From Candidatus Nealsonbacteria bacterium (lineage in GTDB: Bacteria; Patescibacteriota; Minisyncoccia; Minisyncoccales; MHMH01): DNA of 64,000 bases. The notes beneath the pieces are model-generated. The model was not told the origin of the DNA and ran no database searches. It saw only the letters and a list, made by a program, of their open reading frames with translations. The position numbers and the translations under genes are program-made. Numbering within the stretch: the stretch's first letter is position 1; each line of letters begins with the position of its first letter. Where the stretch lies: contig JACOYH010000003.1 of assembly GCA_016181965.1 (NCBI GenBank), forward strand, positions 1,013-65,012, read 5' to 3'. Shown here piece after piece: positions 1 through 64,000 of this stretch.

Positions 1-569
1 AGGATTTGTACGCTGAAATCTTGGAGAATAAAGGGTTGGTGATTTCCGAATATGAAGGCGAAATGCAGCCGGTTACATGGACATACCCGCAGAGAAATAG
101 AATTGTGGCCGGACTTTCCAAAGCGACCTTGGTGGTGGAGGCGGGCGACAAAAGCGGCTCTTTGATTACTGCTCGATTGGCCCAAAAATTCAAAAGAAAA
201 TTATTTGTAGTGCCCGGCCCCATTACCAGCGAAAACAGCAAGGGAATTATGCAGTTGATAAAAGAGGGCGCGACGCCCGTAAGTTCGGCGAACGAGGTGA
301 TAAGCGAGTATCCGCTTCGAAAACAGAATTTTGGAAAATCTTCTCCCCCTAGTCCCGCTTCGCGGGACCCGCGCCCTAACCCAGATTTTCAAAATTCGTT
401 TTCTACGCTTGAAGATAAAATTCTGCAACAATTGCAAAGAGAGCCCGGAGAAATTGATTTATTGGCGAGAGTGTTTTGTCTGCCGGTATCAAAATTAAGC
501 ATGACATTATCAATAATGGAGTTAAGAGGCATTATTAAACAAGAAGGAAATAAATATTATGTTAATTAA
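1..569 (+). CDS. dprA: DNA-processing protein DprA, C-terminal part (5' end is outside the window)
   Basis: ORF open to the window edge. DprA core motif YPQRNRIVAGLS...LVVEAGDKSGSLITA, followed by a winged-helix-like tail. Confidence 0.85.
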   Translation, partial: DLYAEILENKGLVISEYEGEMQPVTWTYPQRNRIVAGLSKATLVVEAGDKSGSLITARLAQKFKRKLFVVPGPITSENSKGIMQLIKEGATPVSSANEVISEYPLRKQNFGKSSPPSPASRDPRPNPDFQNSFSTLEDKILQQLQREPGEIDLLARVFCLPVSKLSMTLSIMELRGIIKQEGNKYYVN

Positions 570-2100
570 AGTTCAATCGGCGGCGATAAGGGGATTAGAT
601 ACGATTGGCGTGGATGTGGAGGTTAATGTGGCGGCTAAGGGACTGCCGGGGTTTGACATTGTGGGGTTAGCCGACAAGGCGGTGGATGAAAGCCGCGAGC
701 GCGTTAAGACGGCTATCTTAAGTTCGAGAATAGAATTTCCACAAAAGAAAATTACTATCAATTTGGCGCCGGCTGATATTCCCAAAGAGGGTTCGGTGTA
801 TGACTTGCCGATTGCCGTCGGGCTTTTATCAATTTTAACCGGCTGTCAGGCGCCGCCAAAATCACTTTTTTTTGGCGAGTTGTCTTTAGACGGTTCCTTA
901 CGGCACACCAAGGGCGCGCTTTTGATGGCGCTGTTTGCCAAAGAAGCCGGTTTTGAAAATGTTTTTGCGCCTAAGGCCTCGGCTAACGAAGCGGCCGTTA
1001 TTAGCGGCATTAAGGTTTTTCCGGTTGAAAATCTGCGCCAGCTTTTGAATCATTTTGCAGGAAAGCAGTTGATTGATGTGGCATTAACACCCGGTGTTTC
1101 TCCGTCAACACCGGGTGTTTACTCCGAGGGAGAATTTAATATGGCCGAGGTTTTAGGGCAAGAGCAGGCCAAGAGGGCAATGGAAATTGCCGCGGCCGGC
1201 GGACATAATATATTAATGGTAGGCAGTCCGGGAGCTGGCAAAACAATGCTGGCGAGAGCGCTGCCCGGCATATTGCCTTCGCTTAACGAAGGGGAATCGC
1301 TTGAGGTAACAAAGATTTTTTCTTCAGCTGGCCGTATTCCAGTCGGCGGCTCGTTAATAAGAGTCAGGCAATTTCGCTCGCCACATCACACGACCTCGCC
1401 CGTTGGATTAATCGGCGGGGGAACAAGACCGCAGCCGGGCGAAATCAGTTTGGCCCATCGCGGCGTTTTGTTTCTTGACGAGTTCAATGAATTTCCGAGA
1501 TCGGTGTTGGAAGTTCTGCGCCAGCCGCTGGAAGACGGCTTTGTGACAATTTCAAGAAGCAAAGAAAAAACAATGTATCCTGCGAGGTTTATGCTGGTGG
1601 CTTCGGCCAATCCTTGTCCCTGCGGTTACTTAAATCATCCCAAAAAGAATTGCATTTGCCTGCCCCGGCAAATTAAAAAGTATCAGAAAAGAGTTTCGGG
1701 GCCATTGTTGGATAGAATTGATTTGCATATTGATGTGCCGCCGGTTGAGGTCAATGAATTGTCCGGCAATCAAGCGGCCTCGGATTTTTTGGAGCCGTCC
1801 AGCGCAATTAGAGAAAGGGTGGTTTCGGCGCGAAAAAAGCAAGAGGAGAGATTTAAGGATGACGCACTCTATGTAAATGCCGAAATGAGAAACAGACATA
1901 TTAAAAAATATTGCCAACTATCAAAAGAAGCAGAGCAAATTTTACAGCAGGCAGGGATAAAGTTTCAGCTGTCGGCGCGGTCTTATTTGAAAATGATAAA
2001 AATTGCCCGGACGATTGCCGACTTGGCTGGCGCGCCTGAAATAGAAGTCAGCCACATGGCCGAAGCTCTGCAGTATAGGCCCAAAAATTATGAAGAATGA
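559..2100 (+). CDS. comM: Mg-chelatase-like AAA+ ATPase ComM/YifB
   Basis: 513-aa ORF with Walker A GSPGAGKT, Walker B LFLDEFNEF and a ChlI-type C-terminal domain. Overlaps the dprA stop by 11 nt. Confidence 0.9.
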   Translation: MLIKVQSAAIRGLDTIGVDVEVNVAAKGLPGFDIVGLADKAVDESRERVKTAILSSRIEFPQKKITINLAPADIPKEGSVYDLPIAVGLLSILTGCQAPPKSLFFGELSLDGSLRHTKGALLMALFAKEAGFENVFAPKASANEAAVISGIKVFPVENLRQLLNHFAGKQLIDVALTPGVSPSTPGVYSEGEFNMAEVLGQEQAKRAMEIAAAGGHNILMVGSPGAGKTMLARALPGILPSLNEGESLEVTKIFSSAGRIPVGGSLIRVRQFRSPHHTTSPVGLIGGGTRPQPGEISLAHRGVLFLDEFNEFPRSVLEVLRQPLEDGFVTISRSKEKTMYPARFMLVASANPCPCGYLNHPKKNCICLPRQIKKYQKRVSGPLLDRIDLHIDVPPVEVNELSGNQAASDFLEPSSAIRERVVSARKKQEERFKDDALYVNAEMRNRHIKKYCQLSKEAEQILQQAGIKFQLSARSYLKMIKIARTIADLAGAPEIEVSHMAEALQYRPKNYEE

Positions 2101-2120
2101 AGAAGAGGGATAAAAAATGA

Positions 2121-2145
2121 AAACAAAAACCCCGCTTTCGCGGAG
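2121..2145 (-). terminator. Rho-independent terminator oriented for the minus strand
   Basis: The minus strand reads CUCCGC-GAAA-GCGGGG followed by UUUUUGUUUU. The plus-strand reading has only a poor U tract. Confidence 0.5.
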
Positions 2146-2190
2146 TTTCTGCGGTCTTAACAGAGTGTTAAGAACCGGGCTTATCACCTG
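2121..2190 (-). ncRNA. Candidate ~70-nt small RNA, or second piece of the tRNA-like element
   Basis: Lies downstream of the TTGACA-16-TATACT box. Contains UGAUAAGCCCGGU, a perfect complement of 2290-2278, then a 7-bp hairpin (2173-2155) and the terminator. Confidence 0.3.
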
Positions 2191-2195
2191 CCATC

Positions 2196-2223
2196 AGTAT
2201 AGCATTTCGTAATTGTCTGTCAA
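2196..2223 (-). promoter_or_regulatory. Sigma70-like promoter on the minus strand (TTGACA-16 nt-TATACT)
   Basis: Minus strand has TTGACA at 2223-2218 and TATACT at 2201-2196. It sits 16 nt after the CCA end of the tRNA-like domain. Confidence 0.45.
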
Positions 2224-2238
2224 GAGATACAAATTAGG

Positions 2239-2309
2239 TGGTGGAGGTGCCGGGAATTGCACCCGGAAGACCATGGATGATAAGCCCGGTCTCACACTTT
2301 GTCACCCCC
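2239..2309 (-). ncRNA. Alanine-type tRNA-like domain (tmRNA-style acceptor stem and T-arm) without recognisable D or anticodon arms
   Basis: Acceptor stem GGGGGUG/CACCUCC is 7 bp with a G3:U70 wobble. A73 and CCA are encoded. T-arm is CCGGG-UGCAAUU-CCCGG. The 36 nt between do not fold into a cloverleaf. A TATAAT box lies 11 nt upstream (2326-2321). Confidence 0.6.
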
Positions 2310-2337
2310 GCCACGATTAAATTATATCACATAAACT

Positions 2338-2676
2338 ATGAAGCAATTTAATCTTACTACTGGCAGATTGGGAGAGAATATTGCTAAGGACTTTTTGGAG
2401 AAAAAGGGGTATAATATAGTTGAGCAGAATTATAAGACAAAATACGGAGAAATTGATATAATAGCCAAAAAGGGAAGAGAGCTGATTGTGGTGGAGGTGA
2501 GAACGAAAATAGGGGATTTGTACGGCACGCCGGAGGACTCGCTGACAAAACAAAAATTGCGTAAAATTTGGCTGAATGCAAGGGCCCGCGGCGCCGACAG
2601 AATTGACGCGGTGTGCGTAGTGCTGAAAATGGACAACAGCGTAGAGAGGATAAACCACTATGAGAACATTATTTGA
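2338..2676 (+). CDS. YraN-family (UPF0102) endonuclease-like protein
   Basis: 112 aa with the pattern GE..A..FL.KKGY.I...N.....GEIDIIA..G..L..VEV(R/K)T typical of YraN. Confidence 0.8.
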   Translation: MKQFNLTTGRLGENIAKDFLEKKGYNIVEQNYKTKYGEIDIIAKKGRELIVVEVRTKIGDLYGTPEDSLTKQKLRKIWLNARARGADRIDAVCVVLKMDNSVERINHYENII

Positions 2677-2728
2677 GGTTTACATTTATTTTGGTATAAT
2701 AATAATTAATTCATAATTAACTTAAAAT

Positions 2729-4972
2729 ATGTCCAAAATTCTCAATCAGGTAGTTAGGTGCAGTATTTGCGCGATTGTATTCTTAATGCCCCTTTTCTTT
2801 TTGCCCTTCAGTTTTGAGGCATTTGAATTCAACAAGCAATATCTTTTATTCTTTTTGACCACGGCGGCGCTTTTCGCCTGGCTGGCCAAAATGGTGATTT
2901 ATGACAAAGAAATCCGGTTTAAGCAGACATCTTTGGATATTTATATTTTGGCTTTCTTGGCCGCGGCTGTCGCCTCCGTCGTATTTTCCATCGATAAGAC
3001 CACGAGCTTATTCGGCCTTTACGGGAGGTTCAGCAATGGGTTGGTTGGATTGGCGTCTCTCGTAATTTTGTACTTCTTGACTACCAACAATATCGGGGAA
3101 AATTTGAAAGTCGCGAAACTGCTGAATATTTTCCTTTGGGCTAGCGGCATAGTCGTTTTTATGGCTTATTTTTCAATTTTCGGCATTTGGGCAAAAATGG
3201 CGACTTGGCTTGCTTTGCCTCCCATCATGCAGCAAGTTAACTTCAATCCCGCGGCAGGTTCTTTGGAGGGGCTGGCTGTCTTTCTAGCTGTTGTTATAGG
3301 TTTGCTGATTGGGCTGATGACGAGCTCGATAGACCAGTCCAGAAAAACCGGTTTTTGCTGGTGGCTGCTGCTTTTGGCGTCTTTGGGCATAATGCTGATT
3401 GTGGATTTTGGCGCGGCTTGGATAGTGCTTTTATCAACACTGGTTTTGTATGTCGGCTTTAGTTTGTGGAAAAGAATATTTAAGGAAAGCGTTAACAAAC
3501 TGCTGATACCAATTTTCTTGATTATTGTTGCCATTGCCGCCATGCCCTCCGACCCTGCCGCAACAATTTTTGGCAGTGATTCCGACCTGGCAAATCTGCC
3601 GCAAGAGCAGGTTTTGTCGCAGCAAAATTCATGGACCGTAGCTATCAATTCCGCTACCGACAACGTTAAGAGTATTTTTGTCGGCTCCGGGCTGGCAACA
3701 TTTCAACACGACTTCGCCAAGCACAAATCGTCCGGTATGAACAATTCCTGGTTGTGGCAGATAAGGTTTGACAGGGCGGGCAATCATTTTGCCGAAACGC
3801 TTGCCACCGCGGGGTTCGTCGGGTTTCTCCTATACCTTACCGTAATCGGTCTTTTCCTGATGATGGGATATTTGCTGATGCTCGGCATCAAAAATATTTC
3901 ACAGGCGTATCCATTCCAAATACCATTGATGCTGGCATTTCTTGCCTTAATAGTAAGCCAGTTTGTTTATTACCAAAACGGCGTTTTGGCTTTTGCCTTC
4001 TGGCTCGTACTGGGCTTGAGCATGGTAAGCTGGCGAAAGCCCATTAAAGAAAAAGTAATTTCCTTCAAGGATTTTCCGGAGTTGTCGCTTATACTTTCCA
4101 CGATCATGATTGTTTTGGGGGTTGCCGCGCTCGTTCTGTATTTTTTCGCGGTGAAATTTTATCTGGCCGACGCCAATTACAGAAACGCCTTGAGTTTATT
4201 GGGCCAAGAACGCACTGCTTTGGTGGAAAAAGCAGCGACATTAAATCCATATTTTTCGCGCTACCGGGTGGAACTCTCAAGAACCTATTTATATGAGGCG
4301 CTTTTAGAATTTCAAAAGCCGGAAGCAAGCCGAAATGTCGCCCTTATTCAGACGAAGATTTCGGCCGCTATTGACCAAGCCAGGCGAGCGACCGATTTAC
4401 AGGCCAGCGTTATTACTTGGGAGAACTTAGGCGTTGTTTATCGCGAGGTATCGGGCATAGCCAACGGAGCGCTTGATTGGGGAATCAAATCGTTCGAAAC
4501 AGCTCTGCAATATGAGCCGGCTAACCCGGTGCTTTACACCGAGTTGGGAAGATTGTATCTTACGAAAGGAGACACCGAAGGCGCTAAGAACCAATTTAAC
4601 AAAGCAATCGAAGTAAAAGCGGATTACGCGGAAGCGCACATTCAGCTGGCCCTGCTTTTGGAAAAGGAAAACGGCCTCGCTGAAGCCATTGCTAATCTTG
4701 AAAAATTGGCCGAACTCAATCCTCTCAACGCCGATGGGCGCTTTCAGCTGGGCCGGCTTTACTTCAACGACAAGCAAACCCAAAAAGCTATTGAGCAGTT
4801 TCAGCTGGTAACTTTGCTGGTGCCCGATTATTCCAACGCTTATTACGCCTTGGGCATAGCATACGCTTCGCAGGGCAATAATGAGCAGGCAATTCAGGCG
4901 TTCGAGATGGTCTTAAAGCTTAACCCCGGCAATCAGGACGTAATTCAAAAATTGAATGAATTACGGCAATAG
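2729..4972 (+). CDS. Polytopic membrane protein (O-antigen ligase/Wzy-like) fused to C-terminal TPR repeats
   Basis: 747 aa. About 12 hydrophobic helices, then several clear TPR units (for example AYYALGIAYASQGNNEQAIQAFEMVLKLNPGN). Confidence 0.6.
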   Translation: MSKILNQVVRCSICAIVFLMPLFFLPFSFEAFEFNKQYLLFFLTTAALFAWLAKMVIYDKEIRFKQTSLDIYILAFLAAAVASVVFSIDKTTSLFGLYGRFSNGLVGLASLVILYFLTTNNIGENLKVAKLLNIFLWASGIVVFMAYFSIFGIWAKMATWLALPPIMQQVNFNPAAGSLEGLAVFLAVVIGLLIGLMTSSIDQSRKTGFCWWLLLLASLGIMLIVDFGAAWIVLLSTLVLYVGFSLWKRIFKESVNKLLIPIFLIIVAIAAMPSDPAATIFGSDSDLANLPQEQVLSQQNSWTVAINSATDNVKSIFVGSGLATFQHDFAKHKSSGMNNSWLWQIRFDRAGNHFAETLATAGFVGFLLYLTVIGLFLMMGYLLMLGIKNISQAYPFQIPLMLAFLALIVSQFVYYQNGVLAFAFWLVLGLSMVSWRKPIKEKVISFKDFPELSLILSTIMIVLGVAALVLYFFAVKFYLADANYRNALSLLGQERTALVEKAATLNPYFSRYRVELSRTYLYEALLEFQKPEASRNVALIQTKISAAIDQARRATDLQASVITWENLGVVYREVSGIANGALDWGIKSFETALQYEPANPVLYTELGRLYLTKGDTEGAKNQFNKAIEVKADYAEAHIQLALLLEKENGLAEAIANLEKLAELNPLNADGRFQLGRLYFNDKQTQKAIEQFQLVTLLVPDYSNAYYALGIAYASQGNNEQAIQAFEMVLKLNPGNQDVIQKLNELRQ

Positions 4973-4983
4973 AGATCGTTTCT

Positions 4984-5031
4984 GGTTGAAGCCAGGCTCT
5001 AACCGAGTTCGGTTAGAGCCTGGCTTCAACC
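4984..5031. repeat. REP-B: 48-nt perfect palindrome (23-nt arms)
   Basis: GGTTGAAGCCAGGCTCTAACCGA-GT-TCGGTTAGAGCCTGGCTTCAACC. Related copies lie at 55367-55408 and, rearranged, at 32978-33002. Confidence 0.9.
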
Positions 5032-5042
5032 AACTTAAGGAC

Positions 5043-5070
5043 TTGACAGTTTTTTACAGGCGAGTATAAT
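5043..5070 (+). promoter_or_regulatory. Consensus promoter upstream of rpoB (TTGACA-16-TATAAT)
   Basis: TTGACA at 5043-5048 and TATAAT at 5065-5070. The rpoB start codon (TTG at 5076) is only 5 nt downstream. Confidence 0.6.
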
Positions 5071-5075
5071 ACTAT

Positions 5076-8000
5076 TTGTTCGTATCTTTTTTTGACCGGC
5101 CTGCCGCCAGGCAGGTTTTGAAAACTTTTTTGCAGATAAAATATTTCAATAAGTCACACGTTCAACTTCCTCTCCCTTACCTTCTGGATGTTCAAACGGA
5201 GTCGTGGAAGAACTTCTGGGCAAATGACCTAAGGGACTTGCTCGCAGAGGTCTCTCCCATCCGCGACTACACCCGAAAGGAATTAGAACTTTGGTTTTCC
5301 GATTTCAAGCTCGACGAGCCCAAATACAGCACTGACATTGAAGCCAAATTCAATAATGATTCTTATGAGGCGTCATTAAGAGTCAAAGTCAAGCTGGTAA
5401 ATCTGAAAACCAAGGAAATTAAAGAGCAGGAGGTCTTTTTGGCCGATGTTCCCCTAATGACAGAAAGGGGTACTTTTATTGTTAATGGAGTTGAAAGGGT
5501 GGCCATTTCCCAGCTGATTCGTTCGCCCGGCGCTTTCTTTACAGCTAAAGCGCATGGCGGAAAAAATTACTTCGGCGCAAAGATTATTCCAAACAGAGGG
5601 GCTTGGCTGGAATTCGAGACAGAGTCGTCCGGCTTTATCGGCGTCAAAATTGACAGGAAAAGAAAAGTCGCGGTTACCACTTTACTGCGCGCTTTTGGGG
5701 TGGAAAATTTTCCTGAACTCTTCGGTAAAGATATTAAGGCGACCTTGGAAAAAGACACTACGCACAATCAAGCCGAAGCGGTAGTCGAAGTTTATCGCCG
5801 GTTGAGGCCGGGCGACTTGGCCACCCCCGATACCGCCAAAGAGCTCATCAATAATATGTTTTTTAATTTTGAAAGGTATGACCTTTCAAAAGTCGGCCGT
5901 TGGAAAACAACGCAGCGCTTGCCGGCTCTTAAAGCAAAAAAAGAAGAAATCACTCCGGAGGACAGGGTGCTCAAGCCAGAAGACGTTATTGAGGTGATTA
6001 AGGAAATTATCCGCCTTAACAACACGCCCGATGCGCGACCGGACCAAATCGACCACTTAGGCAACCGAAGGGTCCGACGGCTGACCGAGCTTTTGCAAAA
6101 CAGAATGAGAGTGGGCTTTATGAGAATGGAAAGGAATATCAAAGACAGGATGTCAACCCTAGACACCAATACTATCACTCCATCGCAGCTTATCAACCCA
6201 AGGCCGGTGATGGCTATAGTTAAAGAATTTTTTACCGCTTCGCAGATGTCGCAGTTTATGGATAACGAAAATCCTTTGGCCGAATTGGAACACAAAAGAC
6301 GATTATCGGCCACCGGCCCCGGCGGACTAACAAGAGAGAGAGCCGGCTTTGAGGTGAGAGATGTTCAGCCGTCGCATTACGGCAGAATTTGTCCTATTCA
6401 AACGCCGGAGGGCCCCAATATTGGATTGGTAGGCCACCTTTCCGGCTTTGCCCGTATCAACGATTACGGTTTTCTTGAGACGCCCTATTTCAAGGTAGAT
6501 AAGGGCAAGATTACCAAAGAGGTTCATTATCTTAATGCTTACGAGGAGGAGAAATATAATATTGCGCATGGCGGCGTTAAGGCCGACGACAAAGGTAAAA
6601 TCCTTGCCGACAAAGTAGAGGCCCGTCTTAAGGGCGAACCGGGCATGGTAGAAAAAGAAAAACTTGATTATATTGACGTTTCTTCCGAGCAGTTTATTTC
6701 TCTGGGAACTTCTTTGATTCCATTTTTAATGAACGACGATGCCAACCGCGCGTTGATGGGTTCAAATATGCAGAGGCAGGCAGTGCCGCTTGTAAAACCA
6801 CAGCGGCCGATTGTCGGTTCTGGTTTGGAAGAAAAAGCGGCCAAGGATTCCGGACAGGCAGTAGTTGCTAAAGAAGACGGAACTATTCTCGAGTCCGACT
6901 CTCAGCGCATTGTTTTCAAGCCGAAAGCAGAGGGCTCAAAGCCCGTAACTTTTCAGTTACGGACTTTTGTCAGAACAAATCAATACACCTGCTTCCATCA
7001 AACGCCCCGCGTTCTTCCCGGACAAAAGGTGAAAAGGGGAGATGTTTTGGCTGACGGCGGAGCGATTGAGGGCGGGGCCTTGGCATTGGGAAGCAATGTT
7101 TTTGTTGCTTTTATGCCTTGGCGAGGCATGAATTTTGAAGACGCCATTGTTATTTCAGACCGTTTGGTTAAAGAAGATGTTTACACTTCAATACATTTGG
7201 AGGATTTCACTTGCGATGTCCGCGAGACGAAGCTTGGCCCCGAAGTGACCACTTCAGATATTCCAAATGTCGGCGAAGAAAAATTGAAAGACCTTGACGA
7301 GGAGGGGGTAATTAGGGTTGGCGCGGAAGTTGGCCCCAACGATATTTTAGTGGGGAAAATTTCGCCCAAAGGCGAAGCCGATTTGACCGCGGAAGAACGG
7401 CTTTTGCGCGCCATCTTTGGCGAAAAAGCCAGAGAAGTTAAAGATACGTCTTTAACTATGGAACACGGCAAAAAGGGCAGAGTAGTGGGAGTGAAGATTT
7501 TTTCCCGCGACCTGGGGCACCGTCTGGAACCCGGGATTATCAAAAGGATTCAAGTGGAAGTAGCGCAAATGAGAAAAATCAATGCCGGCGACAAATTGGC
7601 GGGCCGCCACGGAAACAAGGGAATAGTTTCGAAAATTCTGCCCGCTGAAGAAATGCCTTTTACAGCCGACGGCACGCCGGTGGATATTATAATCAATCCC
7701 TTGTCGGTGGCTTCGCGTATGAATATCGGCCAAATTTTGGAAACGCATTTGGGCTGGGCCGCCAAAAAACTCGGCTACCTTGCTTTTACTCCGGCGCTTT
7801 CCGGCGCAAACGAAAACGATATTAAAGAAGAATTGAAAAAGGCCGGTCTGCCGGAAGACGGCAAGACCGCTCTTTATGATGGCAAAACCGGTTTGCCTTT
7901 TCCTGAAAAAATAACTGTCGGTTGGATATATATGATGAAGCTGATACATATGGTGGAAGACAAAATACATATGCGTTCGATTGGGCCATATTCGCTGATT

Positions 8001-8282
8001 ACCCAGCAGCCATTGGGCGGAAAGGCGCAGTTTGGCGGCCAGAGGTTTGGAGAAATGGAGGTCTGGGCCTTGGAAGGTTACGGTTCTTCATATTGTCTGC
8101 AGGAAATGCTGACCATTAAGTCGGACGATGTGCCGGGCAGGGCCGCCACTTACGAAGCGATTTTAAAAGGGGAGCCCATCAGGAATCCGGGCGTGCCGGC
8201 TTCGTTTAATCTGCTTGTTGCCGAATTGAAATCAATGGGCTTGGCCGTGGAAGTGAAAGAAAAAATAAAAGAAGAAAAATAA
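5076..8282 (+). CDS. rpoB: DNA-directed RNA polymerase subunit beta
   Basis: 1068 aa with conserved RpoB blocks (SQLSQFMD-like SQMSQFMDNENPL, GRHGNKGIVSKI, EDKIHMRSIGPYSLITQQPLGGKAQFGGQRFGEMEVWALE). The exact start is uncertain. Confidence 0.95.
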   Translation: MFVSFFDRPAARQVLKTFLQIKYFNKSHVQLPLPYLLDVQTESWKNFWANDLRDLLAEVSPIRDYTRKELELWFSDFKLDEPKYSTDIEAKFNNDSYEASLRVKVKLVNLKTKEIKEQEVFLADVPLMTERGTFIVNGVERVAISQLIRSPGAFFTAKAHGGKNYFGAKIIPNRGAWLEFETESSGFIGVKIDRKRKVAVTTLLRAFGVENFPELFGKDIKATLEKDTTHNQAEAVVEVYRRLRPGDLATPDTAKELINNMFFNFERYDLSKVGRWKTTQRLPALKAKKEEITPEDRVLKPEDVIEVIKEIIRLNNTPDARPDQIDHLGNRRVRRLTELLQNRMRVGFMRMERNIKDRMSTLDTNTITPSQLINPRPVMAIVKEFFTASQMSQFMDNENPLAELEHKRRLSATGPGGLTRERAGFEVRDVQPSHYGRICPIQTPEGPNIGLVGHLSGFARINDYGFLETPYFKVDKGKITKEVHYLNAYEEEKYNIAHGGVKADDKGKILADKVEARLKGEPGMVEKEKLDYIDVSSEQFISLGTSLIPFLMNDDANRALMGSNMQRQAVPLVKPQRPIVGSGLEEKAAKDSGQAVVAKEDGTILESDSQRIVFKPKAEGSKPVTFQLRTFVRTNQYTCFHQTPRVLPGQKVKRGDVLADGGAIEGGALALGSNVFVAFMPWRGMNFEDAIVISDRLVKEDVYTSIHLEDFTCDVRETKLGPEVTTSDIPNVGEEKLKDLDEEGVIRVGAEVGPNDILVGKISPKGEADLTAEERLLRAIFGEKAREVKDTSLTMEHGKKGRVVGVKIFSRDLGHRLEPGIIKRIQVEVAQMRKINAGDKLAGRHGNKGIVSKILPAEEMPFTADGTPVDIIINPLSVASRMNIGQILETHLGWAAKKLGYLAFTPALSGANENDIKEELKKAGLPEDGKTALYDGKTGLPFPEKITVGWIYMMKLIHMVEDKIHMRSIGPYSLITQQPLGGKAQFGGQRFGEMEVWALEGYGSSYCLQEMLTIKSDDVPGRAATYEAILKGEPIRNPGVPASFNLLVAELKSMGLAVEVKEKIKEEK

Positions 8283-8290
8283 TTCATACT

Positions 8291-11200
8291 ATGCGAGTAA
8301 TAGACCTTGAGGCAATCAGGATAAAACTTGCTTCTCCAGAAGACATTTTGCAGTGGTCCAAGGGCGAGGTGACCAAGCCCGAGACCATCAATTACCGGAC
8401 TCAAAAGCCCGAGAAAGACGGGCTGTTTTGCGAACGAATTTTTGGGCCGGAAAAGGACTACGAATGCTATTGCGGCAAGTACAGAAAGATTCGCTATAAA
8501 GGAGTCGTTTGCGATAAGTGCGGCGTTGAGGTGACGAAGTCGTCTGTGCGAAGAGAAAGAATGGGACACATAAAGTTGGCGGCGCCATGCTCGCATATTT
8601 GGTTTTTGAGGGGAGTGCCCTCAAGGATGGGCATGATGCTGGATATTCCTATGCAGCAGATGGAGCGAGTGATTTATTTTGCCAGCTACATTGTTACCAA
8701 GGTTGACGATGAGAGGAAGAAGTTTGCCTTGGAACAGTTGGAAAAAGAGTACAAGCAGAAACTAAAAGCGAAGTCAGCGACAATAGAGGCGCTCAAGGCG
8801 GCCAGATCGCGCGCCAAGGAAGAAATATCATCTATTAAGTTGATGAAGGTTCTTTCCGAGGCCGAATATCATCGCTATTCCTTAAAATACGGCGAGGTTT
8901 TTGACGCGGGCACCGGCGCGGAGGCATTGAGGAAAATATTCCAGGAGACCGATTTTAAAAAAGTCATCCATGATTTGGAACAAGGGGTTGAGTCGGCTTC
9001 TCCTATGAACAGAAAAAAAATACTGCGTCGTTTAAGGACGATTAAGTCCATGATGAAAGCGGGCATTAAAGCCGAATGGATGTTTTTGACAGTTTTGCCG
9101 GTGTTGCCCCCCGATTTGCGGCCCATGGTTCAGTTGGACGGAGGCAGGTACGCCTCTTCCGACCTCAATGATTTGTACAGGAGAGTCATCAACAGAAACA
9201 ACCGGCTTAAGTATTTGCTGGAAATCAACGCGCCTGATGTGATTGTCAGAAACGAAAAACGCATGCTTCAAGAAGCTGTTGACGCTTTGATTGACAACAG
9301 CATGAGAAAGGGGCAAGTGACAACGGCCACCACCGGCGGCAAGCGTTTGCTGAAATCATTGGCCGATATGCTGAAAGGAAAACAGGGAAGATTTAGGCAG
9401 AATCTTTTGGGCAAGAGAGTTGACTATTCGGGCAGGTCGGTGATTGTCGTTGGCCCGACTTTGCGGCTGCATCAGTGCGGCTTGCCAAAAAAAATGGCTC
9501 TGGAGCTTTTCAAGCCCTTTGTTATTAAAAAAATTCTTGACCAAGAATTGGCTTACAATGTCAGAGGCGCCTCCAAGCTTATTGAAGAGGCCCCTCCCGA
9601 GGTCTGGGCTATTCTGGAAGAAATCGCGAAAGACAAACTTGTGCTTTTGAATCGCGCTCCGACTCTGCACCGGCTGGGAATCCAGGCATTTCAGCCCACT
9701 CTTATCGAAGGCGAATCCATTCAGCTGCATCCTTTGGTTTGTAAGGCCTTTAACGCTGACTTCGATGGCGACCAAATGGCCGTTCATTTGCCGCTTTCAG
9801 ACGAAGCCCAAACAGAAGCCAGAGAAATTATGCTTTCTACTTTGAATATGCTTAAGCCCGCCACCGGCTCTCCGGTCATAAGTCCGACGAGGGACATAGT
9901 GCTGGGCGCTTTCTGGCTGACCAAATTAAAGCCCGGGGCTTTGGGCGAAGGCAAAATATTCGGGTCTAAAAACGAGGCCATTTTAGCAGCTGATACCGGC
10001 GCTATTGATTTGAGAGCTAAAATCAAACTGCACACGGATGGAAAAGTAATCGAGACCTCGGTTGGCAGAGTCCTTTTTGCCAATACTTTGCCCAAGGACT
10101 ATCCTTTCCAAAACGAGGATATGAATTCCAGAAAGCTGGACATAATAACCAGCGAGCTGACAGAAAAATATGATAACGATGTTGTTGAGGAGGCCTTAGA
10201 TAAGATGAAAAATCTTGGCTTTGAGTACGCCACGATCTCCGCCATCAGTTGGGGAATGGACGATTTAGTGGTGCCCGAAGAAAAAGGACAAATAATGGCC
10301 GAAGCCAAAAAGGCCATCGAAGTCATCGACGGCCATTACAAGAAAGGTCTCTTGTCAAAAGAAGAAAAGGCGGCTCAAGCTATCGAGGTGTGGCAAAAAG
10401 TCAAAGCGGAAATAGAAAAGAAAGTCACCCAGAGCTTGCCGCCCTTGGGGTCGGTTAAGGCCATTATCGATTCGGGTGCCAGGGGCACTTGGTCGCAGGT
10501 GGTTCAGATGACCGGCATGAAGGGTTTAGTGACTAATCCGGCCGGTGAAATTTTGGAATTGCCCGTCCGATCTTCATTTAAGGAGGGGTTTGATGTTTTG
10601 GAATATTTTATTTCCACCCACGGCGCCAGAAAGGGAACAGCCGACACTGCTTTAAGAACTTCGGCTGCCGGATATTTGACGAGGCGATTGGTGGACGTTG
10701 CCCATGATATGGTGGTGTCTGAAGAGGACTGCCATGACCAAAAAGGCATTGCGATTTACAAACAAGACGCCAAGGACTTGGGGCAAAATTTGGTTTTTAA
10801 GATTGTCGGCAGGGTCTCCTTGGAAGACATTAAAGATATTGTCAAAAAGGGCGAAGTGATTGATCGAAGCAAGGCCCACGCCATTACTGAAGCAGAAGAC
10901 GTAAAAATTATTAAGGTTCGCTCGGCTGTGTCCTGTAAAACAGTCGGCGGAGTTTGTCAAAAATGTTATGGCTGGGATTTGGGCGCCAACCAAATTGTAA
11001 AAATGGGCGAAGCGGTAGGCATAGTGGCGGCTCAAGCTATCGGCGAGCCCGGCACTCAGCTGACTATGCGTACTTTTCACACTGGCGGCGTGGCCGAAGG
11101 CGGCGACATTACGCAGGGCTTGCCTCGGGTAGAAGAGGTCTTTGAAGCAAGGATACCTTCGGGCAAAGCCGCTATTTCAGAAGTCGACGGCAAGGTCATA

Positions 11201-11836
11201 GAAATTACTTCAGACAGAGTCATTAGAATCCAGGCAAAGGCAGAGGATGCGGCCGTCAAAAAAACCAAAAAAGAAAAACAAGATATCGTAGAATATCAGG
11301 CGCCGCTCAAGAAAGCGATTTGGGTAGAAAAGGGGCAAGAGGTGAGAAGGGGCCAACAGCTTTACGAGGGCCACTTGGATCTGAAAGAGCTGTTTAAGCA
11401 GGTTGGCAAAGAAGAAATCCAGCGATATATTGTTCACGAAATTCAGAAAATATATGTGTCCCAAGGGGCTATCATCCACGATAAGCATGTCGAGGTGATA
11501 GTCAGGCAGATGTTTTCGCGCGTTAAAATAAAGGAAGCCGGGGGCAGCGCTTTCTCTGCGGGGGAGGTTTTAGAACTCGCAAGAGTGATGGAGGAGAATG
11601 AGCGATTAAAGAAGGAAAAGAAAGATCCCGCCACTTTCTACACCATACTTCTGGGCATCTCCAAGGTTTCTCTGACCACCGACAGTTTCCTTTCAGCCGC
11701 TTCTTTTCAAGAAACATCGCGCGTTCTCATTAAGGCAGCCATTGAAGGCAAGGAAGATAAACTGCGAGGCCTCAAAGAGAACGTCATCATCGGCAAACTC
11801 GTGCCCACCGGCACCGGCTATATCAAAAAGAAATAA
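8291..11836 (+). CDS. rpoC: DNA-directed RNA polymerase subunit beta'
   Basis: 1181 aa. Zn-finger YECYCGKY...CDKCG, catalytic NADFDGD motif, and trigger-loop/bridge-helix blocks. Confidence 0.95.
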   Translation: MRVIDLEAIRIKLASPEDILQWSKGEVTKPETINYRTQKPEKDGLFCERIFGPEKDYECYCGKYRKIRYKGVVCDKCGVEVTKSSVRRERMGHIKLAAPCSHIWFLRGVPSRMGMMLDIPMQQMERVIYFASYIVTKVDDERKKFALEQLEKEYKQKLKAKSATIEALKAARSRAKEEISSIKLMKVLSEAEYHRYSLKYGEVFDAGTGAEALRKIFQETDFKKVIHDLEQGVESASPMNRKKILRRLRTIKSMMKAGIKAEWMFLTVLPVLPPDLRPMVQLDGGRYASSDLNDLYRRVINRNNRLKYLLEINAPDVIVRNEKRMLQEAVDALIDNSMRKGQVTTATTGGKRLLKSLADMLKGKQGRFRQNLLGKRVDYSGRSVIVVGPTLRLHQCGLPKKMALELFKPFVIKKILDQELAYNVRGASKLIEEAPPEVWAILEEIAKDKLVLLNRAPTLHRLGIQAFQPTLIEGESIQLHPLVCKAFNADFDGDQMAVHLPLSDEAQTEAREIMLSTLNMLKPATGSPVISPTRDIVLGAFWLTKLKPGALGEGKIFGSKNEAILAADTGAIDLRAKIKLHTDGKVIETSVGRVLFANTLPKDYPFQNEDMNSRKLDIITSELTEKYDNDVVEEALDKMKNLGFEYATISAISWGMDDLVVPEEKGQIMAEAKKAIEVIDGHYKKGLLSKEEKAAQAIEVWQKVKAEIEKKVTQSLPPLGSVKAIIDSGARGTWSQVVQMTGMKGLVTNPAGEILELPVRSSFKEGFDVLEYFISTHGARKGTADTALRTSAAGYLTRRLVDVAHDMVVSEEDCHDQKGIAIYKQDAKDLGQNLVFKIVGRVSLEDIKDIVKKGEVIDRSKAHAITEAEDVKIIKVRSAVSCKTVGGVCQKCYGWDLGANQIVKMGEAVGIVAAQAIGEPGTQLTMRTFHTGGVAEGGDITQGLPRVEEVFEARIPSGKAAISEVDGKVIEITSDRVIRIQAKAEDAAVKKTKKEKQDIVEYQAPLKKAIWVEKGQEVRRGQQLYEGHLDLKELFKQVGKEEIQRYIVHEIQKIYVSQGAIIHDKHVEVIVRQMFSRVKIKEAGGSAFSAGEVLELARVMEENERLKKEKKDPATFYTILLGISKVSLTTDSFLSAASFQETSRVLIKAAIEGKEDKLRGLKENVIIGKLVPTGTGYIKKK

Positions 11837-11852
11837 AACCCCCTAGGAAGGA

Positions 11853-11873
11853 TTGCTTAGCTAAGCTAAGCAA
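11853..11873. repeat. REP-A copy 1 (loop TAA)
   Basis: TTGCTTAGC-TAA-GCTAAGCAA: 9-bp stem, 3-nt loop. Confidence 0.9.
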
Positions 11874-11890
11874 CTCGAATCAACTGAAGA

Positions 11891-11925
11891 ATCGCCTATG
11901 GACTTTCTGGCCAGGCGATTTTTTG
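11891..11925 (+). terminator. rpoC terminator
   Basis: ATCGCCT...AGGCGAT stem followed by TTTTTT. Confidence 0.6.
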
Positions 11926-11935
11926 GTATTATTAA

Positions 11936-11958
11936 GTTGCTTAGCTTAGCTAAGCAAC
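11936..11958. repeat. REP-A copy 2 (loop TTA)
   Basis: GTTGCTTAGC-TTA-GCTAAGCAAC. Ends 4 nt before the RAYT ATG. Confidence 0.9.
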
Positions 11959-11962
11959 TCAT

Positions 11963-12682
11963 ATGAGGGCAATTAAATTTGTACCAGGGCATTTTTATCA
12001 TATTTATAATCGAGGTGTTGATAAAAGGAATATTTTTAGAGATGAAACCGACAGGTGGCGCTGCTTGCAGGGTTTATGCCTTTTTAATGACGAGAAGAAT
12101 TCCAGTAATATTCTTTGGCAGATAGAGAAAAGTCGTGGCGAAGTAAATCTTAAGATATTAAAAGATTATCTCATTAAGGAAGGGAAGAAACCTATAGTAC
12201 ATATTTTGGCTTATTCTTTAATGCCGAATCATTACCATTTATTAGTGAAAGAATTTACCGCAGGAGGAATTACTAAGTTTATGCATAAGTTTGGCGGAGG
12301 ATATACGCGCTATTTTAATAATAAACATAGCCGCTCCGGTAGTTTGTTCGAGGGTTCATTTAAGGCGGTGCAGGTCGATAATGAGATTTATCTCCAATAT
12401 CTTTTAGTTTATATTAATGTAATAAATCCCGGCCAATTAATAGAGCCCAAACTCAAGGACGAAGGCATTAAGGACGTGACCGCATTAGTAAACGCCGTCG
12501 ATGGATGTCCTTGGACTACTCATCAGGAATACTCCGGAAATAGGGGTTCAATCATCATTGACGAGGAAATGTTAAATGAGTTTTTTTCAACTCCCGAAAA
12601 GTACCGTGATTTTGTCTGGCAAGTTTTGGCGGATAAGAAATATCAGGCAATTACGCATCTGACTATTGAGAAAACAGATTAA
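11963..12682 (+). CDS. IS200/IS605-like Y1 (HUH) transposase of the REP-associated tyrosine transposase (RAYT) type
   Basis: 239 aa. N-terminal HFYHIYNRGV, HUH motif MPNHYHLLV, and candidate catalytic Tyr in LLVYINVINP. Confidence 0.7.
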   Translation: MRAIKFVPGHFYHIYNRGVDKRNIFRDETDRWRCLQGLCLFNDEKNSSNILWQIEKSRGEVNLKILKDYLIKEGKKPIVHILAYSLMPNHYHLLVKEFTAGGITKFMHKFGGGYTRYFNNKHSRSGSLFEGSFKAVQVDNEIYLQYLLVYINVINPGQLIEPKLKDEGIKDVTALVNAVDGCPWTTHQEYSGNRGSIIIDEEMLNEFFSTPEKYRDFVWQVLADKKYQAITHLTIEKTD

Positions 12683-12683
12683 A

Positions 12684-12706
12684 GTTGCTTAGCTTAGCTA
12701 AGCAAC
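12684..12706. repeat. REP-A copy 3 (loop TTA)
   Basis: GTTGCTTAGC-TTA-GCTAAGCAAC. Starts 1 nt after the RAYT stop codon. Confidence 0.9.
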
Positions 12707-12748
12707 GCTCTATTGGAAAGATATATGCGGTTATGGTAAAATGGGTAA

Positions 12749-14944
12749 ATGGCAAAGAAAAAAGTCCGTCAGGCGGCGGAAAAAAAGAAAGAGATACGGC
12801 TGAAAGAAAACAGGATAAGAAAGAAGGGTCCGTCCCGCTTCGCTCTGCCCGACGAAATTAAGCAACTCATTTGGGCTATCGGCCTGTTTTTGGCAGCGAT
12901 TATTGTTGGCTTGTCATTTTTTGGATTGGCGGGCAAGGGAGGCGAACTTTTTATGAAGACAGCGGTCTTTATTCTTGGCAAAGCGGCCTTTGGCCTGCCC
13001 TTGTTTTTGATTTTGGGAGGACTGGCGCTTTTCGGCAAAAAATATCAAAACAGATGGCCAGTGGCCTTGGCGTTGTTTCTTTTGATTTTCGGCGTGACCG
13101 GCACCCTTGAGGTTATTAATCATGCGACAAGGATGGGCGGCTGGCTGGGATATTTGGTTGCCTGGCCACTGCTTAAGATTTTTGGCATAATTGCTACCCA
13201 AGTTATTCTTGCCGGCTTTGCCGTTATTGGCTTGGCGATTCTTTGGCAATTCTTGTATCGCCCCCGGGAAGAGCAGGACGAGGTTGAGATAAGAACGCAA
13301 GAAGCGGGGGAGCCGCTGATAAAAAAAATATTCGGGCCCAAATTTAAAGTTCAGCCGGTAGAAGCCACGCAAACCAATTATGGCGGAGAGGCGGTTGCTG
13401 TTCAGGACCAGAAAGAACAGAAAGAGCGCGAGCCGCAATTGGATCTAAGGCCCAAACCGGCGACAGGCCTGGCTGGCAGCGCTTATCATTTTCCGCCCCT
13501 CGACCTTTTGGAAAACGATAAGGGCGTGCCCACCACAGGTGACATCAGAATCAATTCTGCAATCATCAAAAGAACCCTCCAGAATTTTGACATTCAGGTT
13601 GAAATGTCGGAGATAAATATTGGCCCGACTGTGACTCAATATACTCTTAAGCCGGCCGAAGGAGTCAAGCTAACCAAAATTACTTCCTTAAGCAATGATT
13701 TGTCTTTGGCTTTGGCCGCCCATCCCATAAGAATTGAGGCGCCTATTCCGGGCAGACCCTTGGTGGGTATTGAGGTGCCAAATAAAAGCAGAACAGCCGT
13801 GCGGCTGCGAAATCTTATGGAGCACCAAAATTTCCAAAATGCTTCATCCACTTTGACTTTGGCCCTAGGCAGAGACGTGGCTGGCTCTGCTACTTTCGCC
13901 GATCTCGCCAAAATGCCGCACTTATTGGTGGCGGGCGCCACCGGCACCGGAAAAACCATTTGCTTAAACACCATTATCATGAGTTTATTGTATCAAAATT
14001 CGCCCGAGACCTTGCGTTTGATTATGATTGACCCCAAGAGGGTGGAGTTTCCAATTTATAATGACATTCCGCATCTTTTAACTCCGGTTATCTTTGATGC
14101 CCAGCGGTCGGTGAACGCTTTCAAGTGGCTGATAGGCGAGATGGAAAGAAGGTTTGAGGTTTTGTCTGCCGTTAAAGCGCGAGACCTCGGCAGCTACAAC
14201 GAAATAATGGCAAAAGAAGGGTCGGAGCTTCTTCCTTATATTGTTTTGGTCGTTGATGAACTTGCCGACTTAATGGTATCGCGAGGCAGAGACATTGAGG
14301 CGGCTGTTGTGCGGCTGGCGCAAATGGCGAGAGCCGTTGGCATACATTTGGTGCTGGCCACCCAAAGGCCCTCTGTCGAAGTTATTACCGGCCTAATCAA
14401 AGCGAATATCACATCAAGAATAACTTTCCAGGTTGCTTCGCAGGTTGACTCAAGAACGATTTTGGACGCGGCCGGCGCTGAAAAATTATTAGGGGCCGGA
14501 GATATGCTTTTCTTGTCAGCCGAAATATCAAAACCAAAGAGAGCGCAAGCCGCCTACGCTTCCGACAAAGAAGTAAAGAAAGTCATTAAGTTTATTAAGA
14601 CAGAGAATCCGCCAGCCGATGAGCCAGTTAGCGAAAAGGAGACCTTGCCAGATATAACAGATAGCTTAGAAAAGACATTAGAAGTGGGCGCTGACGGTTT
14701 TACAATGGGCGGCGACGATCCGCTTTATGATGAAGCAAGGCGGACAGTTATAGAGTCAAAAAAGGCATCGGCTTCTCTTTTGCAGAGGCGGCTGCGAGTC
14801 GGCTATGCGAGAGCGGCTCGGCTGATTGACATGCTTGAAGAGAAGGGAGTAGTTGGGCCGGGAGAAGGCGCCAAGCCACGCGAGATTATCGCCACCACCG
14901 CGGAAGTTGGCGAAATCGGCAATGACGACTGGCAGAAAGTGTAA
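12749..14944 (+). CDS. ftsK: DNA translocase FtsK/SpoIIIE
   Basis: 731 aa. N-terminal TM helices, motor domain with Walker A GATGTGKT, and a C-terminal gamma (winged-helix) domain LLQRRLRVGYARAARLID. Confidence 0.93.
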   Translation: MAKKKVRQAAEKKKEIRLKENRIRKKGPSRFALPDEIKQLIWAIGLFLAAIIVGLSFFGLAGKGGELFMKTAVFILGKAAFGLPLFLILGGLALFGKKYQNRWPVALALFLLIFGVTGTLEVINHATRMGGWLGYLVAWPLLKIFGIIATQVILAGFAVIGLAILWQFLYRPREEQDEVEIRTQEAGEPLIKKIFGPKFKVQPVEATQTNYGGEAVAVQDQKEQKEREPQLDLRPKPATGLAGSAYHFPPLDLLENDKGVPTTGDIRINSAIIKRTLQNFDIQVEMSEINIGPTVTQYTLKPAEGVKLTKITSLSNDLSLALAAHPIRIEAPIPGRPLVGIEVPNKSRTAVRLRNLMEHQNFQNASSTLTLALGRDVAGSATFADLAKMPHLLVAGATGTGKTICLNTIIMSLLYQNSPETLRLIMIDPKRVEFPIYNDIPHLLTPVIFDAQRSVNAFKWLIGEMERRFEVLSAVKARDLGSYNEIMAKEGSELLPYIVLVVDELADLMVSRGRDIEAAVVRLAQMARAVGIHLVLATQRPSVEVITGLIKANITSRITFQVASQVDSRTILDAAGAEKLLGAGDMLFLSAEISKPKRAQAAYASDKEVKKVIKFIKTENPPADEPVSEKETLPDITDSLEKTLEVGADGFTMGGDDPLYDEARRTVIESKKASASLLQRRLRVGYARAARLIDMLEEKGVVGPGEGAKPREIIATTAEVGEIGNDDWQKV

Positions 14945-14956
14945 TACAATAGAATT

Positions 14957-15964
14957 ATGGCTAAACAAAAAAAGGAAAAACCGGAGTTAAAAGATTTGCA
15001 GGAGGCGGTGGAAGAAATTAAACAGCGCTTTGGCGAAGGAGCTATTATGAAGTTAAGGGATGTGAGGCCGGTTGACGTTGATGTCATTCCTACCGGTTCC
15101 ATTTCGCTTAATTTGGCTTTGGGAGTTGGGGGAGTGCCTCGGGGCAGAATGATTGAGGTCTTCGGCCCGGAAAGTTCGGGTAAGAGCACATTGGCTTTGC
15201 ATATCTGCGCCGAGGCGCAAAAGAAGAACGGCGTTTCGGCTTTTATTGACGCAGAACACGCTCTCGACCCCGACTACGCAAAAAAGATAGGAGTAAATGT
15301 TGAAGACCTTTTAATATCGCAGCCCGATTCCGGCGAACAGGCCCTGCAAATTGTTGAGACGTTGGTCAGGTCGGGAGAAGTTGATGTGATTGTCATTGAT
15401 TCGGTGGCCGCTCTTACGCCAAAAACAGAAATTGCCGGCGAAATAGGCGATCAGCATATCGGCCTACAGGCCCGACTGATGTCGCAGGCCCTGAGAAAAC
15501 TAACTAGTGTTATTGCCAAGACAAAGACATCGGTCGTATTTTTGAACCAAACCAGAATGAAAGTCGGCATTATGTTTGGCAATCCGGAAACCACGCCCGG
15601 TGGCTTGGCTCTTAAATTTTATTCTTCTGTCAGGGTTGATTTGCGAAGAATAGCTCAAATCAAGCAGGGAGAGCAAATAGTTGGCTCGAGGATACGAGCG
15701 AAAATAGTCAAAAATAAAGTTGCCGCTCCCTTTAAAACCTGCGAATTTGATATTTATTACAATGAGGGTATTTCTTATCTCGGGGACTTATTGAATACCG
15801 GCTTGCGAATCGGGATTATCCAAAAAGCGGGCAGTTGGTTTCAGTTTGAAAACCAAAAGTTGGGACAGGGAGTTGAGGGAGCGAAAAAATTCCTTCAAGA
15901 AAAAGAAAATGTTGCTTTTAAAAAACAAATAGAAACGGCTATATCAAAAGCCGAGTTGATTTAG
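14957..15964 (+). CDS. recA: Recombinase RecA
   Basis: 335 aa with [12 protein letters not shown] and the FINQ(T/I)R-like block [10 protein letters not shown]. Confidence 0.97.
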
Positions 15965-15966
15965 AT

Positions 15967-16170
15967 TTAGTGTGATTTTCTGGTAGGCGAGAGGAGTCCC
16001 AAGTGTCTTGCTCTTTTTACCGCCCCTGACATCATTCTTTGGTGCTTTGCGCAAAGGCCCGTTTTTTTTCTGGGACGAATTTTGCCTAAGCTCGAAATGA
16101 AGCGGTTGAGCAAGTCCGTTTCTTTAAAATCAACCTCTTGAATGTTTTTTTTGCAAAAATAGCAATCCAT
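15967..16170 (-). CDS. rpsR: 30S ribosomal protein S18
   Basis: 67 aa with C.FC...DFK....L..FIS..GKI.PR..TGLCAKHQR. Confidence 0.9.
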   Translation of the reverse strand: MDCYFCKKNIQEVDFKETDLLNRFISSLGKIRPRKKTGLCAKHQRMMSGAVKRARHLGLLSPTRKSH

Positions 16171-16175
16171 AATCC

Positions 16176-17022
<847 letters not shown>

Positions 17023-17083
17023 AATTTCTAACATTGTAGCACAAGCGCTGTATTTGGCAAGGCGTTTAAGATATAATAAAAAA

Positions 17084-18517
17084 ATGAAAATCAATCCTTA
17101 TATTTTCAGGGGGTATGACATAAGGGGGGAGGTAGACAAGGATTTAACGGAGGAAAATGTTGAATATATCGGCAGGGCCTTTGGCGCCTATCTCAAACGC
17201 CGCGGTATTAAAAAGACGGTAGTCGGCCGCGACTGCCGGCTAAGCAGTCCCGCATACAGTCGAGCCATTATTGGTGGTTTAACTTGGGCGGGGCTCGATG
17301 TCGTTGACATCGGCATGGAACTTGTCGGGACTTTTTATTGGTCGCAATACTACCTGAACTGCCGGGGCGGAGTTTATATTACCGCTTCTCATAATCCGGC
17401 AAAATATAATGGTTTTAAGCTGGCCAATGATTTCTCGGAAACATTGGTATCCGAGGGTATTCAAGAGTTGCGAGCGATGATTGAAAAAGAGGATCATGAA
17501 AAAGGGCACGCGCCCGGCCAAGTGAAAGAACAAAGCGTTCGGCAGGCGTATTTTGACGATTTATTACAGAGGGTTGCCTTTCAAAAGGACTTTAAAATTG
17601 TTGTTGACGCCGGCTTTGCCACAGCCGGAGTCATTGCCCCTGCCTTGTTGCGTAAAACAGGCGCCGAAGTTATCGAACATAATTGCGCGGTTGACCCCCT
17701 TTTTCCGCTGGGCGCTCCCGATCCTATTTCTATGGAGATGGCGCAGCGCTTGAGCAAGAAAGTGATGTCAGAAAAAGCCGATATTGGCTTTTCTTATGAC
17801 AGCGACGGCGATAGGATCGGCATAGTCGACGACAACGGGCGGATTATCTGGAACGATGTGCTATTGGCGCTTTTTGCCATTGACGTTTTAGACGAGCATC
17901 CCGGGGCCACGATTATGTACAACACTCTTTGTTCGAAAGTTGTTGAAGAGACCATTATAAAATACGGCGGTCGGCCTTTTATGTGGAGGGTGGGGCATTC
18001 ATTTTTGAAAAAGAAAAATCAGGAAATCAAAGCCGCTTTCATCGGAGAATTGTCGGGCCATTTCTTTTTTTCGGCTGATTTTTACAATCACGACGATGGC
18101 CTTTACTCCACTCTGCGCTTGTTAAAGTACCTGGCAAAATCAGAACAATCGCTTTCTTCCGCCATTGATGACTTGCCCAAATATATTTCAAGCCCGGAGA
18201 TTAAAATATATTGCGCCGACGACAAAAAAGTGGCCTTGATAAAAAAGATTGTTCCCGTGCTCAATAAAGATTTCCCCGAGGCGGAAGTTATTGATGATGA
18301 GAGGGCGGGTGATGGCGTTCGGCTCAACTTAGATAAGGCCATGTTTGTGATTCGCTATTCGCAAAATGCGCCCTATTTAACTATAAAATTTGAAGCCAAA
18401 ACCCAACAGGACTATGATTATTTAAGACAATATATTTCTAAACTGCTTCACGGTTATAAAGAAATTGATTGGCAGTCAGAAATAAACGTTAATCTTCAGT
18501 CATTGGAATTAGAATAG
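17084..18517 (+). CDS. Phosphoglucomutase/phosphomannomutase
   Basis: Active-site TASHNP(A)KYNGFK and the four-domain alpha-D-phosphohexomutase pattern. The ATG at 17084 is 6 nt after TATAAT (17072-17077). Confidence 0.88.
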   Translation: MKINPYIFRGYDIRGEVDKDLTEENVEYIGRAFGAYLKRRGIKKTVVGRDCRLSSPAYSRAIIGGLTWAGLDVVDIGMELVGTFYWSQYYLNCRGGVYITASHNPAKYNGFKLANDFSETLVSEGIQELRAMIEKEDHEKGHAPGQVKEQSVRQAYFDDLLQRVAFQKDFKIVVDAGFATAGVIAPALLRKTGAEVIEHNCAVDPLFPLGAPDPISMEMAQRLSKKVMSEKADIGFSYDSDGDRIGIVDDNGRIIWNDVLLALFAIDVLDEHPGATIMYNTLCSKVVEETIIKYGGRPFMWRVGHSFLKKKNQEIKAAFIGELSGHFFFSADFYNHDDGLYSTLRLLKYLAKSEQSLSSAIDDLPKYISSPEIKIYCADDKKVALIKKIVPVLNKDFPEAEVIDDERAGDGVRLNLDKAMFVIRYSQNAPYLTIKFEAKTQQDYDYLRQYISKLLHGYKEIDWQSEINVNLQSLELE

Positions 18518-19483
18518 TCCCATTTTTTTGCGGACTTCCTCCATGGTAGTTTGGGCTATGGTTTCTGCTCTTTTCCTTCCCCTCTCTAATATTTCTTTTA
18601 CGTAAATTTCCCGGGCCAGAAGTTCTTTTTTCTTTCTTCTAAATGGTTCTAATTGTATAACAAGAAGTTCGGCCAGTTGTTTTTTGAGGTCGGCGTACCC
18701 CTTGCCGCCGAATTGCTTTTCGATTTCCTTAATGGGCCGTCCGCTAAAAGAAGAATAAATGACCAAGAGGTTTGCAATGCCCGGCTTTTTGACCGGGTCG
18801 TATTTGACGGTTTTTCCGGTATCGGTGACGGCCGACATTATTTTTTTCTTAATTGCATCGGGTTCATCAAAAATATAGAGACAGGACTGCGGGTCCGATT
18901 TGGACATCTTTTTCTTTGGATTACTAAGGGCCATGATTTTAGCGCCCTCTTGCAAAATCAGGGCCTCGGGCACTTTGAACGTCTCGCCGTATCGCTGATT
19001 GAATTTTCGGGCAATGGTTTTAGTCAGCTCAAGATGCTGCTGCTGGTCTTTGCCCACGGGCACTGATTCGGTTTGGTATAAGAGTATGTCAGCCGCTTGC
19101 AGGACGGGGTAGTTTAAAAGGCCGGCATTGATGTTTTTTCTGAATTGTTTTGATTTATCTTTGTATTGCGTCATTCGTTCAAGTTCGGCGATAGGAGTAA
19201 TCGTGTTAAGCAGCCAGCAAAGTTCTGCGTGTTCTTTAATCTGTGACTGTATAAAAATGACGCATTTTTCAGGGTCCAAGCCGGCGGCCAGCAGTTCTAT
19301 TGCCGTGTCGAGCGTTTGCTTGGGGAAGTCCTTGGCCTCTTGAGGAATAGTTAAGGCATGCAGATCAGCGATAAAAAAAATGCACTCCCCGGCTTTTTGG
19401 AGTTCTCTCCACTGCGATATAGCCCCTATATAGGCCCCAATATGGATGGAGCCGGTTGGCTGTATTCCAGATAGGATTCTCAT
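18509..19483 (-). CDS. trpS: Tryptophan--tRNA ligase
   Basis: 324 aa. Class I motifs: HIGH-like PTGSIHIGAY and KMSKS. Confidence 0.93.
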   Translation of the reverse strand: MRILSGIQPTGSIHIGAYIGAISQWRELQKAGECIFFIADLHALTIPQEAKDFPKQTLDTAIELLAAGLDPEKCVIFIQSQIKEHAELCWLLNTITPIAELERMTQYKDKSKQFRKNINAGLLNYPVLQAADILLYQTESVPVGKDQQQHLELTKTIARKFNQRYGETFKVPEALILQEGAKIMALSNPKKKMSKSDPQSCLYIFDEPDAIKKKIMSAVTDTGKTVKYDPVKKPGIANLLVIYSSFSGRPIKEIEKQFGGKGYADLKKQLAELLVIQLEPFRRKKKELLAREIYVKEILERGRKRAETIAQTTMEEVRKKMGLF

Positions 19484-19484
19484 T

Positions 19485-21152
19485 TTATACTTCTATGACT
19501 ACGGGCAGAATCATCGGTCTTCGCTGTGTTTTGGAGTAGAGGAAATCGCCGATTTTATTGCGGATGTTGTCTTTGACATACGACCAGTTGACCGGCCCTC
19601 CGCCGCCAGTTGTTTTATTGACGGTTTCAATCACTTTTTTGCGCGTTTCGTAGAGCAGTTCCTTTGATTCTCGCAGATAGACAAAGCCCCTTGATATTAT
19701 ATCAGGGGAGCCCCTTACTTTTCCAGTGGCTCTGTCAATAATAGCCACAATGACAAACATGCCGTCGTTGGCAAGTGTCTGTCTGTCTCTTAAGACCACT
19801 TCGCCCACGTCTCCCACGCCTAAGCCGTCTACCATAATATAGTTTGCTTCCACCCTGCCTTTTTCTAAAACCATTTTCTTTGGGCCCAAGGTGATTGTTT
19901 GGCCGTTTTCCACTACTAAGATGTTTTTCTCCGGTACCCCTTGTCCTTTGGCCAGTTCAGCATGATTGACAAGCATTGAATACTGTCCATGAATTGGAAT
20001 AAAGAAATTGGGCTTGAGCAAGTCGATCATTTGCCTCAATTCTTCTCTTTGGGCGTGGCCTCCGGCGTGAATGTCCATCATTTTGTAATGGTAAACCTTT
20101 GCCTTCTGCCTGTAGAGTTGGTCTTTGAGAAACTGGACGGTTCTTTCGTTGCCGGGAATTACCGAAGATGAGAAAATGACGGTGTCTTCCTTTTTGAGCC
20201 GCACGAAGCGATGTTCGCCGTTGGCAATGCGCATTAAGACCGCTTGGCCTTCGCCTTGCGCCCCCGTGCAAATTAGAGTCAACTTGGAGTCGGGATACTC
20301 CTGCATTTGGCTCGTCTTTATGAGGGTACCTTTTTCTGATTTGATATAGCCAAGCCGCTTGCAAATTTCAACATTGGTCTTCATGCTATAACCATCCACT
20401 GCCACTCTTCTGCCGTATTTTTCAGAAAGGGCGATAAGTTGTTGTATTCTATTAATGAGCGAACCGAATGTGGCGGCGATGATTCTTCCTTTGGCGACTT
20501 TAAATATCTCCTCCAGATTTTCCATAATCACTTCTTCCGAGAGAGAGTGGCCTTCTTCTTCCGCCCCGGTTGAGTCAGAGAGTAAAAGCAAGACGCCTCT
20601 TTTGCCGAGCGCCTTTATTTTTTCGTAATCGGTCGGCAAGTCATAAACCGGATTTTTATCAAACTTGAAATCGGATGTGTGCACTATGTTGCCAACCGGC
20701 GTCTCTATGAAAAATCCGAAATTGTCAGAAATATTGTGATTCTGTTTAAAAAATTCAACAACGAAGGGGCCCAATTTAACTCGGCTACCAGCTTTTACTT
20801 GGGTCAAATTTAATTTTTGCAGATGAGGAAAATCATCTTGTCTTTTGAGTATAATTCCGCCAGCTAGTCCCGATGCATAAAGCGGAGGATTGCCCAGTTT
20901 TTCAATCATATAAGGGATGGCGCCGATGTGGTCGTAGTGGCCGTGCGTAAAAACAGCTCCCACAATATCTTTTTGCCGACCCTTGAGATACGAGATGTTG
21001 GGAATAATAAAGTCAACTCCGGGCATATCTTCCTCGGGCATTCTGAAGCCCATGTCAATGATTAAAATCTTCCCATCGTATTCAAATAGGGACATATTGC
21101 GGCCTACCTCTCCGAGGCCGCCCAACGGTATTATTTTGAGATCGCTTTTCAT
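19485..21152 (-). CDS. rnj: Ribonuclease J
   Basis: 555 aa. Beta-lactamase/beta-CASP motifs (THGHYDHIGA) and the typical RNase J N-terminus IIPLGGLGEVGRNM. Confidence 0.92.
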   Translation of the reverse strand: MKSDLKIIPLGGLGEVGRNMSLFEYDGKILIIDMGFRMPEEDMPGVDFIIPNISYLKGRQKDIVGAVFTHGHYDHIGAIPYMIEKLGNPPLYASGLAGGIILKRQDDFPHLQKLNLTQVKAGSRVKLGPFVVEFFKQNHNISDNFGFFIETPVGNIVHTSDFKFDKNPVYDLPTDYEKIKALGKRGVLLLLSDSTGAEEEGHSLSEEVIMENLEEIFKVAKGRIIAATFGSLINRIQQLIALSEKYGRRVAVDGYSMKTNVEICKRLGYIKSEKGTLIKTSQMQEYPDSKLTLICTGAQGEGQAVLMRIANGEHRFVRLKKEDTVIFSSSVIPGNERTVQFLKDQLYRQKAKVYHYKMMDIHAGGHAQREELRQMIDLLKPNFFIPIHGQYSMLVNHAELAKGQGVPEKNILVVENGQTITLGPKKMVLEKGRVEANYIMVDGLGVGDVGEVVLRDRQTLANDGMFVIVAIIDRATGKVRGSPDIISRGFVYLRESKELLYETRKKVIETVNKTTGGGGPVNWSYVKDNIRNKIGDFLYSKTQRRPMILPVVIEV

Positions 21153-21189
21153 TGTTTTTGTTAAATTAATAAATTATTTTAGTTTTTCG

Positions 21190-21274
21190 TGGTGCCCAGG
21201 GCGAGATTCGAACTCGCAAGCTGTTAGGCACTAGCTCCTGGGGCTAGCGTGTTTACCGGTTTCACCACCTGGGC
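21190..21274 (-). tRNA. tRNA-Leu (anticodon CAG), class II with a long variable arm, CCA encoded
   Basis: Acceptor GCCCAGG/CCUGGGC, T-arm GCGAG-UUCGAAU-CUCGC, anticodon loop CCCAGGA. Position 33 is C rather than the usual U. Confidence 0.9.
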
Positions 21275-21279
21275 GGACT

Positions 21280-22266
21280 TTACCGCATTTTTTTCTTAAG
21301 CTCCTCGACTATTTTTACCGGAATAGAATCATGGCCCAACTCCAAGGCCAAATAGTAAGAAGCCCAATCGGATAAGAGTAAATTATCAAAAACTTTGTAT
21401 AAGATATCTTTACCTCTTATTTTAATTATGTCAACAGGAAAACCCCGTTTTTCCAGTATTTCTTTGGTGAGGTCCATTCTTTTCTGGATTTGAGGAGAAT
21501 CTGTCTCATCTTTCAAAATAAGCAAGTGCAGATTGGCCGGCGCAACATAACTGTTTATTTCATTATGATTCAGCTCGGGAAAATAATTGTAGAACGAATG
21601 TATTTTAGAATTTTCGTTGAACTTAATTTTCCAGATGCGCGCCAAATTTCGCAGTCGTTCGGAAGCGTAAACAACGGGCAATTTGCCTTTTATTTTCTTA
21701 GCAAGGTTTTTGCCCTGAATCTCAAGCGTTCGCGGCTTCAATGATTTTTCCAAAGCCGCAATATTCTCCAGACCGTTATCGATTATTCCGCAATTCACCA
21801 GAAGTTTCATTAGAGCCGACAATAAAAATCCCGTGGCCATTCTTGGAGGATAATCCGAGGGAATAATGATCGCTGGCAAACCATATTGTTCGCACAGCTG
21901 GGCTAACTTACCTCCGGAAGTAATAGCGGCCACTTTCAGTTTTTTTGCTCTTGCCTCTTCAAAAGCGCTTAATGTTTCCTCGGTATTGCCAGAATATGAA
22001 ATGCACACCACTAAATGATTCTTATCGGTCATTTCTGGTATGCCGTAGTTGCGATGGATGTAGAGGGGCAGGCCGATCTTGTATGCCTCCAACCAAATTT
22101 GAAAAATGTCGGCAGGCAAAGCCGAGCCGCCCATAGCGCAAATTAGAACCCCATCGAATTTTCCCCGAATCTTGATTTTTCCGGTCGCCTTCAGGCCAGG
22201 CCTAAAATACTTTGGAGAACCAAGAATTATTTGACGCATAGTAAGAGAATCGTCTTTTATTGCCAT
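21280..22266 (-). CDS. Bifunctional phosphoglucose/phosphomannose isomerase (SIS domains)
   Basis: 328 aa with SIS signatures (CAMGGSALPADI, ISYSGNTEETL). Confidence 0.75.
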   Translation of the reverse strand: MAIKDDSLTMRQIILGSPKYFRPGLKATGKIKIRGKFDGVLICAMGGSALPADIFQIWLEAYKIGLPLYIHRNYGIPEMTDKNHLVVCISYSGNTEETLSAFEEARAKKLKVAAITSGGKLAQLCEQYGLPAIIIPSDYPPRMATGFLLSALMKLLVNCGIIDNGLENIAALEKSLKPRTLEIQGKNLAKKIKGKLPVVYASERLRNLARIWKIKFNENSKIHSFYNYFPELNHNEINSYVAPANLHLLILKDETDSPQIQKRMDLTKEILEKRGFPVDIIKIRGKDILYKVFDNLLLSDWASYYLALELGHDSIPVKIVEELKKKMR

Positions 22267-22393
22267 ACTCTTTTTGTTTTAGTATACCACATTTGTCGCT
22301 CCGCTCCTTAAAACCTTGCGGTTTTAATATTTCCACTTCGGGGAAACACCCAGTTTCCCCGACCCCTTTCTGAAAATTGGCATATAAAATTTG

Positions 22394-24376
22394 TTATTTT
22401 TTTATTCTTTTTGTTTTTATATACCAATTTTCAATATCGCTGAATCTCTGCGAGGGGTCAAAAATGACTTTTTGGTTGAGACCCTTGATTTTGCCAGAAG
22501 TCATGTAAAGGTAGTCGGGATTATAGAGAAATAAGGCAGGCGCTTGTTCGATGATGATATTCTGAAAGTTTTGATATTGTTTCATTCTTTCTTTCTCATC
22601 CAGCGTTGTTCGGGCCGTCTCAAGCAGCTTGTCCACTGCTGAATTTTGATATTTGGCGAGGTTCAGACCGGGGTCTTTTATTTGAGAAGAATGCCAGAAA
22701 GGAAAGGGGTCGGGCACGGCTGTCAGCACTTCTCCGAAAAGAAGCATTTGGTAATTCCTTGGCTTGATGATTTCCTGTTCCAGTTCGGAAATCGGAAATG
22801 TTTGAATACTTATCTCAATGCCTATTCTTGCCCATTGCTCTTTAATTTGCAAAGCTACTTTTTCCAAAACCGGGTCTTGCACCGTTGTTAATTGCAGTTC
22901 CAGAGGATTTTCCGAAGGCGATTTCGAGCACAGTTCATTTAGTTTTGCTCTGGTGTTTGCGCTGACAACGCCGGTGCCCCTAGCGAGGCCGCCTGGCTTT
23001 AGTATCTCATCGCTATATTTTTCTTGGAATTTTATCACCGCTGCTTTGGTCTTTGAGCCAAAGTATCCATTAACCTGTCCCGCCGGATACACTTCGGGGT
23101 CTTTGGCTAGGCACTCTTGAAGGGCAGTCACTTCAGCTGATTCGCTGCCTTCCTGCAAGCGGCTTTTAAAGGTCACCGCGCTTCCTTTAGCGATTTCTAC
23201 CCATTTTTCGTCTTTTTTTTGCAGGCCTGCTCCAGTCAGCAACTCTTCCGCAAGCTGCGGGTTGAATTCGTAAAAATTGGCCGGCTCTTCAAGGCCGTAC
23301 ATCTCGGGTAGTATTGGCGACTGAGCGGCTTTTGCCTTGCCATTCAGAACCGTGTTGATAATTTCATTTTTATCGGTGGCGTAGCTTAGCGCTTTCCTGA
23401 TTTTTTCATTACCTAAAAGTTTGGACTGGTCCTTATTAAAAAATATTGCGAAATATCGCGGCAGAGAAAGCGAGACCTCGCGATAGTCGTCTTTTTTGGC
23501 TAATTTCCAATATTCGAGAGCAGGCAGGGGAAAGCCGTCAACTCGGCCGTTTCTGGCGGCCTTGGCCAGCTCTTCCTGATTTTTAAAAAAGAGAAAAGAG
23601 AATTCCGCTATATATGGCTCACTGGGTTTTTGATCAGAATAGTATTTTTTAAATCTGACTAGGCGCACCGCGGTAATCGAGCCCTGCTTGTCTTGCTCTA
23701 ATTTTTTGAATTGATAGGGGCCGGAGCCGATGGGCTGAAGATTATAATTTGTTAGGAGGAAATTCTGCGGAGAAATTTCTTCCCAAATATGCTTCGGCAG
23801 TATTTTAAAAGTCAGCCGTTCCAGAAAGCCAGCATACGCGTCCTTGAGTTTGAAGCGGATTTGGTAGTCCGACGCTTTTTCCATTTCCACCCCTAAATAA
23901 TTGCCCCGCAGAGGCGATTTATAATCTGGGTTTTGAATGGTTCTAATTGTAAAAATAACATCATCGGCCGTGAGCGGCTTTCCGTCGTGCCAGAAAATAT
24001 CTGTCCGCAAATTTACTACATATGTCTTGCCGTTTTCCTCGATGTCAACGCTTTGAGCCGCGTCGCCAATAATTTTGCCCTGTTCGTCATATCCCATCAG
24101 CCCGGAAAAAATAACTTCGGTCAGCGCCTTGTCTGCATCGTTGCTGGCTGCATAGATTGGGTTGATGAACCTCGGGCTGCCCACCATTCCTTCGGTATAA
24201 CTGCCCCCGACCGCCGGCCTTATTTCGGTGTTTTTATAATATAACGAAGCCAGCAGGGTGATGCCCGAAGACAAGAAAACGAAAAGCAAAAAGAAGAAAA
24301 CGGTCTTTTCTCTTTGACTGAAAACGCTAATCATTTGCCCCCACTGATTTTTTGAGGGCCATTTGGTGATAAACAT
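22394..24376 (-). CDS. ABC-transporter substrate-binding protein (family 5, peptide/nickel type) with a nested peptidoglycan-binding domain
   Basis: 660 aa. N-terminal TM anchor and SBP_bac_5-like body. A PG_binding_1-like insert is present (VTALQECLAKDP...NGYFGSKTKAAVIKFQEKY). Confidence 0.7.
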   Translation of the reverse strand: MFITKWPSKNQWGQMISVFSQREKTVFFFLLFVFLSSGITLLASLYYKNTEIRPAVGGSYTEGMVGSPRFINPIYAASNDADKALTEVIFSGLMGYDEQGKIIGDAAQSVDIEENGKTYVVNLRTDIFWHDGKPLTADDVIFTIRTIQNPDYKSPLRGNYLGVEMEKASDYQIRFKLKDAYAGFLERLTFKILPKHIWEEISPQNFLLTNYNLQPIGSGPYQFKKLEQDKQGSITAVRLVRFKKYYSDQKPSEPYIAEFSFLFFKNQEELAKAARNGRVDGFPLPALEYWKLAKKDDYREVSLSLPRYFAIFFNKDQSKLLGNEKIRKALSYATDKNEIINTVLNGKAKAAQSPILPEMYGLEEPANFYEFNPQLAEELLTGAGLQKKDEKWVEIAKGSAVTFKSRLQEGSESAEVTALQECLAKDPEVYPAGQVNGYFGSKTKAAVIKFQEKYSDEILKPGGLARGTGVVSANTRAKLNELCSKSPSENPLELQLTTVQDPVLEKVALQIKEQWARIGIEISIQTFPISELEQEIIKPRNYQMLLFGEVLTAVPDPFPFWHSSQIKDPGLNLAKYQNSAVDKLLETARTTLDEKERMKQYQNFQNIIIEQAPALFLYNPDYLYMTSGKIKGLNQKVIFDPSQRFSDIENWYIKTKRIKK

Positions 24377-24595
24377 TTAAAGAATCAAGTTGAGTATGGC
24401 CAAGACAACAAAGAGAGCGCCAAAAACCACAGTTCCCCAAAATATTTTTTGCTGAATTCCTCTCCTTGTAGAATAAAAGCCGCTTTCCTGTCCGAAAGCC
24501 GAACCTAAGGCAGTGCCTCTTTGCTGAAAAAGTATGAGAGCCATTAAAATAACGGCGATCGCTATTTGAGCTATTGGGATAATTTTTTCTATCAT
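24377..24595 (-). CDS. secG: Preprotein translocase subunit SecG (probable)
   Basis: Two TM helices flank LFQQRGTALGSAFG. The internal ATG at 24595 gives a 4-nt overlap with the upstream gene. Confidence 0.55.
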   Translation of the reverse strand: MIEKIIPIAQIAIAVILMALILFQQRGTALGSAFGQESGFYSTRRGIQQKIFWGTVVFGALFVVLAILNLIL

Positions 24596-24933
24596 CGCTT
24601 TACGTTGGGCAAGACGAATCCTATTGCCCAGATTATTAGAGTAGTCCAAAGAAGAGGAAGGATACCTGTGATTATAAGCTCGGGGAAGAAAATGTCAACG
24701 GCCCAGACGATTCCCATGTTGATTATCAAACTGAAAATGCCAAGAGTTAAGATTCTCAAGGGCAGAGTTACGGCGGTCAGAATTGGCTTTACGAAAGCGT
24801 TTAATCCGCCCAAGATTAATCCGGCTACCAATAAATCCTGCCAGCTGCCATAGAAGCTTACGCCGTCTACAAACTGAATGGCCAGCCACAGTCCCGCGAG
24901 ACCGGCAAGGGTCTTCAAGATAAAATTTCGCAT
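24592..24933 (-). CDS. YvlD / phage-holin-family-IV-like 4-TM membrane protein
   Basis: 113 aa with GGLNAFVKPIL...LPLRILTLGIFSLIIN, characteristic of this family. Confidence 0.65.
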   Translation of the reverse strand: MRNFILKTLAGLAGLWLAIQFVDGVSFYGSWQDLLVAGLILGGLNAFVKPILTAVTLPLRILTLGIFSLIINMGIVWAVDIFFPELIITGILPLLWTTLIIWAIGFVLPNVKR

Positions 24934-24989
24934 TAAATTATTTTACCAAGAATGCGCCTCCAGCGCAACCCACTAGAGCTTATCGAAGC

Positions 24990-26216
24990 TTACCGACGTC
25001 CGACGTCGGTAAGCTCAGCCGCTCGGAGGTGATGATGGTATTTTTTGGCAAAGCGATGGGCTTCATCGCGCAGTTGAAGGATAATGTTGGAAAATTCTCT
25101 CGGCATATTTTTCAGCAAGACGGGATTTTTCTCGTTATCAATATATAATTTATTATTTTTTTTAGCCAGCGCAACAATTCTAACGGGGTGTTCAACACCG
25201 AGTGTTGCACAGTTTTTGGCGGCGTTGAGCTGGGCTTTGCCGCCGTCGATTAAAATCAAGCCGGGATATGGCCATTCTGTATGCCGAAATCGTCTTGAAA
25301 GGACCTCCTTGAGCATGGCCACGTCATTGGGTTTCTGTGTCATTTTTATTTTAAACTTGCGGTATTGTGACTTTTCCGGCCGGCCATCGGTGAAAACAAC
25401 CATTGAACCGGTGGCGGATTCACCCTGAATATTGGAAATATCATAGGCCTCGGCCCTTTGATACGGCCAGTTTCTAATCGGCTCCGTTGTTTCAAAAATT
25501 CTGGCGTGCGAAAATACGCGGTCAAGCGCGGCAAGCTGATACTTGATTTTGTTAGCTTCTTCAAACTTTTCTTCCCCGGATAGCTTGACCATTTCTTTCT
25601 TGAGGTCGCTTAAAATGCGCGACTTTCCATTTCGCAGAATTTTTGTTAAGCCGCGAACATTGCTTTGACATTCTTTTCGCATTTTTCCCAAAAAGCCGGG
25701 TATCTCTGGGTTTACCAAACACGGCGCTGGGCAGCGGTCTAAGTGATGCCAAAGGCAAGGGCGTTTTGGCAGGTTGCGGCAAGTTCTGTACGGGAAGACC
25801 TTTCTTAGGATTTTCAGGGTTTGCTTTAGCGCCCCGCCATCAACGAAAGGCCCGACATAATGAAAATCAGATTTTATTTGGTGCGTGATAAAAATGCGAG
25901 GAAACGACTCTTTGGTGGCGGCAATATAGAAATAATTTTTATCATCTTTCCATGCAACATTATAAAGGGGTAGATGTTTTTTAATTAGTTGCGCTTCCAG
26001 TATCAGGGCTTCAATTTCCGAATCCGTTTTGATGAAGTCAATTTTCTCAACCTTACTAATAAAAAGATGGTCCCTATGCGAGGGCTGGGCAAAGTGATTT
26101 CTGACCCTTTCTTGAATATTGGCGGCTTTACCTATATATAGAAGCTCTTTCCTTGAACTGAAAGTATAAACGCCCGGGCTTTTTGGCAGCCGCGAATAAC
26201 TCGACAAGCTTTTCAT
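24990..26216 (-). CDS. uvrC: Excinuclease ABC subunit C, short form
   Basis: 408 aa. GIY-YIG (PGVYTF...LYIGKA), UVR-like coiled region, and the RNase-H-like endonuclease domain (AYDISNIQG). No C-terminal (HhH)2 domain is visible. Confidence 0.85.
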   Translation of the reverse strand: MKSLSSYSRLPKSPGVYTFSSRKELLYIGKAANIQERVRNHFAQPSHRDHLFISKVEKIDFIKTDSEIEALILEAQLIKKHLPLYNVAWKDDKNYFYIAATKESFPRIFITHQIKSDFHYVGPFVDGGALKQTLKILRKVFPYRTCRNLPKRPCLWHHLDRCPAPCLVNPEIPGFLGKMRKECQSNVRGLTKILRNGKSRILSDLKKEMVKLSGEEKFEEANKIKYQLAALDRVFSHARIFETTEPIRNWPYQRAEAYDISNIQGESATGSMVVFTDGRPEKSQYRKFKIKMTQKPNDVAMLKEVLSRRFRHTEWPYPGLILIDGGKAQLNAAKNCATLGVEHPVRIVALAKKNNKLYIDNEKNPVLLKNMPREFSNIILQLRDEAHRFAKKYHHHLRAAELTDVGRR

Positions 26217-26350
26217 AGCATGTGTTATAGCACAGAGGGGCGACCATGAAAATGGCCGCCTTTTTAGTTCCGCAATGCCAGACGGATGTTAGATATTCTG
26301 ACGTAGATAGTGCTTGTTGCTTTTCGTCCTTTGATATATAATACAATTAT

Positions 26351-26587
26351 ATGGACAAGGACTTCAGCGAGTTAATTGAATATTTGGATGAGAAATTCGT
26401 TGCGGTTGATAAGAAGTTTGAAGAAATGAAGTATGATTTTAACGAACTTCAAACATCTGTTGACGCTTACGCCAAGAAGGCAGACAACTATTTTCAAGAA
26501 ATGGTCATGCTGGCCCATAAAGTTGACCGGCACGAAAAATGGATGCACCAGCTCGCCGACAAGCTCGGTGTGAAGCTGGAGTATTAG
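26351..26587 (+). CDS. Small coiled-coil hypothetical protein
   Basis: 78-aa ORF. TATAAT (26337-26342) lies 8 nt before the ATG. No recognisable domain. Confidence 0.55.
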   Translation: MDKDFSELIEYLDEKFVAVDKKFEEMKYDFNELQTSVDAYAKKADNYFQEMVMLAHKVDRHEKWMHQLADKLGVKLEY

Positions 26588-26619
26588 AATCTTAAATATC
26601 GCTCGAGTATCAGGGTATC

Positions 26620-26648
26620 TTGATGCTTTTTTATTTTGGGAGTATAAT
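26620..26648 (+). promoter_or_regulatory. Promoter upstream of uvrA (TTGATG-17-TATAAT)
   Basis: TTGATG at 26620-26625 and TATAAT at 26643-26648. Confidence 0.45.
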
Positions 26649-26670
26649 GAACTTCGCTGAAGTTTTAATA

Positions 26671-29499
26671 ATGAAGCGCGATTGCATCAAAATCAGGGGA
26701 GCGAGAGTGCATAACCTGAAAAATATTGATGTTGATATTCCCAAGGGCAAACTGGTGGTTATTACCGGCATTTCTGGCTCGGGGAAATCATCTTTAGCTT
26801 TCGATACTCTTTATGCCGAAGGCCAGAGAAGATACGTTGAATCGCTTTCTTCTTATGCCCGGCAATTTTTGGGCATCATGGACAAGCCGGACGTTGATAC
26901 GATTGAAGGAATTTCTCCGGCTATTTCCATTGACCAAAGAAGATCGGGGAGAAATCCTCGCTCGACTGTCGGCACCACAACGGAGATTTATGATTATCTC
27001 CGTCTTTTGTTTGCCAGAGTGGGCGAGCCGCATTGTCCAAGATGCGGTAAAAAAGTGGCGCGCCAGACGGTTGATCAGATAGTTGAGCAAATGCTCAAGT
27101 TTAAGACAAATACCGAAATCACTATTTTGGGGCCGGTGGTGAGAGGTAAAAAAGGGGAGCATCGCGGTATTTTAGAGGAAATACAGAGAGGCGGTTTTGT
27201 CCGCGTAAGAGTTGACGGCATCATTCACCGAACCGAGGAAGCAGCGGGGCTGTCTTTGGACGGCAAGAAAAAACACAACATAGAGGTGGTGGTGGATAGA
27301 TTGATTATTGAAAAGGGACTGGATAAGCCGCGGCTGGTTGATTCGCTTGAGACCGCTCTGAAACTGGGCAAGGGCATAGTAATAGTGAATAAGTCACTGA
27401 GTCATCAAGTGGTTAAGAACGCACTTAATCACTCAATCACTCAATCACTCAATGACCTAATCTTCAGCGAGCGGTTTGCCTGCGAAGAATGCGGTATTTC
27501 TATGCCGGAAATAGAGCCGCGCCTTTTTTCTTTTAATTCTCCTTTTGGCGCCTGCCACGATTGCCACGGCTTGGGGCAGAAGCTGGAAGTAGACCCTGCT
27601 TTGGTCATTCCCAATACTAATTTGACTATCGCTGAGGGCGGAATTTTCCCCTGGGCCCGGGCTTCGCACAAAATAGGCAGGCAAGGATATTTCTATTCCA
27701 AACTTTCCGAGCTCGCCGAAAAATATGGTTTTTCTATGGACGAACCAATCAAGGACTTACCGCAGAAAACGATAAAAATGATTTTTTATGGCGATGGCGA
27801 TTTCGAAGGCGTTATCCCGAGCTTGGAAAGAAGATACCGAGAGACCGATTCGGATTACGCCCGGCATGAAATAGAGCAATATATGGTAGAGAAAAATTGC
27901 GAGACCTGCCGCGGCAAACGGCTTAAGCCCGAGGCCCTAGCTGTAACGGTGGCCGGAGTTCCTATCGATAAAGTAGTTGAAATGAACATAGACGAAACGA
28001 AGATATTTTTTGGAAAGTTAAATTTAAGCGATGCCGAGAAAAAGATCGCTCAGCCCATCGTTAAAGAAATAATCAATCGCTTGCAATTTTTGATCGATGT
28101 CGGATTAAATTATCTAACATTAGACAGAAAGGCGGGCACTTTGTCGGGAGGAGAAGAGCAGAGAATACGGCTGGCCACGCAAATTGGCTCAAAACTTACC
28201 GGCGTTTTGTATATTTTGGATGAGCCGTCGGTTGGTTTGCACGCCAGAGACCAGCAACGGCTCATCGAAACGATTGAAAAGTTAAGAGATGTGGGCAATT
28301 CTCTGGTGGTTGTTGAGCACGACCCGCAAACTATTGCCGCAGCCGATTGGATTGTTGATGTCGGCCCGGGCGCCGGCAAACATGGAGGAAGGATAATTTT
28401 TGAAGGCACGCCCAAGGAAATTTTGAAATCAAAGACACTGACGGGGGAGTATTTGTCTGGCAGAAAAACGGTGGATGTCGCGGGAAGCCAGGCCTCCCGC
28501 GGGAAGCCCGGTTTCCTCACGATTAGGGGAGCTAAAGAGCATAACCTAAAAAATATCGATGTTAAGATTCCCCTGGCTAAGTTTGTTTGCATTACCGGCG
28601 TTTCTGGTTCAGGTAAATCGTCATTAATGAACGATATTTTAGCTAAGGCCCTGCTGAAAAAATTCTACAACGCCAAGGAAGAGCCCGGCGTTCATCGGAG
28701 CATTACCGGCACGGAATTTTTGAACAAGGTTGTTTTGGTTGACCAGTCGGCCATAGGCAGGACTCCGCGGTCAAATCCCAGCACTTATACCGGCGCCTTC
28801 TCATATATAAGGGATCTTTTGAGCCAAACCAAAGAGGCAAAAATCAGGGGGTATCAGCCCGGGCGCTTTTCATTCAATGTGAAGGGAGGAAGATGCGAGG
28901 CGTGCGAAGGACAGGGCGTCAAAAAAATAGAGATGTATTTCCTGCCCGATATTTATGTGGAATGCGAGGAGTGCAAGGGCAAGCGTTTTAATAAAGAAAC
29001 CTTGGCCGTGCAGTTCCGCGGCAAGAATATTGCCGATGCGTTGGAAATGACGGTTGAGGACGCCTTCGAGTTTTTCAAAAATATTCCCGGCCTCAATGAC
29101 AAGCTTAAAACCTTGAAGGAGGTAGGCCTTGGATATATCCATTTAGGACAGCCAGCTCCTTCCTTGTCGGGCGGGGAAGCGCAGAGAGTGAAGCTGGCTA
29201 CTGAACTTTCAAGAAAAGCCACGGGCAAGAGCTTGTATATTTTGGATGAACCGACCACTGGTTTGCATTTTGACGATATCAGGCGGCTGGCGCAGGTTTT
29301 GAGGGACTTAGTGGATAAAGGCAATACTGTTGTAACTATTGAGCATAATCTTGATTTCATACGCAATGCCGATTGGTGCATTGACTTGGGTCCGGAAGGC
29401 GGAGAGGGGGGCGGTTACATTGTAGCCCAGGGCCCGCCCAAAGAAATCAGCAAAAACAAAAAAAGCCACACCGGCCGGTTTTTGGCAGTCGGGACTTGA
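26671..29499 (+). CDS. uvrA: Excinuclease ABC subunit A
   Basis: Starts [19 protein letters not shown]. Has two ABC ATPase modules ([20 protein letters not shown]) and zinc-finger cysteines. The start at 26671 is preferred over the ORF-track 26620. Confidence 0.95.
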
Positions 29500-29566
29500 C
29501 AGTGCCAACGAGACCAGTTAGTCTGAAATATAATCAAAACTATAAATCATAAATAATAAATAAAAT

Positions 29567-31508
<1,942 letters not shown>

Positions 31509-31528
31509 TTTGGCTACAATATAGTTGT

Positions 31529-32080
31529 ATGCCAACACCTTACCTTATTTTATTGATTGCCCTAGTCGGCGCCGCTTGGGTGATTTTAAGTTATAATCGC
31601 CTGATTGCCTTGCGCAATCGGACAAAAGAGGCGTGGTCGGACATCGATGTCCAGTTGAGAAGGAGATATGATCTGATCCCTAACTTAGTGGAAACAGTGA
31701 AGGGCTATGCCGCGCACGAGCGAGAACTTTTTGAAAAAGTAACAAATGCCAGAGCCCAAGCAATGCAAGCCACGGGAGTGAAAGAGAAAGAAGTCGCCGA
31801 AAATATGCTTTCCTCAACGCTAAAGTCGCTTTTCGCGGTAGCTGAAAATTATCCCGACCTCAAGGCGTCAACTAACTTTCTTGAACTTCAAAGGGAACTG
31901 CGCGATACCGAAGATAAAATTCAGGCAGCCCGCCGTTTTTACAACACAAACGTCAGGGATTTCAACACGAAAATTGAGAGTTTCCCCTCCAATCTCATAG
32001 CCAATATGTTTGGCTTCAAGCAGCGCGATTTTTTTGAGACGGATTCCGCGGCCAAGGAGCCCGTGGCAGTGAAGTTTTAA
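31529..32080 (+). CDS. lemA: LemA family membrane protein
   Basis: N-terminal TM helix, then YNRLIALRNR...W.DIDVQLRRRYDLIPNLV. The start at 31529 avoids overlap with groEL. Confidence 0.88.
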   Translation: MPTPYLILLIALVGAAWVILSYNRLIALRNRTKEAWSDIDVQLRRRYDLIPNLVETVKGYAAHERELFEKVTNARAQAMQATGVKEKEVAENMLSSTLKSLFAVAENYPDLKASTNFLELQRELRDTEDKIQAARRFYNTNVRDFNTKIESFPSNLIANMFGFKQRDFFETDSAAKEPVAVKF

Positions 32081-32085
32081 TTTAG

Positions 32086-32985
32086 ATGAACATCTATAAG
32101 CAAGCCGACTCCAATATAAGAAAGACATGGCTTTACATGCTTTCTTTTTTGGTTTTGCTGATTGCCCTCGGCTGGCTGATGTCTTATTATTTTCAAAGTC
32201 CGGGCATTCTTTACGCGGCCGTGGGCTTGAGCTTGTTTTTGAACATCGCTGCCTATTGGTTTTCTGACAAAATTGTTTTGTCTATGAGCGGGGCGAGGCC
32301 TATAGAAAAAAAAGACCACCCCGAGCTTTACCGTGTAGTTGAAAATCTGTGTATTACTGCCGGCTTGCCTTTGCCAAAAATTTACATTATTGAATCCAGC
32401 CAACCGAACGCTTTCGCCACCGGCCGCGATCCAAAACACGCAGTCGTGGCCATTACTCGCGGGTTGCTGGAAAAGCTGGAAAGAGCGGAGTTGGAGGGAG
32501 TTATTGCCCACGAGCTCTCGCATATCGGCAACCGCGATATGCTTTTGCAAACAGCCGTGGTGGTGATGGTGGGAGTTGTCGTGATTATGACCGATTTTTT
32601 CTTTAGAATCAGCTTGTTTGGAGGGATGAATCGCAGGGACAGAGAGGGCGGGCAATTGGGCGTTATTATGATTGCGGCGGCATTGGCCCTGGCGATTTTA
32701 GCGCCGCTCTTCGCTCAATTCATAAAGCTGGCGATTTCAAGAAAAAGAGAATATTTAGCCGACGCTTCAGGCGCGCTTTTAACTCGATATCCCGAGGGGC
32801 TGGCCCGGGCATTGGAAAAACTTCAGGCCGATTCCAGCCCGATGAAAAAAATCAACGACGCCACCTCGCATCTTTATATCGTTAATCCTTTTAAGGGAAA
32901 AGAAAGAACTTCTTGGCTGCACAAGCTTTTTGCTACGCACCCGCCCATAGAAGACAGAATTAAGGCCTTAAGAGCAATCGGTTAG
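32086..32985 (+). CDS. htpX: Zinc metalloprotease HtpX (M48)
   Basis: 299 aa with the HELSH zinc motif and 4 TM helices. The stop codon lies inside the REP-B-related palindrome. Confidence 0.92.
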   Translation: MNIYKQADSNIRKTWLYMLSFLVLLIALGWLMSYYFQSPGILYAAVGLSLFLNIAAYWFSDKIVLSMSGARPIEKKDHPELYRVVENLCITAGLPLPKIYIIESSQPNAFATGRDPKHAVVAITRGLLEKLERAELEGVIAHELSHIGNRDMLLQTAVVVMVGVVVIMTDFFFRISLFGGMNRRDREGGQLGVIMIAAALALAILAPLFAQFIKLAISRKREYLADASGALLTRYPEGLARALEKLQADSSPMKKINDATSHLYIVNPFKGKERTSWLHKLFATHPPIEDRIKALRAIG

Positions 32986-33002
32986 AGCCTGGCTCTAACC
33001 GA
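32978..33002. repeat. REP-B-related short palindrome (arms in swapped order)
   Basis: TCGGTTAGAGCC-T-GGCTCTAACCGA, with 12-nt arms that share the REP-B core. Confidence 0.85.
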
Positions 33003-33006
33003 ACCC

Positions 33007-33537
33007 ATGATTTGTCCAATCGATAAGAAACAATTAAAGAAAGCGCTTTTGGCGGAAACAGAAGTGGACTACTGCCCCAAGTGTTTGGGCTTGTGGTTTG
33101 AAGAAGATGAGCTGCGGCAGGCAAAAGATGTTAAAGACAGAAATCTGCGCTGGTTGGATATTGACCTCTGGAAAGACGAAGAAAAATTCAAAATTTCTCC
33201 AGGACGAAAACTTTGTCCCTCTTGCCGATTGCCGCTTTATGAGGCAAAATACGGTAGTTCCAATATCAGAGTTGATGTTTGCAATCTTTGCAAGGGCATA
33301 TGGCTAGACAGAGGAGAGTTCAAGAAAATAATCAGCTACTTAAAGAAAGAAGCCGATCAGGAAATTTTAGACCACTACCTTAAAAATTTGATAAATGAAT
33401 TCGGCGAAATACTGCAGGGTCCGGAAGTATTTCAAGAAGAATTGGAGGACTTCCTTATTGTTCTTAAAACGCTAAACTATAAATTGGCAGTCCAGTACCC
33501 GGCCATCGCCCGCATCATCGCCGGCTTGCCGAAGTGA
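33007..33537 (+). CDS. Zinc-ribbon (zf-TFIIB-like, two copies) protein
   Basis: 176 aa with two CP.C...W....EL and C..C...W.DRGEF modules. Confidence 0.55.
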   Translation: MICPIDKKQLKKALLAETEVDYCPKCLGLWFEEDELRQAKDVKDRNLRWLDIDLWKDEEKFKISPGRKLCPSCRLPLYEAKYGSSNIRVDVCNLCKGIWLDRGEFKKIISYLKKEADQEILDHYLKNLINEFGEILQGPEVFQEELEDFLIVLKTLNYKLAVQYPAIARIIAGLPK

Positions 33538-33549
33538 CACATATTATAT

Positions 33550-33639
33550 GGAGAGGTCGCATAGCGGTCTAGTGCGCCGCCTTGGAAAGGCGGTATGCCT
33601 TCACGGGCATCGAGGGTTCGAATCCCTCCCTCTCCGCCA
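33550..33639 (+). tRNA. tRNA-Ser (anticodon GGA), class II, CCA encoded
   Basis: Acceptor GGAGAGG/CCUCUCC, anticodon loop UUGGAAA, long variable arm, T-arm GAGGG-UUCGAAU-CCCUC. Confidence 0.93.
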
Positions 33640-33659
33640 GTTGGAATTTTTCATTTAGT

Positions 33660-33680
33660 GTGCGACACTCGGTGTCGCAC
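33660..33680. repeat. REP-C palindrome copy 1
   Basis: GTGCGACAC-TCG-GTGTCGCAC. A related copy lies at 49873-49893. Confidence 0.8.
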
Positions 33681-33683
33681 CAC

Positions 33684-33712
33684 TTGACAGATTTGATTTT
33701 TGGGTATATAAT
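33684..33712 (+). promoter_or_regulatory. Perfect consensus promoter TTGACA-17-TATAAT
   Basis: TTGACA at 33684-33689 and TATAAT at 33707-33712. Confidence 0.65.
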
Positions 33713-33742
33713 AGGGATATTAAAGTTCTTTAGGAGGCGGTC

Positions 33743-33952
33743 ATGGCTACGAATGTTTATACAGCGTTGCGGCACCAGAGGCCAAGCGGCATTCCCGTCG
33801 CTTTGGTGATGGCGGGATGTGATCGGAATCACCTTATCTTCGTCCGGGAGTTGGTCGATGCCGGCAGGGTGTCTGACTGGCGGTCGGGCGAGGGCCTGAC
33901 GGTGAGGGACAGCCGCATTGTCTCGCAAACCATAGCAATTGGGCGATCGTAA
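33743..33952 (+). CDS. Orphan 69-codon ORF with no recognisable family; it could instead be a structured ncRNA
   Basis: AGGAGG lies 6 nt before the ATG. By hand count the ORF is ~59% GC, with 9 Arg and 0 Lys. The stop codon sits in the loop of the terminator hairpin. Confidence 0.35.
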   Translation: MATNVYTALRHQRPSGIPVALVMAGCDRNHLIFVRELVDAGRVSDWRSGEGLTVRDSRIVSQTIAIGRS

Positions 33953-33964
33953 GATCGCCCTTTT
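33941..33964 (+). terminator. Rho-independent terminator
   Basis: GGGCGATC-GTAA-GATCGCCC followed by TTTT. Confidence 0.7.
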
Positions 33965-33995
33965 AATTTAAGGGGGACTTTGATACCATTAGATA

Positions 33996-35714
33996 ATGTT
34001 TTCTTCTCCGGTTGAGGAAATTAAGAGTCGGCTGGACATAGTCGAGGTTGTCGGCAGTTATGTCAAATTGCAGAAAGCCGGCGCCAACTTCCGGGCGGTC
34101 TGTCCTTTTCATACAGAAAAACAGCCGTCTTTTTTTGTTTCGCCGGCTCGCCAGTCGTGGCACTGCTTCGGGGGCTGCGGCGAGGGCGGAGATATGTTTA
34201 AGTTCGTGATGAAAATAGAGGGCGTGGAGTTCGGAGACGCCCTGCGCGCATTAGCCCAGAAAGCCGGGGTCGAATTAAAAAAACAAGACCCGGAGTCAGC
34301 TGTCTGGCGGACCGAAAGAAACCGGCTTTATGAAATTTGCGAATTAGCTTGCCGTTTTTTTGAAAAGCAACTCACCGAAAGCGCTATCGGCAAAGAAGCG
34401 CAAAAATATCTCACAGAAAGGGGAATCAGCCAAGAAAGTCTGAAGAAGTGGCGCGTTGGCTACGCGCCGGACGTTTGGCAGGGGCTTTCTGATTTTTTGA
34501 CTTCCTGCGGTTACAAGAAAGACGAAATTCAAAAAGCCGGTCTCGGACTGACTTCTGAAAAAGGTTCTTTTTTTGATCGTTTCCGGGGCAGAATAATTTT
34601 TCCGGTTTTCGATTTGAATTCGCAGGTTATTGGTTTCGGCGGCCGAGTGTTCAAGTCGGATGATCCTGCTAAATATGTTAATACGCCCAGCACTTTACTA
34701 TATGATAAAAGCAGGGTCCTTTATGGTTTAGATAAAGCCAAGATTGAAATAAGAAAGAAAGACGCCTGCATTTTGGTTGAAGGTTATGTTGACGCTATCA
34801 TGTGCTCGCAGGCCGGATTTGAAAATGTTGCGGCTGTTTCTGGCACCGCCCTAACCCCTTTTCAGCTTAGAATTCTGAAAAGATATTCCAATAATTTACT
34901 TACTGCATTTGATATGGATTTGGCGGGCGGTTCAGCTACCAAAAGAGGCATCGAAATGGCGAGAGCCCAGGGCTTCAATATTAAGGTGGCTGTCATGCCG
35001 CAGGGCAAAGACCCGGCAGATATTGTTGCAGAGGATTCACGACAGTGGGAAAAGATAGTTGCCGAAGCCAAGTCCATTCTGCAATTCTTTTTTGAAACCG
35101 CCTTGGCGCGCTTTGACGCAAAGACCCCGGAGGGCAAGCGGGAAATCTCAAGAGAACTTTTGCCGGCCATAAAACGAATTCCCAATAAAATTGAGAGATT
35201 TCATTGGGTGCAGGAATTGGCAAGAAAGCTTGGCGTAACGGAGCAGGTGGTGGAGGAAGAAATGGCACAGACCAAAATCGAACCGCAGCCCTATTATTTT
35301 TTAGAAGAACCCCATCCGCAATCGCCAGCCAAAAGAACGCGCAAGGATATTCTCGGCGAGAGAATTGTTTCATTGGTTCTCAAAGACAAGCAGACGCTGG
35401 AATTATTGAACGAAAATCATTATAATTATCTTGAGGCAAGATTGCGGGCGGTCTTGGACGATTTAAAGAACAATCAGCCGCACGCTCATGCTGAATTTGT
35501 TAATTATCTTGCTCTGCAGGCAGAGATGGAAGAGGGCCTGGATTGCCGTCAGGAAATCCAAACCTGTCTAAAAGAGCTGGAAAATTTGGAAATTAAAAAA
35601 AAGCTTGATGATATTTCACGCAAACTCAAGGCGGCAGAATATGAAAAAGACGCAGGGCGAGTGGATGTATTGATAAAAGAGTTTCATCAATTGTCTAATA
35701 AGTTAATAATATGA
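33996..35714 (+). CDS. dnaG: DNA primase
   Basis: 572 aa with zinc finger [13 protein letters not shown]...HCFGCG and the TOPRIM domain (EGYVDAI). Confidence 0.93.
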
Positions 35715-36862
35715 AAAAAAAGAAGAAAACGACTCTGCCGAAGAAGAAAAAACCGGTAAAAAGAGGGGTGAAGAAAAAACCGCGGAAAGCAAAGCCAAAA
35801 AAGGGCAAGAAGGCGTTGGTCACGCCAGAAAAAATTGAAGGCCTGCTGCAGAGGGGCAAGCAAAGGGGCTTTGTTACCCACGCTGAAATATTGTATCTTT
35901 TCCCGGAAATAGAAAAAGACGTTTCTGGTTTGGAATATCTATATGATGAACTTGAGCACCGGGGCATTGAAGTGAAAGAGGTGGCCGGGCTTTTGGAGAT
36001 AGAGAAAGAAAAGGGTCCCAAGCCCATGGAGAGTGTGCTCGACCCGGTCCAGATGTATCTTAAAGAGATAGGGCAAGTTTCCTTTTTGACGGCCGAAGAA
36101 GAAAAAGAGCTGGCTCGGCAAATTGAGGCAGGGGACACGGAAGCCAAGAAAAAATTAGCCCGGGCCAACCTGCGGCTGGTGGTTTCAATCGCCAAAAAAT
36201 ATATCGGCCGTTCGCCAAATTTAACTTTACTGGATCTTATTCAGGAGGGTAACTTGGGACTGTTTAGAGCGGTAGAAAAATTTGATTGGCGAAGGGGTTA
36301 CAAATTTTCCACCTATGCCACTTGGTGGATCAGGCAGGCCATAACGAGGGCCTTGGCTGATCAGGCAAGAACTATTCGTATTCCGGTGCACATGGTGGAA
36401 ACAATTTCAAAATACACTCAAATTCGCAGGCGTCTGCTGCAGGATTTAGGCAGAGAGCCCTTGCCCGAAGAGATTGCAGCCGAAATGGGAATCGACGTTG
36501 ATAAAGTGCACCATATCCAAAAAATCTCGCAAGAAACCATATCTTTGGAAACACCGGTTGGCGAGGATGAGGAAGACAGCGTTTTGGCAGAATTTATTGA
36601 AGACGAAAAAGTCATCTCGCCCTCCATGGAGGCGGCTAGAACTTTGCTCAAAAATAGATTGGGAGACATTTTGATTGATTTAGCTCCGAGGGAGCAGAAA
36701 ATTTTGGGCATGAGATTCGGCTTGGAAGACGGCATCACTCATACCCTTGAAGAGGTAGGGAAAGAATTCGGCGTAACGCGAGAGAGGATTCGGCAGATAG
36801 AAGCCAAGGCCTTGGATAGGATTAGGGAACACCGCTCTTTGAAAAAATTGCAGGGATATTAA
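35711..36862 (+). CDS. rpoD: RNA polymerase sigma factor RpoD (sigma-70) with a lysine-rich N-terminus
   Basis: 383 aa with regions 1.2-4.2 ([58 protein letters not shown]). Confidence 0.95.
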
Positions 36863-36885
36863 AATCTGCTATAGTATCAAGGTAT

Positions 36886-36960
36886 TCCCCTGTAGCTCAA
36901 TGGTAGAGCATCTCGCTGTTAACGAGAGGGTTGTAGGTTCGAATCCTACCGGGGGAGCCA
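36886..36960 (+). tRNA. tRNA-Asn (anticodon GUU), CCA encoded
   Basis: Acceptor UCCCCUG/CGGGGGA, anticodon loop CUGUUAA, T-arm GUAGG-UUCGAAU-CCUAC. Confidence 0.93.
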
Positions 36961-36983
36961 TATGGTAAGTAACTCTCGTAGGC

Positions 36984-37021
36984 GTTAAGCGACTCCCGAA
37001 GTCGCTTAACATCGCTTAACA
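36984..37021 (+). repeat. 11-bp hairpin plus a 10-nt tandem duplication just 3' of tRNA-Asn
   Basis: GTTAAGCGACT-CCCGA-AGTCGCTTAAC, then TCGCTTAACA repeated (37002-37011 and 37012-37021). Confidence 0.7.
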
Positions 37022-37116
37022 TTTCAAGCCTTACCGGTCTTGCCTGAAATAAAATCAGATGATATTCTTAAAGAAGGGTCGTATTTTATTATAATTTAAA
37101 CGTTTAAATTAAAATC

Positions 37117-38304
37117 ATGACAATAAAATTACGAGTTATCGCAGATTCCTTGCTTATTCTGGCTCTTGTCTTTAGTTTGGGCGGATTCGGCGGACTTGCA
37201 ACAGAGGCAGCCGGTCAGCCGGAACGAGTAATCGTAACCTTTGACCATGCGGTCAACGAGAGCGCTCGCATTGCCCTTGAGAATGCCGGTGGCAAAATAC
37301 TCAAAGAACTTCCGCTTGTAAACGGCGCAGTTGTGCTTTTGCCGAATGAGGTGGCCGCATCTAATATCGGTATTTTGGCAGGCGTTCGCTCCGTTGAAAA
37401 AGATGCGCTGGTCTTTGCTTTGAAGCCGCCATCGAAGGGAGGCGGTTCCACTCAACCAGCAGAAGTACTTGAGTGGGGCGTTGACCGGATTGACGCTGAT
37501 CTTGCTTGGGCAACCAGTAGGGGATCAGGCGTTAATGTGGCAATCATTGACACCGGCATTGATAAAGACCATGCTGATTTGATTGGTAACCTTAAAGGCG
37601 GCGTGAATTTTGTTTCGAAATCGCCGGTAAAACCAGCAGACCCAAATAAGTGGGACGATGACAACGGACACGGAACACATGTCGCCGGTATTGTCGCCGC
37701 AGCAGATAACGAAATCGGAATCATTGGCACAGCGCCCGAAGCAAACCTTTGGGCGGTGAAAGTTCTTGATCGCAATGGGTCGGGGTATGTCAGCGATGTT
37801 ATTGACGGCATTAATTGGGCTGTTGATAACGGTATGCAGGTCGTGAATATGAGTTTGGGTTCTGGAAGCGATGTGCAAGCTCTGCATGACGCGGTTGATG
37901 CCGCCTATGCCGCCGGCGTTGTGCTCATTGCCGCAGCCGGAAATTCTGGCGACGGCGACGGCTCTACAAATGAGGTGATTTATCCTGCAAAATATTCTTC
38001 AGTGATTGCTGTCGCGGCCACTGCTTCTGACGACTCTACTCCAACTTGGAGTTCGGAAGGCGAGGAAGTAGAGCTTGCCGCACCGGGCGTAAGTATTCGC
38101 TCAACTTGGAATGACGGCCTTTATAACACCATCAGCGGAACTTCTATGGCTTCACCGCATGTTTCCGGAGTTGTTGCCTTGATACTGGAAGATAGCGTTT
38201 TGAGTCCGACCGAAGTGCGCGCAATGCTTCAAGCGACCGCAGATGATCTGGGAGCCGAAGGGCATGACAACTTTTATGGATATGGATTAGTTGACGCGGA
38301 GTAG
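37117..38304 (+). CDS. Secreted subtilisin-like serine protease (S8)
   Basis: 395 aa. Signal/TM peptide and catalytic triad blocks AIIDTGI (Asp), HGTHVAGI (His) and GTSMASPHVSG (Ser). Confidence 0.9.
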   Translation: MTIKLRVIADSLLILALVFSLGGFGGLATEAAGQPERVIVTFDHAVNESARIALENAGGKILKELPLVNGAVVLLPNEVAASNIGILAGVRSVEKDALVFALKPPSKGGGSTQPAEVLEWGVDRIDADLAWATSRGSGVNVAIIDTGIDKDHADLIGNLKGGVNFVSKSPVKPADPNKWDDDNGHGTHVAGIVAAADNEIGIIGTAPEANLWAVKVLDRNGSGYVSDVIDGINWAVDNGMQVVNMSLGSGSDVQALHDAVDAAYAAGVVLIAAAGNSGDGDGSTNEVIYPAKYSSVIAVAATASDDSTPTWSSEGEEVELAAPGVSIRSTWNDGLYNTISGTSMASPHVSGVVALILEDSVLSPTEVRAMLQATADDLGAEGHDNFYGYGLVDAE

Positions 38305-38311
38305 TGAGCGG

Positions 38312-38336
38312 GAAAAAGGGGTCAGGTCCCTTTTTC
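38312..38336. repeat. REP-D left copy
   Basis: GAAAAAGGGGTCAGGTCCCTTTTTC: stem AAAAAGGG/CCCTTTTT, loop GTCAGGT. Confidence 0.8.
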
Positions 38337-38368
38337 TTCTAGATTAAATATGCTATATTGGCTGTATT

Positions 38369-39049
38369 ATGCCTCGATCTCCCAGAATAATTGATGATGA
38401 TGCTATATATCACATCTTGAATCGCGCAAATGGGAGAATGCGTATTTTTGATGACAAAAAAGACTATTTTGCGTTCGAAAAGATTATCATCGAAGCAAAA
38501 AATAAATATCCGGTCGGGATTTTATCTTTTTGTATAATGCCAAACCATTGGCATTTTGTTTTACAACCCAAAAACGGCAAAGATCTAGTCTCCTTTATGC
38601 GCTGGGTAACGCTTACTCATACTCAGAGATGGCTGATAAGTAAAAATATGAAAGGATATGGACACATCTATCAGGGGAGGTATAAATCATTTCCAGTTCA
38701 AAATGATGAACATTTTTTGCAGGTATGTCGGTACGTAGAACGGAATGCCCTACGAGCCCGATTAATAGATAAAGCAGAAGATTGGAGATGGGGGAGCGCT
38801 TGGATTAGGAAGTACGGAAACAAAGAACAAAAAGAACTATTATCGGAATGGCCGGTACGCCTCAATAACGACTACCTTGCCGCATTGAATCAAAAAGACG
38901 ATAATGAGTCAGAGGTATTAAAAGATTTACGCGAATCCGTTAATAGGGGTAAACCGTTTGGATCGGATAACTGGGTTAAGGAAATTGCAAGAAAGCTTAA
39001 CATCGGATCAACATTAAATTTAAAGGGAAGACCAAGAAAAGGGACCTGA
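38369..39049 (+). CDS. IS200/IS605-like Y1 (HUH) transposase, RAYT type
   Basis: 226 aa. AIYHILNRANG, HUH motif MPNHWHFVL, and Tyr motif CRYVERNALRARL...W.WGS. Confidence 0.7.
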   Translation: MPRSPRIIDDDAIYHILNRANGRMRIFDDKKDYFAFEKIIIEAKNKYPVGILSFCIMPNHWHFVLQPKNGKDLVSFMRWVTLTHTQRWLISKNMKGYGHIYQGRYKSFPVQNDEHFLQVCRYVERNALRARLIDKAEDWRWGSAWIRKYGNKEQKELLSEWPVRLNNDYLAALNQKDDNESEVLKDLRESVNRGKPFGSDNWVKEIARKLNIGSTLNLKGRPRKGT

Positions 39050-39058
39050 CCCCTTTTC
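39036..39058. repeat. REP-D right copy (inverted)
   Basis: GAAAAGGGACCTGACCCCTTTTC. The RAYT stop codon TGA lies in its loop. Confidence 0.8.
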
Positions 39059-39079
39059 CTTTCATGATAAAATATATTT

Positions 39080-39463
39080 ATGAATAATCGCAAAATTATC
39101 GAGTGGGTTTTAAAGATTGCCGTCGCCGGCGAGTTTATAGGGCACGGCGTTTTCGCGTTGCAAGGAAAGAAAGCGTGGGTTGACTGGTTTTCTACTTTTG
39201 GGATTTCAGATGTCGGAACAGCAACTCAATTTTTATTTCTTATCGGGATCATAGACCTCACGTTAGCAATTTTAATTCTTATCAGACCTATCCGTATTGT
39301 TTTGCTCTGGATGGCTTTTTGGGGTTTTTGGACAGCATTGGTGCGTCCATTAGTGGGCGAACCAGTTTGGGATTTTGTAGAACGATGGGCTAATTGGGGA
39401 GCGCCGCTTGCGTTGCTTCTACTGATGGGTTTTCCTAAAACCATAAAAGAATGGCTTAAATAA
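39080..39463 (+). CDS. Small 4-TM membrane protein (DoxX-like, uncertain)
   Basis: 127 aa and hydrophobic. No diagnostic motif. Confidence 0.5.
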   Translation: MNNRKIIEWVLKIAVAGEFIGHGVFALQGKKAWVDWFSTFGISDVGTATQFLFLIGIIDLTLAILILIRPIRIVLLWMAFWGFWTALVRPLVGEPVWDFVERWANWGAPLALLLLMGFPKTIKEWLK

Positions 39464-39605
39464 CTATAACTATACGGATAAACATTGGCATCATAAAAAC
39501 AGAATAGTCACAAGAGCAACACTCGCGCATAGGCCAAATCACGATCTAAACGTTGCTACGGCCCATTTCGGCAATGAAATAAAGAGAAGGGTTCCTTGGA
39601 TTCTC

Positions 39606-40079
39606 TTGAGCGTAGTGGCTGGAATCGTGATGGTTTGGCTTGGCTCAACCTATGAAGATGTTTTATCCAGGAAAATAGAGTTGGTATTTTTCATTCCGAT
39701 GATTGTTTATATGAGCGATAGCATCGGGACAGAGACCTTGGCGCTTTTTGTCAGGGAATTAGCTTTAAGGCGGCTGAATCTGAAACGCATCATCCTGAAA
39801 GAAATTTTGGTTGGCCTTTTTCTGGGATTCGCCAGCGGATTTCCAATGGGAGTATTCAGCTATTTTTGGTTAAGGGACGTCTCTCTATCTGCAACCGTGG
39901 CAATCGCCATGATGGTCAATGGCATAATCGCTGTGTTGATAGGTATGCTTCTGCCTATTATTTTTGCAAAACTCAAGAGAGATCCGGCATTGGGAACCGA
40001 TGAGATTACCACCGCCCTATCGGATAATTTAAGCATGCTTATTTATTTGGTTGTGGCAACGCTCATTTTGTTTCGGTGA
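39606..40079 (+). CDS. MgtE-family divalent-cation transporter, transmembrane domain only (possibly a 5'-truncated remnant)
   Basis: TM-domain similarity (IPMIVYMSDSIGTETLALFVRELAL, ...DEITTALSDNLSMLIY). The frame is open from 39447 and encodes the RRVPWILL-type start of the domain, but has no ATG/GTG before the TTG at 39606. No cytosolic N or CBS domains. Confidence 0.5.
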   Translation: MSVVAGIVMVWLGSTYEDVLSRKIELVFFIPMIVYMSDSIGTETLALFVRELALRRLNLKRIILKEILVGLFLGFASGFPMGVFSYFWLRDVSLSATVAIAMMVNGIIAVLIGMLLPIIFAKLKRDPALGTDEITTALSDNLSMLIYLVVATLILFR

Positions 40080-40085
40080 TTTCGC

Positions 40086-40113
40086 TTGACAGCTTTTTAT
40101 GGAGATTTATAAT
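40086..40113 (+). promoter_or_regulatory. Consensus promoter TTGACA-16-TATAAT
   Basis: TTGACA at 40086-40091 and TATAAT at 40108-40113. Confidence 0.6.
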
Positions 40114-40119
40114 TAAATC

Positions 40120-40221
40120 GGATTCAACGCGCCATATTTTTCCGAAGGCCTCCGGAGGGCGTTCTCTGGAAGGGCCGGAAGAAAATACGGATACAGTTCA
40201 TTAAGAAAGGAGGAAAAACGA
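40120..40221 (+). promoter_or_regulatory. Candidate structured 5' leader (class unknown)
   Basis: GC-rich ~100 nt with local hairpins (UCUGG-AAGGG-CCGGA). CCUCC (40159-40163) is complementary to the SD GGAGG (40209-40213). Confidence 0.3.
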
Positions 40222-40380
40222 ATGGACGTATACGCGAGATGGCTTGTCCTATCGCTCGTCTTGCTCGCTTCAGCGTGGCTGGTGTCGCTCGTACCGGGAT
40301 TTCAATCCTGGGTGGCGCCGTCAGTCGGTGTTGTCGCAGCTAAGCTAGTCAGCGTATGGCTGCCTGCAGCCAGTAACTGA
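40222..40380 (+). CDS. 52-aa hydrophobic two-helix peptide (not in the ORF track because it is under 60 aa)
   Basis: AAGGAGG lies 8 nt before the ATG. Product MDVYARWLVLSLVLLASAWLVSLVPGFQSWVAPSVGVVAAKLVSVWLPAASN. Has its own promoter and two terminators. Confidence 0.5.
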   Translation: MDVYARWLVLSLVLLASAWLVSLVPGFQSWVAPSVGVVAAKLVSVWLPAASN

Positions 40381-40424
40381 TAACGGCCTTATCAACTCCG
40401 AAAGGGGGTCAATAATCCTTAATA

Positions 40425-40457
40425 GGGGGAAGAACTGCCCTTCCTCCTATATTTTTC
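40425..40457 (+). terminator. Terminator 1 of the small-peptide unit
   Basis: GGGGGAAG-AACTGCC-CTTCCTCC followed by TATATTTTT. Confidence 0.6.
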
Positions 40458-40460
40458 TCA

Positions 40461-40487
40461 GCGCCTAACAAGGCGCATTTTTATTTT
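40461..40487 (+). terminator. Terminator 2 of the small-peptide unit
   Basis: GCGCC-TAACAA-GGCGC followed by ATTTTTATTTT. Confidence 0.6.
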
Positions 40488-40521
40488 CATTATCAATTAG
40501 ATTTGTGGTATAATAAATAAA

Positions 40522-41337
40522 ATGACAAAAGCGGTTATTCTCATCGCCATTAATTTCCTCATTGTCCTCGCTACCGAGTTTTCCGGAACCTTGTTTTTTG
40601 AGAATGGGGTAATTCATATAATTGCTTTGTTCTTTGTCGTTGCCACGGCGGTTCCCTTGGCTCGCAATTATTACCTCGCCGATCCTATTTTGAAAAAATT
40701 CCTGGTGGCCAGCATATTCGCTTTTCTTTTGTTTGCGGCCTCCCATATTTCAGAGTTTTTCCAATACAAAATTTCCGGTGGATATCCCGACCATATTTTC
40801 GCGATAACCGTGAATTTTTATCTAATGAGTATCTTTTTGATGATATTCGGCTCTGAAATATTCCTCCGCGCCCATTCTGGTTACCGCCACTCCAGAGTTC
40901 ACCTCGTTTTGACGGGCATTGCCCTCGCGGTATTACTGCTGATTTCTTTCTTTTTTTCCATTTATCCGGAAATAATTTCTCTGGCACCGGAAAATCTGGC
41001 GCCCTACGCGTACGGAGTAGCGGCGCTGATGATATCCTTTATATTATGGAGGCGGCTTGTGCGTTTGGGTAATCTTTTTAGCAAATCGCTTGTGGATTTC
41101 TTCCGCTATTTGCAAATAATGCTTATTTTCGTGGTGATTTCCATGATTTTTAATATTTTTTATGAATTTATGGAAGAAGGGCTTGGCATCCCCGCTTACG
41201 AAATAGTGTATTTCAGCCATTTCTTTTTCTACGGCGGTTTGAGCGTCATGTTTCTTGCGTTCGAAGATTTGCTAAAAATTGGCGGAGTGTTCAAAGACAT
41301 CCGCGAACGGCGGAATAATAATAAATTAACCTCATAA
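40522..41337 (+). CDS. Polytopic membrane protein, function unknown
   Basis: 271 aa with ~8 hydrophobic helices. No recognisable motif. Confidence 0.55.
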   Translation: MTKAVILIAINFLIVLATEFSGTLFFENGVIHIIALFFVVATAVPLARNYYLADPILKKFLVASIFAFLLFAASHISEFFQYKISGGYPDHIFAITVNFYLMSIFLMIFGSEIFLRAHSGYRHSRVHLVLTGIALAVLLLISFFFSIYPEIISLAPENLAPYAYGVAALMISFILWRRLVRLGNLFSKSLVDFFRYLQIMLIFVVISMIFNIFYEFMEEGLGIPAYEIVYFSHFFFYGGLSVMFLAFEDLLKIGGVFKDIRERRNNNKLTS

Positions 41338-41341
41338 ATAA

Positions 41342-41369
41342 TTGACAAAATAATTTTTTAGTGTATACT
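41342..41369 (+). promoter_or_regulatory. Promoter upstream of typA (TTGACA-16-TATACT)
   Basis: TTGACA at 41342-41347 and TATACT at 41364-41369. Confidence 0.5.
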
Positions 41370-41408
41370 TATCTTGATGTTCTCGGGCCCGGGCAGGGCC
41401 TATTTTTT

Positions 41409-43202
41409 ATGGAAATAAGAAACATTGCGATAATTGCACACGTTGACCACGGAAAAACAACCTTAACTGACGCGCTTTTGCGCCAAGCCGGCGTGGCTAA
41501 AGACGGGGTTTCCATGGATTCTAACGCGCTTGAACTAGAGCGCGGTATTACTATTTACTCTAAAAATGCAGCCATACCATACAAAGGCACGAAAATAAAT
41601 ATTGTAGACACTCCGGGACACGCCGACTTTGGTTCGGAAGTTGAGAGGGTGCTCCGTTCGATCGATTCGGTTCTATTGGTAGTTGACGCCCAAGAGGGAC
41701 CGATGCCCCAAACCCGTTTTGTTTTGAAAAAGTCCCTTGAGCTGGGCTTGCGGCCGATCGTAGTGATAAATAAAATTGACAAGCGAGCGGCCGATCCGGC
41801 GCGATGCGAAGAAGAAGTCCTCGAGCTTTTTTTAGAACTTGGAGCAAATAATGAGCAGGCAAATTTCCCGGTTGTTTATGCCAACGGCAGAGCGGGCATT
41901 GCAAAGCTGAACATCAGCGACGAGTCAAATGATTTGTCACCGCTTCTCGACATAATTCTTTCTCATGTTCCCTCAGCTTCATCTCGGGCATTGCTTGCAA
42001 AGCCATTAAGGATGCAGCCCTTTAATCTCGGTTACGACAATTTTCTTGGCCGTCTTGCAGTTGCTAGGATTTATGAAGGAATCTTAAGGGCCGGCGAGAA
42101 CGTATTTGTGAAAAAGCGTGGCGGAGATGTCCGCTCGGGAAAGATCACCAAAATTTTTACTTTTTCCGGGCTCGACAAAATCGATTCAGCCGAGGCCTCG
42201 GCGGGTGACATAATTCTCGCCGCGGGACTCCCCGATATTGATATTGGAGAAACAGTGGCCGCCGACGAGAATGCGGAGGCCTTGCCGGCGATTGCCGTAG
42301 ACGAGCCAACTATCACTCTTTCGTTTTTGGTTAATAATTCTCCATTTGCCGGCCGAGAGGGAAAATATGTTACCTCAAGGCAGATACGAGATTATCTTTT
42401 ACGGGAACTTGAAGTGAATGTCGGACTGCGGGTTGATTTTGCGTCTTCCGGCGGATTTCAGGTTTTCGGCAGGGGAGAACTTCATATTGCAATTCTTCTT
42501 GAGAATATGCGGAGGGCGGGATACGAGCTTCAGGTGTCGCAACCGCAGACAATTATCCGCGAAGAAAACGGCCAGAAACTCGAACCGTTTGAGGAAGCCG
42601 TCGTTGACGCGCCAGCCGAATACCAAGGAGTTGTGATTGAGCGCCTCGGAACGCGCGCCTTTGTTTTGAAAAATATGGCGCATAAGGGCGAGACGGTGAG
42701 AATGCATTTTGAGGGACCGACCAGGGGAATTCTTGGATATAGAAATCAATTTGTTATCGACACCAAGGGTGAGGGCATTCTCGCTTGCCGCGTTATCGGT
42801 TTTCGGCCGTATGCGGGAGACATAAAAAAGAGAGCGGTCGGTTCCATGGTTTCAATGGCCAGAGGAACTGCCATGGGATATGCCTTATGGGGATTGCAGG
42901 AGAGGGGCAAGCTCTACATCGGCCCGCAGACAGAAGTATACGAGGGAATGGTCATCGGTAATACTTCCAAGGGAGTGGAAATGAAAGTCAACCCCACCAA
43001 GGGCAAACAGCTCACCAATGTGCGCGCTTCGGCCTCGGACGAGGCCATCGTTCTCGTGCCGCCTTTTGAGCTAACCATAGAGCGCGGCCTCGAAATTATG
43101 GCCGAAGATGAATATCTGGAGATTACGCCGCAAAGCGTTCGCCTTCGCAAGATGCCTTCTGGGGAAAATCACACAGCCATTGACAAGAGATTAATTTTGT
43201 AA
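41409..43202 (+). CDS. typA: Translational GTPase TypA/BipA
   Basis: Starts [19 protein letters not shown], with DTPGHADF and NKID. The domain layout is EF-G-like but lacks domain IV. Confidence 0.92.
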   Translation: MEIRNIAIIAHVDHGKTTLTDALLRQAGVAKDGVSMDSNALELERGITIYSKNAAIPYKGTKINIVDTPGHADFGSEVERVLRSIDSVLLVVDAQEGPMPQTRFVLKKSLELGLRPIVVINKIDKRAADPARCEEEVLELFLELGANNEQANFPVVYANGRAGIAKLNISDESNDLSPLLDIILSHVPSASSRALLAKPLRMQPFNLGYDNFLGRLAVARIYEGILRAGENVFVKKRGGDVRSGKITKIFTFSGLDKIDSAEASAGDIILAAGLPDIDIGETVAADENAEALPAIAVDEPTITLSFLVNNSPFAGREGKYVTSRQIRDYLLRELEVNVGLRVDFASSGGFQVFGRGELHIAILLENMRRAGYELQVSQPQTIIREENGQKLEPFEEAVVDAPAEYQGVVIERLGTRAFVLKNMAHKGETVRMHFEGPTRGILGYRNQFVIDTKGEGILACRVIGFRPYAGDIKKRAVGSMVSMARGTAMGYALWGLQERGKLYIGPQTEVYEGMVIGNTSKGVEMKVNPTKGKQLTNVRASASDEAIVLVPPFELTIERGLEIMAEDEYLEITPQSVRLRKMPSGENHTAIDKRLIL

Positions 43203-43244
43203 TATACTATATGGGTGAGACCCAATGGTCTCTTATTTATTTAT

Positions 43245-44441
43245 ATGATGAGAAGAAGTTTTAACCGAAGAGGACCGAAAAAATACTTGTTTCAATCTAG
43301 CCGCAGATCGAGATCGGCGGGGTCTTTTGGCTTTGGCAGTAGAATAGATCCGGCTAAATTTATCAATAAAGCGATTTACGAAGAAGAGGATGAAAGTTTT
43401 GTATCAAAACACCAATTCCACGATTTTAAAATAGACCGGCGTTTGGTGAGCGCTATTGCCAACAAGGGCTATAAGGCGCCCACGCCGATTCAAGACCAGA
43501 TTATCGACCATATCATCGATGGTCTTGACGTGGTAGGCATCGCCAACACCGGCACCGGAAAAACGGCTGCCTTTCTGCTTCCTTTGAGTAATAAAATTTT
43601 GCAAAATCCAAGAGAACAGATTTTAATAGTGGCCCCCACCAGGGAGCTTGCCATTCAGATCGACCAAGAATTTAAGTCGCTTACCCGGGGAATGGGAATA
43701 TTTTCCGTTTGCTGCGTGGGGGGCGCGGGCCTCGGCAGGCAGATGTCAGAACTCCGACGCAATTATAATGTAATTATCGGCACGCCCGGCCGGTTGAAGG
43801 ACTTAGTGGGCAGAAGAATGATTCATCTCTCGCGCTTCAACACCGTTGTTTTGGACGAAGCGGACAGGATGTTTGATATGGGCTTTGTCAACGACACCCG
43901 CTTTATACTTAATGGGATGCCCGTTGACCGCCAGACGCTTTTTTTCTCGGCTACTGTCTCCAACGACATAGAAAGAATGATTGGGGAATTCACTCATAAC
44001 GCCCTGAGAATTTCGGTTAGATCGCGCGACACCTCAAAAAACGTCGAGCAGGATGTTATCAAAATCGAGCCGGGCAAGACTAAATTGGAAGTTCTTAATA
44101 ATCTTTTGAATCAGGAGGAATTCAATAAGGTTCTTATTTTTGGAAGGACCAAGCGAGGAGTTGAAAAAATTTCAAGAAATCTTATTGGCAAGGGCTTTAA
44201 GGTAGAATCCATACACGGCAACAAGAATAACAACCAGCGGCAACGGGCGCTCGGCATGTTTAAAGATAACCGCGTTCAAGTTTTGGTGGCAACCGATATT
44301 GCCGCCAGGGGACTCGATATTGCCGACGTCAGCCACGTCATCAATTACGATATACCCGCGACTTACGAGGACTATATCCATCGCATCGGCCGCACCGGCC
44401 GCTGGAACAAACGAGGCATGGCCTTAACCTTTCTTGACTAA
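43245..44441 (+). CDS. DEAD-box ATP-dependent RNA helicase
   Basis: Q motif, GTGKTAAF, DEAD (VLDEADRM), SAT and HRIGRTGR. Confidence 0.92.
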   Translation: MMRRSFNRRGPKKYLFQSSRRSRSAGSFGFGSRIDPAKFINKAIYEEEDESFVSKHQFHDFKIDRRLVSAIANKGYKAPTPIQDQIIDHIIDGLDVVGIANTGTGKTAAFLLPLSNKILQNPREQILIVAPTRELAIQIDQEFKSLTRGMGIFSVCCVGGAGLGRQMSELRRNYNVIIGTPGRLKDLVGRRMIHLSRFNTVVLDEADRMFDMGFVNDTRFILNGMPVDRQTLFFSATVSNDIERMIGEFTHNALRISVRSRDTSKNVEQDVIKIEPGKTKLEVLNNLLNQEEFNKVLIFGRTKRGVEKISRNLIGKGFKVESIHGNKNNNQRQRALGMFKDNRVQVLVATDIAARGLDIADVSHVINYDIPATYEDYIHRIGRTGRWNKRGMALTFLD

Positions 44442-44514
44442 GCGCGTTAATTTCATTAGAATACCTCATTAACGATCTTTGACATTTCCATAAGGAAAGG
44501 AAGGAGCAGGAAAA

Positions 44515-45528
44515 ATGCAGGACTTGCGGGGAATACACTGGGGCAATTTTTTGTGGCTTGACCCGTTTGGGTTGTTTCCGCAAAAGCCCTCGGAAAAGCC
44601 GGGCATTTCCGACAGCGATCTTTTTGAGTCAATGATTCGGAGGATGAGGGATTTCCGACCCAAAAGCATCAAAGTGATTATTCATACTTACGCCGGAGAC
44701 CAAAATCAAAACAGTTGGCTGGAAGTCCAAGCAAGGATTATTGAGCGGCTCCACCAAGAATTTCCCGGCGCCTCAATTGTGTTGCGCTTGGAGGGCGCGC
44801 CTTACGCCGACGCCAATGAGCAAATCGGTTTAGCCAAGGCGCCGCTAATGGCGCGCGATTTCGCGCCCATTATCAATTATATTACCCAGCGCGTTCAGGA
44901 CGATGCGGGCCAGCCGCCCATTTGGCTGATTATTGAGAATGAGCCGAACCATCCAATTTCTGTCTTTTATCAACGGCCTGCGTATTTCAATCAATGGTTC
45001 AAAACAGTTGTCTGGCACTTCTGGAACGTTTATCCCATTCTGAATAAGCCGGGCAGTTTGTCTCACGGCCTTTTCTACCCGGGCTTAAGCCCAAACTACG
45101 ATGATGTGGGTTGGTACAATCATCCTTCCACGGTTGAGATCCTAAACTACACGATTGTTGACCCTTTCGACAACCAGACGCACCTGAGGCAGTGCTGGGC
45201 CAATGGCATTATTTTCCATTGCTACTGGCAAACCGGCCACGGCCAAGACCCAACATGGGGCGGAAGATACAAGCTTTTATGGGGCGTCGTTGCCCAATAC
45301 AATCCGTATTTTCCGGTGATGATTGGCGAATGGGGCAACTCCTCCAACGATGATATGGACGCGGTGAAAACACCAGAATACAAGGATTGGCTTTCGGCCA
45401 TTGCGGTTCAGAGCGTCATTCCTAATATTCTTGCTACCGCCCTTTACATCTTGGACAGCAGCGACCCCCAGTGGAGCATGTTTATTCTGACGGAAAACGC
45501 TTGCAGGGAGATTGGACAATGGATGTAA
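44515..45528 (+). CDS. Putative clan GH-A (TIM-barrel) glycoside-hydrolase-like protein
   Basis: 337 aa. IIENEPN (Glu codon 44941-44943) and IGEWG (Glu codon 45328-45330) are 129 residues apart, which matches the acid/base-nucleophile spacing of GH-A enzymes. Strong SD (AAGGAAGGAG). Confidence 0.45.
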   Translation: MQDLRGIHWGNFLWLDPFGLFPQKPSEKPGISDSDLFESMIRRMRDFRPKSIKVIIHTYAGDQNQNSWLEVQARIIERLHQEFPGASIVLRLEGAPYADANEQIGLAKAPLMARDFAPIINYITQRVQDDAGQPPIWLIIENEPNHPISVFYQRPAYFNQWFKTVVWHFWNVYPILNKPGSLSHGLFYPGLSPNYDDVGWYNHPSTVEILNYTIVDPFDNQTHLRQCWANGIIFHCYWQTGHGQDPTWGGRYKLLWGVVAQYNPYFPVMIGEWGNSSNDDMDAVKTPEYKDWLSAIAVQSVIPNILATALYILDSSDPQWSMFILTENACREIGQWM

Positions 45529-45959
45529 ATCAAGCGAGCAATGATAATGACCGAATGGGCAAAATGCTCTTTTATCTTTGCGCCATTCTGACCGTTTGGT
45601 GGATGTACGTTGTAACAATAGAAGCGCTGGGGAGGAATTTTTATGGGCACAACGTTGTCTGGGAAATGACTTCTTTGTGGGCCAGCGCTCTAACTATTTA
45701 TGTGGGCAGAAAGAACGTAACCAATTGGGGCAAAAAAGCCGAAGGCAGATTCTTTGGAGAATATTTCGCCGGAGCAATTGTTGTATACGCGGCCATCATA
45801 TTCGCGCTTTATATTCACTTTGGATGGGTCAAGATCCCGGAACAATTGACTGTGGGCGTTCAGATTTGTTTGGGCCTGTTGGGCACTAACGAAATCACTA
45901 AAAGTATCAATCAACGCAAGATTGAAAAAGCAGAAAAAAACGGAAACTCCTCTTCATGA
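45519..45959 (+). CDS. Membrane protein (about 4 TM) translationally coupled to the GH-like gene
   Basis: The ATG at 45519 overlaps the upstream stop (ATGGATGTAA). Hydrophobic helices and a charged C-terminal tail. Confidence 0.5.
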   Translation: MDVNQASNDNDRMGKMLFYLCAILTVWWMYVVTIEALGRNFYGHNVVWEMTSLWASALTIYVGRKNVTNWGKKAEGRFFGEYFAGAIVVYAAIIFALYIHFGWVKIPEQLTVGVQICLGLLGTNEITKSINQRKIEKAEKNGNSSS

Positions 45960-45969
45960 GGAGTTTTTT
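45946..45969 (+). terminator. Rho-independent terminator
   Basis: ACTCCTC-TTCAT-GAGGAGT followed by TTTTT. Confidence 0.7.
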
Positions 45970-46024
45970 CTTGCCGTTGTTCTCAATTTGACAGAGATTT
46001 TTGCCGCAAGGTATAATGAAATTA

Positions 46025-46240
46025 ATGAAGGAGAAAAATATCACAATTGATAAGCTGGCGCGAATGATTCAGAAGGGGTTTTTAGAGACCACGAAAAAAG
46101 ACGAAGTTAACAAGCGATTTGATAAAATTGAGAATCGCTTAGAAAACATTGAGAAGCTGATCCTCGCCGATCATAAACAACGGATCGAGGAATTGGAAGA
46201 GGCGGTGAAAGAATTGAAAGAACTGCTATCAGTAAAATAA
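46025..46240 (+). CDS. Small coiled-coil hypothetical protein
   Basis: TTGACA-18-TATAAT (TATAAT at 46012-46017), with an in-frame ATG at 46025 7 nt later. Heptad-rich sequence. The ORF-track start at 46001 is less likely. Confidence 0.5.
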   Translation: MKEKNITIDKLARMIQKGFLETTKKDEVNKRFDKIENRLENIEKLILADHKQRIEELEEAVKELKELLSVK

Positions 46241-46270
46241 CTTTTTGACATTTTAGTTGAAATTAACTTC

Positions 46271-46292
46271 AAGCCGTGAGGGCTTGTTTTTT
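46271..46292 (+). terminator. Rho-independent terminator
   Basis: AAGCC-GTGAG-GGCTT followed by GTTTTTT. Confidence 0.65.
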
Positions 46293-46346
46293 ATTGTTGT
46301 TTTCTGTAAGCTGAATTAGCTTTTTGACAATCAAAATGGAGGCAGC

Positions 46347-47066
46347 ATGGAAGCAGAATTCATCGAACGGCCGCAAAGTGTTAGCGATTTTCAAAGGATG
46401 TTCCGCTATATCTATCACGCTCTTAATGAGGCAGAGTATCCTAAAGACGGCGATTTAATCGCCCGCTTAATTGAAGAAATTACCAGGTTAATGGAGTTTG
46501 CCCGCAAAGATCGCCGAACGCTCTTTAAGGAACAGATGGCCAACATTTTTTCCTGGAGCATGGCAGTCGTCAACCGTTTGGGAATCGACCCTCAGGAGGC
46601 GCTTTGGGAAAAATATCCCGGAGTGTGTCCTTATTGTTTAAGGGAGAAAGATTGTATCTGCGGCACGGAACATCCCATTGTTGAAAATAAAGAACTGGCC
46701 TTACGTCGCTTCAGGCGGGAAAGAGCCGATCGCAGGCCGCAAACGCTCAAAGATCACCAAGAGCTCCATCTCCGTCTCTATAGCTGGCAGCATGATCGAG
46801 AACTGCCTATTGTTGTCGCGGCTCACCTTGTGGAAGAAGCCGGAGAGGTGAGTTGCGCTTACCGGCGGCTTGGAATGGCCAACAGCGATACCGCAAAGAA
46901 CTTTTTGTTTAATGAATTGATAAGCGAAATGGCCGATGTGATGTCGTGGATGTTTGCTCTGGCCAATCGCCTTGATTTTGATTTGTCCGAAGCCATTTGG
47001 GAGTATTACCCATATGAATGCGTGAAATGCCAGAAAGGACCGTGCGTTTGCCAAGAGGTCATTTAG
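46347..47066 (+). CDS. Tandem MazG-like (all-alpha NTP pyrophosphohydrolase) domain protein with Cys clusters
   Basis: Two repeats of the LIEE..(R/E)...-...(A/M)(N/D)(I/V)...(A/M)...NRL(G/D).D...A.WE.YP pattern. Each ends in a Cys cluster (CPYCLREKDCIC; CVKCQKGPCVC). Confidence 0.5.
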   Translation: MEAEFIERPQSVSDFQRMFRYIYHALNEAEYPKDGDLIARLIEEITRLMEFARKDRRTLFKEQMANIFSWSMAVVNRLGIDPQEALWEKYPGVCPYCLREKDCICGTEHPIVENKELALRRFRRERADRRPQTLKDHQELHLRLYSWQHDRELPIVVAAHLVEEAGEVSCAYRRLGMANSDTAKNFLFNELISEMADVMSWMFALANRLDFDLSEAIWEYYPYECVKCQKGPCVCQEVI

Positions 47067-47136
47067 ATTCAGCAAAACCCCATCATCATTTTGGTGGGGT
47101 ATTTTATTTTTTAATTTTTTGCTATGTTGAATTAAT

Positions 47137-47841
47137 ATGGCCGATAAGACAATTTTAAAAGTGGAGGATATAACGGTGGAGTTTAACGGAGCGGCGGTTT
47201 TGAAAAATCTTTCTTTCGAAGTGAAAGAGGGAGAGGTTTTGACTATTCTTGGCCCGAACGGAGCTGGAAAGACCGTCTTGCTCAAGGCGTTGCTGGGAGT
47301 CATTCCCTTTAAGGGAAAAGTTATTTGGCAGGAAGGAGTTAAAATTGGCTATGTGCCACAGCGGCTTCCTTTTATAAAAGACATTCCCATGAGCGTGGGC
47401 GAGTTTTTGAAATTGAAAAAGGTTTCAAGCCATGAAATTAAAGAAATTTTGCAGTCCATCAATCTGGAAAAAAATATACTCAAAAAAACAGCGGGGGATT
47501 TGTCTTCCGGCCAATTCCAAAGAATTTTAGTCGGCTGGGCCCTGCTTTCGGCGCCGCAGGTTTTGCTTTTTGACGAACCGACCACCGGTATTGACATCGG
47601 TGGCCAGGAGACAATTTATGATTTTTTGGAGAAATTGCAAAAAGAAAGAAACCTGACGATTTTACTGGTAACGCACGATCTAAGCGTTGTTTATGAAATG
47701 GCCAGTCATTGCCTTTGCCTAAACAAAAAAATGTTAAGCTACAGCTTGCCCAAAGAGCTTGATTCCTCGCGCCTTTCCCGGCTTTATGGAGGCGAGGTAA
47801 AGTTTCATCACCATGATAGCCATCACCGAAAGCATGACTAA
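47137..47841 (+). CDS. Metal (Zn/Mn-type) ABC transporter ATP-binding protein
   Basis: Walker A GPNGAGKT, signature LSSGQFQR, Walker B LLLFDEP, and a His-rich C-terminus HHHDSHHRKHD. Confidence 0.85.
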   Translation: MADKTILKVEDITVEFNGAAVLKNLSFEVKEGEVLTILGPNGAGKTVLLKALLGVIPFKGKVIWQEGVKIGYVPQRLPFIKDIPMSVGEFLKLKKVSSHEIKEILQSINLEKNILKKTAGDLSSGQFQRILVGWALLSAPQVLLFDEPTTGIDIGGQETIYDFLEKLQKERNLTILLVTHDLSVVYEMASHCLCLNKKMLSYSLPKELDSSRLSRLYGGEVKFHHHDSHHRKHD

Positions 47842-48598
47842 TGAATTTTTATTCAGCTTAATTGCCGGGGTCTTTATCGGCGGAGCGGCCGGATATTTGG
47901 GCTCTTTAATGCTGACAAAAAGAATGGCGCTGGTCGGTGATGCTTTGGGCCACGTGGCTCTGCCGGGCATGGGGCTGGCTTTGCTGTTGGGACTGGATAC
48001 GTCTTTTGGCGCATTCTTCTTTTTACTCCTGGGCATCTTTTTAATTTGGTTGTTTGAGATGAGAACATCATTGCCGACCGAAGCGCTGGTGGGCGTGGTT
48101 TTTGTTGCTTCGTTGGCCGCTGGCTTTCTGATAGTGCCCGAGCCCGAACTATTGGAAGCGCTCTTCGGCGATATTTCCGATGTTTCTTTGGGCATGGCTT
48201 TGGCTTCCGTGCTTTTCTCCGCCTTAATATTTTTTATTATTAAGCGCGTCTATTCTGGGCTCATCTTAGCCAGTATTTCAGGCGATTTGGCAAAGAGCGA
48301 GGGCATAAACGTCCAAAGGCAGAATTTTATTTATCTGTTTTTGATTGCGGCGCTGGTGGCTTTGGGAGTGAAAATAGTTGGCACTCTTTTGGTGGGGGCG
48401 CTGGTGATTATTCCGGCCGCTACGGCCAGAAACCTAAGCACGAACTTAAGGGAGTATGTTTTTTGGAGCATAGCTTTCGGTATAATAAGCTGCTTTTTGG
48501 GCGCCTTGCTTTACATATATACCGGCTTGCCAGCCGGCCCAATGATTATTCTCGTTTCCACTTTCTTTTTCCTCATTTCCCTCGTGCTCAAGAAATAA
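47813..48598 (+). CDS. Metal ABC transporter permease (ABC-3 / ZnuB-like)
   Basis: 261 aa with 8 TM helices and the typical ALVGDALGHVALPG block. No cognate substrate-binding gene is adjacent. Confidence 0.85.
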   Translation: MIAITESMTNEFLFSLIAGVFIGGAAGYLGSLMLTKRMALVGDALGHVALPGMGLALLLGLDTSFGAFFFLLLGIFLIWLFEMRTSLPTEALVGVVFVASLAAGFLIVPEPELLEALFGDISDVSLGMALASVLFSALIFFIIKRVYSGLILASISGDLAKSEGINVQRQNFIYLFLIAALVALGVKIVGTLLVGALVIIPAATARNLSTNLREYVFWSIAFGIISCFLGALLYIYTGLPAGPMIILVSTFFFLISLVLKK

Positions 48599-48609
48599 CA
48601 CGGACGATA

Positions 48610-48632
48610 GTTGCTTAGCTAAGCTAAGCAAC
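48610..48632. repeat. REP-A copy 4 (loop TAA)
   Basis: GTTGCTTAGC-TAA-GCTAAGCAAC. Confidence 0.9.
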
Positions 48633-48709
48633 CTCTTGACGGGGGGGCTGTTTATGTAGTACCGAGTGGGTAGTTCTTCGATAAATAAATCACATGGGGA
48701 GTTGGATAA

Positions 48710-49867
48710 ATGGAAGAGGAACTTTGGCAGGATATCGCTAAGTGCTTGTCGCCCAAGGGCTATCTTTGGGCGGGCTATCCCAAATACCGCCGCCTTTTCG
48801 GCAGGGATTCTTTGATCGCCGCTTGGCAGTTACTGAAGACGCGCCCCGCCATCAGCCGCGTTACTTTGATGGCCTTGGCCAAATATCAGGGCTGGACCGT
48901 CGATCCGAAAAGGGAGGAAGAGCCGGGTAAAATTCTGCACGAACATTATGACGGCGGCCTTCTTCAGCAAATCCGCGATTTGAGTTGGAGTAGATTGCGC
49001 CAATACCTCACATGGGGCTTTCCCTATTACGGCAGTATAGACAGCACTGCTTGGTGGCTGATTTTATTGAGCAGATTTTTTCAAAGAACTGGCGATAGAA
49101 CATTTATTTGTTGGCTCTGGACAAATGTTTTTTCGGCCTTGCAATGGATAGAAAGATACGGCGACGTCGACGCCGACTGTTTTATAGAATACCGCAGAAA
49201 AAATCGCCATGCCCTGCTTCATCAGGGCTGGAAAGACGGTTTGCAAATGAGCATCAGCCAGCCGGTTGCCATGGTTGAGGTTCAGGGCTATTACTATCTG
49301 GCGTATCTCGAAATTGCCGCGCTGGCTGGCGAAGTGATGCAAGACCGGCACGCCAAAGCGTGGCTCGAAGAAAAAGCCGCTTCTCTCAAGGAAAAGTTCA
49401 ACGCGGCTTTCTGGGTAGAGGAGCGGGAATTTTTTGCTCTGGCTCTTGATGGTCAAAAGGAACAAGTGGCGACCATCACTTCAAATCCCGGGCACCTGCT
49501 TTTTACCGGCATTGTTGATTATGAGAAAGAAGTTAAAATAGTCAGGCGGCTCTTTGCGGACGATATGTGGACGCCTTACGGCATTCGCACGCATTCGGCA
49601 AGCGACCATTGCTTTGACGCCGCGAGCTATCATCAGGGTTCGATTTGGCCGCACGACAACTGGATAATATACGTCGGTCTCAAAGAGCGGGGCTATCATC
49701 AAGAAGCAGAGACGGTGAAGCAAGCCCTAATTCGCGCTTATAAAACACTCGGCTGTATGCCAGAGCTTTACGGGGTAGAGAACAACCGACTGTTTTATAT
49801 CAGTACTGCCTGTTGTCCGCAGGCCTGGGCAAGCGGCGCTTTACTCAATCTCCTGACCGAAAAATAA
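48710..49867 (+). CDS. Amylo-alpha-1,6-glucosidase / glycogen-debranching-enzyme-like (GDE_C) protein
   Basis: 385 aa with the (alpha/alpha)6-barrel pattern (GRDSLIAAWQ, YGSIDSTAWWL, HQGSIWPHDNW). Confidence 0.75.
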   Translation: MEEELWQDIAKCLSPKGYLWAGYPKYRRLFGRDSLIAAWQLLKTRPAISRVTLMALAKYQGWTVDPKREEEPGKILHEHYDGGLLQQIRDLSWSRLRQYLTWGFPYYGSIDSTAWWLILLSRFFQRTGDRTFICWLWTNVFSALQWIERYGDVDADCFIEYRRKNRHALLHQGWKDGLQMSISQPVAMVEVQGYYYLAYLEIAALAGEVMQDRHAKAWLEEKAASLKEKFNAAFWVEEREFFALALDGQKEQVATITSNPGHLLFTGIVDYEKEVKIVRRLFADDMWTPYGIRTHSASDHCFDAASYHQGSIWPHDNWIIYVGLKERGYHQEAETVKQALIRAYKTLGCMPELYGVENNRLFYISTACCPQAWASGALLNLLTEK

Positions 49868-49872
49868 GCAAT

Positions 49873-49893
49873 GTGCGACACCGAGTGTTGTAC
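49873..49893. repeat. REP-C copy 2 (inverted, one arm degenerate)
   Basis: GTGCGACAC-CGA-GTGTTGTAC. The two C-to-T changes keep G:U pairing. Confidence 0.7.
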
Positions 49894-49917
49894 AAAAGCT
49901 CCCTTCGGGGAGCTTTT
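49894..49917 (+). terminator. Rho-independent terminator
   Basis: AAAAGCTCCC-TTCG-GGGAGCTTTT. Confidence 0.75.
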
Positions 49918-49920
49918 AGT

Positions 49921-49950
49921 TTGACACTGTATTTTGGGAAAAGATATAAT
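49921..49950 (+). promoter_or_regulatory. Promoter of the ferredoxin/OFOR operon (TTGACA-18-TATAAT)
   Basis: TTGACA at 49921-49926 and TATAAT at 49945-49950. Confidence 0.5.
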
Positions 49951-49986
49951 GACAAAAGAGAACAGAATAATTTATATTTAAATTTT

Positions 49987-50229
49987 ATGCCAAAAGTTAA
50001 AGTAGTTTTTGATAGGACAAATTGCATCGGGGCGCAGTCGTGCTCGATTGTCTGCCCGAAATTTTGGAAAATAGCCGAGGACGGCAAGGCAGATTTACTT
50101 GGCTCTAAAGAAAATCCGCAAACCGGCAAATACGAGCTGGAAAAAGAAGTCAGTAATGAAGACGCAGTATGCTTGAGGGAATCGGCTGGCGCTTGTCCGG
50201 TGCGAGTCATCACTTTTAGCGAGGAATAA
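49987..50229 (+). CDS. Small ferredoxin (single-cluster type)
   Basis: 80 aa from the internal ATG, with C.G...C...CP and a distal CP motif (CIGAQSCSIVCP ... ACP). Confidence 0.75.
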   Translation: MPKVKVVFDRTNCIGAQSCSIVCPKFWKIAEDGKADLLGSKENPQTGKYELEKEVSNEDAVCLRESAGACPVRVITFSEE

Positions 50230-50237
50230 CTTATTTA

Positions 50238-51899
50238 ATGAAAGAGTTTTCTTTCTTAATGGGGGGCAAGGCAGGCGACGGAGTGAAGGTGGCGGGTGCC
50301 ATACTGGCTCACGTGCTCAATGAATTGGGCTACTGGATTTTTGTTTACGAGGATTATCCGTCGTTAATTACCGGCGGACATAATTTTTCCATCATCAGGG
50401 CCAGCTCAAAAAAAATTCTCTGCCATCGCGACAAGATTGATGTGGCGATTGCTTTGAGCAAAGACACGCCCGAGCATCATCCAAAACGCCTCAAAAAGGA
50501 AACAATCTGGATTTACGATGCTGATGTTCTTGAAAAAGAAAAAGGGCTGGGCATTGCCATGTCAAAAATAGTTAAAGAAAACGGCTTGCCTCAGATAGCG
50601 AGAAATGTTTTGTCGGTTGCGGCCCTAGCGGGCATTTGCGGCATGGATTTCGCGTTGATCGAAAAGGCCATCAAAGAAAATGTTCCTCAAAAAATCGAAG
50701 CTAATTTGAAGATTGCAAAAATTGGCCACGAGGCCGGGAAAAATTCGCCGTTGAAAATGAAGGTCAATAAATTAAAAGACAGCGCTAGGCCCTTGCTTTC
50801 GGGCAACGAAGCCATTTGTTTGGGAGCCGCGGCGGCCGGGTTGGATTTTTACATTGCCTATCCAATGACTCCTTCAACCGGCTTGCTGCATTTTTTTGCA
50901 GCCAAGGGGGGCGAGCTTGGGGTAACTGCCGTTCACCCGGAAAACGAAATCGGAGTCATTACCATGGCCGAAGGCGCGGCATTTGCCGGCAAAAGGACGA
51001 TGGTGGGTACGGCCGGCGGCGGTTTTGCCTTAATGGTTGAGGCCTTGAGTTTGGCGGGACAAGCGGAAATTCCTGTCGCCATTGTTGTGGGGCAAAGACC
51101 TGCCCCGGCCACAGGAGTGCCCACGTATACCGCCCAAGGCGATTTGCATTTTATTTTGGCCGCGGGCCACGGCGAGTTTCCCAAATTAGTAGTGGCGCCG
51201 GGCGACGCTGACGAGGCCTTCTATTTAACCGCCAAGGCCTTAAATTTAGCTTGGCAATATCAGATTCCTGCCATCATTTTGAGCGATAAACATTTAAGCG
51301 AGAGTATTTTTAACGCTTCATTTGATAAGGCAAAAATTAAAAAAGAAAAGCCCAAGCTCTGGACGGGAAAAGGGGACTATAAAAGATACTTGCAGACAGC
51401 CGACGGCATCTCGCCCTTGGCTTTCCCGGGCCAGAAAGGCGCCGTAGTTAAGGCGACTGGCTACGAGCACGACGAGTTCGGCCTGACTATAGAGCGAGAA
51501 GAGATGGTCGTAAGGGTAGTCGAAAAGCGCTTAAGAAAAAAAGAGGCCTTACGGAAAGAAATTCAAAAAATGGAGACATTCAAGATATACGGAAACAAAA
51601 AAAGCCAGACGCTCGTGGTTGTTTGGGGCTCAAACAAGGGCGCTGTTCTGGAAGCGGCCGATCGACTGGGTCTCAAGGTAATCCAGCCGCTGTTTTTGGA
51701 ACCATTTATCGATACTAAATTCAAACGAGAAGCGGCAAAAGCCAAAAAAATTATTGTCGTTGAGACAAATGCTACGGGCCAGTTAGCCGAATTATTGGCC
51801 AATCACGGCATCATTGCCAATAAAAAAATTCTTAAGTATGATGGACGTCCTTTTACGGTTGATGAACTGGAAGAAAAAATAAAGAAAATATTAAAATGA
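50238..51899 (+). CDS. 2-oxoacid:ferredoxin oxidoreductase, fused gamma-alpha subunit
   Basis: 553 aa. N-terminal gamma domain (GGKAGDGVK.AG), then the alpha domain (GNEAICLGAAAAG...YPMTPST). Confidence 0.85.
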   Translation: MKEFSFLMGGKAGDGVKVAGAILAHVLNELGYWIFVYEDYPSLITGGHNFSIIRASSKKILCHRDKIDVAIALSKDTPEHHPKRLKKETIWIYDADVLEKEKGLGIAMSKIVKENGLPQIARNVLSVAALAGICGMDFALIEKAIKENVPQKIEANLKIAKIGHEAGKNSPLKMKVNKLKDSARPLLSGNEAICLGAAAAGLDFYIAYPMTPSTGLLHFFAAKGGELGVTAVHPENEIGVITMAEGAAFAGKRTMVGTAGGGFALMVEALSLAGQAEIPVAIVVGQRPAPATGVPTYTAQGDLHFILAAGHGEFPKLVVAPGDADEAFYLTAKALNLAWQYQIPAIILSDKHLSESIFNASFDKAKIKKEKPKLWTGKGDYKRYLQTADGISPLAFPGQKGAVVKATGYEHDEFGLTIEREEMVVRVVEKRLRKKEALRKEIQKMETFKIYGNKKSQTLVVVWGSNKGAVLEAADRLGLKVIQPLFLEPFIDTKFKREAAKAKKIIVVETNATGQLAELLANHGIIANKKILKYDGRPFTVDELEEKIKKILK

Positions 51900-52657
51900 A
51901 GAATTTGAATACTTCAGCGGTTAATACTTGGTGTCCCGGCTGCGGCAATTTTGGCATAGAGGTGGGGTTGAAAGCGGTCTTATCAGAAATGGCAGAACAA
52001 GGCGAGTTAGATTTAGACAAGGTGGTTTTGGCAACCGGCATCGGATGCCATGGCAAAATTGCCGATTATGTCAATGTAAATAGTTTTTATTCTTTGCACG
52101 GCCGGGCAGTGCCGGCTGCCGTCGGCATAAAAATGGCCAACCCCGACCTTACGGTGATTGTTTGCGTGGGCGACGGCGATGTTTTGGGCGAGGGTTTGGA
52201 TCATTTAGTTTTTGCAGCTAAAAGAAATTCCAACATCAAGGTGCTTGTTCACGAAAACCGCATTTACGCTTTGACTACCGGCCAATATTCTCCAACTTCG
52301 CCCAAGGGTTTTCGGGGCCGCTCTACGCCAACGGGCAGTTTGGAACAGCCGCTCAATCCAATTGAATTGATGCTGGCCAGCGGCGCTTCTTTTGTGGCTA
52401 GAACATATTCGGGGCGGCTTGCTCATCAAAAGAAAATGATGCAAGAGGCCATTAAGCATAATGGTTTTGCATTTTTGGATATTTTGCAGCCCTGTTTCGT
52501 TTATTACAACACCTATCCTCTTTACAACCAAAATGTTTATGAGCTTGGACCCGAACACGATCCGGCTGATTCTCAACAGGCCTTAAAATTAGCTAAGGAG
52601 TGGAGCTATCAGGATTCGGGAAAAATACCGGTCGGCATCTTTTACCAAAAAAAATAA
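51896..52657 (+). CDS. 2-oxoacid:ferredoxin oxidoreductase, beta (TPP-binding) subunit
   Basis: 253 aa with WCPGCGNFG and GDGD. Has a 4-nt overlap with the alpha gene. Confidence 0.88.
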   Translation: MKNLNTSAVNTWCPGCGNFGIEVGLKAVLSEMAEQGELDLDKVVLATGIGCHGKIADYVNVNSFYSLHGRAVPAAVGIKMANPDLTVIVCVGDGDVLGEGLDHLVFAAKRNSNIKVLVHENRIYALTTGQYSPTSPKGFRGRSTPTGSLEQPLNPIELMLASGASFVARTYSGRLAHQKKMMQEAIKHNGFAFLDILQPCFVYYNTYPLYNQNVYELGPEHDPADSQQALKLAKEWSYQDSGKIPVGIFYQKK

Positions 52658-52672
52658 TTAATACGCACAAAT

Positions 52673-53050
52673 ATGGCAAAAATAATTATATTTATAATTA
52701 TCGGATTAGTTATCGCCGGAGCGGGATATTGGTATTACGGCCAGCCAGCGTCTCCAGAGCAGATTCCCTTGATACCGACGATAGAAACAAAAGAAGAAGC
52801 GCCCGCGAGTAGAATTATTTTAATAAAGAACTTTGCTTTTAATCCAGCCAAGATAACGATCAAAATGGGAACCGAGGTAGTGTGGCGCAATGAAGACAGT
52901 GTGCCACATACCGTAACCGCAGAAGGGATATTTGATTCCCGGATTTTGCAGAACGGAGAAAGTTTTGGCTATAAATTCGATTCCCCGGGAACATTTGATT
53001 ATATTTGCGCGATACACCCCAATATGAAGGCGCAGATAATAGTGGAATGA
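52673..53050 (+). CDS. Membrane-anchored cupredoxin (amicyanin/plastocyanin-like type-1 copper protein)
   Basis: 125 aa. N-terminal TM helix and copper ligands His (VPHTV) and C-x2-H-x2-M (CAIHPNM). Confidence 0.8.
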   Translation: MAKIIIFIIIGLVIAGAGYWYYGQPASPEQIPLIPTIETKEEAPASRIILIKNFAFNPAKITIKMGTEVVWRNEDSVPHTVTAEGIFDSRILQNGESFGYKFDSPGTFDYICAIHPNMKAQIIVE

Positions 53051-53090
53051 GTTATTGCCAAGGGATAGTTTCCTGCTATAATTGGGTTTG

Positions 53091-54242
53091 ATGTTTGAGG
53101 TTGTCAGAAAATATATTTTTATTTTTGCGGCGGCAGTTTTTCTGCTGTCGAATTTTAACTTTGTTTTGGCGCAAGAAAATGAGATAGAGCTGCATTTTTT
53201 TTATAGCGAAACCTGCCCGCATTGCATCGCCGAGCAATCGTTTTTAGATAAAATAGAGGCGCAATACCCTGACTTGCCGGTCAATCGCCATCCTGTAACC
53301 AGCTCGGAAACCCAAGAACTTTTACGAATAATGACGAAGCAATACGGAGTAGAACGCTATGTAGGGTTGGTGCCGCTGACTTTCATCGGAGAGGACTTTT
53401 TCTTGGGCTTTGACAACGAGAAAGGAGTTGGCAGGAAAATAGAAGCATCTCTGCAGAGGCAACTGGAAGGATTAATTGAGGAAAAATCTTCTCCGGAAAT
53501 TGTCCGTTTGCCCATTGTCGGCCAGCTGGATATGAACGAGTATTCGCTGCCTGTTTTAGCGGTTATTCTCGGCTTTTTAGACGGATTCAATGTTTGCTCC
53601 CTGGGCGCCTTGGTTTTAATTTTGGCTCTGGTTTTAACTTTTCGCTCGCGAAGAAAAATTATCACCCTCGGCGCGACTTTTATTTTTACAACCGCGTTGG
53701 TCTACGGGGCCTTAATTGGCTTTTGGTACAAACTTTTTTCTTATATGGCGCCATACCTGCGGATAATGGAAGTTGCCATAGGTATTATTGGAATTTTGGG
53801 CGGAATTTATTTCCTAAAGCAGTTTTTTAAGTTTTATAAACAAGGCCCAACCTGCGAAATCGATATTAAAAACGGATTGATTGCCAAGCTCTCAAATAAA
53901 CTGGACCATTCCCTCAAGCAAAAGAAAAATATCTTCGCCTTACTTGTGACTGTCCTCTTTTTTGCCGCGCTCATTACCATAGTGGAATTTCCATGTTCGG
54001 CGGCAGTGCCGGTGATGTTTGCCGGTATGATGGCCGAAGCGGGCATCTCTTCTCTATCGTATTTCTTTTATCTCGCGATCTATCTTTTATTCTATATGCT
54101 TGATGAAATAATCGTTTTCTTGATTGCTGTCTTCAATATGCGTCTTTGGATAACCAAGAATAAATATGTAGTTTGGGTAACTTTAGCGGAAGCAATTATC
54201 CTTTTCGCGTTTGGCTTTTATTATTTGGTTAGCGCTTTCTAA
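53091..54242 (+). CDS. Thioredoxin-like (CPHC) domain fused to a CcdA/DsbD-like membrane thiol-disulfide transporter domain
   Basis: N-terminal secreted domain with CPHC. The membrane domain has a conserved Cys in TM1 (GFNVCSLG) and in a later helix (EFPCSAAVP). The ATG at 53091 is 8 nt after TATAAT (53077-53082). Confidence 0.5.
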   Translation: MFEVVRKYIFIFAAAVFLLSNFNFVLAQENEIELHFFYSETCPHCIAEQSFLDKIEAQYPDLPVNRHPVTSSETQELLRIMTKQYGVERYVGLVPLTFIGEDFFLGFDNEKGVGRKIEASLQRQLEGLIEEKSSPEIVRLPIVGQLDMNEYSLPVLAVILGFLDGFNVCSLGALVLILALVLTFRSRRKIITLGATFIFTTALVYGALIGFWYKLFSYMAPYLRIMEVAIGIIGILGGIYFLKQFFKFYKQGPTCEIDIKNGLIAKLSNKLDHSLKQKKNIFALLVTVLFFAALITIVEFPCSAAVPVMFAGMMAEAGISSLSYFFYLAIYLLFYMLDEIIVFLIAVFNMRLWITKNKYVVWVTLAEAIILFAFGFYYLVSAF

Positions 54243-54273
54243 AGGTCGGGGAATAATTATTAAACATAAAAAC

Positions 54274-55035
54274 ATGACGGATTTAAAGGGTAAAGTTGTA
54301 ATGATCACCGGGTCGCGCAGGGGAATGGGCAAGGCGCATGCCTTGGCTTTCGCAAAGGCCGGAGCCAAGGTAGTAGTTTGCGATATTTCTCAAGAAGAGT
54401 GCGTGAAAGTTGTAAAAGAGGCAGAAAAGAACGGAGGCGAGGCAATTGCCTTAAAGTGCGATGTTACAAATAAGAAGGAAGTGGACAATGTGGTCAAAGC
54501 GGCAGTTAGCAAATGGGGTCGGCTGGATATTTTGGTCAACAACGCCGGCATCGCTCAATTTTTTCCGTTTCTGGAAATTACAGAAGAGGATTGGGACAGA
54601 ACGATCAATGTAAATTTAAAGGGCTACTATTTGTGCGCCCAGGCGGCAGCCAAACAAATGGCTAAGCAAAAATCCGGAGCGATCGTGAATGTTGCGTCCG
54701 TGGCCATGGGTCAGGTGGGAATCGGCTTCCCCAGCATTGCTCATTACTGCGCTTCCAAGGGTGGAATCGTGGCGATGACAGAGGCCCTGGCTATTGAGCT
54801 AGCGCCTTACAATATTAGAATAAACGCTATAGCGCCAGGCATGATAGAAACGCCGATGATAGATCCGGTTAAGCAGGACCCAAAAAATATGAAAGGTATT
54901 TTAGCGAGGGTACCCATGGGCAGAGTTGGTAAACCGGAGGAGGTTTCTAACTTGGTTTTATTTCTGGCCTCTGATGCCGCGTCTTATATGACCGGCTCCA
55001 CGGTGGTTATTGACGGCGGTTGGCTGGCTACTTAG
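54274..55035 (+). CDS. Short-chain dehydrogenase/reductase (FabG-like)
   Basis: TGSRRGMGKA (TGxxxGxG), NNAG and YCASK. The start at 54274 is preferred over the ORF-track 54211. Confidence 0.88.
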   Translation: MTDLKGKVVMITGSRRGMGKAHALAFAKAGAKVVVCDISQEECVKVVKEAEKNGGEAIALKCDVTNKKEVDNVVKAAVSKWGRLDILVNNAGIAQFFPFLEITEEDWDRTINVNLKGYYLCAQAAAKQMAKQKSGAIVNVASVAMGQVGIGFPSIAHYCASKGGIVAMTEALAIELAPYNIRINAIAPGMIETPMIDPVKQDPKNMKGILARVPMGRVGKPEEVSNLVLFLASDAASYMTGSTVVIDGGWLAT

Positions 55036-55131
55036 GCAGGCTCTTGACTGGATTTTTTGCTTAAATTAGCGTACAATAAGGTTGTGGAAAACTAAAGGTC
55101 GGTTTGCATCTCGTTAATTTCTATATTTACT

Positions 55132-55287
55132 ATGGAAGGATATTGCGTAAAATGTAAGGCCAAGAGAGAAATGTCTGACGCCAAAGAAGTAACAATGAAA
55201 GGTAAGGGAGGCGTGAAGAGAAAAGCCATGACTGGCAAGTGCCCCAAGTGCGGGACCAAGATGTTCCGAATAATGGGCAAGGCCTAA
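55132..55287 (+). CDS. Small zinc-ribbon protein (DUF5679-like), 51 aa
   Basis: MEGYCVKCKAKREMSDAKEVTMKGKGGVKRKAMTGKCPKCGTKMFRIMGKA. Two CxxC pairs, followed by a terminator. Absent from the ORF track, which instead shows an antisense ORF at 55092-55280. Confidence 0.65.
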   Translation: MEGYCVKCKAKREMSDAKEVTMKGKGGVKRKAMTGKCPKCGTKMFRIMGKA

Positions 55288-55329
55288 GAATCGAAAGATT
55301 TCCGGAAATCTTTAGGATCTCGGCAGAAG

Positions 55330-55350
55330 GCCGCCTCTCGGCGGCTTTTT
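55330..55350 (+). terminator. Rho-independent terminator
   Basis: GCCGCC-TCTC-GGCGGC followed by TTTTT. Confidence 0.75.
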
Positions 55351-55366
55351 GCTGAAGCCAGCTTGT

Positions 55367-55408
55367 TGAAGCCAGGCTCTAACCGAGTTCGGTTAGAGCC
55401 TGGCTTCA
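55367..55408. repeat. REP-B copy (20-nt arms)
   Basis: TGAAGCCAGGCTCTAACCGA-GT-TCGGTTAGAGCCTGGCTTCA. A partial extra arm, GCTGAAGCCAGC, lies just upstream. Confidence 0.9.
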
Positions 55409-55423
55409 TGTTAAACTTAAAAA

Positions 55424-56287
55424 ATGCGGAAGAATCATGTTTTTAATATTTTAGGTATTTTGGCTGGCTTAAATATCCTTGCCTGGATTGCGGTTTGGGA
55501 GTTGGGACAAGACGGATTAGAGGTAACTTTTTTTGATGTAGGGCAAGGAGACGCGGCGTTTATCGAGATGCCCGGAGGCCAGCAGATTTTAATTGACGGG
55601 GGACCGTCCTCCGTAATTCTGGAAAAACTCGGCAAAGAAATGCCTTTTTGGGATAGGACGATTGATTTAATAATTTTGACGCATCCAGAACACGACCACA
55701 TGGCGGGACTCCTTGAGGTTTTAAAAAGATACGAAGTCGAGAATATTTTATGGACCGGCGTTTTGCGCGATACGGCTGAATACGAAGAATGGATTAAACT
55801 GCTTCAAGAGGAAGGCGCCAAGATTTATATTGCCGAATCCGGCATGATGATTTCCGGAAGCCCGGCTTCCAGCGGGAAGCCGGGCTTCCTCGTCCTATAC
55901 CCGTTTGAAAGCTTAGAGAGCAAAGAAGTGAAAAATACCAATGCCACTTCCATAATTTTGCGTTTATCATACGGCGAAACCTCATTTTTATTCACCGGCG
56001 ACGCTCCAAAGTCAGTTGAAAGCCAGTTGCTTAGCTTAGCTAAGCAACTCACGAGGGCGGGGGTGCTGAAGGTGGGCCATCACGGCAGCAAAACATCTAC
56101 TTCTGCGGAATTTGTGGAAGCGGTCTCGCCGGATATTGCCGTGATTTCCGCGGGAAAAGATAATAAATACGGACATCCGCATCAGGAGGTTTTGGATAAT
56201 TTGTCGGGCGTTAAGGTTTTGCGGACCGATTTAGACGGCGATATCAAAATCGTCAGCAACGGCGCAGATTATATTGTCAAAAATTAA
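55424..56287 (+). CDS. ComEC/Rec2-related metallo-beta-lactamase domain protein (MBL domain only, N-terminal TM anchor)
   Basis: 287 aa with FFDVGQGDA, THPEHDHMAGL and KVGHHGSKTS. Confidence 0.8.
   Translation: MRKNHVFNILGILAGLNILAWIAVWELGQDGLEVTFFDVGQGDAAFIEMPGGQQILIDGGPSSVILEKLGKEMPFWDRTIDLIILTHPEHDHMAGLLEVLKRYEVENILWTGVLRDTAEYEEWIKLLQEEGAKIYIAESGMMISGSPASSGKPGFLVLYPFESLESKEVKNTNATSIILRLSYGETSFLFTGDAPKSVESQLLSLAKQLTRAGVLKVGHHGSKTSTSAEFVEAVSPDIAVISAGKDNKYGHPHQEVLDNLSGVKVLRTDLDGDIKIVSNGADYIVKN
56026..56048. repeat. REP-A copy 5 (loop TTA), inside the ComEC-like CDS
   Basis: GTTGCTTAGC-TTA-GCTAAGCAAC, translated in frame as (Q)LLSLAKQL. Confidence 0.9.
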
Positions 56288-56310
56288 CGAAAGTGATATA
56301 AGAGAAACAT

Positions 56311-56910
56311 ATGCAAAAACCCACAGACCCAAAAGAAGAGAAAACCTTATTGATAATCAAACCGGATGGCGTTAAGAGGGGATTGATTGGTGACATTGTC
56401 GGCCGGATAGAAAAAAGAGGACTGAAAATCATTGCTCTTGAAATGACGCAAGCCACTCGTGCGCAAGTGGACGACCACTATCCCAAAGATTCGGCCTGGA
56501 TAAAACGCCTTGGCGAAAAGTCATTAAAAACATACCAAGAGCACGGCATGAACGCAAAAGCTGAAATTGGCACTGACGACCCCGATGAAATCGGCAAGAT
56601 GGTCCGGAGCTGGCTTTTGGATTTTTTGACTTCAGGTCCCATAGTAAAAATAGTTATTAAAGGAATCAGAGCCGTGGATATGGTAAGAAAAATAGCCGGA
56701 CAGACAATGCCCACCTTAGCTGAAATGGGAACTATTCGCGGTGATTTCTCGGTTGATGACGCAGCTGCCGCCAACCGCGGCCAAAGAGCTGTGCATAATA
56801 TTGTTCACGCTTCCGAAACACCGGAGGAAGCGGTTCATGAAATTCAGTTTTGGTTTGCGCCGGAAGAAATTCACGATTACAAGCGCGCAGAGGAGGATAT
56901 TATGTTCTGA
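56311..56910 (+). CDS. ndk: Nucleoside diphosphate kinase (long form with an internal insertion)
   Basis: TLLIIKPDGV, NIVHASE (active-site His). 199 aa, compared with the usual ~140-150. Confidence 0.85.
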   Translation: MQKPTDPKEEKTLLIIKPDGVKRGLIGDIVGRIEKRGLKIIALEMTQATRAQVDDHYPKDSAWIKRLGEKSLKTYQEHGMNAKAEIGTDDPDEIGKMVRSWLLDFLTSGPIVKIVIKGIRAVDMVRKIAGQTMPTLAEMGTIRGDFSVDDAAAANRGQRAVHNIVHASETPEEAVHEIQFWFAPEEIHDYKRAEEDIMF

Positions 56911-56954
56911 AAGAATATAATATCGGCACTTTGAAAACAAAAGAGGAGGAAGCA

Positions 56955-58565
56955 ATGAAAGGAAATAAAATGAATGTTGGTTCTTTTTGTTTTGAAGCCA
57001 TGCTGCACCAGAAATTCCATATTTACGCGGGCGGTTTAGGCGTTGTTCAGGCAGGTCTTCTGAAATCCGGCGCCAGAAATGATTGGCCAATCAACCTTTA
57101 CGGACTTGGTATACTGTGGAAGCGCGGCTATTACGATCAGCGGCTCGACCCCTCAATGGGAATGGTGGCCGATTATGTGCCGCGCCAGTATGGCTTTCTT
57201 GAAGATACGGGTGTCAAAGTTGAGGTGGAAATCAACGGCCGGTCAAATCTAATTCGTGTTTGGCTTTTGACGCCAAAAGTTTTCGGCACCGCCCCGTTTT
57301 TTTTGCTCGATACCGACTTAGAAGAAAATGATGAACCTGCCCGTTCGATTACTCAATGTTTGTATGGCGGCAATGAGCGCACCCGCCTTGCTCAAGAAAT
57401 CGTCCTTGGGGTCGGGGGAGTTAGGGCGTTTGAGAAATTAGACATACCGATTGATTTATATCACGGCCAAGAGGGACACAGCGTTATGATAGCCCTTGAG
57501 CTTTTGCGAAAGTATCTGGAAGACGGATTTTCGCAAGAAGAAGCCGTGAAGGCGACCAAGCAGAAATTTGTTGCCACAACTCACACCCCTGAATTGGCAG
57601 GCAACGAAGAGCATGACATCGGGCTAATGGCCGAAATGGGTTGTTTCCCGCAGATTCCAACGACATTAGCTGAATCAATTGGCGGCAATCCATTCAATAT
57701 GACTGTGGCTCTGCTCAGGTTGGCCAAGAGAGTTAATGCCGTTTCCAAACTTCACCTCGAGACCACAAACAAAATGTGGTGTCGCGTGGAGGCGCGCTGC
57801 CCGATTGTTTCCGTGACCAATGGAGTAGACGCCGACTGGCAGAAACCTGATTTTGCGAAAGCCCTGACGCCTTTTCAGTTGCAGGAAACTAAAGCAGGGC
57901 ACAAAAGGACCCTTGTAGAATATATCAGAAAGAGAACCAGCGTTTTTTTGAAGGAAGATATTTTAACTATGGTTTGGGCTCGGCGTTTTTCCGACTACAA
58001 ACGGCCGTGGCTGGCACTTTTGGACTGGCCTTGGCTTGAAAAATTGCTGTGGTCAGACAAATTACAGTTGGTTATTGCGGGCAAGCCGCATCCCAACGAT
58101 ATGAGGAGCATATACTGCCTCAACGACATTTATCAAAAGTCGCTAAGAGTACCCAATCTCGTGATGCTGGCCGGCTACGAACGCAACCAAAGCGAAATGT
58201 TAAAAGCAGGCAGCGATTTGTGGCTGTTTACTTCAAGGCGTCCCCGAGAGGCCTGCAGTACCTCGGGAATGTCGGCGGCCTTAAATGGAACTTTGAATTT
58301 GGCTTGCCGCGATGGTTGGTATGAAGAATTGCCAGATGAATATTTTTTCCCTTTCGGGGTTTACAAGCCGTGTCGGACGGAAGGTGAGCAAGATACAACC
58401 GATTACCGCGATTTCACAAGAGCTTTTCAAGAAGCCGCAGGTATGTACTACAGCGATAAAGAAGCGTGGTACGAAAAGGCCCTGCTGGCTAAAAAGTATG
58501 TGGAGGAGAATTTCACCAGCGACCGAATGCTGGCGGACTACATTGATTTAATGTATCTGCCATAA
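56955..58565 (+). CDS. Alpha-glucan phosphorylase (GT35) homolog lacking the PLP-binding lysine
   Basis: IYAGGLGVVQAGLLKS...GILWKRGYYDQ N-terminus. The C-terminal motif reads EACSTSGMSAALNG where the family has E-A-(S/C)-G-T-S-(G/N)-M-K. Strong SD GAGGAGG. The start at 56955 is preferred. Confidence 0.75.
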   Translation: MKGNKMNVGSFCFEAMLHQKFHIYAGGLGVVQAGLLKSGARNDWPINLYGLGILWKRGYYDQRLDPSMGMVADYVPRQYGFLEDTGVKVEVEINGRSNLIRVWLLTPKVFGTAPFFLLDTDLEENDEPARSITQCLYGGNERTRLAQEIVLGVGGVRAFEKLDIPIDLYHGQEGHSVMIALELLRKYLEDGFSQEEAVKATKQKFVATTHTPELAGNEEHDIGLMAEMGCFPQIPTTLAESIGGNPFNMTVALLRLAKRVNAVSKLHLETTNKMWCRVEARCPIVSVTNGVDADWQKPDFAKALTPFQLQETKAGHKRTLVEYIRKRTSVFLKEDILTMVWARRFSDYKRPWLALLDWPWLEKLLWSDKLQLVIAGKPHPNDMRSIYCLNDIYQKSLRVPNLVMLAGYERNQSEMLKAGSDLWLFTSRRPREACSTSGMSAALNGTLNLACRDGWYEELPDEYFFPFGVYKPCRTEGEQDTTDYRDFTRAFQEAAGMYYSDKEAWYEKALLAKKYVEENFTSDRMLADYIDLMYLP

Positions 58566-58570
58566 AATAA

Positions 58571-58605
58571 AAAAAGGGTCTTGCGAAAGCAGGGCCCTTT
58601 TTCTC
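58571..58605. terminator. Bidirectional terminator hairpin
   Basis: AAAAA-GGGTCTTGC-GAAA-GCAGGGCCC-TTTTT. Confidence 0.7.
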
Positions 58606-58612
58606 TTTTTTG

Positions 58613-58683
58613 TCGGGGCGCTGGGAATTGAACCCAGTTCACAGGACCCCCAGCCCTGCATAATACCAATATACGACGCCCCG
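58613..58683 (-). tRNA. tRNA-Pro (anticodon GGG), CCA not encoded
   Basis: Acceptor CGGGGCG/CGCCCCG, anticodon loop CUGGGGG, T-arm CUGGG-UUCAAUU-CCCAG. The D-stem is weak and AT-rich. Confidence 0.85.
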
Positions 58684-58737
58684 CCTTCGCTCGCTACGGC
58701 GAGCTACGGCGGGCAAGCCCGCCGCCACACTTCATTA

Positions 58738-58817
58738 GTTCCTTAGCTAAGCTAAGCAACTTTGTTAGTTCCTTAGCTAAGCTAAGCAACTTTGGTTGCT
58801 TAGCTTAGCTAAGGGAA
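58738..58817. repeat. Cluster of three REP-A copies (6, 7, 8)
   Basis: 58738-58760 and 58768-58790 (GTTCCTTAGC-TAA-GCTAAGCAAC, within a 30-bp tandem duplication), and 58795-58817 (GTTGCTTAGC-TTA-GCTAAGGGAA, degenerate arm). Confidence 0.85.
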
Positions 58818-59002
58818 GCCACCTTGGTGAGCGCTTTGATGCACTTGGCGCAGGCCTTGACTCTTGGCCCCGAACCCAAATGAACCCACTGGAGGTTGGG
58901 TTGCTGTCTTCTTATAGCAGTCGGATTGTATTTGCCGCGGAGTTTTTTCCGGCGGATAACTCTCATCCCCGTTTTTTTACATATAGCGCATTGTCTTGGC
59001 AT
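58805..59002 (-). CDS. rpmB: 50S ribosomal protein L28
   Basis: MPRQCAICKKTG...YNPT....QPNLQWV......VKACAKCIKA. The start at 59002 is preferred. The last codons and the stop lie in REP-A copy 8. Confidence 0.8.
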   Translation of the reverse strand: MPRQCAICKKTGMRVIRRKKLRGKYNPTAIRRQQPNLQWVHLGSGPRVKACAKCIKALTKVASLS

Positions 59003-59029
59003 ACGGGGATATGCTATCATGAAACCATT

Positions 59030-59644
59030 ATGCTTGCAATATTTTCGCTTATTGTTTTATTTTTTTCCATTATGCTTCACGAAATAGCCCACGGAAGCAT
59101 GGCCTTGCGTCTGGGCGACCCCACGGCAAAATACGCAGGTCGTCTAACGCTCAACCCCTTAAAGCACATCGACCCCTTGGGGACCATTATGCTGCCGCTG
59201 ATTTTATTGGTTGTAACTGCCGGCCGAGGGCCAATTATCGGCTGGGCAAAGCCGGTGCCGATTAATCCTTTTAATTTTACCGACCAGCGGTGGGGCTCTC
59301 TGAAGGTTTCATTGGCCGGACCAGCCGTCAATTTTCTGGTAGCCGGATTTTTCGGTTTGGCAATTCGCTTTGTCTATCTGCCCGATTCGCTGTTTCTGCT
59401 TTTCGGCATTATTGTAATTTATAATTTTGCCTGGGGGCTTTTCAACTTGGTTCCTATTTCTCCCCTGGACGGATCTCATATTTTGTTTTCCCTGCTGCCC
59501 GCAAAATATAACCAGCTCAAGTTATTTTTACAGCAGTACGGCTTATTTATTCTTATCTTGTTTATTTTTACGGGTTTGGACTGGATTTTCAGGGGCGCCT
59601 CTTTCCTCTTTTCGGTCGTTGCGGGCCAGCCCTTCGCTATTTAG
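59030..59644 (+). CDS. Site-2 protease family (M50) membrane metalloprotease
   Basis: HEIAHG zinc motif, LNPLKHIDPLGT, NLVPISPLDGSHIL. The ORF-track N-terminal extension (58796-59029) is antisense to rpmB and was rejected. Confidence 0.85.
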   Translation: MLAIFSLIVLFFSIMLHEIAHGSMALRLGDPTAKYAGRLTLNPLKHIDPLGTIMLPLILLVVTAGRGPIIGWAKPVPINPFNFTDQRWGSLKVSLAGPAVNFLVAGFFGLAIRFVYLPDSLFLLFGIIVIYNFAWGLFNLVPISPLDGSHILFSLLPAKYNQLKLFLQQYGLFILILFIFTGLDWIFRGASFLFSVVAGQPFAI

Positions 59645-59694
59645 CCGAATTTTATTGACAGTATAATGTTTATTTGTTAGGGTATTATTTGTTT

Positions 59695-60105
59695 ATGCCG
59701 ACTATCCAGCAATTGGTAAAAAGAGGCAGAAAGAAATCGAAGAGAAAGGACGCAACGCCCGCCCTGACTTTTGGTTTTAATGTTTTAAAAAATAGACCCA
59801 TAAAATCGGCCTCGCCATTCAAGAGGGGAGTTTGCCTGAAGGTCTTTACCACCACCCCCAGAAAACCAAACTCCGCCTTACGAAAAGTGGCGAGAGTTCG
59901 TTTGACCAATGGCATGGAAGTCACCGCCTACATTCCGGGCGAGGGCCATAACCTTCAAGAGCACTCGGTGGTGGCTCTTCGCGGCGGCAGAGTAAAAGAC
60001 CTGCCCGGAGTCGCCTACCATATAGTAAGAGGACGGCTTGATACCGGAGGGGTTGATGGCAGGAAACAAGAAAGATCTAAATACGGAACAAAAAGAGCCA
60101 AATAA
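59695..60105 (+). CDS. rpsL: 30S ribosomal protein S12
   Basis: [12 protein letters not shown]... [16 protein letters not shown]. Confidence 0.96.
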
Positions 60106-60107
60106 TT

Positions 60108-60578
60108 ATGTCTAGACGCAAAAAAGCAGAAAAAAGAATTCCCGCCCCAGATCCGATTTACCAGAGCACGCAACTGGCCAAATTTATCAATAATGTCATG
60201 GAGAGGGGTAAGAAATCAGTCGCCCGCAAAATCGTCTACGGCGCCTTGAATATTGTCAAGGAAAAGACAAAAAAAGAACCCTTAGAGATTTTTGAATTGG
60301 CCATTAGGAACGCTTCTCCTCTTTTGGAAATAAAACCCAAGAGAGTCGGCGGAGCCACTTATCAGGTGCCGCGGGAAGTGAGCGGGCCGCGAAAGACGGC
60401 TTTGGCCACGCGATGGATCATAGATGCCGCCCGATCTCAAAAAGGCAGGCCCATGAGAGAAAAGTTGGCTGATGAGCTGATGGCCGCAGCCAAAAACGAA
60501 GGGTCGGCCATCAGAAAAAAGGAGACCACTCACAAAATGGCCGAAGCCAATCGCGCCTTCGCCCATTTTAGCTGGTAA
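60108..60578 (+). CDS. rpsG: 30S ribosomal protein S7
   Basis: 156 aa with GKKSVA..IVY.AL and ARW. Confidence 0.96.
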
Positions 60579-60581
60579 TTC

Positions 60582-62687
60582 ATGCCCAGAGTTTATCCTA
60601 TACAACGAGTCAGAGATATTGGCATCATCGCGCACATTGACGCTGGCAAAACAACGATGAGCGAGCGCGTTTTGTTTTACACCGGAATTTCCCACAAAAT
60701 TGGCGAGGTTCACGAGGGAGCCGCTATTATGGATTGGATGGAGCAAGAAAGAGAAAGGGGCATTACCATCACTTCCGCCGCGACCACTTGCTTTTGGACT
60801 CCCACTTATCAGGAGAAAAAAAAGGAGAATGAATATAGAATTAATCTTATCGATACCCCCGGTCATATTGATTTTACCGCTGAAGTGCAGCGATCATTGA
60901 GGGTCTTAGACGGAGCTGTCGTTGTTTTTGACGGCGTTGCCGGAGTCGAGCCGCAGTCCGAGACCGTTTGGCGGCAGGCAGACAAATATAATGTTCCGCG
61001 GATATGCTTTATCAATAAGTTAGACAGAATGGGCGCCGACTTCGAAAAAAGTTTGGGCAGTATTTGGCAGAAACTCACGCCAAATGCCGTTGCTATGCAG
61101 TTGCCCGTTGGAGCCGAAAGCAATTTTGAAGGCGTTATTGATCTTTTAACCATGAAGCTCGTGAGATATAAAGGTGATTTCGGACAGGTTATCGAAAACG
61201 AGGAGATCCCCAGCGAGCTTTTAGAAAGAGCCAAAACATGGAGAGGAAAATTGGTGGAAAAGATTGCCCCCGAAGATGAACAGTTACTGGAAAAGTATCT
61301 TGCGGCTAAAGAAATTTCACCTGACGAGTTGAAGGCGGCCTTAAGGAAAGCGGTTCTTGGTTATAAGCTGGTGCCGGTATTTTGCGGTTCGGCTTTGAAA
61401 AATAAAGGAGTGCAGTCGCTTTTGGACGGAGTCGTTGACTATCTGCCCAGCCCCATTGATTTGCCGCCAGTTGAAGGCATTGACCCGAAAACAAACGAAA
61501 GCACAAGCCGCGAAGCCGACGACAACAAACCATTCTCGGCCTTGGCTTTTAAAATTGCCAGCGACCCCTATGTCGGCACCCTGACTTATTTTAGAGTGTA
61601 TTCGGGAACTTTACAGAAGGGTTCTTATGTTTTAAACACCACCACGGGAGAGAAAGAAAGAATCGGCCGCATCTTGAGAATGCATGCTGCCGAGCGGGAA
61701 GAAGTGGAAGAATTGTATGCCGGAGATATTGCAGCTACCGTGGGTCTGAAAAACACCAGCACCGGCCACACGCTTTGCGACGAAAATCACCCCATTATTT
61801 TAGAACAGATCAATTTTCCAGAGCCGGTTATTTCTATCAGGATCGAGCCCAAAACAAAAGCCGACCAAGAGAAAATGGGCATGGCCCTGCGCCGACTGGC
61901 CGATGAAGATCCGACCTTTAAGATTAAAAGCGACATAGAAACCGGAGAGACGTTGATATCGGGCATGGGCGAACTTCATTTGGACATTTTGGTGGACAGA
62001 ATGAAAAGAGAATTCAAGGTTGAAGCCAATGTAGGCAGGCCGCAGGTGGCTTACAAAGAAACCATTAAAAATACCGCGGAAGCAGAAGGAAAATACGTCA
62101 GGCAGTCGGGCGGCCGCGGCCAGTACGGCCATGTTTGGCTGCGCATTGAACCAAAAGAAAGGGGCGAGGGCTTTGAGTTTATTAACGAAATTAAAGGCGG
62201 AGTTATTCCGCAGGAATATATTCCCGCGGTCGGAAAAGGAGTAAAAGAAGCGTTGGACAAAGGCGTTGTGGCCGGCTATCCCATGGTTGATTTGGCTGTT
62301 GCTTTGTATGACGGTTCGTACCACGAGGTGGATTCTTCCGAAATCGCTTTCAAAATCGCTGGTTCACAGGCCTTGCATTCTGCCGCCAAGCGCGCTAACC
62401 CCGTGTTGCTCGAGCCAATAATGAAAATAGAGGTGACTATCCCCGAAGATTTTTTCGGCGATACCATCGGCGATTTGTCGGCAAGGAGGGGGAGAATTGA
62501 GGAAACATCAGACCGCCTTAATGTGAAAGTCATAGACGCCAAAGTTCCCTTGTCAGAAATGTTCGGATATGCTACCGCTTTGAGAAGCATGACCGAGGGG
62601 AGGGGAGCATTTTCAATGGAATTTGACAAGTACGAAGAAACACCGGCAAATATCGCCCAAGAAATTATAGAAGGCAAACGAAGATAA
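60582..62687 (+). CDS. fusA: Elongation factor G
   Basis: 701 aa with [24 protein letters not shown] and NKLDR. Confidence 0.97.
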
Positions 62688-62692
62688 GTTAT

Positions 62693-62757
62693 TGAGGGAT
62701 TTACGAAATCCCTCACAGCGTTGAGGGATTTCGTAAATCCCTCAAAAATCCCTCAAA
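62693..62757. repeat. REP-E: two adjacent palindromes in opposite orientation plus a third half-arm
   Basis: TGAGGGATTT-ACG-AAATCCCTCA (62693-62715), TTGAGGGATTT-CGT-AAATCCCTCAA (62721-62745), AAATCCCTCAA (62747-62757). Confidence 0.85.
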
Positions 62758-62776
62758 TCACTCAAGTAAAAATAGT

Positions 62777-62980
62777 ATGGATATAAGTGAAATCAAAAAA
62801 ATAATTGAAGCAGATGGAGGCAAGTTTATTTTTGTTGAAGATGGCAAACCGACTATGGTTGTTTGCAGTTTTGATGAGTATAAAAAGAAATTGTTTAAGG
62901 AGGCAAGTTCTGTCCGTCCCGCTTCAATACCCAAAGAGTTGAGCGGAGATGAGCTGAAAATTGAGGATTTGCCGCTTTAA
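62777..62980 (+). CDS. Small hypothetical protein inserted between fusA and tuf
   Basis: 67-aa ORF. There is a weak resemblance to Phd/YefM-type antitoxin N-termini (FIFVEDGKPTMVVCSFDEYKKL) that I cannot confirm. Confidence 0.45.
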   Translation: MDISEIKKIIEADGGKFIFVEDGKPTMVVCSFDEYKKKLFKEASSVRPASIPKELSGDELKIEDLPL

Positions 62981-62995
62981 TGCAATGCCGGGCAG

Positions 62996-63023
62996 TTGAC
63001 AAATTTTAGGATATGTATAGAAT
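62996..63023 (+). promoter_or_regulatory. Promoter upstream of tuf (TTGACA-16-TAGAAT)
   Basis: TTGACA at 62996-63001 and TAGAAT at 63018-63023. Confidence 0.5.
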
Positions 63024-63079
63024 ATGAATTAGTTATAAATTAACCTAAATAATAATTAATAAAACTAATAAGTAAAAAT

Positions 63080-64000
63080 ATGGCAGAAAAAGAGAAATTT
63101 GAACGAGTGAAACCGCATGTTAACGTCGGAACTATCGGCCACGTCGACCATGGCAAGACGACTTTAACCGCTTCAATCCTTCACGTTTTGCACCTGAAGG
63201 GTCTTAGGGTTTCCGAAAAGAGCGTTGATCAAATTGACGCAGCCCCGGAGGAAAAAGCCAGAGGGTTAACGATTTCCGTTTCTCACTTGGAGTACGAATC
63301 GGAGAACAGGCATTACGCCCACATTGACTGCCCGGGACACGCTGACTATATCAAGAATATGATTACCGGAGCCGCTCAAATGGACGGAGCTGTTTTAGTG
63401 GTCTCCGCTCCGGACGGTCCCATGCCTCAAACCAGAGAACACATTCTTTTGGCAAGACAGGTGGGATTGCCCTCAATTGTTGTTTTCCTGAATAAGGTTG
63501 ACATGGTTGATGATCCGGAAATTATTGATTTGGTGGAGTCGGAAGTCAGGGAGCTTCTAAAGAAATATAAATTCCCCGGCGACGAAATTCCTGTTATTCG
63601 CGGATCAGCCGTGAAGGCCCTGGAAGCGAAATCAGCCGACGACGAGGCGGCCAAGCCAATTTTAGATCTCGTTAAGGCCCTAGATGAATACATTCCCGAG
63701 CCAGTCAGAGAAATTGATAAGCCGGTCTTGATGGCTGTGGAAGATGTCTTCACTATTGAAGGCCGAGGAACAGTTGCCACCGGCAGAATTGAGAGAGGTG
63801 TGGTGCATCCCAACGACGAAGTGGAACTGGTTGGAATTAAACCAACCGCGAAAACCACTGCCGTCAGCGTGGAAATGTTCAACAAAATGCTGGACGAGGG
63901 GAGAGCCGGCGATAATGTCGGTATTTTACTGCGCGGTCTGAAGAAGGAAGATGTTGAGAGGGGACAGGTTTTGGCCAAGCCCGGCAGTATTACTCCTCAT
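63080..64000 (+). CDS. tuf: Elongation factor Tu, N-terminal ~307 codons (3' end is outside the window)
   Basis: [37 protein letters not shown] and NKVD. The frame is open to the window edge, so it is absent from the ORF track. The listed ORF 63427-63978(-) is its antisense shadow. Confidence 0.95.

What the first reader, a model, noticed from the sequence alone, without database searches (positions are those of the whole stretch)
2121..2337. Alanine-type tRNA-like domain with tmRNA-style features but no tmRNA body, wired to a downstream 13-nt perfect complement, an internal consensus promoter and a terminator
Seen in sequence. On the minus strand, 2309 to 2239 reads GGGGGUG-AC-AAAGUGUGAG-ACCGGGCUUAUCA-UCCAUGGUCUU-CCGGG-UGCAAUU-CCCGG-CACCUCC-ACCA. 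This gives a 7-bp acceptor stem with a G3:U70 wobble, A73 and an encoded CCA, plus a canonical 5-bp/7-nt T-arm. I could not fold the 36 intervening nucleotides into a D arm or into a 5-bp/7-nt anticodon arm. Established knowledge: G3:U70 with A73 is the alanine identity set used by tRNA-Ala and by the tRNA-like domain of tmRNA. As I recall it, the stem GGGGGUG/CACCUCC matches the acceptor stem of Thermus tmRNA. The segment ACCGGGCUUAUCA (2290-2278) sits where tmRNA helix P2a would start. Its perfect 13-nt partner UGAUAAGCCCGGU (2186-2174) lies 52 nt AFTER the CCA, not before the T-arm. Between them is TTGACA-16-TATACT (2223-2196). After the partner come a 7-bp hairpin (2173-2155) and a GC stem with a U-run (2145-2121). 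The whole comM-yraN gap is 237 nt, too short for a normal tmRNA. The element order is not a circular permutation of the standard order, so it also differs from known two-piece tmRNAs. Inference, three possibilities: (i) a strand-swapped two-piece tmRNA-like RNA in which a 71-nt chargeable piece pairs in trans with a second RNA; (ii) a tRNA-like RNA plus a cognate antisense sRNA; (iii) a decayed ssrA remnant. A possible frame ACA GAC AAU UAC GAA AUG CUA UAC UGA (TDNYEMLY) faintly recalls the DNY core of ANDENYALAA. It lacks the usual C-terminal Ala-Ala, so I give it little weight.
Basis: partly seen in the sequence, partly recalled or inferred. Interest (0 to 1): 0.7.

Follow-up and report, generated by a model that had tools for sequence, protein, structure and literature searches.

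The report
Mini tmRNA-like RNA plus antisense partner
This spacer holds a conserved pair of small RNA genes from 'candidate phyla' (Parcubacteria) bacteria: one RNA looks like the alanine-accepting, tRNA-like head of the ribosome-rescue RNA tmRNA without its message part, and the other is a co-evolving antisense RNA predicted to unfold it, a pairing I could not find described anywhere.

Summary
On the minus strand, 2309-2239 encodes a 71-nt RNA (RNA1). It has a 7-bp acceptor stem (G3:U70, A73), a 9-nt single strand, a 6+3-bp arm with a 7-nt loop that abuts the T arm, and a 5-bp/7-nt T arm. This is the layout of the tRNA-like domain (TLD) of tmRNA, with no mRNA part. A second gene (RNA2, about 2190-2115) has a near-consensus promoter and an intrinsic terminator. 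Its 5' end is complementary to RNA1 nt 8-41, not only to the 13-mer.

I found 16 such pairs in Parcubacteria MAGs and metagenomes. The paired sequences differ between loci but stay complementary. Cognate duplexes average -43 kcal/mol against -22.5 for non-cognate ones, and 0 of 100,000 permutations did as well. RNA2 lies downstream on the same strand or upstream on the opposite strand, so pairing is in trans. G1-G3, U70-C72 and A73 never vary, while neighbouring stem pairs covary.

The module is an insertion. Most relatives have overlapping comM and yraN genes, and other copies sit in rplJ|rplL or rpsG|fusA.

It is not a tRNA, a standard tmRNA, a permuted tmRNA or a decayed ssrA. Best reading: a TLD-only tmRNA mimic held in check by a dedicated antisense RNA. 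Its function, possibly inhibition of trans-translation, is inferred.

The parts
2321..2329 (-). RNA1 promoter: extended -10 box TGaTATAAT. It lies 11 nt upstream of G1 and directly abuts the yraN start codon on the other strand.
   Evidence: Read from the sequence. The same TGnTATAAT sits at the same distance in nearly all homologues. The -35 is poor, so the consensus scan did not list it.
2310..2314 (-). Short 5' leader (GUGGC). Nucleotides -2 to -4 pair with trailer positions 74-76, which are the 'CCA'.
   Evidence: Leader-trailer pairs -2:74, -3:75 and -4:76 are paired in 16-18 of 18 homologues, with 4, 10 and 8 double changes. U(-1) occurs in 16 of 18; the window has C.
2239..2309 (-). RNA1, 71 nt, a tmRNA-TLD-like RNA. 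Acceptor stem 2309-2303 / 2249-2243 (G3:U70). Single strand 2302-2294. Arm 2293-2267 with loop CUUAUCA at 2284-2278. T arm 2266-2250. A73 at 2242. CCA at 2241-2239.
   Evidence: Covariance models R1 and R2 score it 101 and 84 bits. Acceptor stem is 100% paired, and G1:C72, G2:C71 and G3:U70 are invariant in 18 of 18 while pairs 4-7 covary. T arm is 99% paired. The arm has double changes at 5 of 6 pairs. RF00023 aligns end to end at 19.4 bits. No tRNA or tmRNA call.
2269..2302 (-). The part of RNA1 bound by RNA2: nt 8-41 in the window and nt 8-36 in all homologues. It covers the 9-nt single strand, the 5' strand of the arm, the loop and the start of the 3' strand.
   Evidence: RNAduplex gives 22-30 bp per pair. 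Most columns show 2-6 Watson-Crick pair types across the 16 pairs.
2196..2223 (-). RNA2 promoter: TTGACA, 16 nt, TG-extended TATACT.
   Evidence: 11 of 12 consensus matches plus TG. A -35 of TTGACA/TTGACT with a 16-18-nt spacer was located in 15 of 16 pairs; the exception is L221a. Pairing starts 3-7 nt after the -10 box in the other 14 pairs, and further upstream in the window.
2113..2190 (-). RNA2, an antisense RNA of about 70-78 nt. 5' pairing segment about 2190-2150 (perfect 13-mer at 2186-2174). Internal hairpin 2173-2155. Terminator stem 2152-2123 followed by a U tract. The start is inferred from the promoter to within about 3 nt.
   Evidence: The cognate duplex is -39 to -40 kcal/mol in the window. 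The next best site in the flanks is -22.
2085..2095 (+). Left copy of the flanking direct repeat, AAATTATGAAG (end of comM).
   Evidence: family D2: 10 of 11 identical to 2333-2343. In uninserted relatives this sequence occurs once, as the comM-stop/yraN-start overlap.
2333..2343 (+). Right copy of the flanking direct repeat, AAACTATGAAG (start of yraN).
   Evidence: L006 shows the equivalent 16-nt repeat around its own insert.

Best explanation
The comM-yraN spacer carries an inserted, self-contained module of two small RNA genes on the minus strand.

RNA1 (2309-2239) is a derivative of the tRNA-like domain of tmRNA with no mRNA-like part. It has an acceptor stem carrying the alanine identity set (G1-G2-G3:U70, A73). 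A 9-nt single strand stands in place of a D arm. A P2a-like arm is closed by a loop and abuts the T arm without a variable loop.

RNA1 is transcribed from an extended -10 promoter with a leader of about 5 nt and has no terminator. Its ends must therefore be made by tRNA-processing enzymes: RNase P at G1, RNase Z or exonucleases after A73, then CCA addition where CCA is not encoded. These steps are inferred.

RNA2 (about 2190-2115) is made from a near-consensus promoter and ends at an intrinsic terminator. Its unstructured 5' end pairs first with the RNA1 loop, which has a U-turn-like CUUR motif. Pairing then spreads over RNA1 nt 8-36.

The duplex consumes RNA1's arm and the strand next to the acceptor stem, so it is predicted to abolish the tRNA-like fold. 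RNA2 would then be a dedicated antagonist of RNA1. The pairing itself is shown by covariation. The unfolding is inferred from thermodynamics and geometry.

The most likely activity of free RNA1 is interference with, or an untagged form of, trans-translation. TLD-only tmRNA constructs strongly inhibit tmRNA in E. coli, perhaps by titrating SmpB, and a phage (DS6A) encodes such an RNA. The pair would then behave like an all-RNA toxin-antitoxin or regulated growth-arrest module. That fits its patchy, insertion-like and sometimes multi-copy distribution. This last step is hypothesis.
For: Shown.
1. Architecture and sequence in the window.
2. 18 RNA1 homologues in Parcubacteria MAGs and metagenomes. 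The structure covaries: covariation score 0.53 against 0.21 shuffled and at most 0.17 when the partners are slid; 0 of 500 shuffles reach it.
3. G1:C72, G2:C71, G3:U70 and A73 are invariant while pairs 4-7 change on both sides in 5-9 sequences. The 3' side was not part of any search pattern.
4. 16 RNA1/RNA2 pairs were found. The cognate duplex averages -43 kcal/mol against -22.5 +/- 7 for non-cognate combinations. The cognate RNA2 is the best partner in 13 of 16, and the exceptions are close relatives. 0 of 100,000 permutations match the observed mean. The pairing always covers RNA1 nt 8-36, although nt 17-36 are only 49% identical between loci on average.
5. RNA2 is downstream on the same strand in 14 pairs and upstream on the opposite strand in L043 and L056. 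It always has its own TTGAC-type promoter and, in most pairs, a recognisable terminator.
6. Two pairs with different specificities lie on one contig, L238. Cross-pair duplexes are -22 and -28 against -46 and -49 for the cognate ones.
7. Cofold predicts a dimer favoured by 16-26 kcal/mol with the acceptor stem lost.
8. Similarity to tmRNA. RF00023 aligns end to end with the body deleted. The T loop UGCAAWU is the one seen in many permuted tmRNAs. The arm abuts the T arm, and position 8 is a purine (A in 14 of 18, G in 3) rather than the tRNA-typical U8.
9. Insertion. In many of the 80 relatives, including the closest ones, comM and yraN overlap by 1-7 nt. Imperfect flanking direct repeats surround the insert. 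Other copies lie between rplJ and rplL, between rpsG and fusA, or next to AbiEii, an rve transposase or DUF3800 genes.

From the literature.
- TLD-only tmRNA is encoded by phage DS6A. A similar molecule strongly inhibits tmRNA, perhaps by titrating SmpB (PMC4131195).
- CDS-less tmRNAs are listed for mitochondria, plastids, DS6A and one bacterial group; 3 'Standard NoCDS' instances fall in Patescibacteria (PMC11915505).
- Patescibacteria normally carry a standard tmRNA: 5252 in 6765 genomes.
Against: - There is no expression, processing, charging or SmpB-binding evidence. All of that is inference.
- RNA1 scores far below the tmRNA gathering score (19.4 against 47 bits).
- In the window it lacks the canonical D-loop analogue GGnUUCGAC that contacts SmpB. 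Relatives have only a partial match, UAGUGUGGAC.
- The conserved leader-trailer helix could mean that the ends are never freed.
- One RNA1 copy, L221b, has no RNA2 within 450 nt. That is awkward for an obligatory toxin-antidote reading, unless the copy is decaying.
- I could not check whether this genome has ssrA or smpB. Neither is in the 64-kb window.
- 12 of the 18 homologues were retrieved with a pattern that required GGG at nt 1-3, AGUNUG and the T-arm core. Invariance of those positions is partly by construction.
Confidence: 0.5

Rival explanations
1. The RNA1:RNA2 heterodimer is itself the working molecule. It would be a novel two-piece, tag-less ribosome-rescue RNA in which RNA2 supplies a long P2-like helix.
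For: Pairing in trans is conserved. Two-piece tmRNAs held together by base pairing exist (PMC11915505). The T loop resembles that of permuted tmRNAs. CDS-less tmRNAs are conserved in mitochondria alongside SmpB.
Against: The duplex uses nt 8-36 and so destroys RNA1's own covarying arm. That arm would not be conserved if only the dimer mattered. Only 7 nt link the far end of a duplex of about 27 bp back to the T arm, which is sterically incompatible with an intact acceptor/T stack (inference). Cofold loses the acceptor stem. RNA2 carries no conserved ORF or other conserved sequence.
Confidence: 0.1
2. RNA2 is the effector sRNA and RNA1 is its tRNA-like sponge or decoy, or a mimic of RNA2's real target.
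For: tRNA-derived sponges for sRNAs are known in E. coli (from my own knowledge, not checked here). RNA2 has the stronger promoter.
Against: The RNA2 seed sequence changes freely together with RNA1 (49% mean identity in the paired part). No third conserved target is therefore implied. There is no other match to the 13-mer in 64 kb. The sequence-invariant features lie in RNA1 (G3:U70, A73, T arm), not in RNA2.
Confidence: 0.1
3. The module is mainly a small mobile (MITE-like) palindromic element. The RNAs are by-products, and the inverted repeat serves transposition or recombination.
For: Presence/absence polymorphism at comM|yraN. Flanking imperfect direct repeats of 11-16 nt. Insertion into several conserved operons. 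Stop-free antisense frames through 6 of 14 modules, and a 911-aa ORF that reads through two modules in L238.
Against: There are no terminal inverted repeats. The repeat is internal, and in L043 and L056 the two halves are arranged differently. Only one copy is in the 64-kb window. Copies on one contig are divergent, not near-identical. Two promoters, a terminator, a covarying three-helix fold and an invariant G3:U70 are not explained by mobility alone. Mobility and RNA function are compatible.
Confidence: 0.1
4. RNA1 is a non-ribosomal alanine donor, an Ala-tRNA-like substrate for cell-wall or aminoacyl-transferase chemistry, switched off by RNA2.
For: The alanine identity set is invariant. 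There is no anticodon: the loop varies and covaries with RNA2. tRNA-dependent peptidoglycan bridge synthesis exists in other bacteria (from my own knowledge).
Against: No aminoacyl-transferase gene or any other protein gene recurs next to the module. The similarity is to tmRNA rather than to tRNA-Ala.
Confidence: 0.06
5. A decayed ssrA remnant with a chance inverted repeat.
For: There is no mRNA-like domain, and tmRNA model scores are sub-threshold.
Against: 18 homologues have compensatory changes in three helices, and 16 have co-evolving partners. Promoters and terminators are conserved.
Confidence: 0.01

Closest known systems
TLD-only ('CDS-less') tmRNAs: mycobacteriophage DS6A tmRNA, jakobid and oomycete mitochondrial tmRNA (Rfam RF02544), plastid forms of about 65 nt, and the 'Standard NoCDS' entries in the tmRNA database (including 3 Patescibacteria instances)
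   Same: An RNA of about 70 nt made only of an acceptor stem with G3:U70/A73, a single-stranded D-analogue, a short P2a-like arm and a T arm. It has no tag reading frame and no pseudoknots. RF00023 aligns it end to end with the body deleted.
   Different: RNA1 is below every Rfam threshold and does not hit RF02544. In the window it lacks the GGnUUCGAC motif. It has a covarying leader-trailer helix. Above all, it comes with a dedicated, co-evolving antisense RNA gene. I found no mention of such a partner for any tmRNA form in the papers I read. None of the TLD-only RNAs that I saw in viral contigs has one.
Two-piece (circularly permuted) tmRNA of Alphaproteobacteria, some Betaproteobacteria and Cyanobacteria (RF04321, RF01849-51)
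   Same: Two RNAs held together by base pairing. The T loop is UGCAAWU and the 3' end is CCUCCACCA. Sub-threshold hits score 21-25 bits.
   Different: In permuted tmRNA the 5' acceptor strand sits on the coding piece, and both pieces come from one precursor. Here RNA1 holds both acceptor strands, RNA2 has its own promoter and can lie on the other strand, and there is no tag ORF. Pairing destroys the tRNA-like fold instead of building it.
Trans-encoded antisense RNA pairs of toxin-antitoxin loci (type I such as tisB/istR-1; RNA-RNA 'type VIII' such as SdsR/RyeA and CreT/CreA)
   Same: Adjacent, independently transcribed genes, tandem or divergent. Extended complementarity. A stronger promoter on the presumed antidote. 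Patchy, multi-copy distribution with pair-specific recognition.
   Different: There is no toxin peptide. The presumed toxin would be a tmRNA mimic. Toxicity is untested. The 26-bit istR hit rests on generic promoter and terminator features.
tRNA-Ala
   Same: G1-G2-G3:U70 and A73. Some homologues have exactly the stem GGGGCUA/UAGCUCC, which I recall as the E. coli tRNA-Ala stem. T arm present.
   Different: No D arm, no variable loop and no anticodon. The loop varies and covaries with RNA2. T-loop position 55 is G. Position 8 is a purine, not U8. Neither ARAGORN nor RF00005 recognises it.

Membership tests
tmRNA, standard one-piece (RF00023) | 7-bp acceptor stem with G3:U70 and discriminator A73, plus a 5-bp/7-nt T arm | tested here: met
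   invariant in 18 of 18 homologues. T arm 99% paired.
tmRNA, standard one-piece (RF00023) | mRNA-like domain with resume codon, tag ORF and stop codon, flanked by pseudoknots | tested here: not met
   Only 33 nt lie between the 5' and 3' TLD parts. No conserved ORF in RNA1, the spacer or RNA2. ARAGORN finds no tag.
tmRNA, standard one-piece (RF00023) | D-loop analogue GGnUUCGAC after the acceptor stem | tested here: not met
   The window has AC-AAAGUGUGAG. Relatives have UAGUGUGGAC, a partial resemblance only. The viral TLD-only RNAs do have it.
tmRNA, standard one-piece (RF00023) | Score at or above the Rfam gathering threshold (47 bits) | tested here: not met
   19.4 bits in the window. 29.6 bits for L232.
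tmRNA, any form | Alanylation by AlaRS, SmpB binding and entry into stalled ribosomes | not testable with these tools
   Needs biochemistry. smpB and ssrA were not found in the 64-kb window. The rest of the genome is not available.
Two-piece (permuted) tmRNA (RF04321, RF01849) | Gene order of acceptor piece, intervening sequence, then coding piece, with the 5' end of the coding piece supplying the 5' acceptor strand | tested here: not met
   The sub-threshold alignment uses GG-C-AGGUG at 2192-2185, which is bulged and gives A3:U70. No such strand precedes RNA2 in any homologue.
TLD-only / CDS-less tmRNA (DS6A type; mitochondrial RF02544) | A tRNA-like domain alone, under about 100 nt, with no reading frame | tested here: met
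TLD-only / CDS-less tmRNA (DS6A type; mitochondrial RF02544) | Recognised by a tmRNA covariance model at its threshold | tested here: inconclusive
   RF02544 gives no hit at E<=10. RF00023 gives E 1e-6 in an 85-nt search but stays below its gathering score. Viral TLD-only RNAs reach 45.7-53.5 bits.
tRNA (RF00005), tRNA-Ala | Cloverleaf with a D arm, a 5-bp anticodon stem, a 7-nt loop with a conserved anticodon, and a variable loop | tested here: not met
   No ARAGORN or RF00005 hit. 9 nt of single strand replace the D arm. The arm abuts the T arm. The loop sequence varies.
Antisense-RNA-controlled two-gene module (toxin-antitoxin-like) | Two adjacent genes with their own promoters and extended complementarity kept by co-evolution | tested here: met
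   Promoters are judged by consensus only.
Antisense-RNA-controlled two-gene module (toxin-antitoxin-like) | One partner is harmful when the other is absent | not testable with these tools
   The only precedent is that TLD-only constructs inhibit tmRNA in E. coli (PMC4131195). The orphan RNA1 copy L221b argues for caution.
MITE / small non-autonomous transposon | Terminal inverted repeats and target-site duplication | tested here: inconclusive
   No terminal inverted repeats. Imperfect 11-16-nt direct repeats flank the inserts in the window and L006, but they coincide with the duplicated comM/yraN overlap.

The most novel reading that the evidence does not exclude
An all-RNA toxin-antitoxin or abortive-infection module that moves among candidate-phyla genomes. 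The 'toxin' would be a tmRNA mimic that shuts down ribosome rescue by soaking up SmpB, AlaRS or stalled ribosomes. The antitoxin would be a co-evolving antisense RNA that unfolds it. Orthogonal pairs would coexist in one genome.
Probability: 0.2. Interest if true: 0.85.

Novelty: new variant of a known kind. Interest (0 to 1): 0.72.

Why it matters
TLD-only tmRNAs have been curiosities seen in one phage, some organelles and a few database entries, with no known biology in bacteria. Here a bacterial lineage keeps such an RNA under clear selection and pairs it with a private antisense RNA.

If RNA1 acts on trans-translation, this would be the first natural, switchable RNA inhibitor or modulator of ribosome rescue, and a new type of RNA-only two-component module. 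It would sit in organisms (Patescibacteria) whose regulation is almost unknown.

It also offers sets of orthogonal RNA-RNA recognition pairs. In addition, it warns that ARAGORN and Rfam miss this class of gene entirely.

Tried and rejected
1. Ordinary tRNA or tmRNA. ARAGORN and Rfam at gathering thresholds find nothing at the site, and ARAGORN finds nothing at the homologues scanned.
2. Permuted tmRNA with a downstream 5' acceptor strand. It was suggested by 19-21-bit hits and rejected because that strand is absent from all homologues.
3. Tag peptide. Neither is conserved, and RNA2 of L006 has no downstream stop.
4. An anticodon in the arm loop. The loops differ between loci (CUUAUCA, AUUGCCA, GUUACCG and others) and covary with RNA2.
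5. A conserved protein partner. All-against-all comparison of flanking ORFs finds none. The shared clusters are the comM operon itself or ORFs that overlap the RNA genes. A small ORF beside the L246 module is unique and has no Pfam match.
6. Synteny as the explanation. The module is absent from most comM-yraN junctions and occurs in unrelated contexts.
7. Terminal inverted repeats. None were found.
8. A second copy in the window. There is none; R2 otherwise hits only tRNA-Pro, weakly.
9. L143, a GC-rich viral contig with an RNA1-like hit. It has no convincing partner, and I left it out of the pair analysis.
10. The broad T-arm pattern in viral contigs returned mostly permuted tmRNAs. I therefore used a tighter pattern for the single metagenome scan. 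20 of its 39 loci gave no RNA1 hit; I did not inspect them and they are probably background.
11. Literature searches for tRNA-like small RNAs in Patescibacteria found nothing.
Full report
**1. What is in the window**

The minus strand of 2340-2110 reads as follows. The yraN start codon (complement) comes first, then an extended -10 box TGaTATAAT (2329-2321) and an 11-nt stretch. RNA1 follows:

GGGGGUG-AC-AAAGUGU-GAGACC-GGG-CUUAUCA-UCC-AU-GGUCUU-CCGGG-UGCAAUU-CCCGG-CACCUCC-A-CCA (2309-2239).

After it come a 15-nt spacer, TTGACA-16-(TG)TATACT (2223-2196), and about 6 nt. Then comes a stretch complementary to RNA1 (about 2190-2150, perfect for 13 nt at 2186-2174), a 7-8-bp hairpin (2173-2155), and a 13-bp terminator stem with a U tract (2152-2113).

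- The promoter and terminator were picked up by the consensus scan.
- The 13-mer occurs nowhere else in the 64 kb.
- The 198-nt region folds with z = -6.7 because of a long helix between the 5' half of RNA1 and the downstream segment.
- The flanking genes are ComM (559-2100), YraN/UPF0102 (2338-2676) and DprA (6-569).
- ARAGORN and Rfam at curated thresholds call nothing here.

**2. Relatives**

A ComM search of GTDB species genomes returned 80 loci. Nearly all are Parcubacteria (Nealsonbacteria, Staskawiczbacteria and similar), with some Omnitrophota.

A covariance model built from the window and one BLAST-detectable homologue found RNA1 in L043, L041, L006, L056 and L005.

A T-arm pattern run on viral contigs showed that the T loop UGCAAWU belongs mostly to permuted tmRNAs. 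I therefore used a more specific pattern for the single metagenome scan. It gave 39 loci, 15 of which hold a strong RNA1 match.

After removing duplicates there are 18 RNA1 sequences and 16 RNA1/RNA2 pairs.

**3. RNA1 is a conserved structured RNA with alanine identity and a tmRNA-TLD layout**

On a MAFFT alignment that was not fitted to any structure:

| Feature | Result |
|---|---|
| Acceptor stem | Paired in 100% of cells |
| G1:C72, G2:C71, G3:U70 | Invariant in 18 of 18 |
| Acceptor pairs 4-7 | Change on both sides in 5, 6, 6 and 9 sequences |
| T arm | 99% paired |
| Arm | Double changes at 5 of 6 pairs |
| Covariation score | 0.53, against 0.21 shuffled and at most 0.17 slid |

RNAalifold recovers the same three helices unaided. 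A73 is invariant.

The 3'-strand nucleotides were not part of any retrieval pattern. The 5' GGG, AGUNUG and the T-arm core were required for the 12 metagenome sequences. They are also present in all of the homologues found with the covariance model alone, except L056, which has GGUGGC and a UUCGAUU T loop.

The junctions are those of a tmRNA tRNA-like domain, not of a tRNA:
- position 8 is a purine (A in 14 of 18, G in 3), not the tRNA-typical U8;
- 9 single-stranded nucleotides replace a D arm;
- the arm abuts the T arm with no variable loop;
- the loop has no conserved anticodon.

Rfam's tmRNA model aligns the window RNA end to end (model positions 1-374) with the whole body replaced by 33 nt. 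The score is 19.4 bits, E 1e-6 for that small search, below the 47-bit threshold. The L232 homologue scores 29.6 bits.

A new finding concerns the 5' leader. It is only about 5 nt, judging from the promoter, and it pairs with the 3' trailer. The -1:73 pair is U-A in 16 of 18. Pairs -2:74, -3:75 and -4:76 covary. The window's 'CCA' is simply the trailer strand opposite the leader UGG. Only 2 of 18 homologues encode CCA. Three of the four ordinary tRNA genes in the window encode CCA and one does not.

RNA1 never has its own terminator. In L043 and L056 it is followed within 8-20 nt by the dprA start codon. Its 3' end must therefore be made by processing (inference).

**4. RNA2 is a dedicated, co-evolving antisense RNA that acts in trans**

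In 15 of the 16 pairs I located a -35 TTGAC(A/T) with a 16-18-nt spacer before a -10 box. In the other 14 pairs the segment complementary to RNA1 starts 3-7 nt after the -10, and in most pairs a terminator follows.

RNAduplex scans of 450 nt on either side find the cognate partner at -34 to -54 kcal/mol. The next best site scores -21 to -36.

The duplex always covers RNA1 nt 8-36 with 22-30 bp. Most columns show two to six different Watson-Crick pair types across loci.

In an all-against-all matrix, cognate pairs average -43.0 kcal/mol and non-cognate pairs -22.5 +/- 7.0. The cognate RNA2 ranks first for 13 of 16 RNA1s, and the exceptions are near-identical relatives. None of 100,000 permutations reaches the observed mean.

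RNA2 lies downstream on the same strand in 14 pairs. In L043 and L056 it lies upstream on the opposite strand. The two RNAs are thus separate transcripts there, and the pairing cannot be a mere hairpin in one transcript.

Contig L238 carries two pairs about 1 kb apart with different acceptor stems and mutually poor cross-pairing. L221 carries a pair plus an orphan RNA1.

**5. What pairing does (inference)**

The duplex uses the 5' strand and loop of RNA1's own covarying arm, plus the nucleotides directly after the acceptor stem. Both states are therefore under selection, and they exclude each other.

Only nt 37-43 remain to connect the far end of a duplex of about 27 bp (about 75 Å) to the T arm. 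Seven nucleotides span at most about 45 Å, so a full duplex is incompatible with an intact acceptor/T stack.

RNAcofold agrees. The dimer is favoured by 16-26 kcal/mol over the two monomers, and the acceptor stem is lost while the T arm stays.

The RNA1 loop mostly carries a U-turn-like (C)UUR motif. The RNA2 5' end is predicted to be unstructured. That is the usual arrangement for fast antisense recognition (from my own knowledge).

RNA2's promoter is near-consensus (11 of 12 matches plus TG). RNA1 has only an extended -10. RNA2 is therefore probably made in excess.

**6. The module is an insertion with a patchy distribution**

dprA-comM-yraN is a conserved operon in these bacteria. In many of the 80 loci, including the closest relatives, comM and yraN overlap by 1-7 nt; most of the others have small gaps.

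The window, L006 and L005 carry the module of about 220-237 nt at that junction on the opposite strand. The closest relatives by ComM identity (L003 and L008, 81-82%) do not.

The insert is flanked by an imperfect direct repeat of the former overlap. In the window this is AAATTATGAAG and AAACTATGAAG. In L006 it is 16 nt. The window and L006 carry different RNA1 types (GGGGGUG against GGGCCCG stems). The shared site may therefore have been hit twice, or the cassette may have been replaced.

Elsewhere the module lies:
- between rplJ and rplL (L248);
- between rpsG and fusA (L246);
- between comFC and dprA (L043, L056);
- next to AbiEii, an rve transposase, a PD-(D/E)XK nuclease or DUF3800 genes.

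No protein gene recurs next to it. No terminal inverted repeats are present.

**7. Comparison with what is known**

The tmRNA database paper lists three gene forms (standard, permuted, intron) plus rare CDS-less forms. These are found in mitochondria, two plastids of about 65 bp, phage DS6A, Nasuia and '9FT-COMBO-53-11 sp001772805'. Its phylum table gives Patescibacteria 5252 standard tmRNAs in 6765 genomes and 3 'Standard NoCDS' instances (PMC11915505).

So these bacteria normally own a standard ssrA, and a few TLD-only genes in the phylum have been noticed as database entries.

Hudson et al. note that the DS6A RNA is 'little more than the TLD'. They add that a similar molecule, chargeable or not, strongly inhibits tmRNA, perhaps by titrating SmpB (PMC4131195).

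I found no description of an antisense partner for any tmRNA-like RNA, nor of tRNA-like small RNAs in Patescibacteria. The library does not cover subscription journals.

**8. Verdict**

- The element is real and conserved.
- It is not a tRNA, a standard tmRNA, a permuted tmRNA or a pseudogene.
- It works like a TLD-only tmRNA mimic coupled to a private antisense antagonist. I hold the structural part with high confidence (about 0.9 for the pairing, about 0.7 for TLD ancestry and alanine identity).
- The functional part, interference with trans-translation with toxin-antitoxin-like behaviour, is a hypothesis (about 0.3). It rests on one published precedent and on the genomic behaviour of the module.
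- Whether this genome also has ssrA and smpB could not be tested.

Noticed in passing
L099:6256-6349(+), L091:995-1064(+), L160:3219-3151(-); also L137:2196-2276, L116:1379-1456, L132:4806-4889 (IMG/VR viral contigs): RNAs of 69-94 nt that consist only of a canonical tmRNA tRNA-like domain: GGGGnnGAnuAGnUUCGAC, a short hairpin, then ..GGAC, T arm, G3:U70 and ACCA. RF00023 scores are 53.5, 47.5 and 45.7 bits for the first three, at or near the 47-bit threshold. ARAGORN calls none of them. No antisense partner was found nearby. They look like further phage TLD-only tmRNAs of the DS6A kind.
   Followed up: partly
L238:1765-4500(+), L227:2954-3874(+); modules in L006, L234 and L244: A 911-aa ORF (signal peptide, PT-rich linkers, C-terminal part homologous to a large L227 protein) reads on the opposite strand straight through two complete RNA1/RNA2 modules without a stop codon. 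6 of 14 tandem modules have one stop-free antisense frame. The window's module does not. This recalls palindromic elements inserted in frame into genes. It is unexplained.
   Followed up: partly
window 2085-2095 and 2333-2343; L006:4524-4539 and 4750-4765: The insert is bracketed by an imperfect duplication of the former comM-stop/yraN-start overlap, so both genes stay intact. It could be a target-site duplication or a selected repair of the junction.
   Followed up: partly
L008:698-624(-), with an upstream segment at about 757-747(-): The closest relative without the comM|yraN insert has a divergent RNA1-like gene: GGGCCCG...CGGGUCC-A with G3:U70 and T arm GCGAG/UGUAAGU/CUCGC, scoring 27 bits with R2. 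It lies about 0.5 kb upstream of dprA (about 1.5 kb from comM). A short complementary segment (GCUGGGUGUCA) plus a terminator lies upstream on the same strand. This may be a third arrangement.
   Followed up: partly
L221:5060-5130(+): A second RNA1 copy whose upstream promoter region is almost identical to that of the first copy 1.36 kb away. It has no cognate RNA2 within 450 nt and lies next to an rve-family transposase gene.
   Followed up: partly
L246:1926-2420(+): Between fusA and the RNA module lies an unannotated gene of about 100 aa. It has no Pfam match and no homologue in the other loci. It is driven by a promoter whose 15-nt -10 region (TATGATATAATTAAT) is identical to that of the adjacent RNA1, and it is followed by its own terminator.
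   Followed up: partly
80 comM loci (L003-L082): 7 of 80 loci of about 7.5 kb around dprA-comM-yraN carry a module, in four different positions. For genomes of about 1 Mb with one or two copies, I would expect about one. The module may be associated with this competence-gene operon for reasons I cannot explain.
   Followed up: no
window 58612-58683(-) compared with 21190-21274, 33550-33639 and 36886-36960: tRNA-Pro(GGG) lacks an encoded CCA, while tRNA-Leu, tRNA-Ser and tRNA-Asn encode it. The organism therefore needs a CCA-adding enzyme.
   Followed up: no

What the first reader, a model, noticed from the sequence alone, without database searches (positions are those of the whole stretch)
11853..12706. 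RAYT-type HUH transposase gene bracketed within 1-4 nt by copies of a 21-23-nt palindrome (REP-A) that is dispersed eight times in the window
Seen in sequence. The CDS 11963-12682 carries IS200/RAYT hallmarks: HFYHIYNRG, HUH as NHYHLLV, and a Tyr in VYINVINP. GTTGCTTAGC-TTA-GCTAAGCAAC ends 4 nt before its ATG (11936-11958) and starts again 1 nt after its stop (12684-12706). A third copy with the inverted loop (TAA) lies at 11853-11873. Further copies lie at 48610-48632, 56026-56048, 58738-58760, 58768-58790 and 58795-58817. Established knowledge: REP elements and their cognate RAYTs are described mainly in Proteobacteria, with REPs typically flanking the RAYT gene. Inference: this looks like an active or recently active REP/RAYT system in what appears to be a very small, streamlined CPR-like genome. 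Dense selfish or structural repeats are not what one would expect there. As far as I know REP/RAYT systems have not been characterised in that group, but I cannot verify this here.
Basis: partly seen in the sequence, partly recalled or inferred. Interest (0 to 1): 0.6.

Follow-up and report, generated by a model that had tools for sequence, protein, structure and literature searches.

The report
Hairpin repeats with tamed transposase, CPR bacterium
A tiny-genome Nealsonbacteria (CPR) bacterium carries a single-copy, vertically inherited IS200-like nuclease gene bracketed by a 23-base hairpin repeat that is also scattered through the genome, even inside genes; this matches the REP/RAYT systems known from Proteobacteria, in a protein family and bacterial group where I found no description of them.

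Summary
Eight copies of TTGCTTAGC-TWA-GCTAAGCAA lie at the stated coordinates, against 0 to 0.07 expected by chance. Two bracket the 239-aa CDS 11963-12682, 4 nt before the ATG and 1 nt after the stop.

The protein is a Y1 HUH enzyme:
- Pfam Y1_Tnp scores 37 bits.
- H90, H92 and Y150 are invariant.
- The best fold match is the E. coli REP-associated transposase, 4ER8.

It is not an IS200 copy. There is one copy in the window. The rpoC-gene-ftsK order is kept in four other Nealsonbacteria-like genomes, and the protein diverges at housekeeping rates.

The link between gene and hairpins holds across the family. Of 76 distinct homologue loci (35-76% identity), 30 carry matching perfect palindromes on both sides, against 0 of 263 control ORFs. 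Palindrome sequence changes with protein divergence.

It departs from classical RAYTs in four ways: no GT[AG]G guide, a symmetric GTTG...CAAC foot, a Y-x4-NP motif, and a score below the NCBIfam RAYT cutoff.

Three further findings:
- Hairpins sit in frame inside housekeeping genes.
- The site after rpoC carries each genome's own hairpin variant.
- Two hairpins bound a slot holding a different small gene in each relative.

Verdict: a real REP/RAYT-like system, a new variant in CPR. Current activity is unproven.

The parts
11852..11874 (.). REP-A copy 1 (ATTGCTTAGC-TAA-GCTAAGCAAC), 15 nt after the rpoC stop. Together with copy 2 it forms an inverted pair resembling a REPIN.
11890..11924 (+). 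Terminator-like hairpin (AATCGCCT...AGGCGATT followed by a T run) in the 61-nt spacer between copies 1 and 2. Four related genomes hold a small variable gene at this position.
   Evidence: The terminator role is inferred; the scan tool did not list it because its loop exceeds 8 nt.
11936..11958 (.). REP-A copy 2, a perfect 23-mer ending 4 nt before the ATG of the Y1 gene. No room is left for an unpaired ribosome-binding site.
   Evidence: ssDNA hairpin -10.9 kcal/mol, z -5.5
11963..12682 (+). RAYT-like Y1 HUH gene, 239 aa. HuH motif is N89-H90-Y-H92, the catalytic Tyr is Y150, and N155-P156 follow.
12684..12706 (.). REP-A copy 3, a perfect 23-mer starting 1 nt after the stop codon and 42 nt before ftsK.
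48610..48632 (.). REP-A copy 4, perfect, 11 nt after the stop of an ABC-3 permease gene. It is absent from the orthologous spacer of relative L028.
56026..56048 (.). REP-A copy 5, perfect and in frame (it encodes LLSLAKQ) inside the ComEC-like MBL-fold gene 55424-56287. Orthologues carry decayed palindromes at the same codons.
58738..58760 (.). REP-A copy 6 (GTTCC variant), the first unit of a 30-nt tandem duplication between tRNA-Pro and the M50 peptidase gene.
58768..58790 (.). REP-A copy 7 (GTTCC variant), the second tandem unit. With copy 8 it forms a 20-bp-stem doublet resembling a REPIN.
58795..58817 (.). REP-A copy 8, degenerate at its 3' arm, 21 nt upstream of the likely M50 peptidase ATG (58839).

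Best explanation
This is a REP/RAYT-type system (a 'REPtron') in a Candidatus Nealsonbacteria genome. The gene 11963-12682 encodes a domesticated single-tyrosine HUH nuclease. It is inherited vertically at a fixed chromosomal position.

Its cognate substrate is the 23-nt hairpin REP-A. REP-A brackets the gene and is scattered at other sites, mostly just outside genes and sometimes in frame inside them.

Proposed mechanism, by analogy with E. coli TnpAREP and IS608 TnpA:
1. The hairpin forms on transiently single-stranded DNA at the replication fork.
2. The enzyme recognises the conserved foot (GTTGCT...AGCAAC) and the stem shape.
3. It cuts next to the foot through a 5'-phosphotyrosine link.
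4. It rejoins the strand at another cleaved hairpin or hairpin-like site.

This would spread copies. It would also overwrite existing copies, keeping the copies within one genome alike.

What is shown:
- the fold and conserved catalytic residues;
- the family-wide gene-hairpin linkage;
- dispersal within the window;
- vertical inheritance;
- lineage-specific hairpin variants at conserved positions.

What is inferred: binding, cleavage, strand transfer, and any present-day activity.
For: Protein:
- Pfam Y1_Tnp, E 3.4e-9.
- H90, H92, Y150, N155 and P156 are invariant in 27 homologues of 53-76% identity.
- The AF2 model has pLDDT 85. Its best PDB match is 4ER8, the E. coli REP-associated tyrosine transposase bound to a REP hairpin (E 2.7e-5). 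IS608, IS200 and ISDra2 TnpA follow.

Linkage between gene and hairpin:
- Of 76 distinct homologue loci with enough flank, 30 have perfect palindromes (stem at least 8 bp) within 70 nt on both sides that share an 8-mer arm. The figure for control ORFs is 0 of 263. A further 23 loci have a palindrome on at least one side.
- Arm similarity tracks protein identity (Mantel r 0.35, p at most 2e-4).

Dispersal:
- Eight copies at five loci across 47 kb.
- Four of the five loci are intergenic although about 91% of the window is coding.
- Extra copies away from the gene occur in related loci, for example five copies in the 20.7 kb of L024 and three away from the gene in L026.

Domestication:
- One copy in the window.
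- The rpoC-gene-ftsK order is kept in L018, L029, L020 and L030/31. RAYT identity there is 61-76%, rpoC 74-76% and ftsK 54-66%.

Hairpin positions:
- The same three positions (after rpoC, before the ATG, after the stop) are occupied in all five syntenic genomes. Each genome has its own inner-stem variant.
Against: - No biochemical or population evidence of mobility exists.
- The canonical 5' GT[AG]G guide is missing and the hairpin is symmetric, so the cleavage site cannot be predicted.
- The curated RAYT model is not reached (22.9 against 80 bits).
- A family profile finds no solved Y1 protein by sequence.
- The motif spacing is Y-x4-NP rather than Y-x3-NP.
- About 30% of homologue loci show no perfect palindrome on either side.
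- Only 64 kb of the genome could be examined.
- Palindromic symmetry alone cannot separate a single-strand hairpin from a duplex site bound by a dimer.
- The Mantel signal would also arise from shared ancestry of linked sequences.
Confidence: 0.78

Rival explanations
1. The unit REP-gene-REP is an autonomous insertion sequence of the IS200/IS605 type. The flanking hairpins are its left and right ends, and the solo hairpins are remnants or miniature derivatives.
For: - The Y1_Tnp domain is present.
- IS200/IS608 elements carry subterminal hairpins, and IS608 and IS200 TnpA are among the fold matches.
- Over longer distances the gene sits in different contexts: L021, L024 and L112.
Against: - There is a single copy in the window, and no locus among 593 kb of homologue loci holds two copies.
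- Synteny is conserved, and divergence equals that of neighbouring housekeeping genes in five genomes.
- The protein is 239 aa with Y...NP, not about 150 aa with Y...Q (Quentin 2018, PMC6006769, Table 1).
- Both ends carry the same symmetric hairpin rather than distinct left and right ends.
- No tnpB was seen among the called genes of any locus where the gene list was examined.
Confidence: 0.05
2. The palindromes are host regulatory or structural elements, such as mRNA 3'-end stabilisers, attenuators, duplex binding sites for a dimeric protein, or nucleoid sites. They do not depend on the Y1 protein. The gene merely sits where such elements accumulate.
For: - Several copies lie immediately after stop codons: rpoC, the Y1 gene and ABC-3.
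- The copy 4 nt before the ATG could control translation.
- Symmetric palindromes suit dimeric duplex binders.
- Positions are conserved between genomes.
Against: - Matching palindromes on both sides of the gene occur in 30 of 76 lineages against 0 of 263 control ORFs.
- The palindrome sequence changes from lineage to lineage with the protein. A general host signal should not be tied to one gene in this way.
- No T tract follows the hairpins on the coding strand.
- Stems range from 8 to 23 bp and include nested duplications, which is atypical for an operator.
- Copies inside coding sequence are hard to reconcile with a terminator role.

A secondary host function on top of RAYT dependence is not excluded.
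Confidence: 0.1
3. The 10-mer arm GCTAAGCAAC is a DNA uptake sequence of a naturally competent CPR bacterium. It occurs as inverted pairs, as Neisseria uptake sequences often do downstream of genes.
For: - CPR genomes encode ComEC-type uptake proteins; one is in this window.
- The same 21-mer occurs in several CPR MAGs.
- Inverted uptake-sequence pairs after genes are known in Neisseria (my own knowledge).
Against: - Every one of the 12 arm occurrences is part of a full palindrome, and there are no single arms.
- Density is about one locus per 13 kb, far below known uptake sequences.
- The sequence differs between close relatives.
- The tight linkage to the Y1 gene is unexplained by this reading.
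Confidence: 0.02

Closest known systems
E. coli TnpAREP (RAYT, YafM) with REP/BIME sequences: the REPtron (subclass 2.2 of Quentin et al. 2018; PDB 4ER8)
   Same: - Single-copy Y1 HUH gene flanked by its own hairpin repeat.
- The same hairpins are dispersed, mostly extragenic and often in inverted pairs.
- Best structural match.
- Vertical inheritance.
   Different: - 11% sequence identity, and no profile hit by sequence.
- 239 aa against 165 aa, with an additional helical C-terminal region.
- NHYH and Y-x4-NP here, against DHLH and YIHYNP.
- The hairpin here is a short, perfect, symmetric stem with a 1-3 nt loop and a GTTG...CAAC foot. The E. coli REP is a bulged long stem preceded by GTAG (PMC6006769, sections 12 and 15).
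Subclass 2.4 TnpAY1 (Bertels Group 4; Cyanobacteria and Bacteroidetes) with 'double-foot' REPs
   Same: - Symmetric hairpins carrying the foot motif on both sides.
- NH[IFV]H-type HuH.
- REP copies inserted in frame in genes, including the transposase gene itself. Distant CPR homologues likewise carry a copy inside the gene about 160-190 nt from the start.
   Different: - The foot is GT[AG]G...C[TC]AC there and GTTG...CAAC here.
- Median length is 194 aa there.
[quoted passage not shown]
- The host phyla differ. Membership could not be tested because the subclass HMMs were not available.
Subclass 2.1 / TIRYT (Bertels Group 1)
   Same: - Median length 238 aa.
- NH[YF]H and an FQ-type motif (PMC6006769, Table 1).
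- Wide distribution.
   Different: - Subclass 2.1 genes have no REPs. They are flanked by terminal inverted repeats with GGGG[AT][CG]A[CG], and carry a C-terminal HTH domain.
- None of that applies to this gene.
- The flanking inverted repeats do fit a second Y1 gene in the same window, 38369-39049; no C-terminal HTH was found there either.
Pseudomonas REPIN-RAYT systems (Bertels and Rainey; subclass 2.5)
   Same: - Single-copy RAYT.
- Hairpin doublets: 11852-11958 and 58768-58817 are inverted pairs.
- Lineage-specific repeat sequence.
- Long-term vertical persistence.
   Different: - Most copies here are singlets, and the two doublets have unrelated spacers (61 nt and 4 nt).
- The apparent copy number is much lower.
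- The guide tetranucleotide is absent.
Rickettsia palindromic elements (in-frame palindromic insertions in protein-coding genes; my own knowledge, not checked here)
   Same: Palindromic repeats tolerated in frame inside housekeeping genes of a small, gene-dense genome.
   Different: - The Rickettsia elements are about 100-150 bp, add a peptide segment, and have no known cognate enzyme.
- Here the element is 23 nt. Homologue alignment shows no added length in the MBL gene; in TsaC the same holds only by comparison with my recalled E. coli YrdC sequence, not a tool result.
- A cognate Y1 gene is present.

Membership tests
RAYT / TnpAREP (class 2 TnpAY1) | Y1 HUH fold with a His-hydrophobic-His motif and one catalytic tyrosine | tested here: met
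   Pfam Y1_Tnp 37.3 bits against a cutoff of 23. H90, H92 and Y150 are invariant in 27 homologues. AF2 model pLDDT 85; top PDB match 4ER8, probability 1.00.
RAYT / TnpAREP (class 2 TnpAY1) | Tyrosine motif Y-x3-NP (class 2) rather than Y-x3-Q (IS200) | tested here: inconclusive
   The family motif is Y150-I-N-V-I-N155-P156, that is Y-x4-NP, invariant across the family. There is no Q. It is one residue longer than the published signature (PMC6006769, Table 1).
RAYT / TnpAREP (class 2 TnpAY1) | Gene flanked on both sides by its cognate REP hairpins (REPtron) | tested here: met
   In the window the gaps are 4 nt and 1 nt. Of 76 homologue loci, 30 are flanked on both sides, against 0 of 263 control ORFs.
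RAYT / TnpAREP (class 2 TnpAY1) | The same hairpin is dispersed in many copies, mainly extragenic, across the genome | tested here: inconclusive
   Met within 64 kb: eight copies at five loci, four of them intergenic in a window that is about 91% coding. The rest of the 194,735-bp contig and of the genome could not be read.
RAYT / TnpAREP (class 2 TnpAY1) | Conserved 5' GT[AG]G guide tetranucleotide at the foot of the hairpin | tested here: not met
   The foot is GTTG, mirrored as CAAC on the 3' side, and no conserved base lies outside the stem. More distant homologues have unrelated feet.
RAYT / TnpAREP (class 2 TnpAY1) | Single or low copy number, with vertical inheritance | tested here: met
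   One copy in the window, and none of the homologue loci holds two. The rpoC-gene-ftsK order is kept in four other genomes, with divergence like that of the neighbours.
RAYT / TnpAREP (class 2 TnpAY1) | Score at or above the curated cutoff of NCBIfam NF047646 (REP_Tyr_transpos, equivalog) | tested here: not met
   22.9 bits against a cutoff of 80.
RAYT / TnpAREP (class 2 TnpAY1) | Sequence-specific binding, cleavage and rejoining of single-stranded REP DNA | not testable with these tools
   This needs purified protein and oligonucleotides.
IS200/IS605 TnpA (subclass 1.1) | Short core-only protein (about 150 aa) with Y-x3-Q | tested here: not met
   The protein is 239 aa, has a conserved C-terminal region, and carries NP rather than Q.
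IS200/IS605 TnpA (subclass 1.1) | Multiple near-identical gene copies at variable sites, distinct left and right end hairpins, often with tnpB | tested here: not met
   Single copy and conserved synteny. The hairpin is identical and symmetric at both ends. No tnpB was seen next to it in any locus whose gene list was examined.
TIRYT / subclass 2.1 | Flanking terminal inverted repeats with GGGG[AT][CG]A[CG], no REP, and a C-terminal HTH domain | tested here: not met
   The flanks are REP-A hairpins, and no HTH domain appears in Pfam. The flanking-repeat feature, but not the HTH domain, is met by the other Y1 gene, 38369-39049.

The most novel reading that the evidence does not exclude
A very large Y1 HUH family has lived with its own hairpins in ultra-small CPR genomes since before the Parcubacteria orders diverged. 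All of its named relatives among the best 120 hits are CPR bacteria. On this reading it is more than a REP spreader:
- It rewrites hairpins in place. Orthologous sites after rpoC carry each genome's own hairpin variant.
- It writes length-neutral, in-frame palindromes into loops and helices of essential genes: ComEC-MBL, TsaC, UvrC, CysRS and LigA.
- Together with a second hairpin it bounds a slot next to its own gene, in which unrelated small genes are exchanged (CutA1, cupin, glyoxalase, one unknown). This would be a single-strand, HUH-based analogue of an integron cassette site.
Probability: 0.25. Interest if true: 0.8.

Novelty: new variant of a known kind. Interest (0 to 1): 0.62.

Why it matters
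REP/RAYT systems are the best example of a transposase tamed by its host. They have been studied almost only in Proteobacteria, with large-genome bacteria favoured; Quentin et al. 2018 found non-IS Y1 genes enriched in genomes above 5 Mb.

Here the same arrangement appears in one of the smallest and most gene-dense bacterial genome types. The protein family has thousands of members and evolves at housekeeping rates. That argues for a host-level function strong enough to survive genome streamlining.

CPR genomes are small, so they give a compact setting to ask three questions:
- What do REPs do?
- How are hairpin copies kept alike within a genome?
- How often do such elements remodel coding sequence?

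The short, perfect, symmetric hairpin and a small enzyme also make an attractive minimal system for single-strand DNA cutting and joining in vitro.

Tried and rejected
- Sequence search of the family profile against all PDB chains found no Y1 protein even at E up to 10. Homology to solved RAYT and IS200 proteins therefore rests on Pfam and on fold comparison.
- The genome-contig scan for the 21-mer did not recover the source genome. It found 16 solo copies in other CPR MAGs instead. None has a RAYT homologue within its locus of 8 kb or less, by tblastn or by profile search.
- I guessed from the peptide 'CLAKLS' in the N-terminal extension of P0035 that its gene is preceded by exact REP-A. The DNA shows a related but different palindrome, GTGCTTAGC-TAAA-CTAAGCAC.
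- Strand or orientation bias relative to replication cannot be assessed. GC skew is positive across the whole window, but the hairpin is symmetric apart from one central base, and the copies split 4:4.
- I tested whether the copy in the MBL gene is a recent 23-nt insertion and rejected the idea. Homologues have the same length there, and three orthologues carry decayed palindromes at the same codons.
- I looked for the in-gene copy tracking the genome's own flanking variant in a second genome (L110/L112). It does not; that genome has heterogeneous variants.
- Rfam has no family over any palindrome.
- A formal base-pair covariation count was not run. The palindromes were selected for being perfect, so the test would be circular; the control-ORF comparison was used instead.
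- The terminator scan did not call REP-A a terminator on the coding strand.
Full report
**1. The observation**

- The CDS 11963-12682 encodes 239 aa containing GHFYHIYNRG, MPNHYHLLV and LLVYINVINP.
- GTTGCTTAGC-TTA-GCTAAGCAAC ends 4 nt before the ATG and begins again 1 nt after the stop.
- Six further copies lie at 11852, 48610, 56026, 58738, 58768 and 58795.
- There are seven matches at up to 2 mismatches against 0.00 expected, and eight at up to 3 mismatches against 0.07 expected.
- All twelve occurrences of the 10-mer arm belong to these palindromes.
- Each copy folds as a single-strand DNA hairpin of -8 to -11 kcal/mol, with z-scores of -4 to -5.5.
- Two independent Logan assemblies contain the same copies.

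The hairpin is symmetric except for its central base. 'Orientation' therefore means only T or A at the centre, and the copies split 4:4.

**2. The host and the gene**

The protein is MBI2042208.1, annotated 'transposase', from a Candidatus Nealsonbacteria MAG contig of 194,735 bp. The CPR guess is right.

- Pfam gives Y1_Tnp at 37 bits.
- The curated RAYT model NF047646 gives only 22.9 bits against a cutoff of 80.
- A word-indexed search found more than 2,400 relatives. The best 120 are 53-76% identical and about 238 aa long. Every named one comes from a CPR lineage: Nealson-, Portnoy-, Wildermuth- or Pacebacteria, Parcubacteria, or Patescibacteria.
- In 27 of them N89, H90, H92, Y150, N155 and P156 are invariant.
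- The family profile hits no solved structure by sequence.
- An AlphaFold model (pLDDT 85) matches best the E. coli REP-associated tyrosine transposase bound to its REP hairpin (4ER8, E 2.7e-5). The IS608, IS200 and ISDra2 transposases follow.

**3. It is not an insertion sequence**

- The window holds one copy.
- The order rpoC, this gene, ftsK, recA is kept in four other genomes (L018, L029, L020, L030/31).
- The protein is 61-76% identical there. RpoC is 74-76% and FtsK 54-66% identical in the same genomes.
- That is vertical descent at housekeeping rates, the hallmark of domesticated RAYTs (Bertels et al. 2017, PMC5581495).
- In more distant lineages the neighbours differ. The gene has therefore moved, or the genome has rearranged, over long times.

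**4. The gene-hairpin link is a family property**

I fetched 80 homologue loci from metagenomes, at 35-76% identity.
- Of 76 distinct loci with enough flank, 30 have perfect palindromes (stem at least 8 bp) within 70 nt of both the start and the stop, sharing an 8-mer arm.
- A further 23 have a palindrome on at least one side.
- None of 263 other ORFs in the same loci has the two-sided matching pattern.
- The palindrome differs from lineage to lineage: GTTGCTTAGC, GTTGCTCCAC, GTTGCTCGGC, TTGTGCTTAAC, then unrelated sequences such as TACAAGGTT or CTGTCGGTAT below 45% identity.
- Arm similarity follows protein identity (Mantel r 0.35, p at most 2e-4). Shared ancestry would contribute to this signal.
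- Extra copies away from the gene occur in many loci.

Within the clade of the window, the foot GTTGCT...AGCAAC (or TGTGCTT...AAGCACA) is kept while the inner 3-6 base pairs and the 1-3 nt loop vary. This suggests, but does not show, that the enzyme reads the foot and the shape.

**5. Anatomy in the window**

- Copies 1 and 2 (11852-11874 and 11936-11958) form an inverted pair around a 61-nt spacer. The spacer holds a terminator-like hairpin, and the whole region folds at -37 kcal/mol with z -9.5.
- Copies 7 and 8 form a tight doublet with a 20-bp stem.
- Copies 6 and 7 are a 30-nt tandem duplication.
- Four of the five loci are intergenic although about 91% of the window is coding.
- Several copies sit directly after stop codons.
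- The copy 4 nt before the ATG leaves no room for an exposed ribosome-binding site. By analogy with IS200 (my own knowledge) this may hold expression down.

**6. Signs of turnover**

A syntenic 12.6-kb contig from a relative, L028, has proteins about 70% identical.
- It lacks REP-A in the ABC-3/glycosidase spacer and upstream of the M50 peptidase gene.
- It has almost no long palindromes at all.

All five genomes that share the rpoC-gene-ftsK order have a hairpin just after rpoC, just before the gene and just after it. In three of the four relatives the three sites carry that genome's own variant. This fits either repeated re-insertion at preferred sites or copying over existing hairpins. The data cannot tell which.

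**7. Hairpins inside genes**

Copy 5 (56026-56048) lies in frame in a ComEC-like MBL-fold gene and encodes LLSLAKQ.
- It adds no length relative to homologues.
- Three orthologues carry imperfect palindromes with the same TTGCTT...AAGCAA foot at the same codons, with loops CTG or CGG.
- The element there is therefore old, and it is perfect only in this genome.

- I estimate about 0.3 expected for random sequence.
- All named hosts are CPR MAGs, including Saccharibacteria.
- Seven of the 16 lie in frame inside TsaC/Sua5 (two genomes), UvrC (two), CysRS, a PGA_cap protein, and the zinc finger of LigA. They encode LLSLAKQ or CLAKLS, the only two stop-free readings of the hairpin.
- REP insertions in genes are known (PMC6006769, section 12). 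Their frequency here and their length neutrality are notable.

**8. A variable slot**

Between the post-rpoC hairpin and the hairpin before the gene, the four relatives each hold a different small gene:
- an unknown 118-aa protein;
- CutA1;
- a cupin;
- a glyoxalase-family protein.

The window holds none. This may be ordinary flux at a recombination-prone spot, or hairpin-mediated exchange of cassettes. With five genomes this is only a lead.

**9. Comparison with known kinds**

By architecture and fold this is a REPtron.

In the scheme of Quentin et al. 2018 it fits class 2 (NP motif). It matches no subclass cleanly:
- Its length and NHYH resemble subclass 2.1. But 2.1 lacks REPs, has GGGG[AT][CG]A[CG] inverted repeats, and has a C-terminal HTH.
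- The symmetric 'double-foot' hairpin and the in-gene copies resemble subclass 2.4. But the foot is GTTG, not GT[AG]G.

The window also contains a second, different Y1 gene (38369-39049, 25% identical). It is flanked by two inverted copies of AAGGGGTCAGGTCCCTT, which carries the TIRYT consensus. The two types therefore coexist and are distinct.

Five full-text searches found nothing linking REP/RAYT with CPR. Subscription journals are not covered by that library.

**10. Verdict**

This is a real REP/RAYT-like system. It is best described as a new variant of a known kind, in a phylum and genome type where I found no description of it.

- The mechanism is inferred from homology.
- Present-day activity is not shown.
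- Genome-wide dispersal could be checked over only 64 kb.
- Confidence in the main reading is 0.78, and interest is 0.62.

Noticed in passing
window 38369-39049 (+), with 38316-38332 and 39039-39055: A second, different Y1 HUH gene of 226 aa. Pfam Y1_Tnp gives 57.7 bits and NCBIfam RAYT 70 bits against a cutoff of 80. Its motifs are NHWH and RYVERNA, and it is 25% identical to the REP-A gene. It is flanked by exactly two inverted copies of AAGGGGTCAGGTCCCTT, which contains the published TIRYT repeat consensus GGGG[AT][CG]A[CG]. This repeat is not dispersed in the window.
   Followed up: partly
window 4983-5032, 32978-33002, 55367-55408: A second dispersed palindrome family, 'REP-B': GGTTAGAGCC-T-GGCTCTAACC. 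It occurs twice as inverted doublets with 20-24 bp stems and once as a perfect singlet, all between genes. The layout GGTT...GCC-N-GGC...AACC resembles the hairpins flanking RAYT homologues in other genomes such as L024 and L035.
   Followed up: partly
window 62692-62745: A third palindrome type, TGAGGGATTT-ACG-AAATCCCTCA, present as an inverted doublet with a 24-bp stem.
   Followed up: no
window 55856-55889 (inside the MBL gene 55424-56287): A pair of short palindromes, GGAAGCC-C-GGCTTCC and GGAAGCC-G-GGCTTCC, lies in frame and encodes GSPASSGKPGF. It sits in a region where several homologues, including the L028 orthologue, are about 8 residues shorter. One gene therefore carries two different palindromic elements.
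   Followed up: partly
L018 7394-7750, L029 3866-4186, L020 672-1013, L031 7729-8073 (corresponding to window 11875-11935): The interval between the hairpin after rpoC and the hairpin before the RAYT gene holds a different, unrelated small gene in each of four relatives: unknown, CutA1, cupin and glyoxalase. In the window it holds none. It looks like a hairpin-bounded variable slot.
   Followed up: partly
L002, L003, L005, L006, L010, L014, L017 (other CPR MAGs): The exact REP-A 21-mer lies in frame inside TsaC/Sua5, UvrC, CysRS, a PGA_cap protein and the LigA zinc finger, encoding LLSLAKQ or CLAKLS. In TsaC and LigA it appears to replace native residues without changing length; that comparison rests on sequences recalled from memory. 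It is unexplained why the identical DNA persists across lineages as far apart as Saccharibacteria and Nealsonbacteria.
   Followed up: partly
L073 about 10149, L102 about 5621, L095 about 10182, L099 about 10163, L082 about 3967, L078 about 1785, L072 about 6877 and 6901: In distant homologues (36-41% identity) a copy of the flanking palindrome also lies inside the RAYT gene itself, about 160-190 nt from the start. This recalls the in-gene REPs described for subclass 2.4.
   Followed up: no
L062, L072, L087, L021: In lineages without the rpoC-gene-ftsK order, RAYT homologues are still often within a few kb of rpoB/rpoC.
   Followed up: no
window 55294-55313 and L028 7027-7046: The 20-bp perfect palindrome AAAGATTTCCGGAAATCTTT is conserved at the same place upstream of the MBL gene in the window and in a 70%-identical relative. 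It could be an operator.
   Followed up: no
window 24987-25015: A solitary 14-bp-stem palindrome, AGCTTACCGACGTC-C-GACGTCGGTAAGCT, overlaps the end of ORF 24990-26216. It is not related to REP-A.
   Followed up: no

What the first reader, a model, noticed from the sequence alone, without database searches (positions are those of the whole stretch)
40086..40487. Autonomous mini-operon: consensus promoter, ~100-nt structured GC-rich leader, 52-aa hydrophobic peptide and double terminator (type I toxin-like or riboswitch-controlled)
Seen in sequence. TTGACA-16-TATAAT (40086-40113) is followed by a leader rich in GGAAG/CCGGA elements with local hairpins, for example UCUGG-AAGGG-CCGGA. The leader also contains the palindrome CCUCCGGAGG, whose CCUCC (40159-40163) can pair with the real SD GGAGG (40209-40213). 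After AAGGAGG-8 nt-ATG comes a 52-codon ORF (40222-40380) encoding MDVYARWLVLSLVLLASAWLVSLVPGFQSWVAPSVGVVAAKLVSVWLPAASN, two predicted membrane helices. Two consecutive intrinsic terminators follow (40425-40457 and 40461-40487). The ORF is below the 60-aa cutoff of the supplied track. Established knowledge: type I toxins are 30-60-aa hydrophobic peptides with long structured 5' UTRs that occlude the SD. Small ORFs can also sit behind riboswitches. Inference: the cassette is a candidate type I toxin, although I found no convincing antisense promoter. Alternatively it may be a ligand-controlled small membrane peptide. From memory only, the repeated GGAAG...CGGAAG pattern after CGUUC faintly resembles the glutamine-II/glnA-type aptamers. 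I cannot confirm that.
Basis: partly seen in the sequence, partly recalled or inferred. Interest (0 to 1): 0.6.

Follow-up and report, generated by a model that had tools for sequence, protein, structure and literature searches.

The report
Unannotated orphan small membrane-peptide gene
This is a real, self-contained small gene in a Candidatus Nealsonbacteria genome that most likely makes a 52-residue two-helix membrane peptide, but the peptide has no relatives anywhere and nothing supports a riboswitch or a type I toxin design, so it is an ordinary orphan small gene of unknown role.

Summary
The sequence features are real. There is a perfect TTGACA-16-TATAAT promoter, a leader of about 101 nt, AAGGAGG-8 nt-ATG, a 52-codon ORF ending TGATAA, and two intrinsic terminators. 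The promoter is one of six perfect sigma-70 promoters in the window (0.03 expected), so transcription is very likely. Support for coding: the consensus SD at ideal spacing, significant 3-nt periodicity (p≈0.01, absent from both UTRs), and a confident helix-turn-helix model. Evidence against coding: atypical codon usage (1.9th percentile), an ORF length reachable by chance (P≈0.14), and no call in GenBank. Rfam gives nothing at E≤10, so glnA and Downstream-peptide are not matched. The leader is one hairpin (-22.6 kcal/mol) that is not exceptional for its composition. The SD is predicted >90% unpaired. No credible antisense promoter exists. The peptide has no homolog among 5.8 billion or 1.84 billion proteins, JGI metagenomes, IMG/VR, phages or plasmids. 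The closest available relatives of both flanking genes (MgtE ≤80%, 271-aa protein ≤65% identity) lack the cassette. Best reading: a species-restricted, probably constitutively expressed small membrane-protein gene. The host is a CPR bacterium (Candidatus Nealsonbacteria MAG, locus tags HYT21_). Interest is low to moderate.

The parts
40086..40113 (+). Sigma-70 consensus promoter TTGACA-16 nt-TATAAT; predicted TSS about 40120-40121
   Evidence: 12/12 match. It is one of six perfect matches in the window against 0.03 expected from shuffles. A full-length primary sigma factor (regions 1.1-4) is encoded at 35711-36862.
40120..40221 (+). Predicted 5' UTR of about 101 nt. It is unusually long for this genome, where most genes lack an SD and many look leaderless.
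   Evidence: Position of the -10 box relative to the ATG. Upstream regions of 32 genes. No Rfam match at E<=10. Fold z-score -1.34.
40137..40183 (+). Imperfect leader hairpin. It contains the palindrome CCUCCGGAGG (40149-40158) and the GGAAG repeats.
   Evidence: MFE -22.6 kcal/mol. It is present in the MFE and centroid folds of the whole transcript. The 61-nt stretch 40130-40190 around it gives z -1.77, with 9/200 shuffles as stable. No U tract follows it, so it is not a terminator or attenuator.
40207..40213 (+). Shine-Dalgarno AAGGAGG, 8 nt before the ATG
   Evidence: Sequence. AAGGAGG occurs only 5 times on the + strand of the window. Predicted 0.89-0.97 unpaired per base in the ensemble, displayed in an 18-nt loop.
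40222..40383 (+). 52-codon ORF (ATG..TGA at 40378-40380) plus an in-frame second stop TAA at 40381-40383. Product: MDVYARWLVLSLVLLASAWLVSLVPGFQSWVAPSVGVVAAKLVSVWLPAASN
   Evidence: ORF list. 3-nt periodicity MI 0.080, p=0.0096, comparable to real genes. GRAVY 1.24. AlphaFold2 helical hairpin, pLDDT 88.8. Codon usage is atypical, with LLR at the 1.9th percentile. No homologs.
40422..40460 (+). Intrinsic terminator 1: 11-bp stem, 7-nt loop and tail AUUUUUCUCA. Its 3' arm carries a second CCUCC at 40443-40447.
   Evidence: Terminator scan. -15.1 kcal/mol. 13-nt complementarity of its 3' arm to the SD region (I3; duplex -13.4 kcal/mol).
40461..40487 (+). Intrinsic terminator 2: GCGCCU-AACA-AGGCGC plus AUUUUUAUUUU
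   Evidence: Terminator scan. -9.5 kcal/mol. It is followed by the downstream gene's own extended -10 promoter (TG-G-TATAAT 40506-40514), 7 nt before ATG 40522.

Best explanation
This is an unannotated, species-restricted, independently transcribed small protein gene of a Candidatus Nealsonbacteria (CPR) bacterium.

Proposed mechanism:
- A perfect sigma-70 promoter starts an RNA of about 340-370 nt.
- The 101-nt leader carries one local hairpin and an exposed consensus Shine-Dalgarno site.
- Ribosomes translate a 52-residue peptide that folds as a hydrophobic helix-turn(VPG)-helix hairpin and inserts into the cytoplasmic membrane.
- Two tandem intrinsic terminators end the transcript. They insulate the next gene, which has its own promoter abutting its start codon (leaderless).
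- Expression is predicted to be strong and constitutive. I see no ligand control and no antisense control.

What is shown from sequence and computation: the promoter, the SD, the ORF, its periodicity, the terminators, the accessibility of the SD, and the lack of homologs.

What is inferred: transcription, translation, membrane insertion and any cellular role. The role most consistent with the anatomy is a small accessory or modulatory membrane protein. It may also be a young gene with little or no function.
For: - Promoter is 12/12. It belongs to a set of six perfect promoters (0.03 expected), and the other five sit upstream of plausible genes: rpoB, a SecG-like ORF, a ferredoxin-like ORF and two small ORFs.
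- AAGGAGG-8 nt-ATG in a genome where SDs are rare.
- The ORF fills the space between the SD and the terminators and ends in tandem stops.
- The ORF has 3-nt periodicity at p=0.0096, with G-rich first and T-rich second codon positions. Leader and 3' UTR show none.
- The SD is predicted about 90% or more unpaired.
- The peptide has one clear and one borderline hydrophobic segment separated by VPG. It is modelled as a helical hairpin with pLDDT 88.8.
- Both terminators are strong.
- The cassette is identical in the independent Logan assemblies that carry it, which argues against an assembly artefact. L001 and L002 hold it whole. L016 holds it cut at its contig end and was not aligned.
Against: - Codon usage is atypical. 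The in-frame log-likelihood ratio is at the 1.9th percentile of real 52-codon chunks, and an antisense-frame model scores slightly better.
- An open frame this long has P of about 0.14 given the local composition. All three + frames are open for at least 34 codons.
- The GenBank annotation skips the ORF. My reading of the tags: HYT21_00560 for the 127-aa gene and HYT21_00570 for the 271-aa gene leave one tag between them, presumably the MgtE entry MBI2042234.1. The peptide is on record only from Logan.
- There are no homologs, so no test of purifying selection is possible.
- The nearest relatives of both flanking genes lack the cassette.
- No expression data exist.
- AlphaFold2 on a single hydrophobic sequence tends to give helices regardless.
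Confidence: 0.58

Rival explanations
1. Non-coding RNA: the promoter-to-terminator unit makes a stable RNA of about 340-370 nt, and the 52-codon ORF is incidental.
For: - Codon usage is atypical for the genome.
- ORF length is not improbable by chance, P=0.14.
- The region is GC-richer than its surroundings (the ORF is 0.583 GC against 0.469 for the genes).
- Whole-transcript fold z is -3.44.
- A long leader and a strong SD are atypical for this genome's mRNAs.
- PGAP did not call the ORF.
Against: - No Rfam family matches at E<=10, and there is no tmRNA.
- The ORF region folds no better than shuffles (z -1.33). The excess structure probably lies in the terminators and the 5' hairpin.
- A consensus SD at ideal spacing from an ATG is unlikely by chance.
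- The ORF has significant codon periodicity.
Confidence: 0.15
2. Type I toxin-antitoxin toxin: the peptide is a membrane-damaging toxin whose translation is held in check by an undetected antisense or trans-acting RNA, or by a 5'-3' fold-back.
For: - A small hydrophobic peptide with its own promoter, a long 5' UTR and a strong terminator.
- Two CCUCC anti-SD-like elements. The one in the terminator-1 3' arm (40443-40447) could form a -13.4 kcal/mol duplex with the SD region, reminiscent of the fold-back inhibition known from hok and aapA1 mRNAs.
Against: - The SD is predicted 0.89-0.97 unpaired, because both anti-SD elements sit in more stable local hairpins of -22.6 and -15.1 kcal/mol.
- No minus-strand promoter of 9/12 or better lies within 40100-40660. 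The best nearby -10 (GATAAT 40494-40489, 8/12 in total) is destroyed in strain variant L002.
- The terminators are not bidirectional, since no A tract lies upstream of them.
- There is no room for a divergent sRNA. The MgtE stop is 7 nt before the -35 box.
- No hits in Pfam, NCBIfam, PHROGs or PADLOC, and no further copy in the window.
- Known toxins usually have a single TM helix (from established knowledge).
Confidence: 0.1
3. Expressed but functionless young sequence. It could be a de novo proto-gene or the debris of a recent insertion or rearrangement in a variable region that happens to carry good signals.
For: - Strictly species-restricted.
- Absent from loci of the nearest relatives.
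- The neighbourhood looks rearranged or decaying. A tRNA-Asn, a RAYT-like transposase and an MgtE whose ancestral ATG is now ACG lie directly upstream.
- The only strain difference in 2 kb is an indel at the cassette's 3' edge.
- Atypical codon usage and GC content.
Against: - A perfect promoter, a consensus SD, an ATG, tandem stops and tandem terminators together are hard to get without selection.
- No flanking direct or inverted repeats mark an insertion.
- No similarity to any other frame or gene.
Confidence: 0.1
4. Cis-regulatory leader: a riboswitch (glnA or Downstream-peptide-like), an RNA thermometer, or a leader-peptide attenuator controlling read-through into the 271-aa gene.
For: - A 101-nt leader with a GC-rich hairpin and GGAAG repeats.
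- In the leader-only fold, UUUUUCC can pair with the SD.
- A small ORF followed by terminators upstream of another gene.
Against: - No Rfam hit at E<=10 with permissive filters.
- Leader stability is not significant.
- There is no terminator or SD-sequestering platform. The SD is open in the ensemble.
- The downstream gene has its own extended -10 promoter 7 nt before its ATG and no SD, so read-through RNA would translate it poorly.
- The peptide has no run of a regulatory amino acid.
Confidence: 0.04

Closest known systems
Bacterial small membrane proteins encoded by stand-alone sORFs (for example MgtS, MgrB, MgtR, AcrZ, KdpF, CydX)
   Same: Under 60 residues and strongly hydrophobic. Encoded by a short, easily missed ORF with its own expression signals. 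It lies next to transporter and membrane-protein genes (a TM-only MgtE upstream, a 271-aa polytopic protein downstream).
   Different: No sequence relationship to any of them. Two predicted helices where most of these have one. No evidence of co-regulation or interaction with the neighbours. The relatives of those neighbours have no such ORF. The comparison with named examples rests on established knowledge, not on a test here.
Type I toxin-antitoxin toxins (Hok/Gef, TisB, Ldr, Fst, TxpA/BsrG, AapA1)
   Same: Size range, hydrophobicity, an independent promoter, a long 5' UTR, a Rho-independent terminator, and anti-SD-like CCUCC elements in the same RNA.
   Different: No antitoxin RNA gene or promoter was found. 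The SD is predicted accessible. The terminators are not bidirectional. There is no family homology and no paralogs.
glnA (RF01739) and Downstream-peptide (RF01704) glutamine-II type RNA motifs
   Same: Only the superficial arrangement of a structured element near a short ORF, and some GGAAG-like strings.
   Different: cmscan against Rfam 15 gives no match to these or any other family in 39950-40650, even at E<=10. Those motifs are known from cyanobacteria and marine metagenomes (from memory), not from CPR.
Other small stand-alone genes of the same genome with perfect promoters (69-aa ORF 33743-33952; about 71-aa ORF 46025-46240; ferredoxin-like ORF 49988-50229)
   Same: The same perfect TTGACA/TATAAT promoter class and a terminator-like hairpin with a T run read downstream in the sequence. 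The 69-aa ORF also has a consensus AGGAGG SD, is GC-rich and is missing from GenBank proteins.
   Different: Those ORFs are hydrophilic, have short or no leaders and a single such hairpin, and share no sequence similarity with the cassette.

Membership tests
Type I toxin-antitoxin system | Small (about 20-60 aa) hydrophobic, membrane-active peptide ORF | tested here: met
   52 aa, GRAVY 1.24, TM-grade first segment. Helical hairpin model.
Type I toxin-antitoxin system | A cis-antisense or nearby trans-encoded antitoxin RNA with its own promoter | tested here: not met
   No minus-strand promoter of 9/12 or better lies between 40100 and 40660. The best nearby -10 is 8/12 in total and is destroyed in variant L002. 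No space exists for a divergent gene upstream. A weak or non-sigma-70 promoter, or a distant trans RNA, cannot be excluded.
Type I toxin-antitoxin system | Toxin mRNA folded so that the SD is sequestered (5' UTR or 5'-3' long-distance interaction) | tested here: not met
   SD bases are 0.89-0.97 unpaired in the partition function of 40120-40458. The candidate anti-SD elements are in more stable local hairpins. This is a thermodynamic prediction only.
Type I toxin-antitoxin system | Homology to a described toxin family, or multiple paralogous copies | tested here: not met
   No match in Pfam, NCBIfam, PHROGs or PADLOC. No homolog in the 5.8 billion or 1.84 billion protein sets. No paralog in the window or fetched loci.
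Type I toxin-antitoxin system | Toxicity on overexpression, neutralised by the RNA | not testable with these tools
   Requires an experiment.
Riboswitch (glnA RF01739, Downstream-peptide RF01704, or any Rfam cis-regulator) | Match to the family covariance model | tested here: not met
   Nothing at gathering score in the window. Nothing in the leader at E<=10.
Riboswitch (glnA RF01739, Downstream-peptide RF01704, or any Rfam cis-regulator) | Expression platform: a terminator or an SD-sequestering helix that alternates with the aptamer | tested here: not met
   No U tract follows the leader hairpin. The SD is open in the MFE, the centroid and the ensemble.
Riboswitch (glnA RF01739, Downstream-peptide RF01704, or any Rfam cis-regulator) | Conserved structure with covariation across species | not testable with these tools
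   No homologous sequence exists in any collection searched. The three available copies are 100% identical.
Sigma-70 promoter / intrinsic terminator transcription unit | Consensus -35 and -10 hexamers with 16-18 nt spacing; a GC-rich hairpin followed by a U tract | tested here: met
   12/12 promoter and two terminator hits. Genome-wide enrichment of perfect promoters. A primary sigma factor is encoded in the window.
Protein-coding small ORF | Translation signals plus a coding signature | tested here: inconclusive
   For: SD and ATG, tandem stops, periodicity at p=0.0096. Against: codon LLR at the 1.9th percentile, chance ORF length P=0.14, no homologs for dN/dS.

The most novel reading that the evidence does not exclude
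The peptide is a lineage-specific, strongly expressed membrane-active effector of an episymbiotic CPR bacterium. It could be a toxin or pore-former used against itself (a type I-like system with an unrecognised antitoxin) or against the host cell's membrane. It would have arisen de novo or by recent acquisition in a variable region next to a tRNA and a RAYT-like transposase.
Probability: 0.08. Interest if true: 0.6.

Novelty: new member of a known kind. Interest (0 to 1): 0.25.

Why it matters
If the peptide is made, it adds one more unannotated small membrane protein to a CPR genome. The case shows that annotation pipelines skip such genes even when they carry textbook signals. It also comes with a useful side observation: this Nealsonbacteria genome combines perfect sigma-70 promoters with mostly SD-less, apparently leaderless genes, so its few SD-led, long-leader genes stand out. 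Because the gene is confined to one species-level population and has no homologs, it cannot currently inform a general mechanism. Its value is as a candidate for a metatranscriptomic or heterologous-expression check. It is not a discovery in its own right.

Tried and rejected
1. Rfam at gathering score (whole window) and at E<=10 (39950-40650): only tRNAs elsewhere and two chance hits outside the leader. ARAGORN found no tmRNA.
2. Peptide homology gave nothing. Searches: Pfam, NCBIfam, PHROGs, PADLOC, PDB sequences, Foldseek against PDB; the 5.8-billion word-indexed search and full HMMER against 1.84 billion representatives, which found only the peptide itself; IMG/VR.
3. The JGI metagenome scan gave one hit, L006. 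I rejected it as spurious. It is a high-GC contig where the match (APSVGVVAA...) lies out of frame or antisense to a long repetitive ORF.
4. DNA search of the 405-nt cassette against phages and plasmids: no match.
5. Positional orthologs via the downstream 271-aa protein (GTDB genomes and the 5.8-billion set): the nearest relative is 65% identical and all lack the cassette.
6. Positional orthologs via MgtE: the nearest relatives are 72-80% identical. Downstream they carry a tRNA, a terminator plus a convergent gene, or an adjacent gene, never the cassette.
7. Repeats, mobile-element ends and REP-like copies of the hairpins: none in the window.
8. Remnant-gene idea: the minus-strand frames carry stops, and conceptual translations of the other frames hit no Pfam family.
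9. Population variation for a selection test: L001 is identical, and L002 differs only in an indel downstream of terminator 2.
10. A literature search for leaderless or SD usage in Patescibacteria returned nothing specific.

Full report
**Observation**

- TTGACA (40086-40091), a 16-nt spacer and TATAAT (40108-40113) form a 12/12 sigma-70 match.
- AAGGAGG lies at 40207-40213, 8 nt before ATG 40222. The ORF runs 52 codons to TGA 40378-40380 and is followed in frame by TAA.
- Two terminator-like hairpins follow. One is at 40422-40450 (11 bp, -15.1 kcal/mol, tail AUUUUUCUCA). The other is at 40461-40476 (6 bp, -9.5 kcal/mol, tail AUUUUUAUUUU).
- One coordinate is wrong. The palindrome CCUCCGGAGG is at 40149-40158, so its CCUCC is at 40149-40153 and not 40159-40163.

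**Is it more than chance?**

My scan of the whole window finds six perfect TTGACA-N16-18-TATAAT sites and five more at 11/12. Composition-preserving shuffles give 0.03 perfect sites and 1.5 sites at 11/12 or better.

The other perfect sites sit upstream of plausible genes:
- rpoB, at 5043;
- a 69-aa ORF, at 33684;
- a leaderless ORF of about 71 aa, at 45988;
- a ferredoxin-like ORF, at 49921;
- a SecG-like ORF on the minus strand, at 24698.

A full-length primary sigma factor is encoded at 35711-36862. So this organism clearly uses consensus promoters, and the one at 40086 is very likely functional. The two terminators are the best-ranked in the 5-kb scan.

**Organism and context**

- The downstream 271-aa membrane protein is 100% identical to GenBank HYT21_00570 of a Candidatus Nealsonbacteria MAG. 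Its nearest relatives, at 65% identity or less, are other Nealsonbacteria from groundwater.
- The surrounding genes are core genes: uvrA, groEL, dnaG, rpoD, typA and a DEAD-box helicase.
- Directly upstream lie tRNA-Asn, an S8 protease, a RAYT/IS200-like tyrosine transposase, a 127-aa membrane protein and a TM-only MgtE.
- Most genes in the window have no SD. Several have a -10 box 6-8 nt before the ATG, which suggests leaderless mRNAs. The next gene at 40522 is one of them (TG-G-TATAAT 40506-40514).
- A 101-nt leader with a consensus SD is therefore unusual for this genome.

**The leader**

- Rfam 15 gives nothing here, either at gathering thresholds or at E<=10 with permissive filters. The only two E<=10 hits (PsrR1, GadY) are chance matches outside the leader. 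The glnA and Downstream-peptide idea is therefore refuted as a membership claim.
- Structurally the leader is one imperfect 47-nt hairpin (40137-40183, -22.6 kcal/mol) followed by an A-rich stretch that carries the SD.
- Neither the leader (z -1.34) nor the 61-nt stretch around the hairpin (z -1.77) is exceptional against dinucleotide shuffles.
- The z of -3.44 for the full transcript probably comes mainly from the terminators and the 5' hairpin, because the ORF region alone gives z -1.33.
- In the MFE, the centroid and the partition function of the full transcript, the SD sits in an 18-nt loop. Each SD base is 0.89-0.97 unpaired. Only the AUG is in a weak 7-bp stem.
- Both CCUCC elements could in principle pair with the SD. 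One is in the leader hairpin. The other, at 40443-40447, is in the 3' arm of terminator 1. Their duplex energies are -9.7 and -13.4 kcal/mol. Both are held in more stable local hairpins.
- So there is no predicted SD occlusion and no expression platform.

**Coding or not?**

For coding:
- the consensus SD at ideal spacing from an ATG;
- the tandem stops;
- an ORF that fills the transcript;
- significant 3-nt periodicity (mutual information 0.080, permutation p=0.0096, equal to the median of real genes), with G-rich first and T-rich second positions, while both UTRs show none;
- a product with a clear hydrophobic helix, a VPG break and a second, borderline hydrophobic helix, modelled by AlphaFold2 as helix 3-23 and helix 27-51 with mean pLDDT 88.8.

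Against coding:
- The codon-usage log-likelihood ratio is at the 1.9th percentile of 52-codon chunks of this window's genes, and an antisense model scores slightly better.
- The local GC-rich composition gives an ORF at least this long with P=0.14.
- GenBank does not annotate it. HYT21_00560 (the 127-aa gene) and HYT21_00570 (the 271-aa gene) leave one tag between them, presumably the MgtE entry MBI2042234.1. The peptide is on record only from Logan assemblies.

On balance I rate translation as more likely than not.

**Relatives**

- The peptide has no relatives. The word-indexed search of 5.8 billion proteins and a full HMMER pass over 1.84 billion representatives return only the peptide itself.
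- IMG/VR gives nothing.
- The single JGI metagenome hit (L006) is a low-complexity match inside a high-GC repetitive ORF, and I reject it.
- The DNA has no match in phages or plasmids and no second copy in the window or in any fetched locus.
- Caveat: for a 52-residue hydrophobic query against databases of this size, only fairly close homologs could reach significance.
- Anchoring on the flanking genes does not help. The 271-aa relatives (65% or less) have other genes about 25 nt upstream. The MgtE relatives (72-80%) are followed by a tRNA, a terminator and a convergent gene, or an adjacent gene.
- Two other assemblies hold the whole cassette and are identical across it. A third (L016) carries it cut at its contig end and was not aligned. 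The only strain difference in 2 kb is a 21-nt indel just after terminator 2.
- Hence neither dN/dS nor covariation can be computed.

**Type I toxin reading**

- Size and hydrophobicity fit. The system-defining features do not.
- No minus-strand promoter of 9/12 or better lies between 40100 and 40660.
- The best nearby -10 (GATAAT 40494-40489, 8/12 in total) is destroyed in variant L002.
- The terminators have no upstream A tract, so they are not bidirectional.
- MgtE ends 7 nt before the -35 box, which leaves no room for a divergent sRNA.
- The SD is predicted open.
- There is no family homology and no paralogs.
- I keep this reading at about 0.1, because a distant trans-acting RNA or a non-consensus promoter cannot be excluded.

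**Attenuator reading**

This reading is unlikely. The downstream gene has its own promoter abutting its ATG and no SD, so the tandem terminators look like insulation and not regulation.

**Best explanation**

This is a species-restricted, unannotated, independently and probably constitutively expressed small gene for a two-helix membrane peptide. Its role is unknown. The anatomy best fits a small accessory or modulatory membrane protein. The rearranged, possibly decaying neighbourhood also allows a young gene with little function.

Signs of that neighbourhood:
- a tRNA and a RAYT-like transposase nearby;
- an MgtE whose ancestral ATG is ACG here, while 45 upstream codons remain 79% identical to a relative.

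The finding is real but ordinary in kind. It is a new member of the broad class of small hydrophobic sORF products. It does not justify the riboswitch or toxin labels.

Noticed in passing
window 5043-5070 (+), 33684-33712 (+), 40086-40113 (+), 45988-46017 (+), 49921-49950 (+), 24698-24671 (-): There are six perfect TTGACA-N16-18-TATAAT promoters in 64 kb (0.03 expected), plus five sites at 11/12. This CPR genome uses textbook sigma-70 consensus promoters to an unusual degree.
   Followed up: partly
window 33684-33965: A second small cassette lies right after tRNA-Ser. It has a perfect promoter, AGGAGG-5 nt-ATG, a GC-rich hydrophilic 69-aa ORF (33743-33952) and a terminator-like hairpin read in the sequence (gggcgatcgtaagatcgccc + tttt). 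It has no Pfam or PADLOC match. It is on record only from Logan assemblies, so it is presumably also unannotated in GenBank.
   Followed up: partly
window-wide, e.g. ATG 40522, 38369, 39080, 46025: Most genes lack a Shine-Dalgarno sequence. Several have a -10 box 6-8 nt before the start codon, which suggests widespread leaderless translation. Only a handful of genes (40222, 33743, 44515, 46347) have a clear SD.
   Followed up: partly
window 39447-40079: The upstream MgtE is a TM-only form, common in CPR at about 180-200 aa. Here the reading frame is open and 79% identical to a relative for 45 codons upstream of the annotated TTG start, but it contains no start codon. The relative's ATG aligns with ACG at 39474-39476. 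This points to start-codon loss, an unusual initiation, or an N-truncated protein.
   Followed up: partly
window 40490-40505 vs L002 810-845: Strain variant L002 (SRR12113383) differs from the window in 2 kb only by a 21-nt insertion (TTTGTCGTTCATACTTCACGA) and a few substitutions. These lie between terminator 2 and the promoter of the 271-aa gene.
   Followed up: no
window 36886-39463: tRNA-Asn is followed by a GC-richer S8/mycosin-like protease, a 226-aa RAYT/IS200-like tyrosine transposase and an orphan 127-aa membrane protein. This block is not syntenic with the Nealsonbacteria relatives, where ClpB and a 240-aa protein precede the 271-aa gene. It may be a variable or island-like region.
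   Followed up: partly
window 24698-24671 (-) and 24592-24933 (-): A perfect promoter lies inside the 3' part of a 113-aa membrane-protein ORF and points at a SecG-like small ORF (about 24584-24377). It is an internal promoter within a coding sequence.
   Followed up: no
window 46025-46240 and 49988-50229: There are two further small stand-alone genes behind perfect promoters. One is a leaderless, coiled-coil-like protein of about 71 aa, with a terminator-like hairpin and T run read downstream in the sequence. The other is an 80-aa ferredoxin-like protein with the motif CIGAQSCSIVCP.
   Followed up: no
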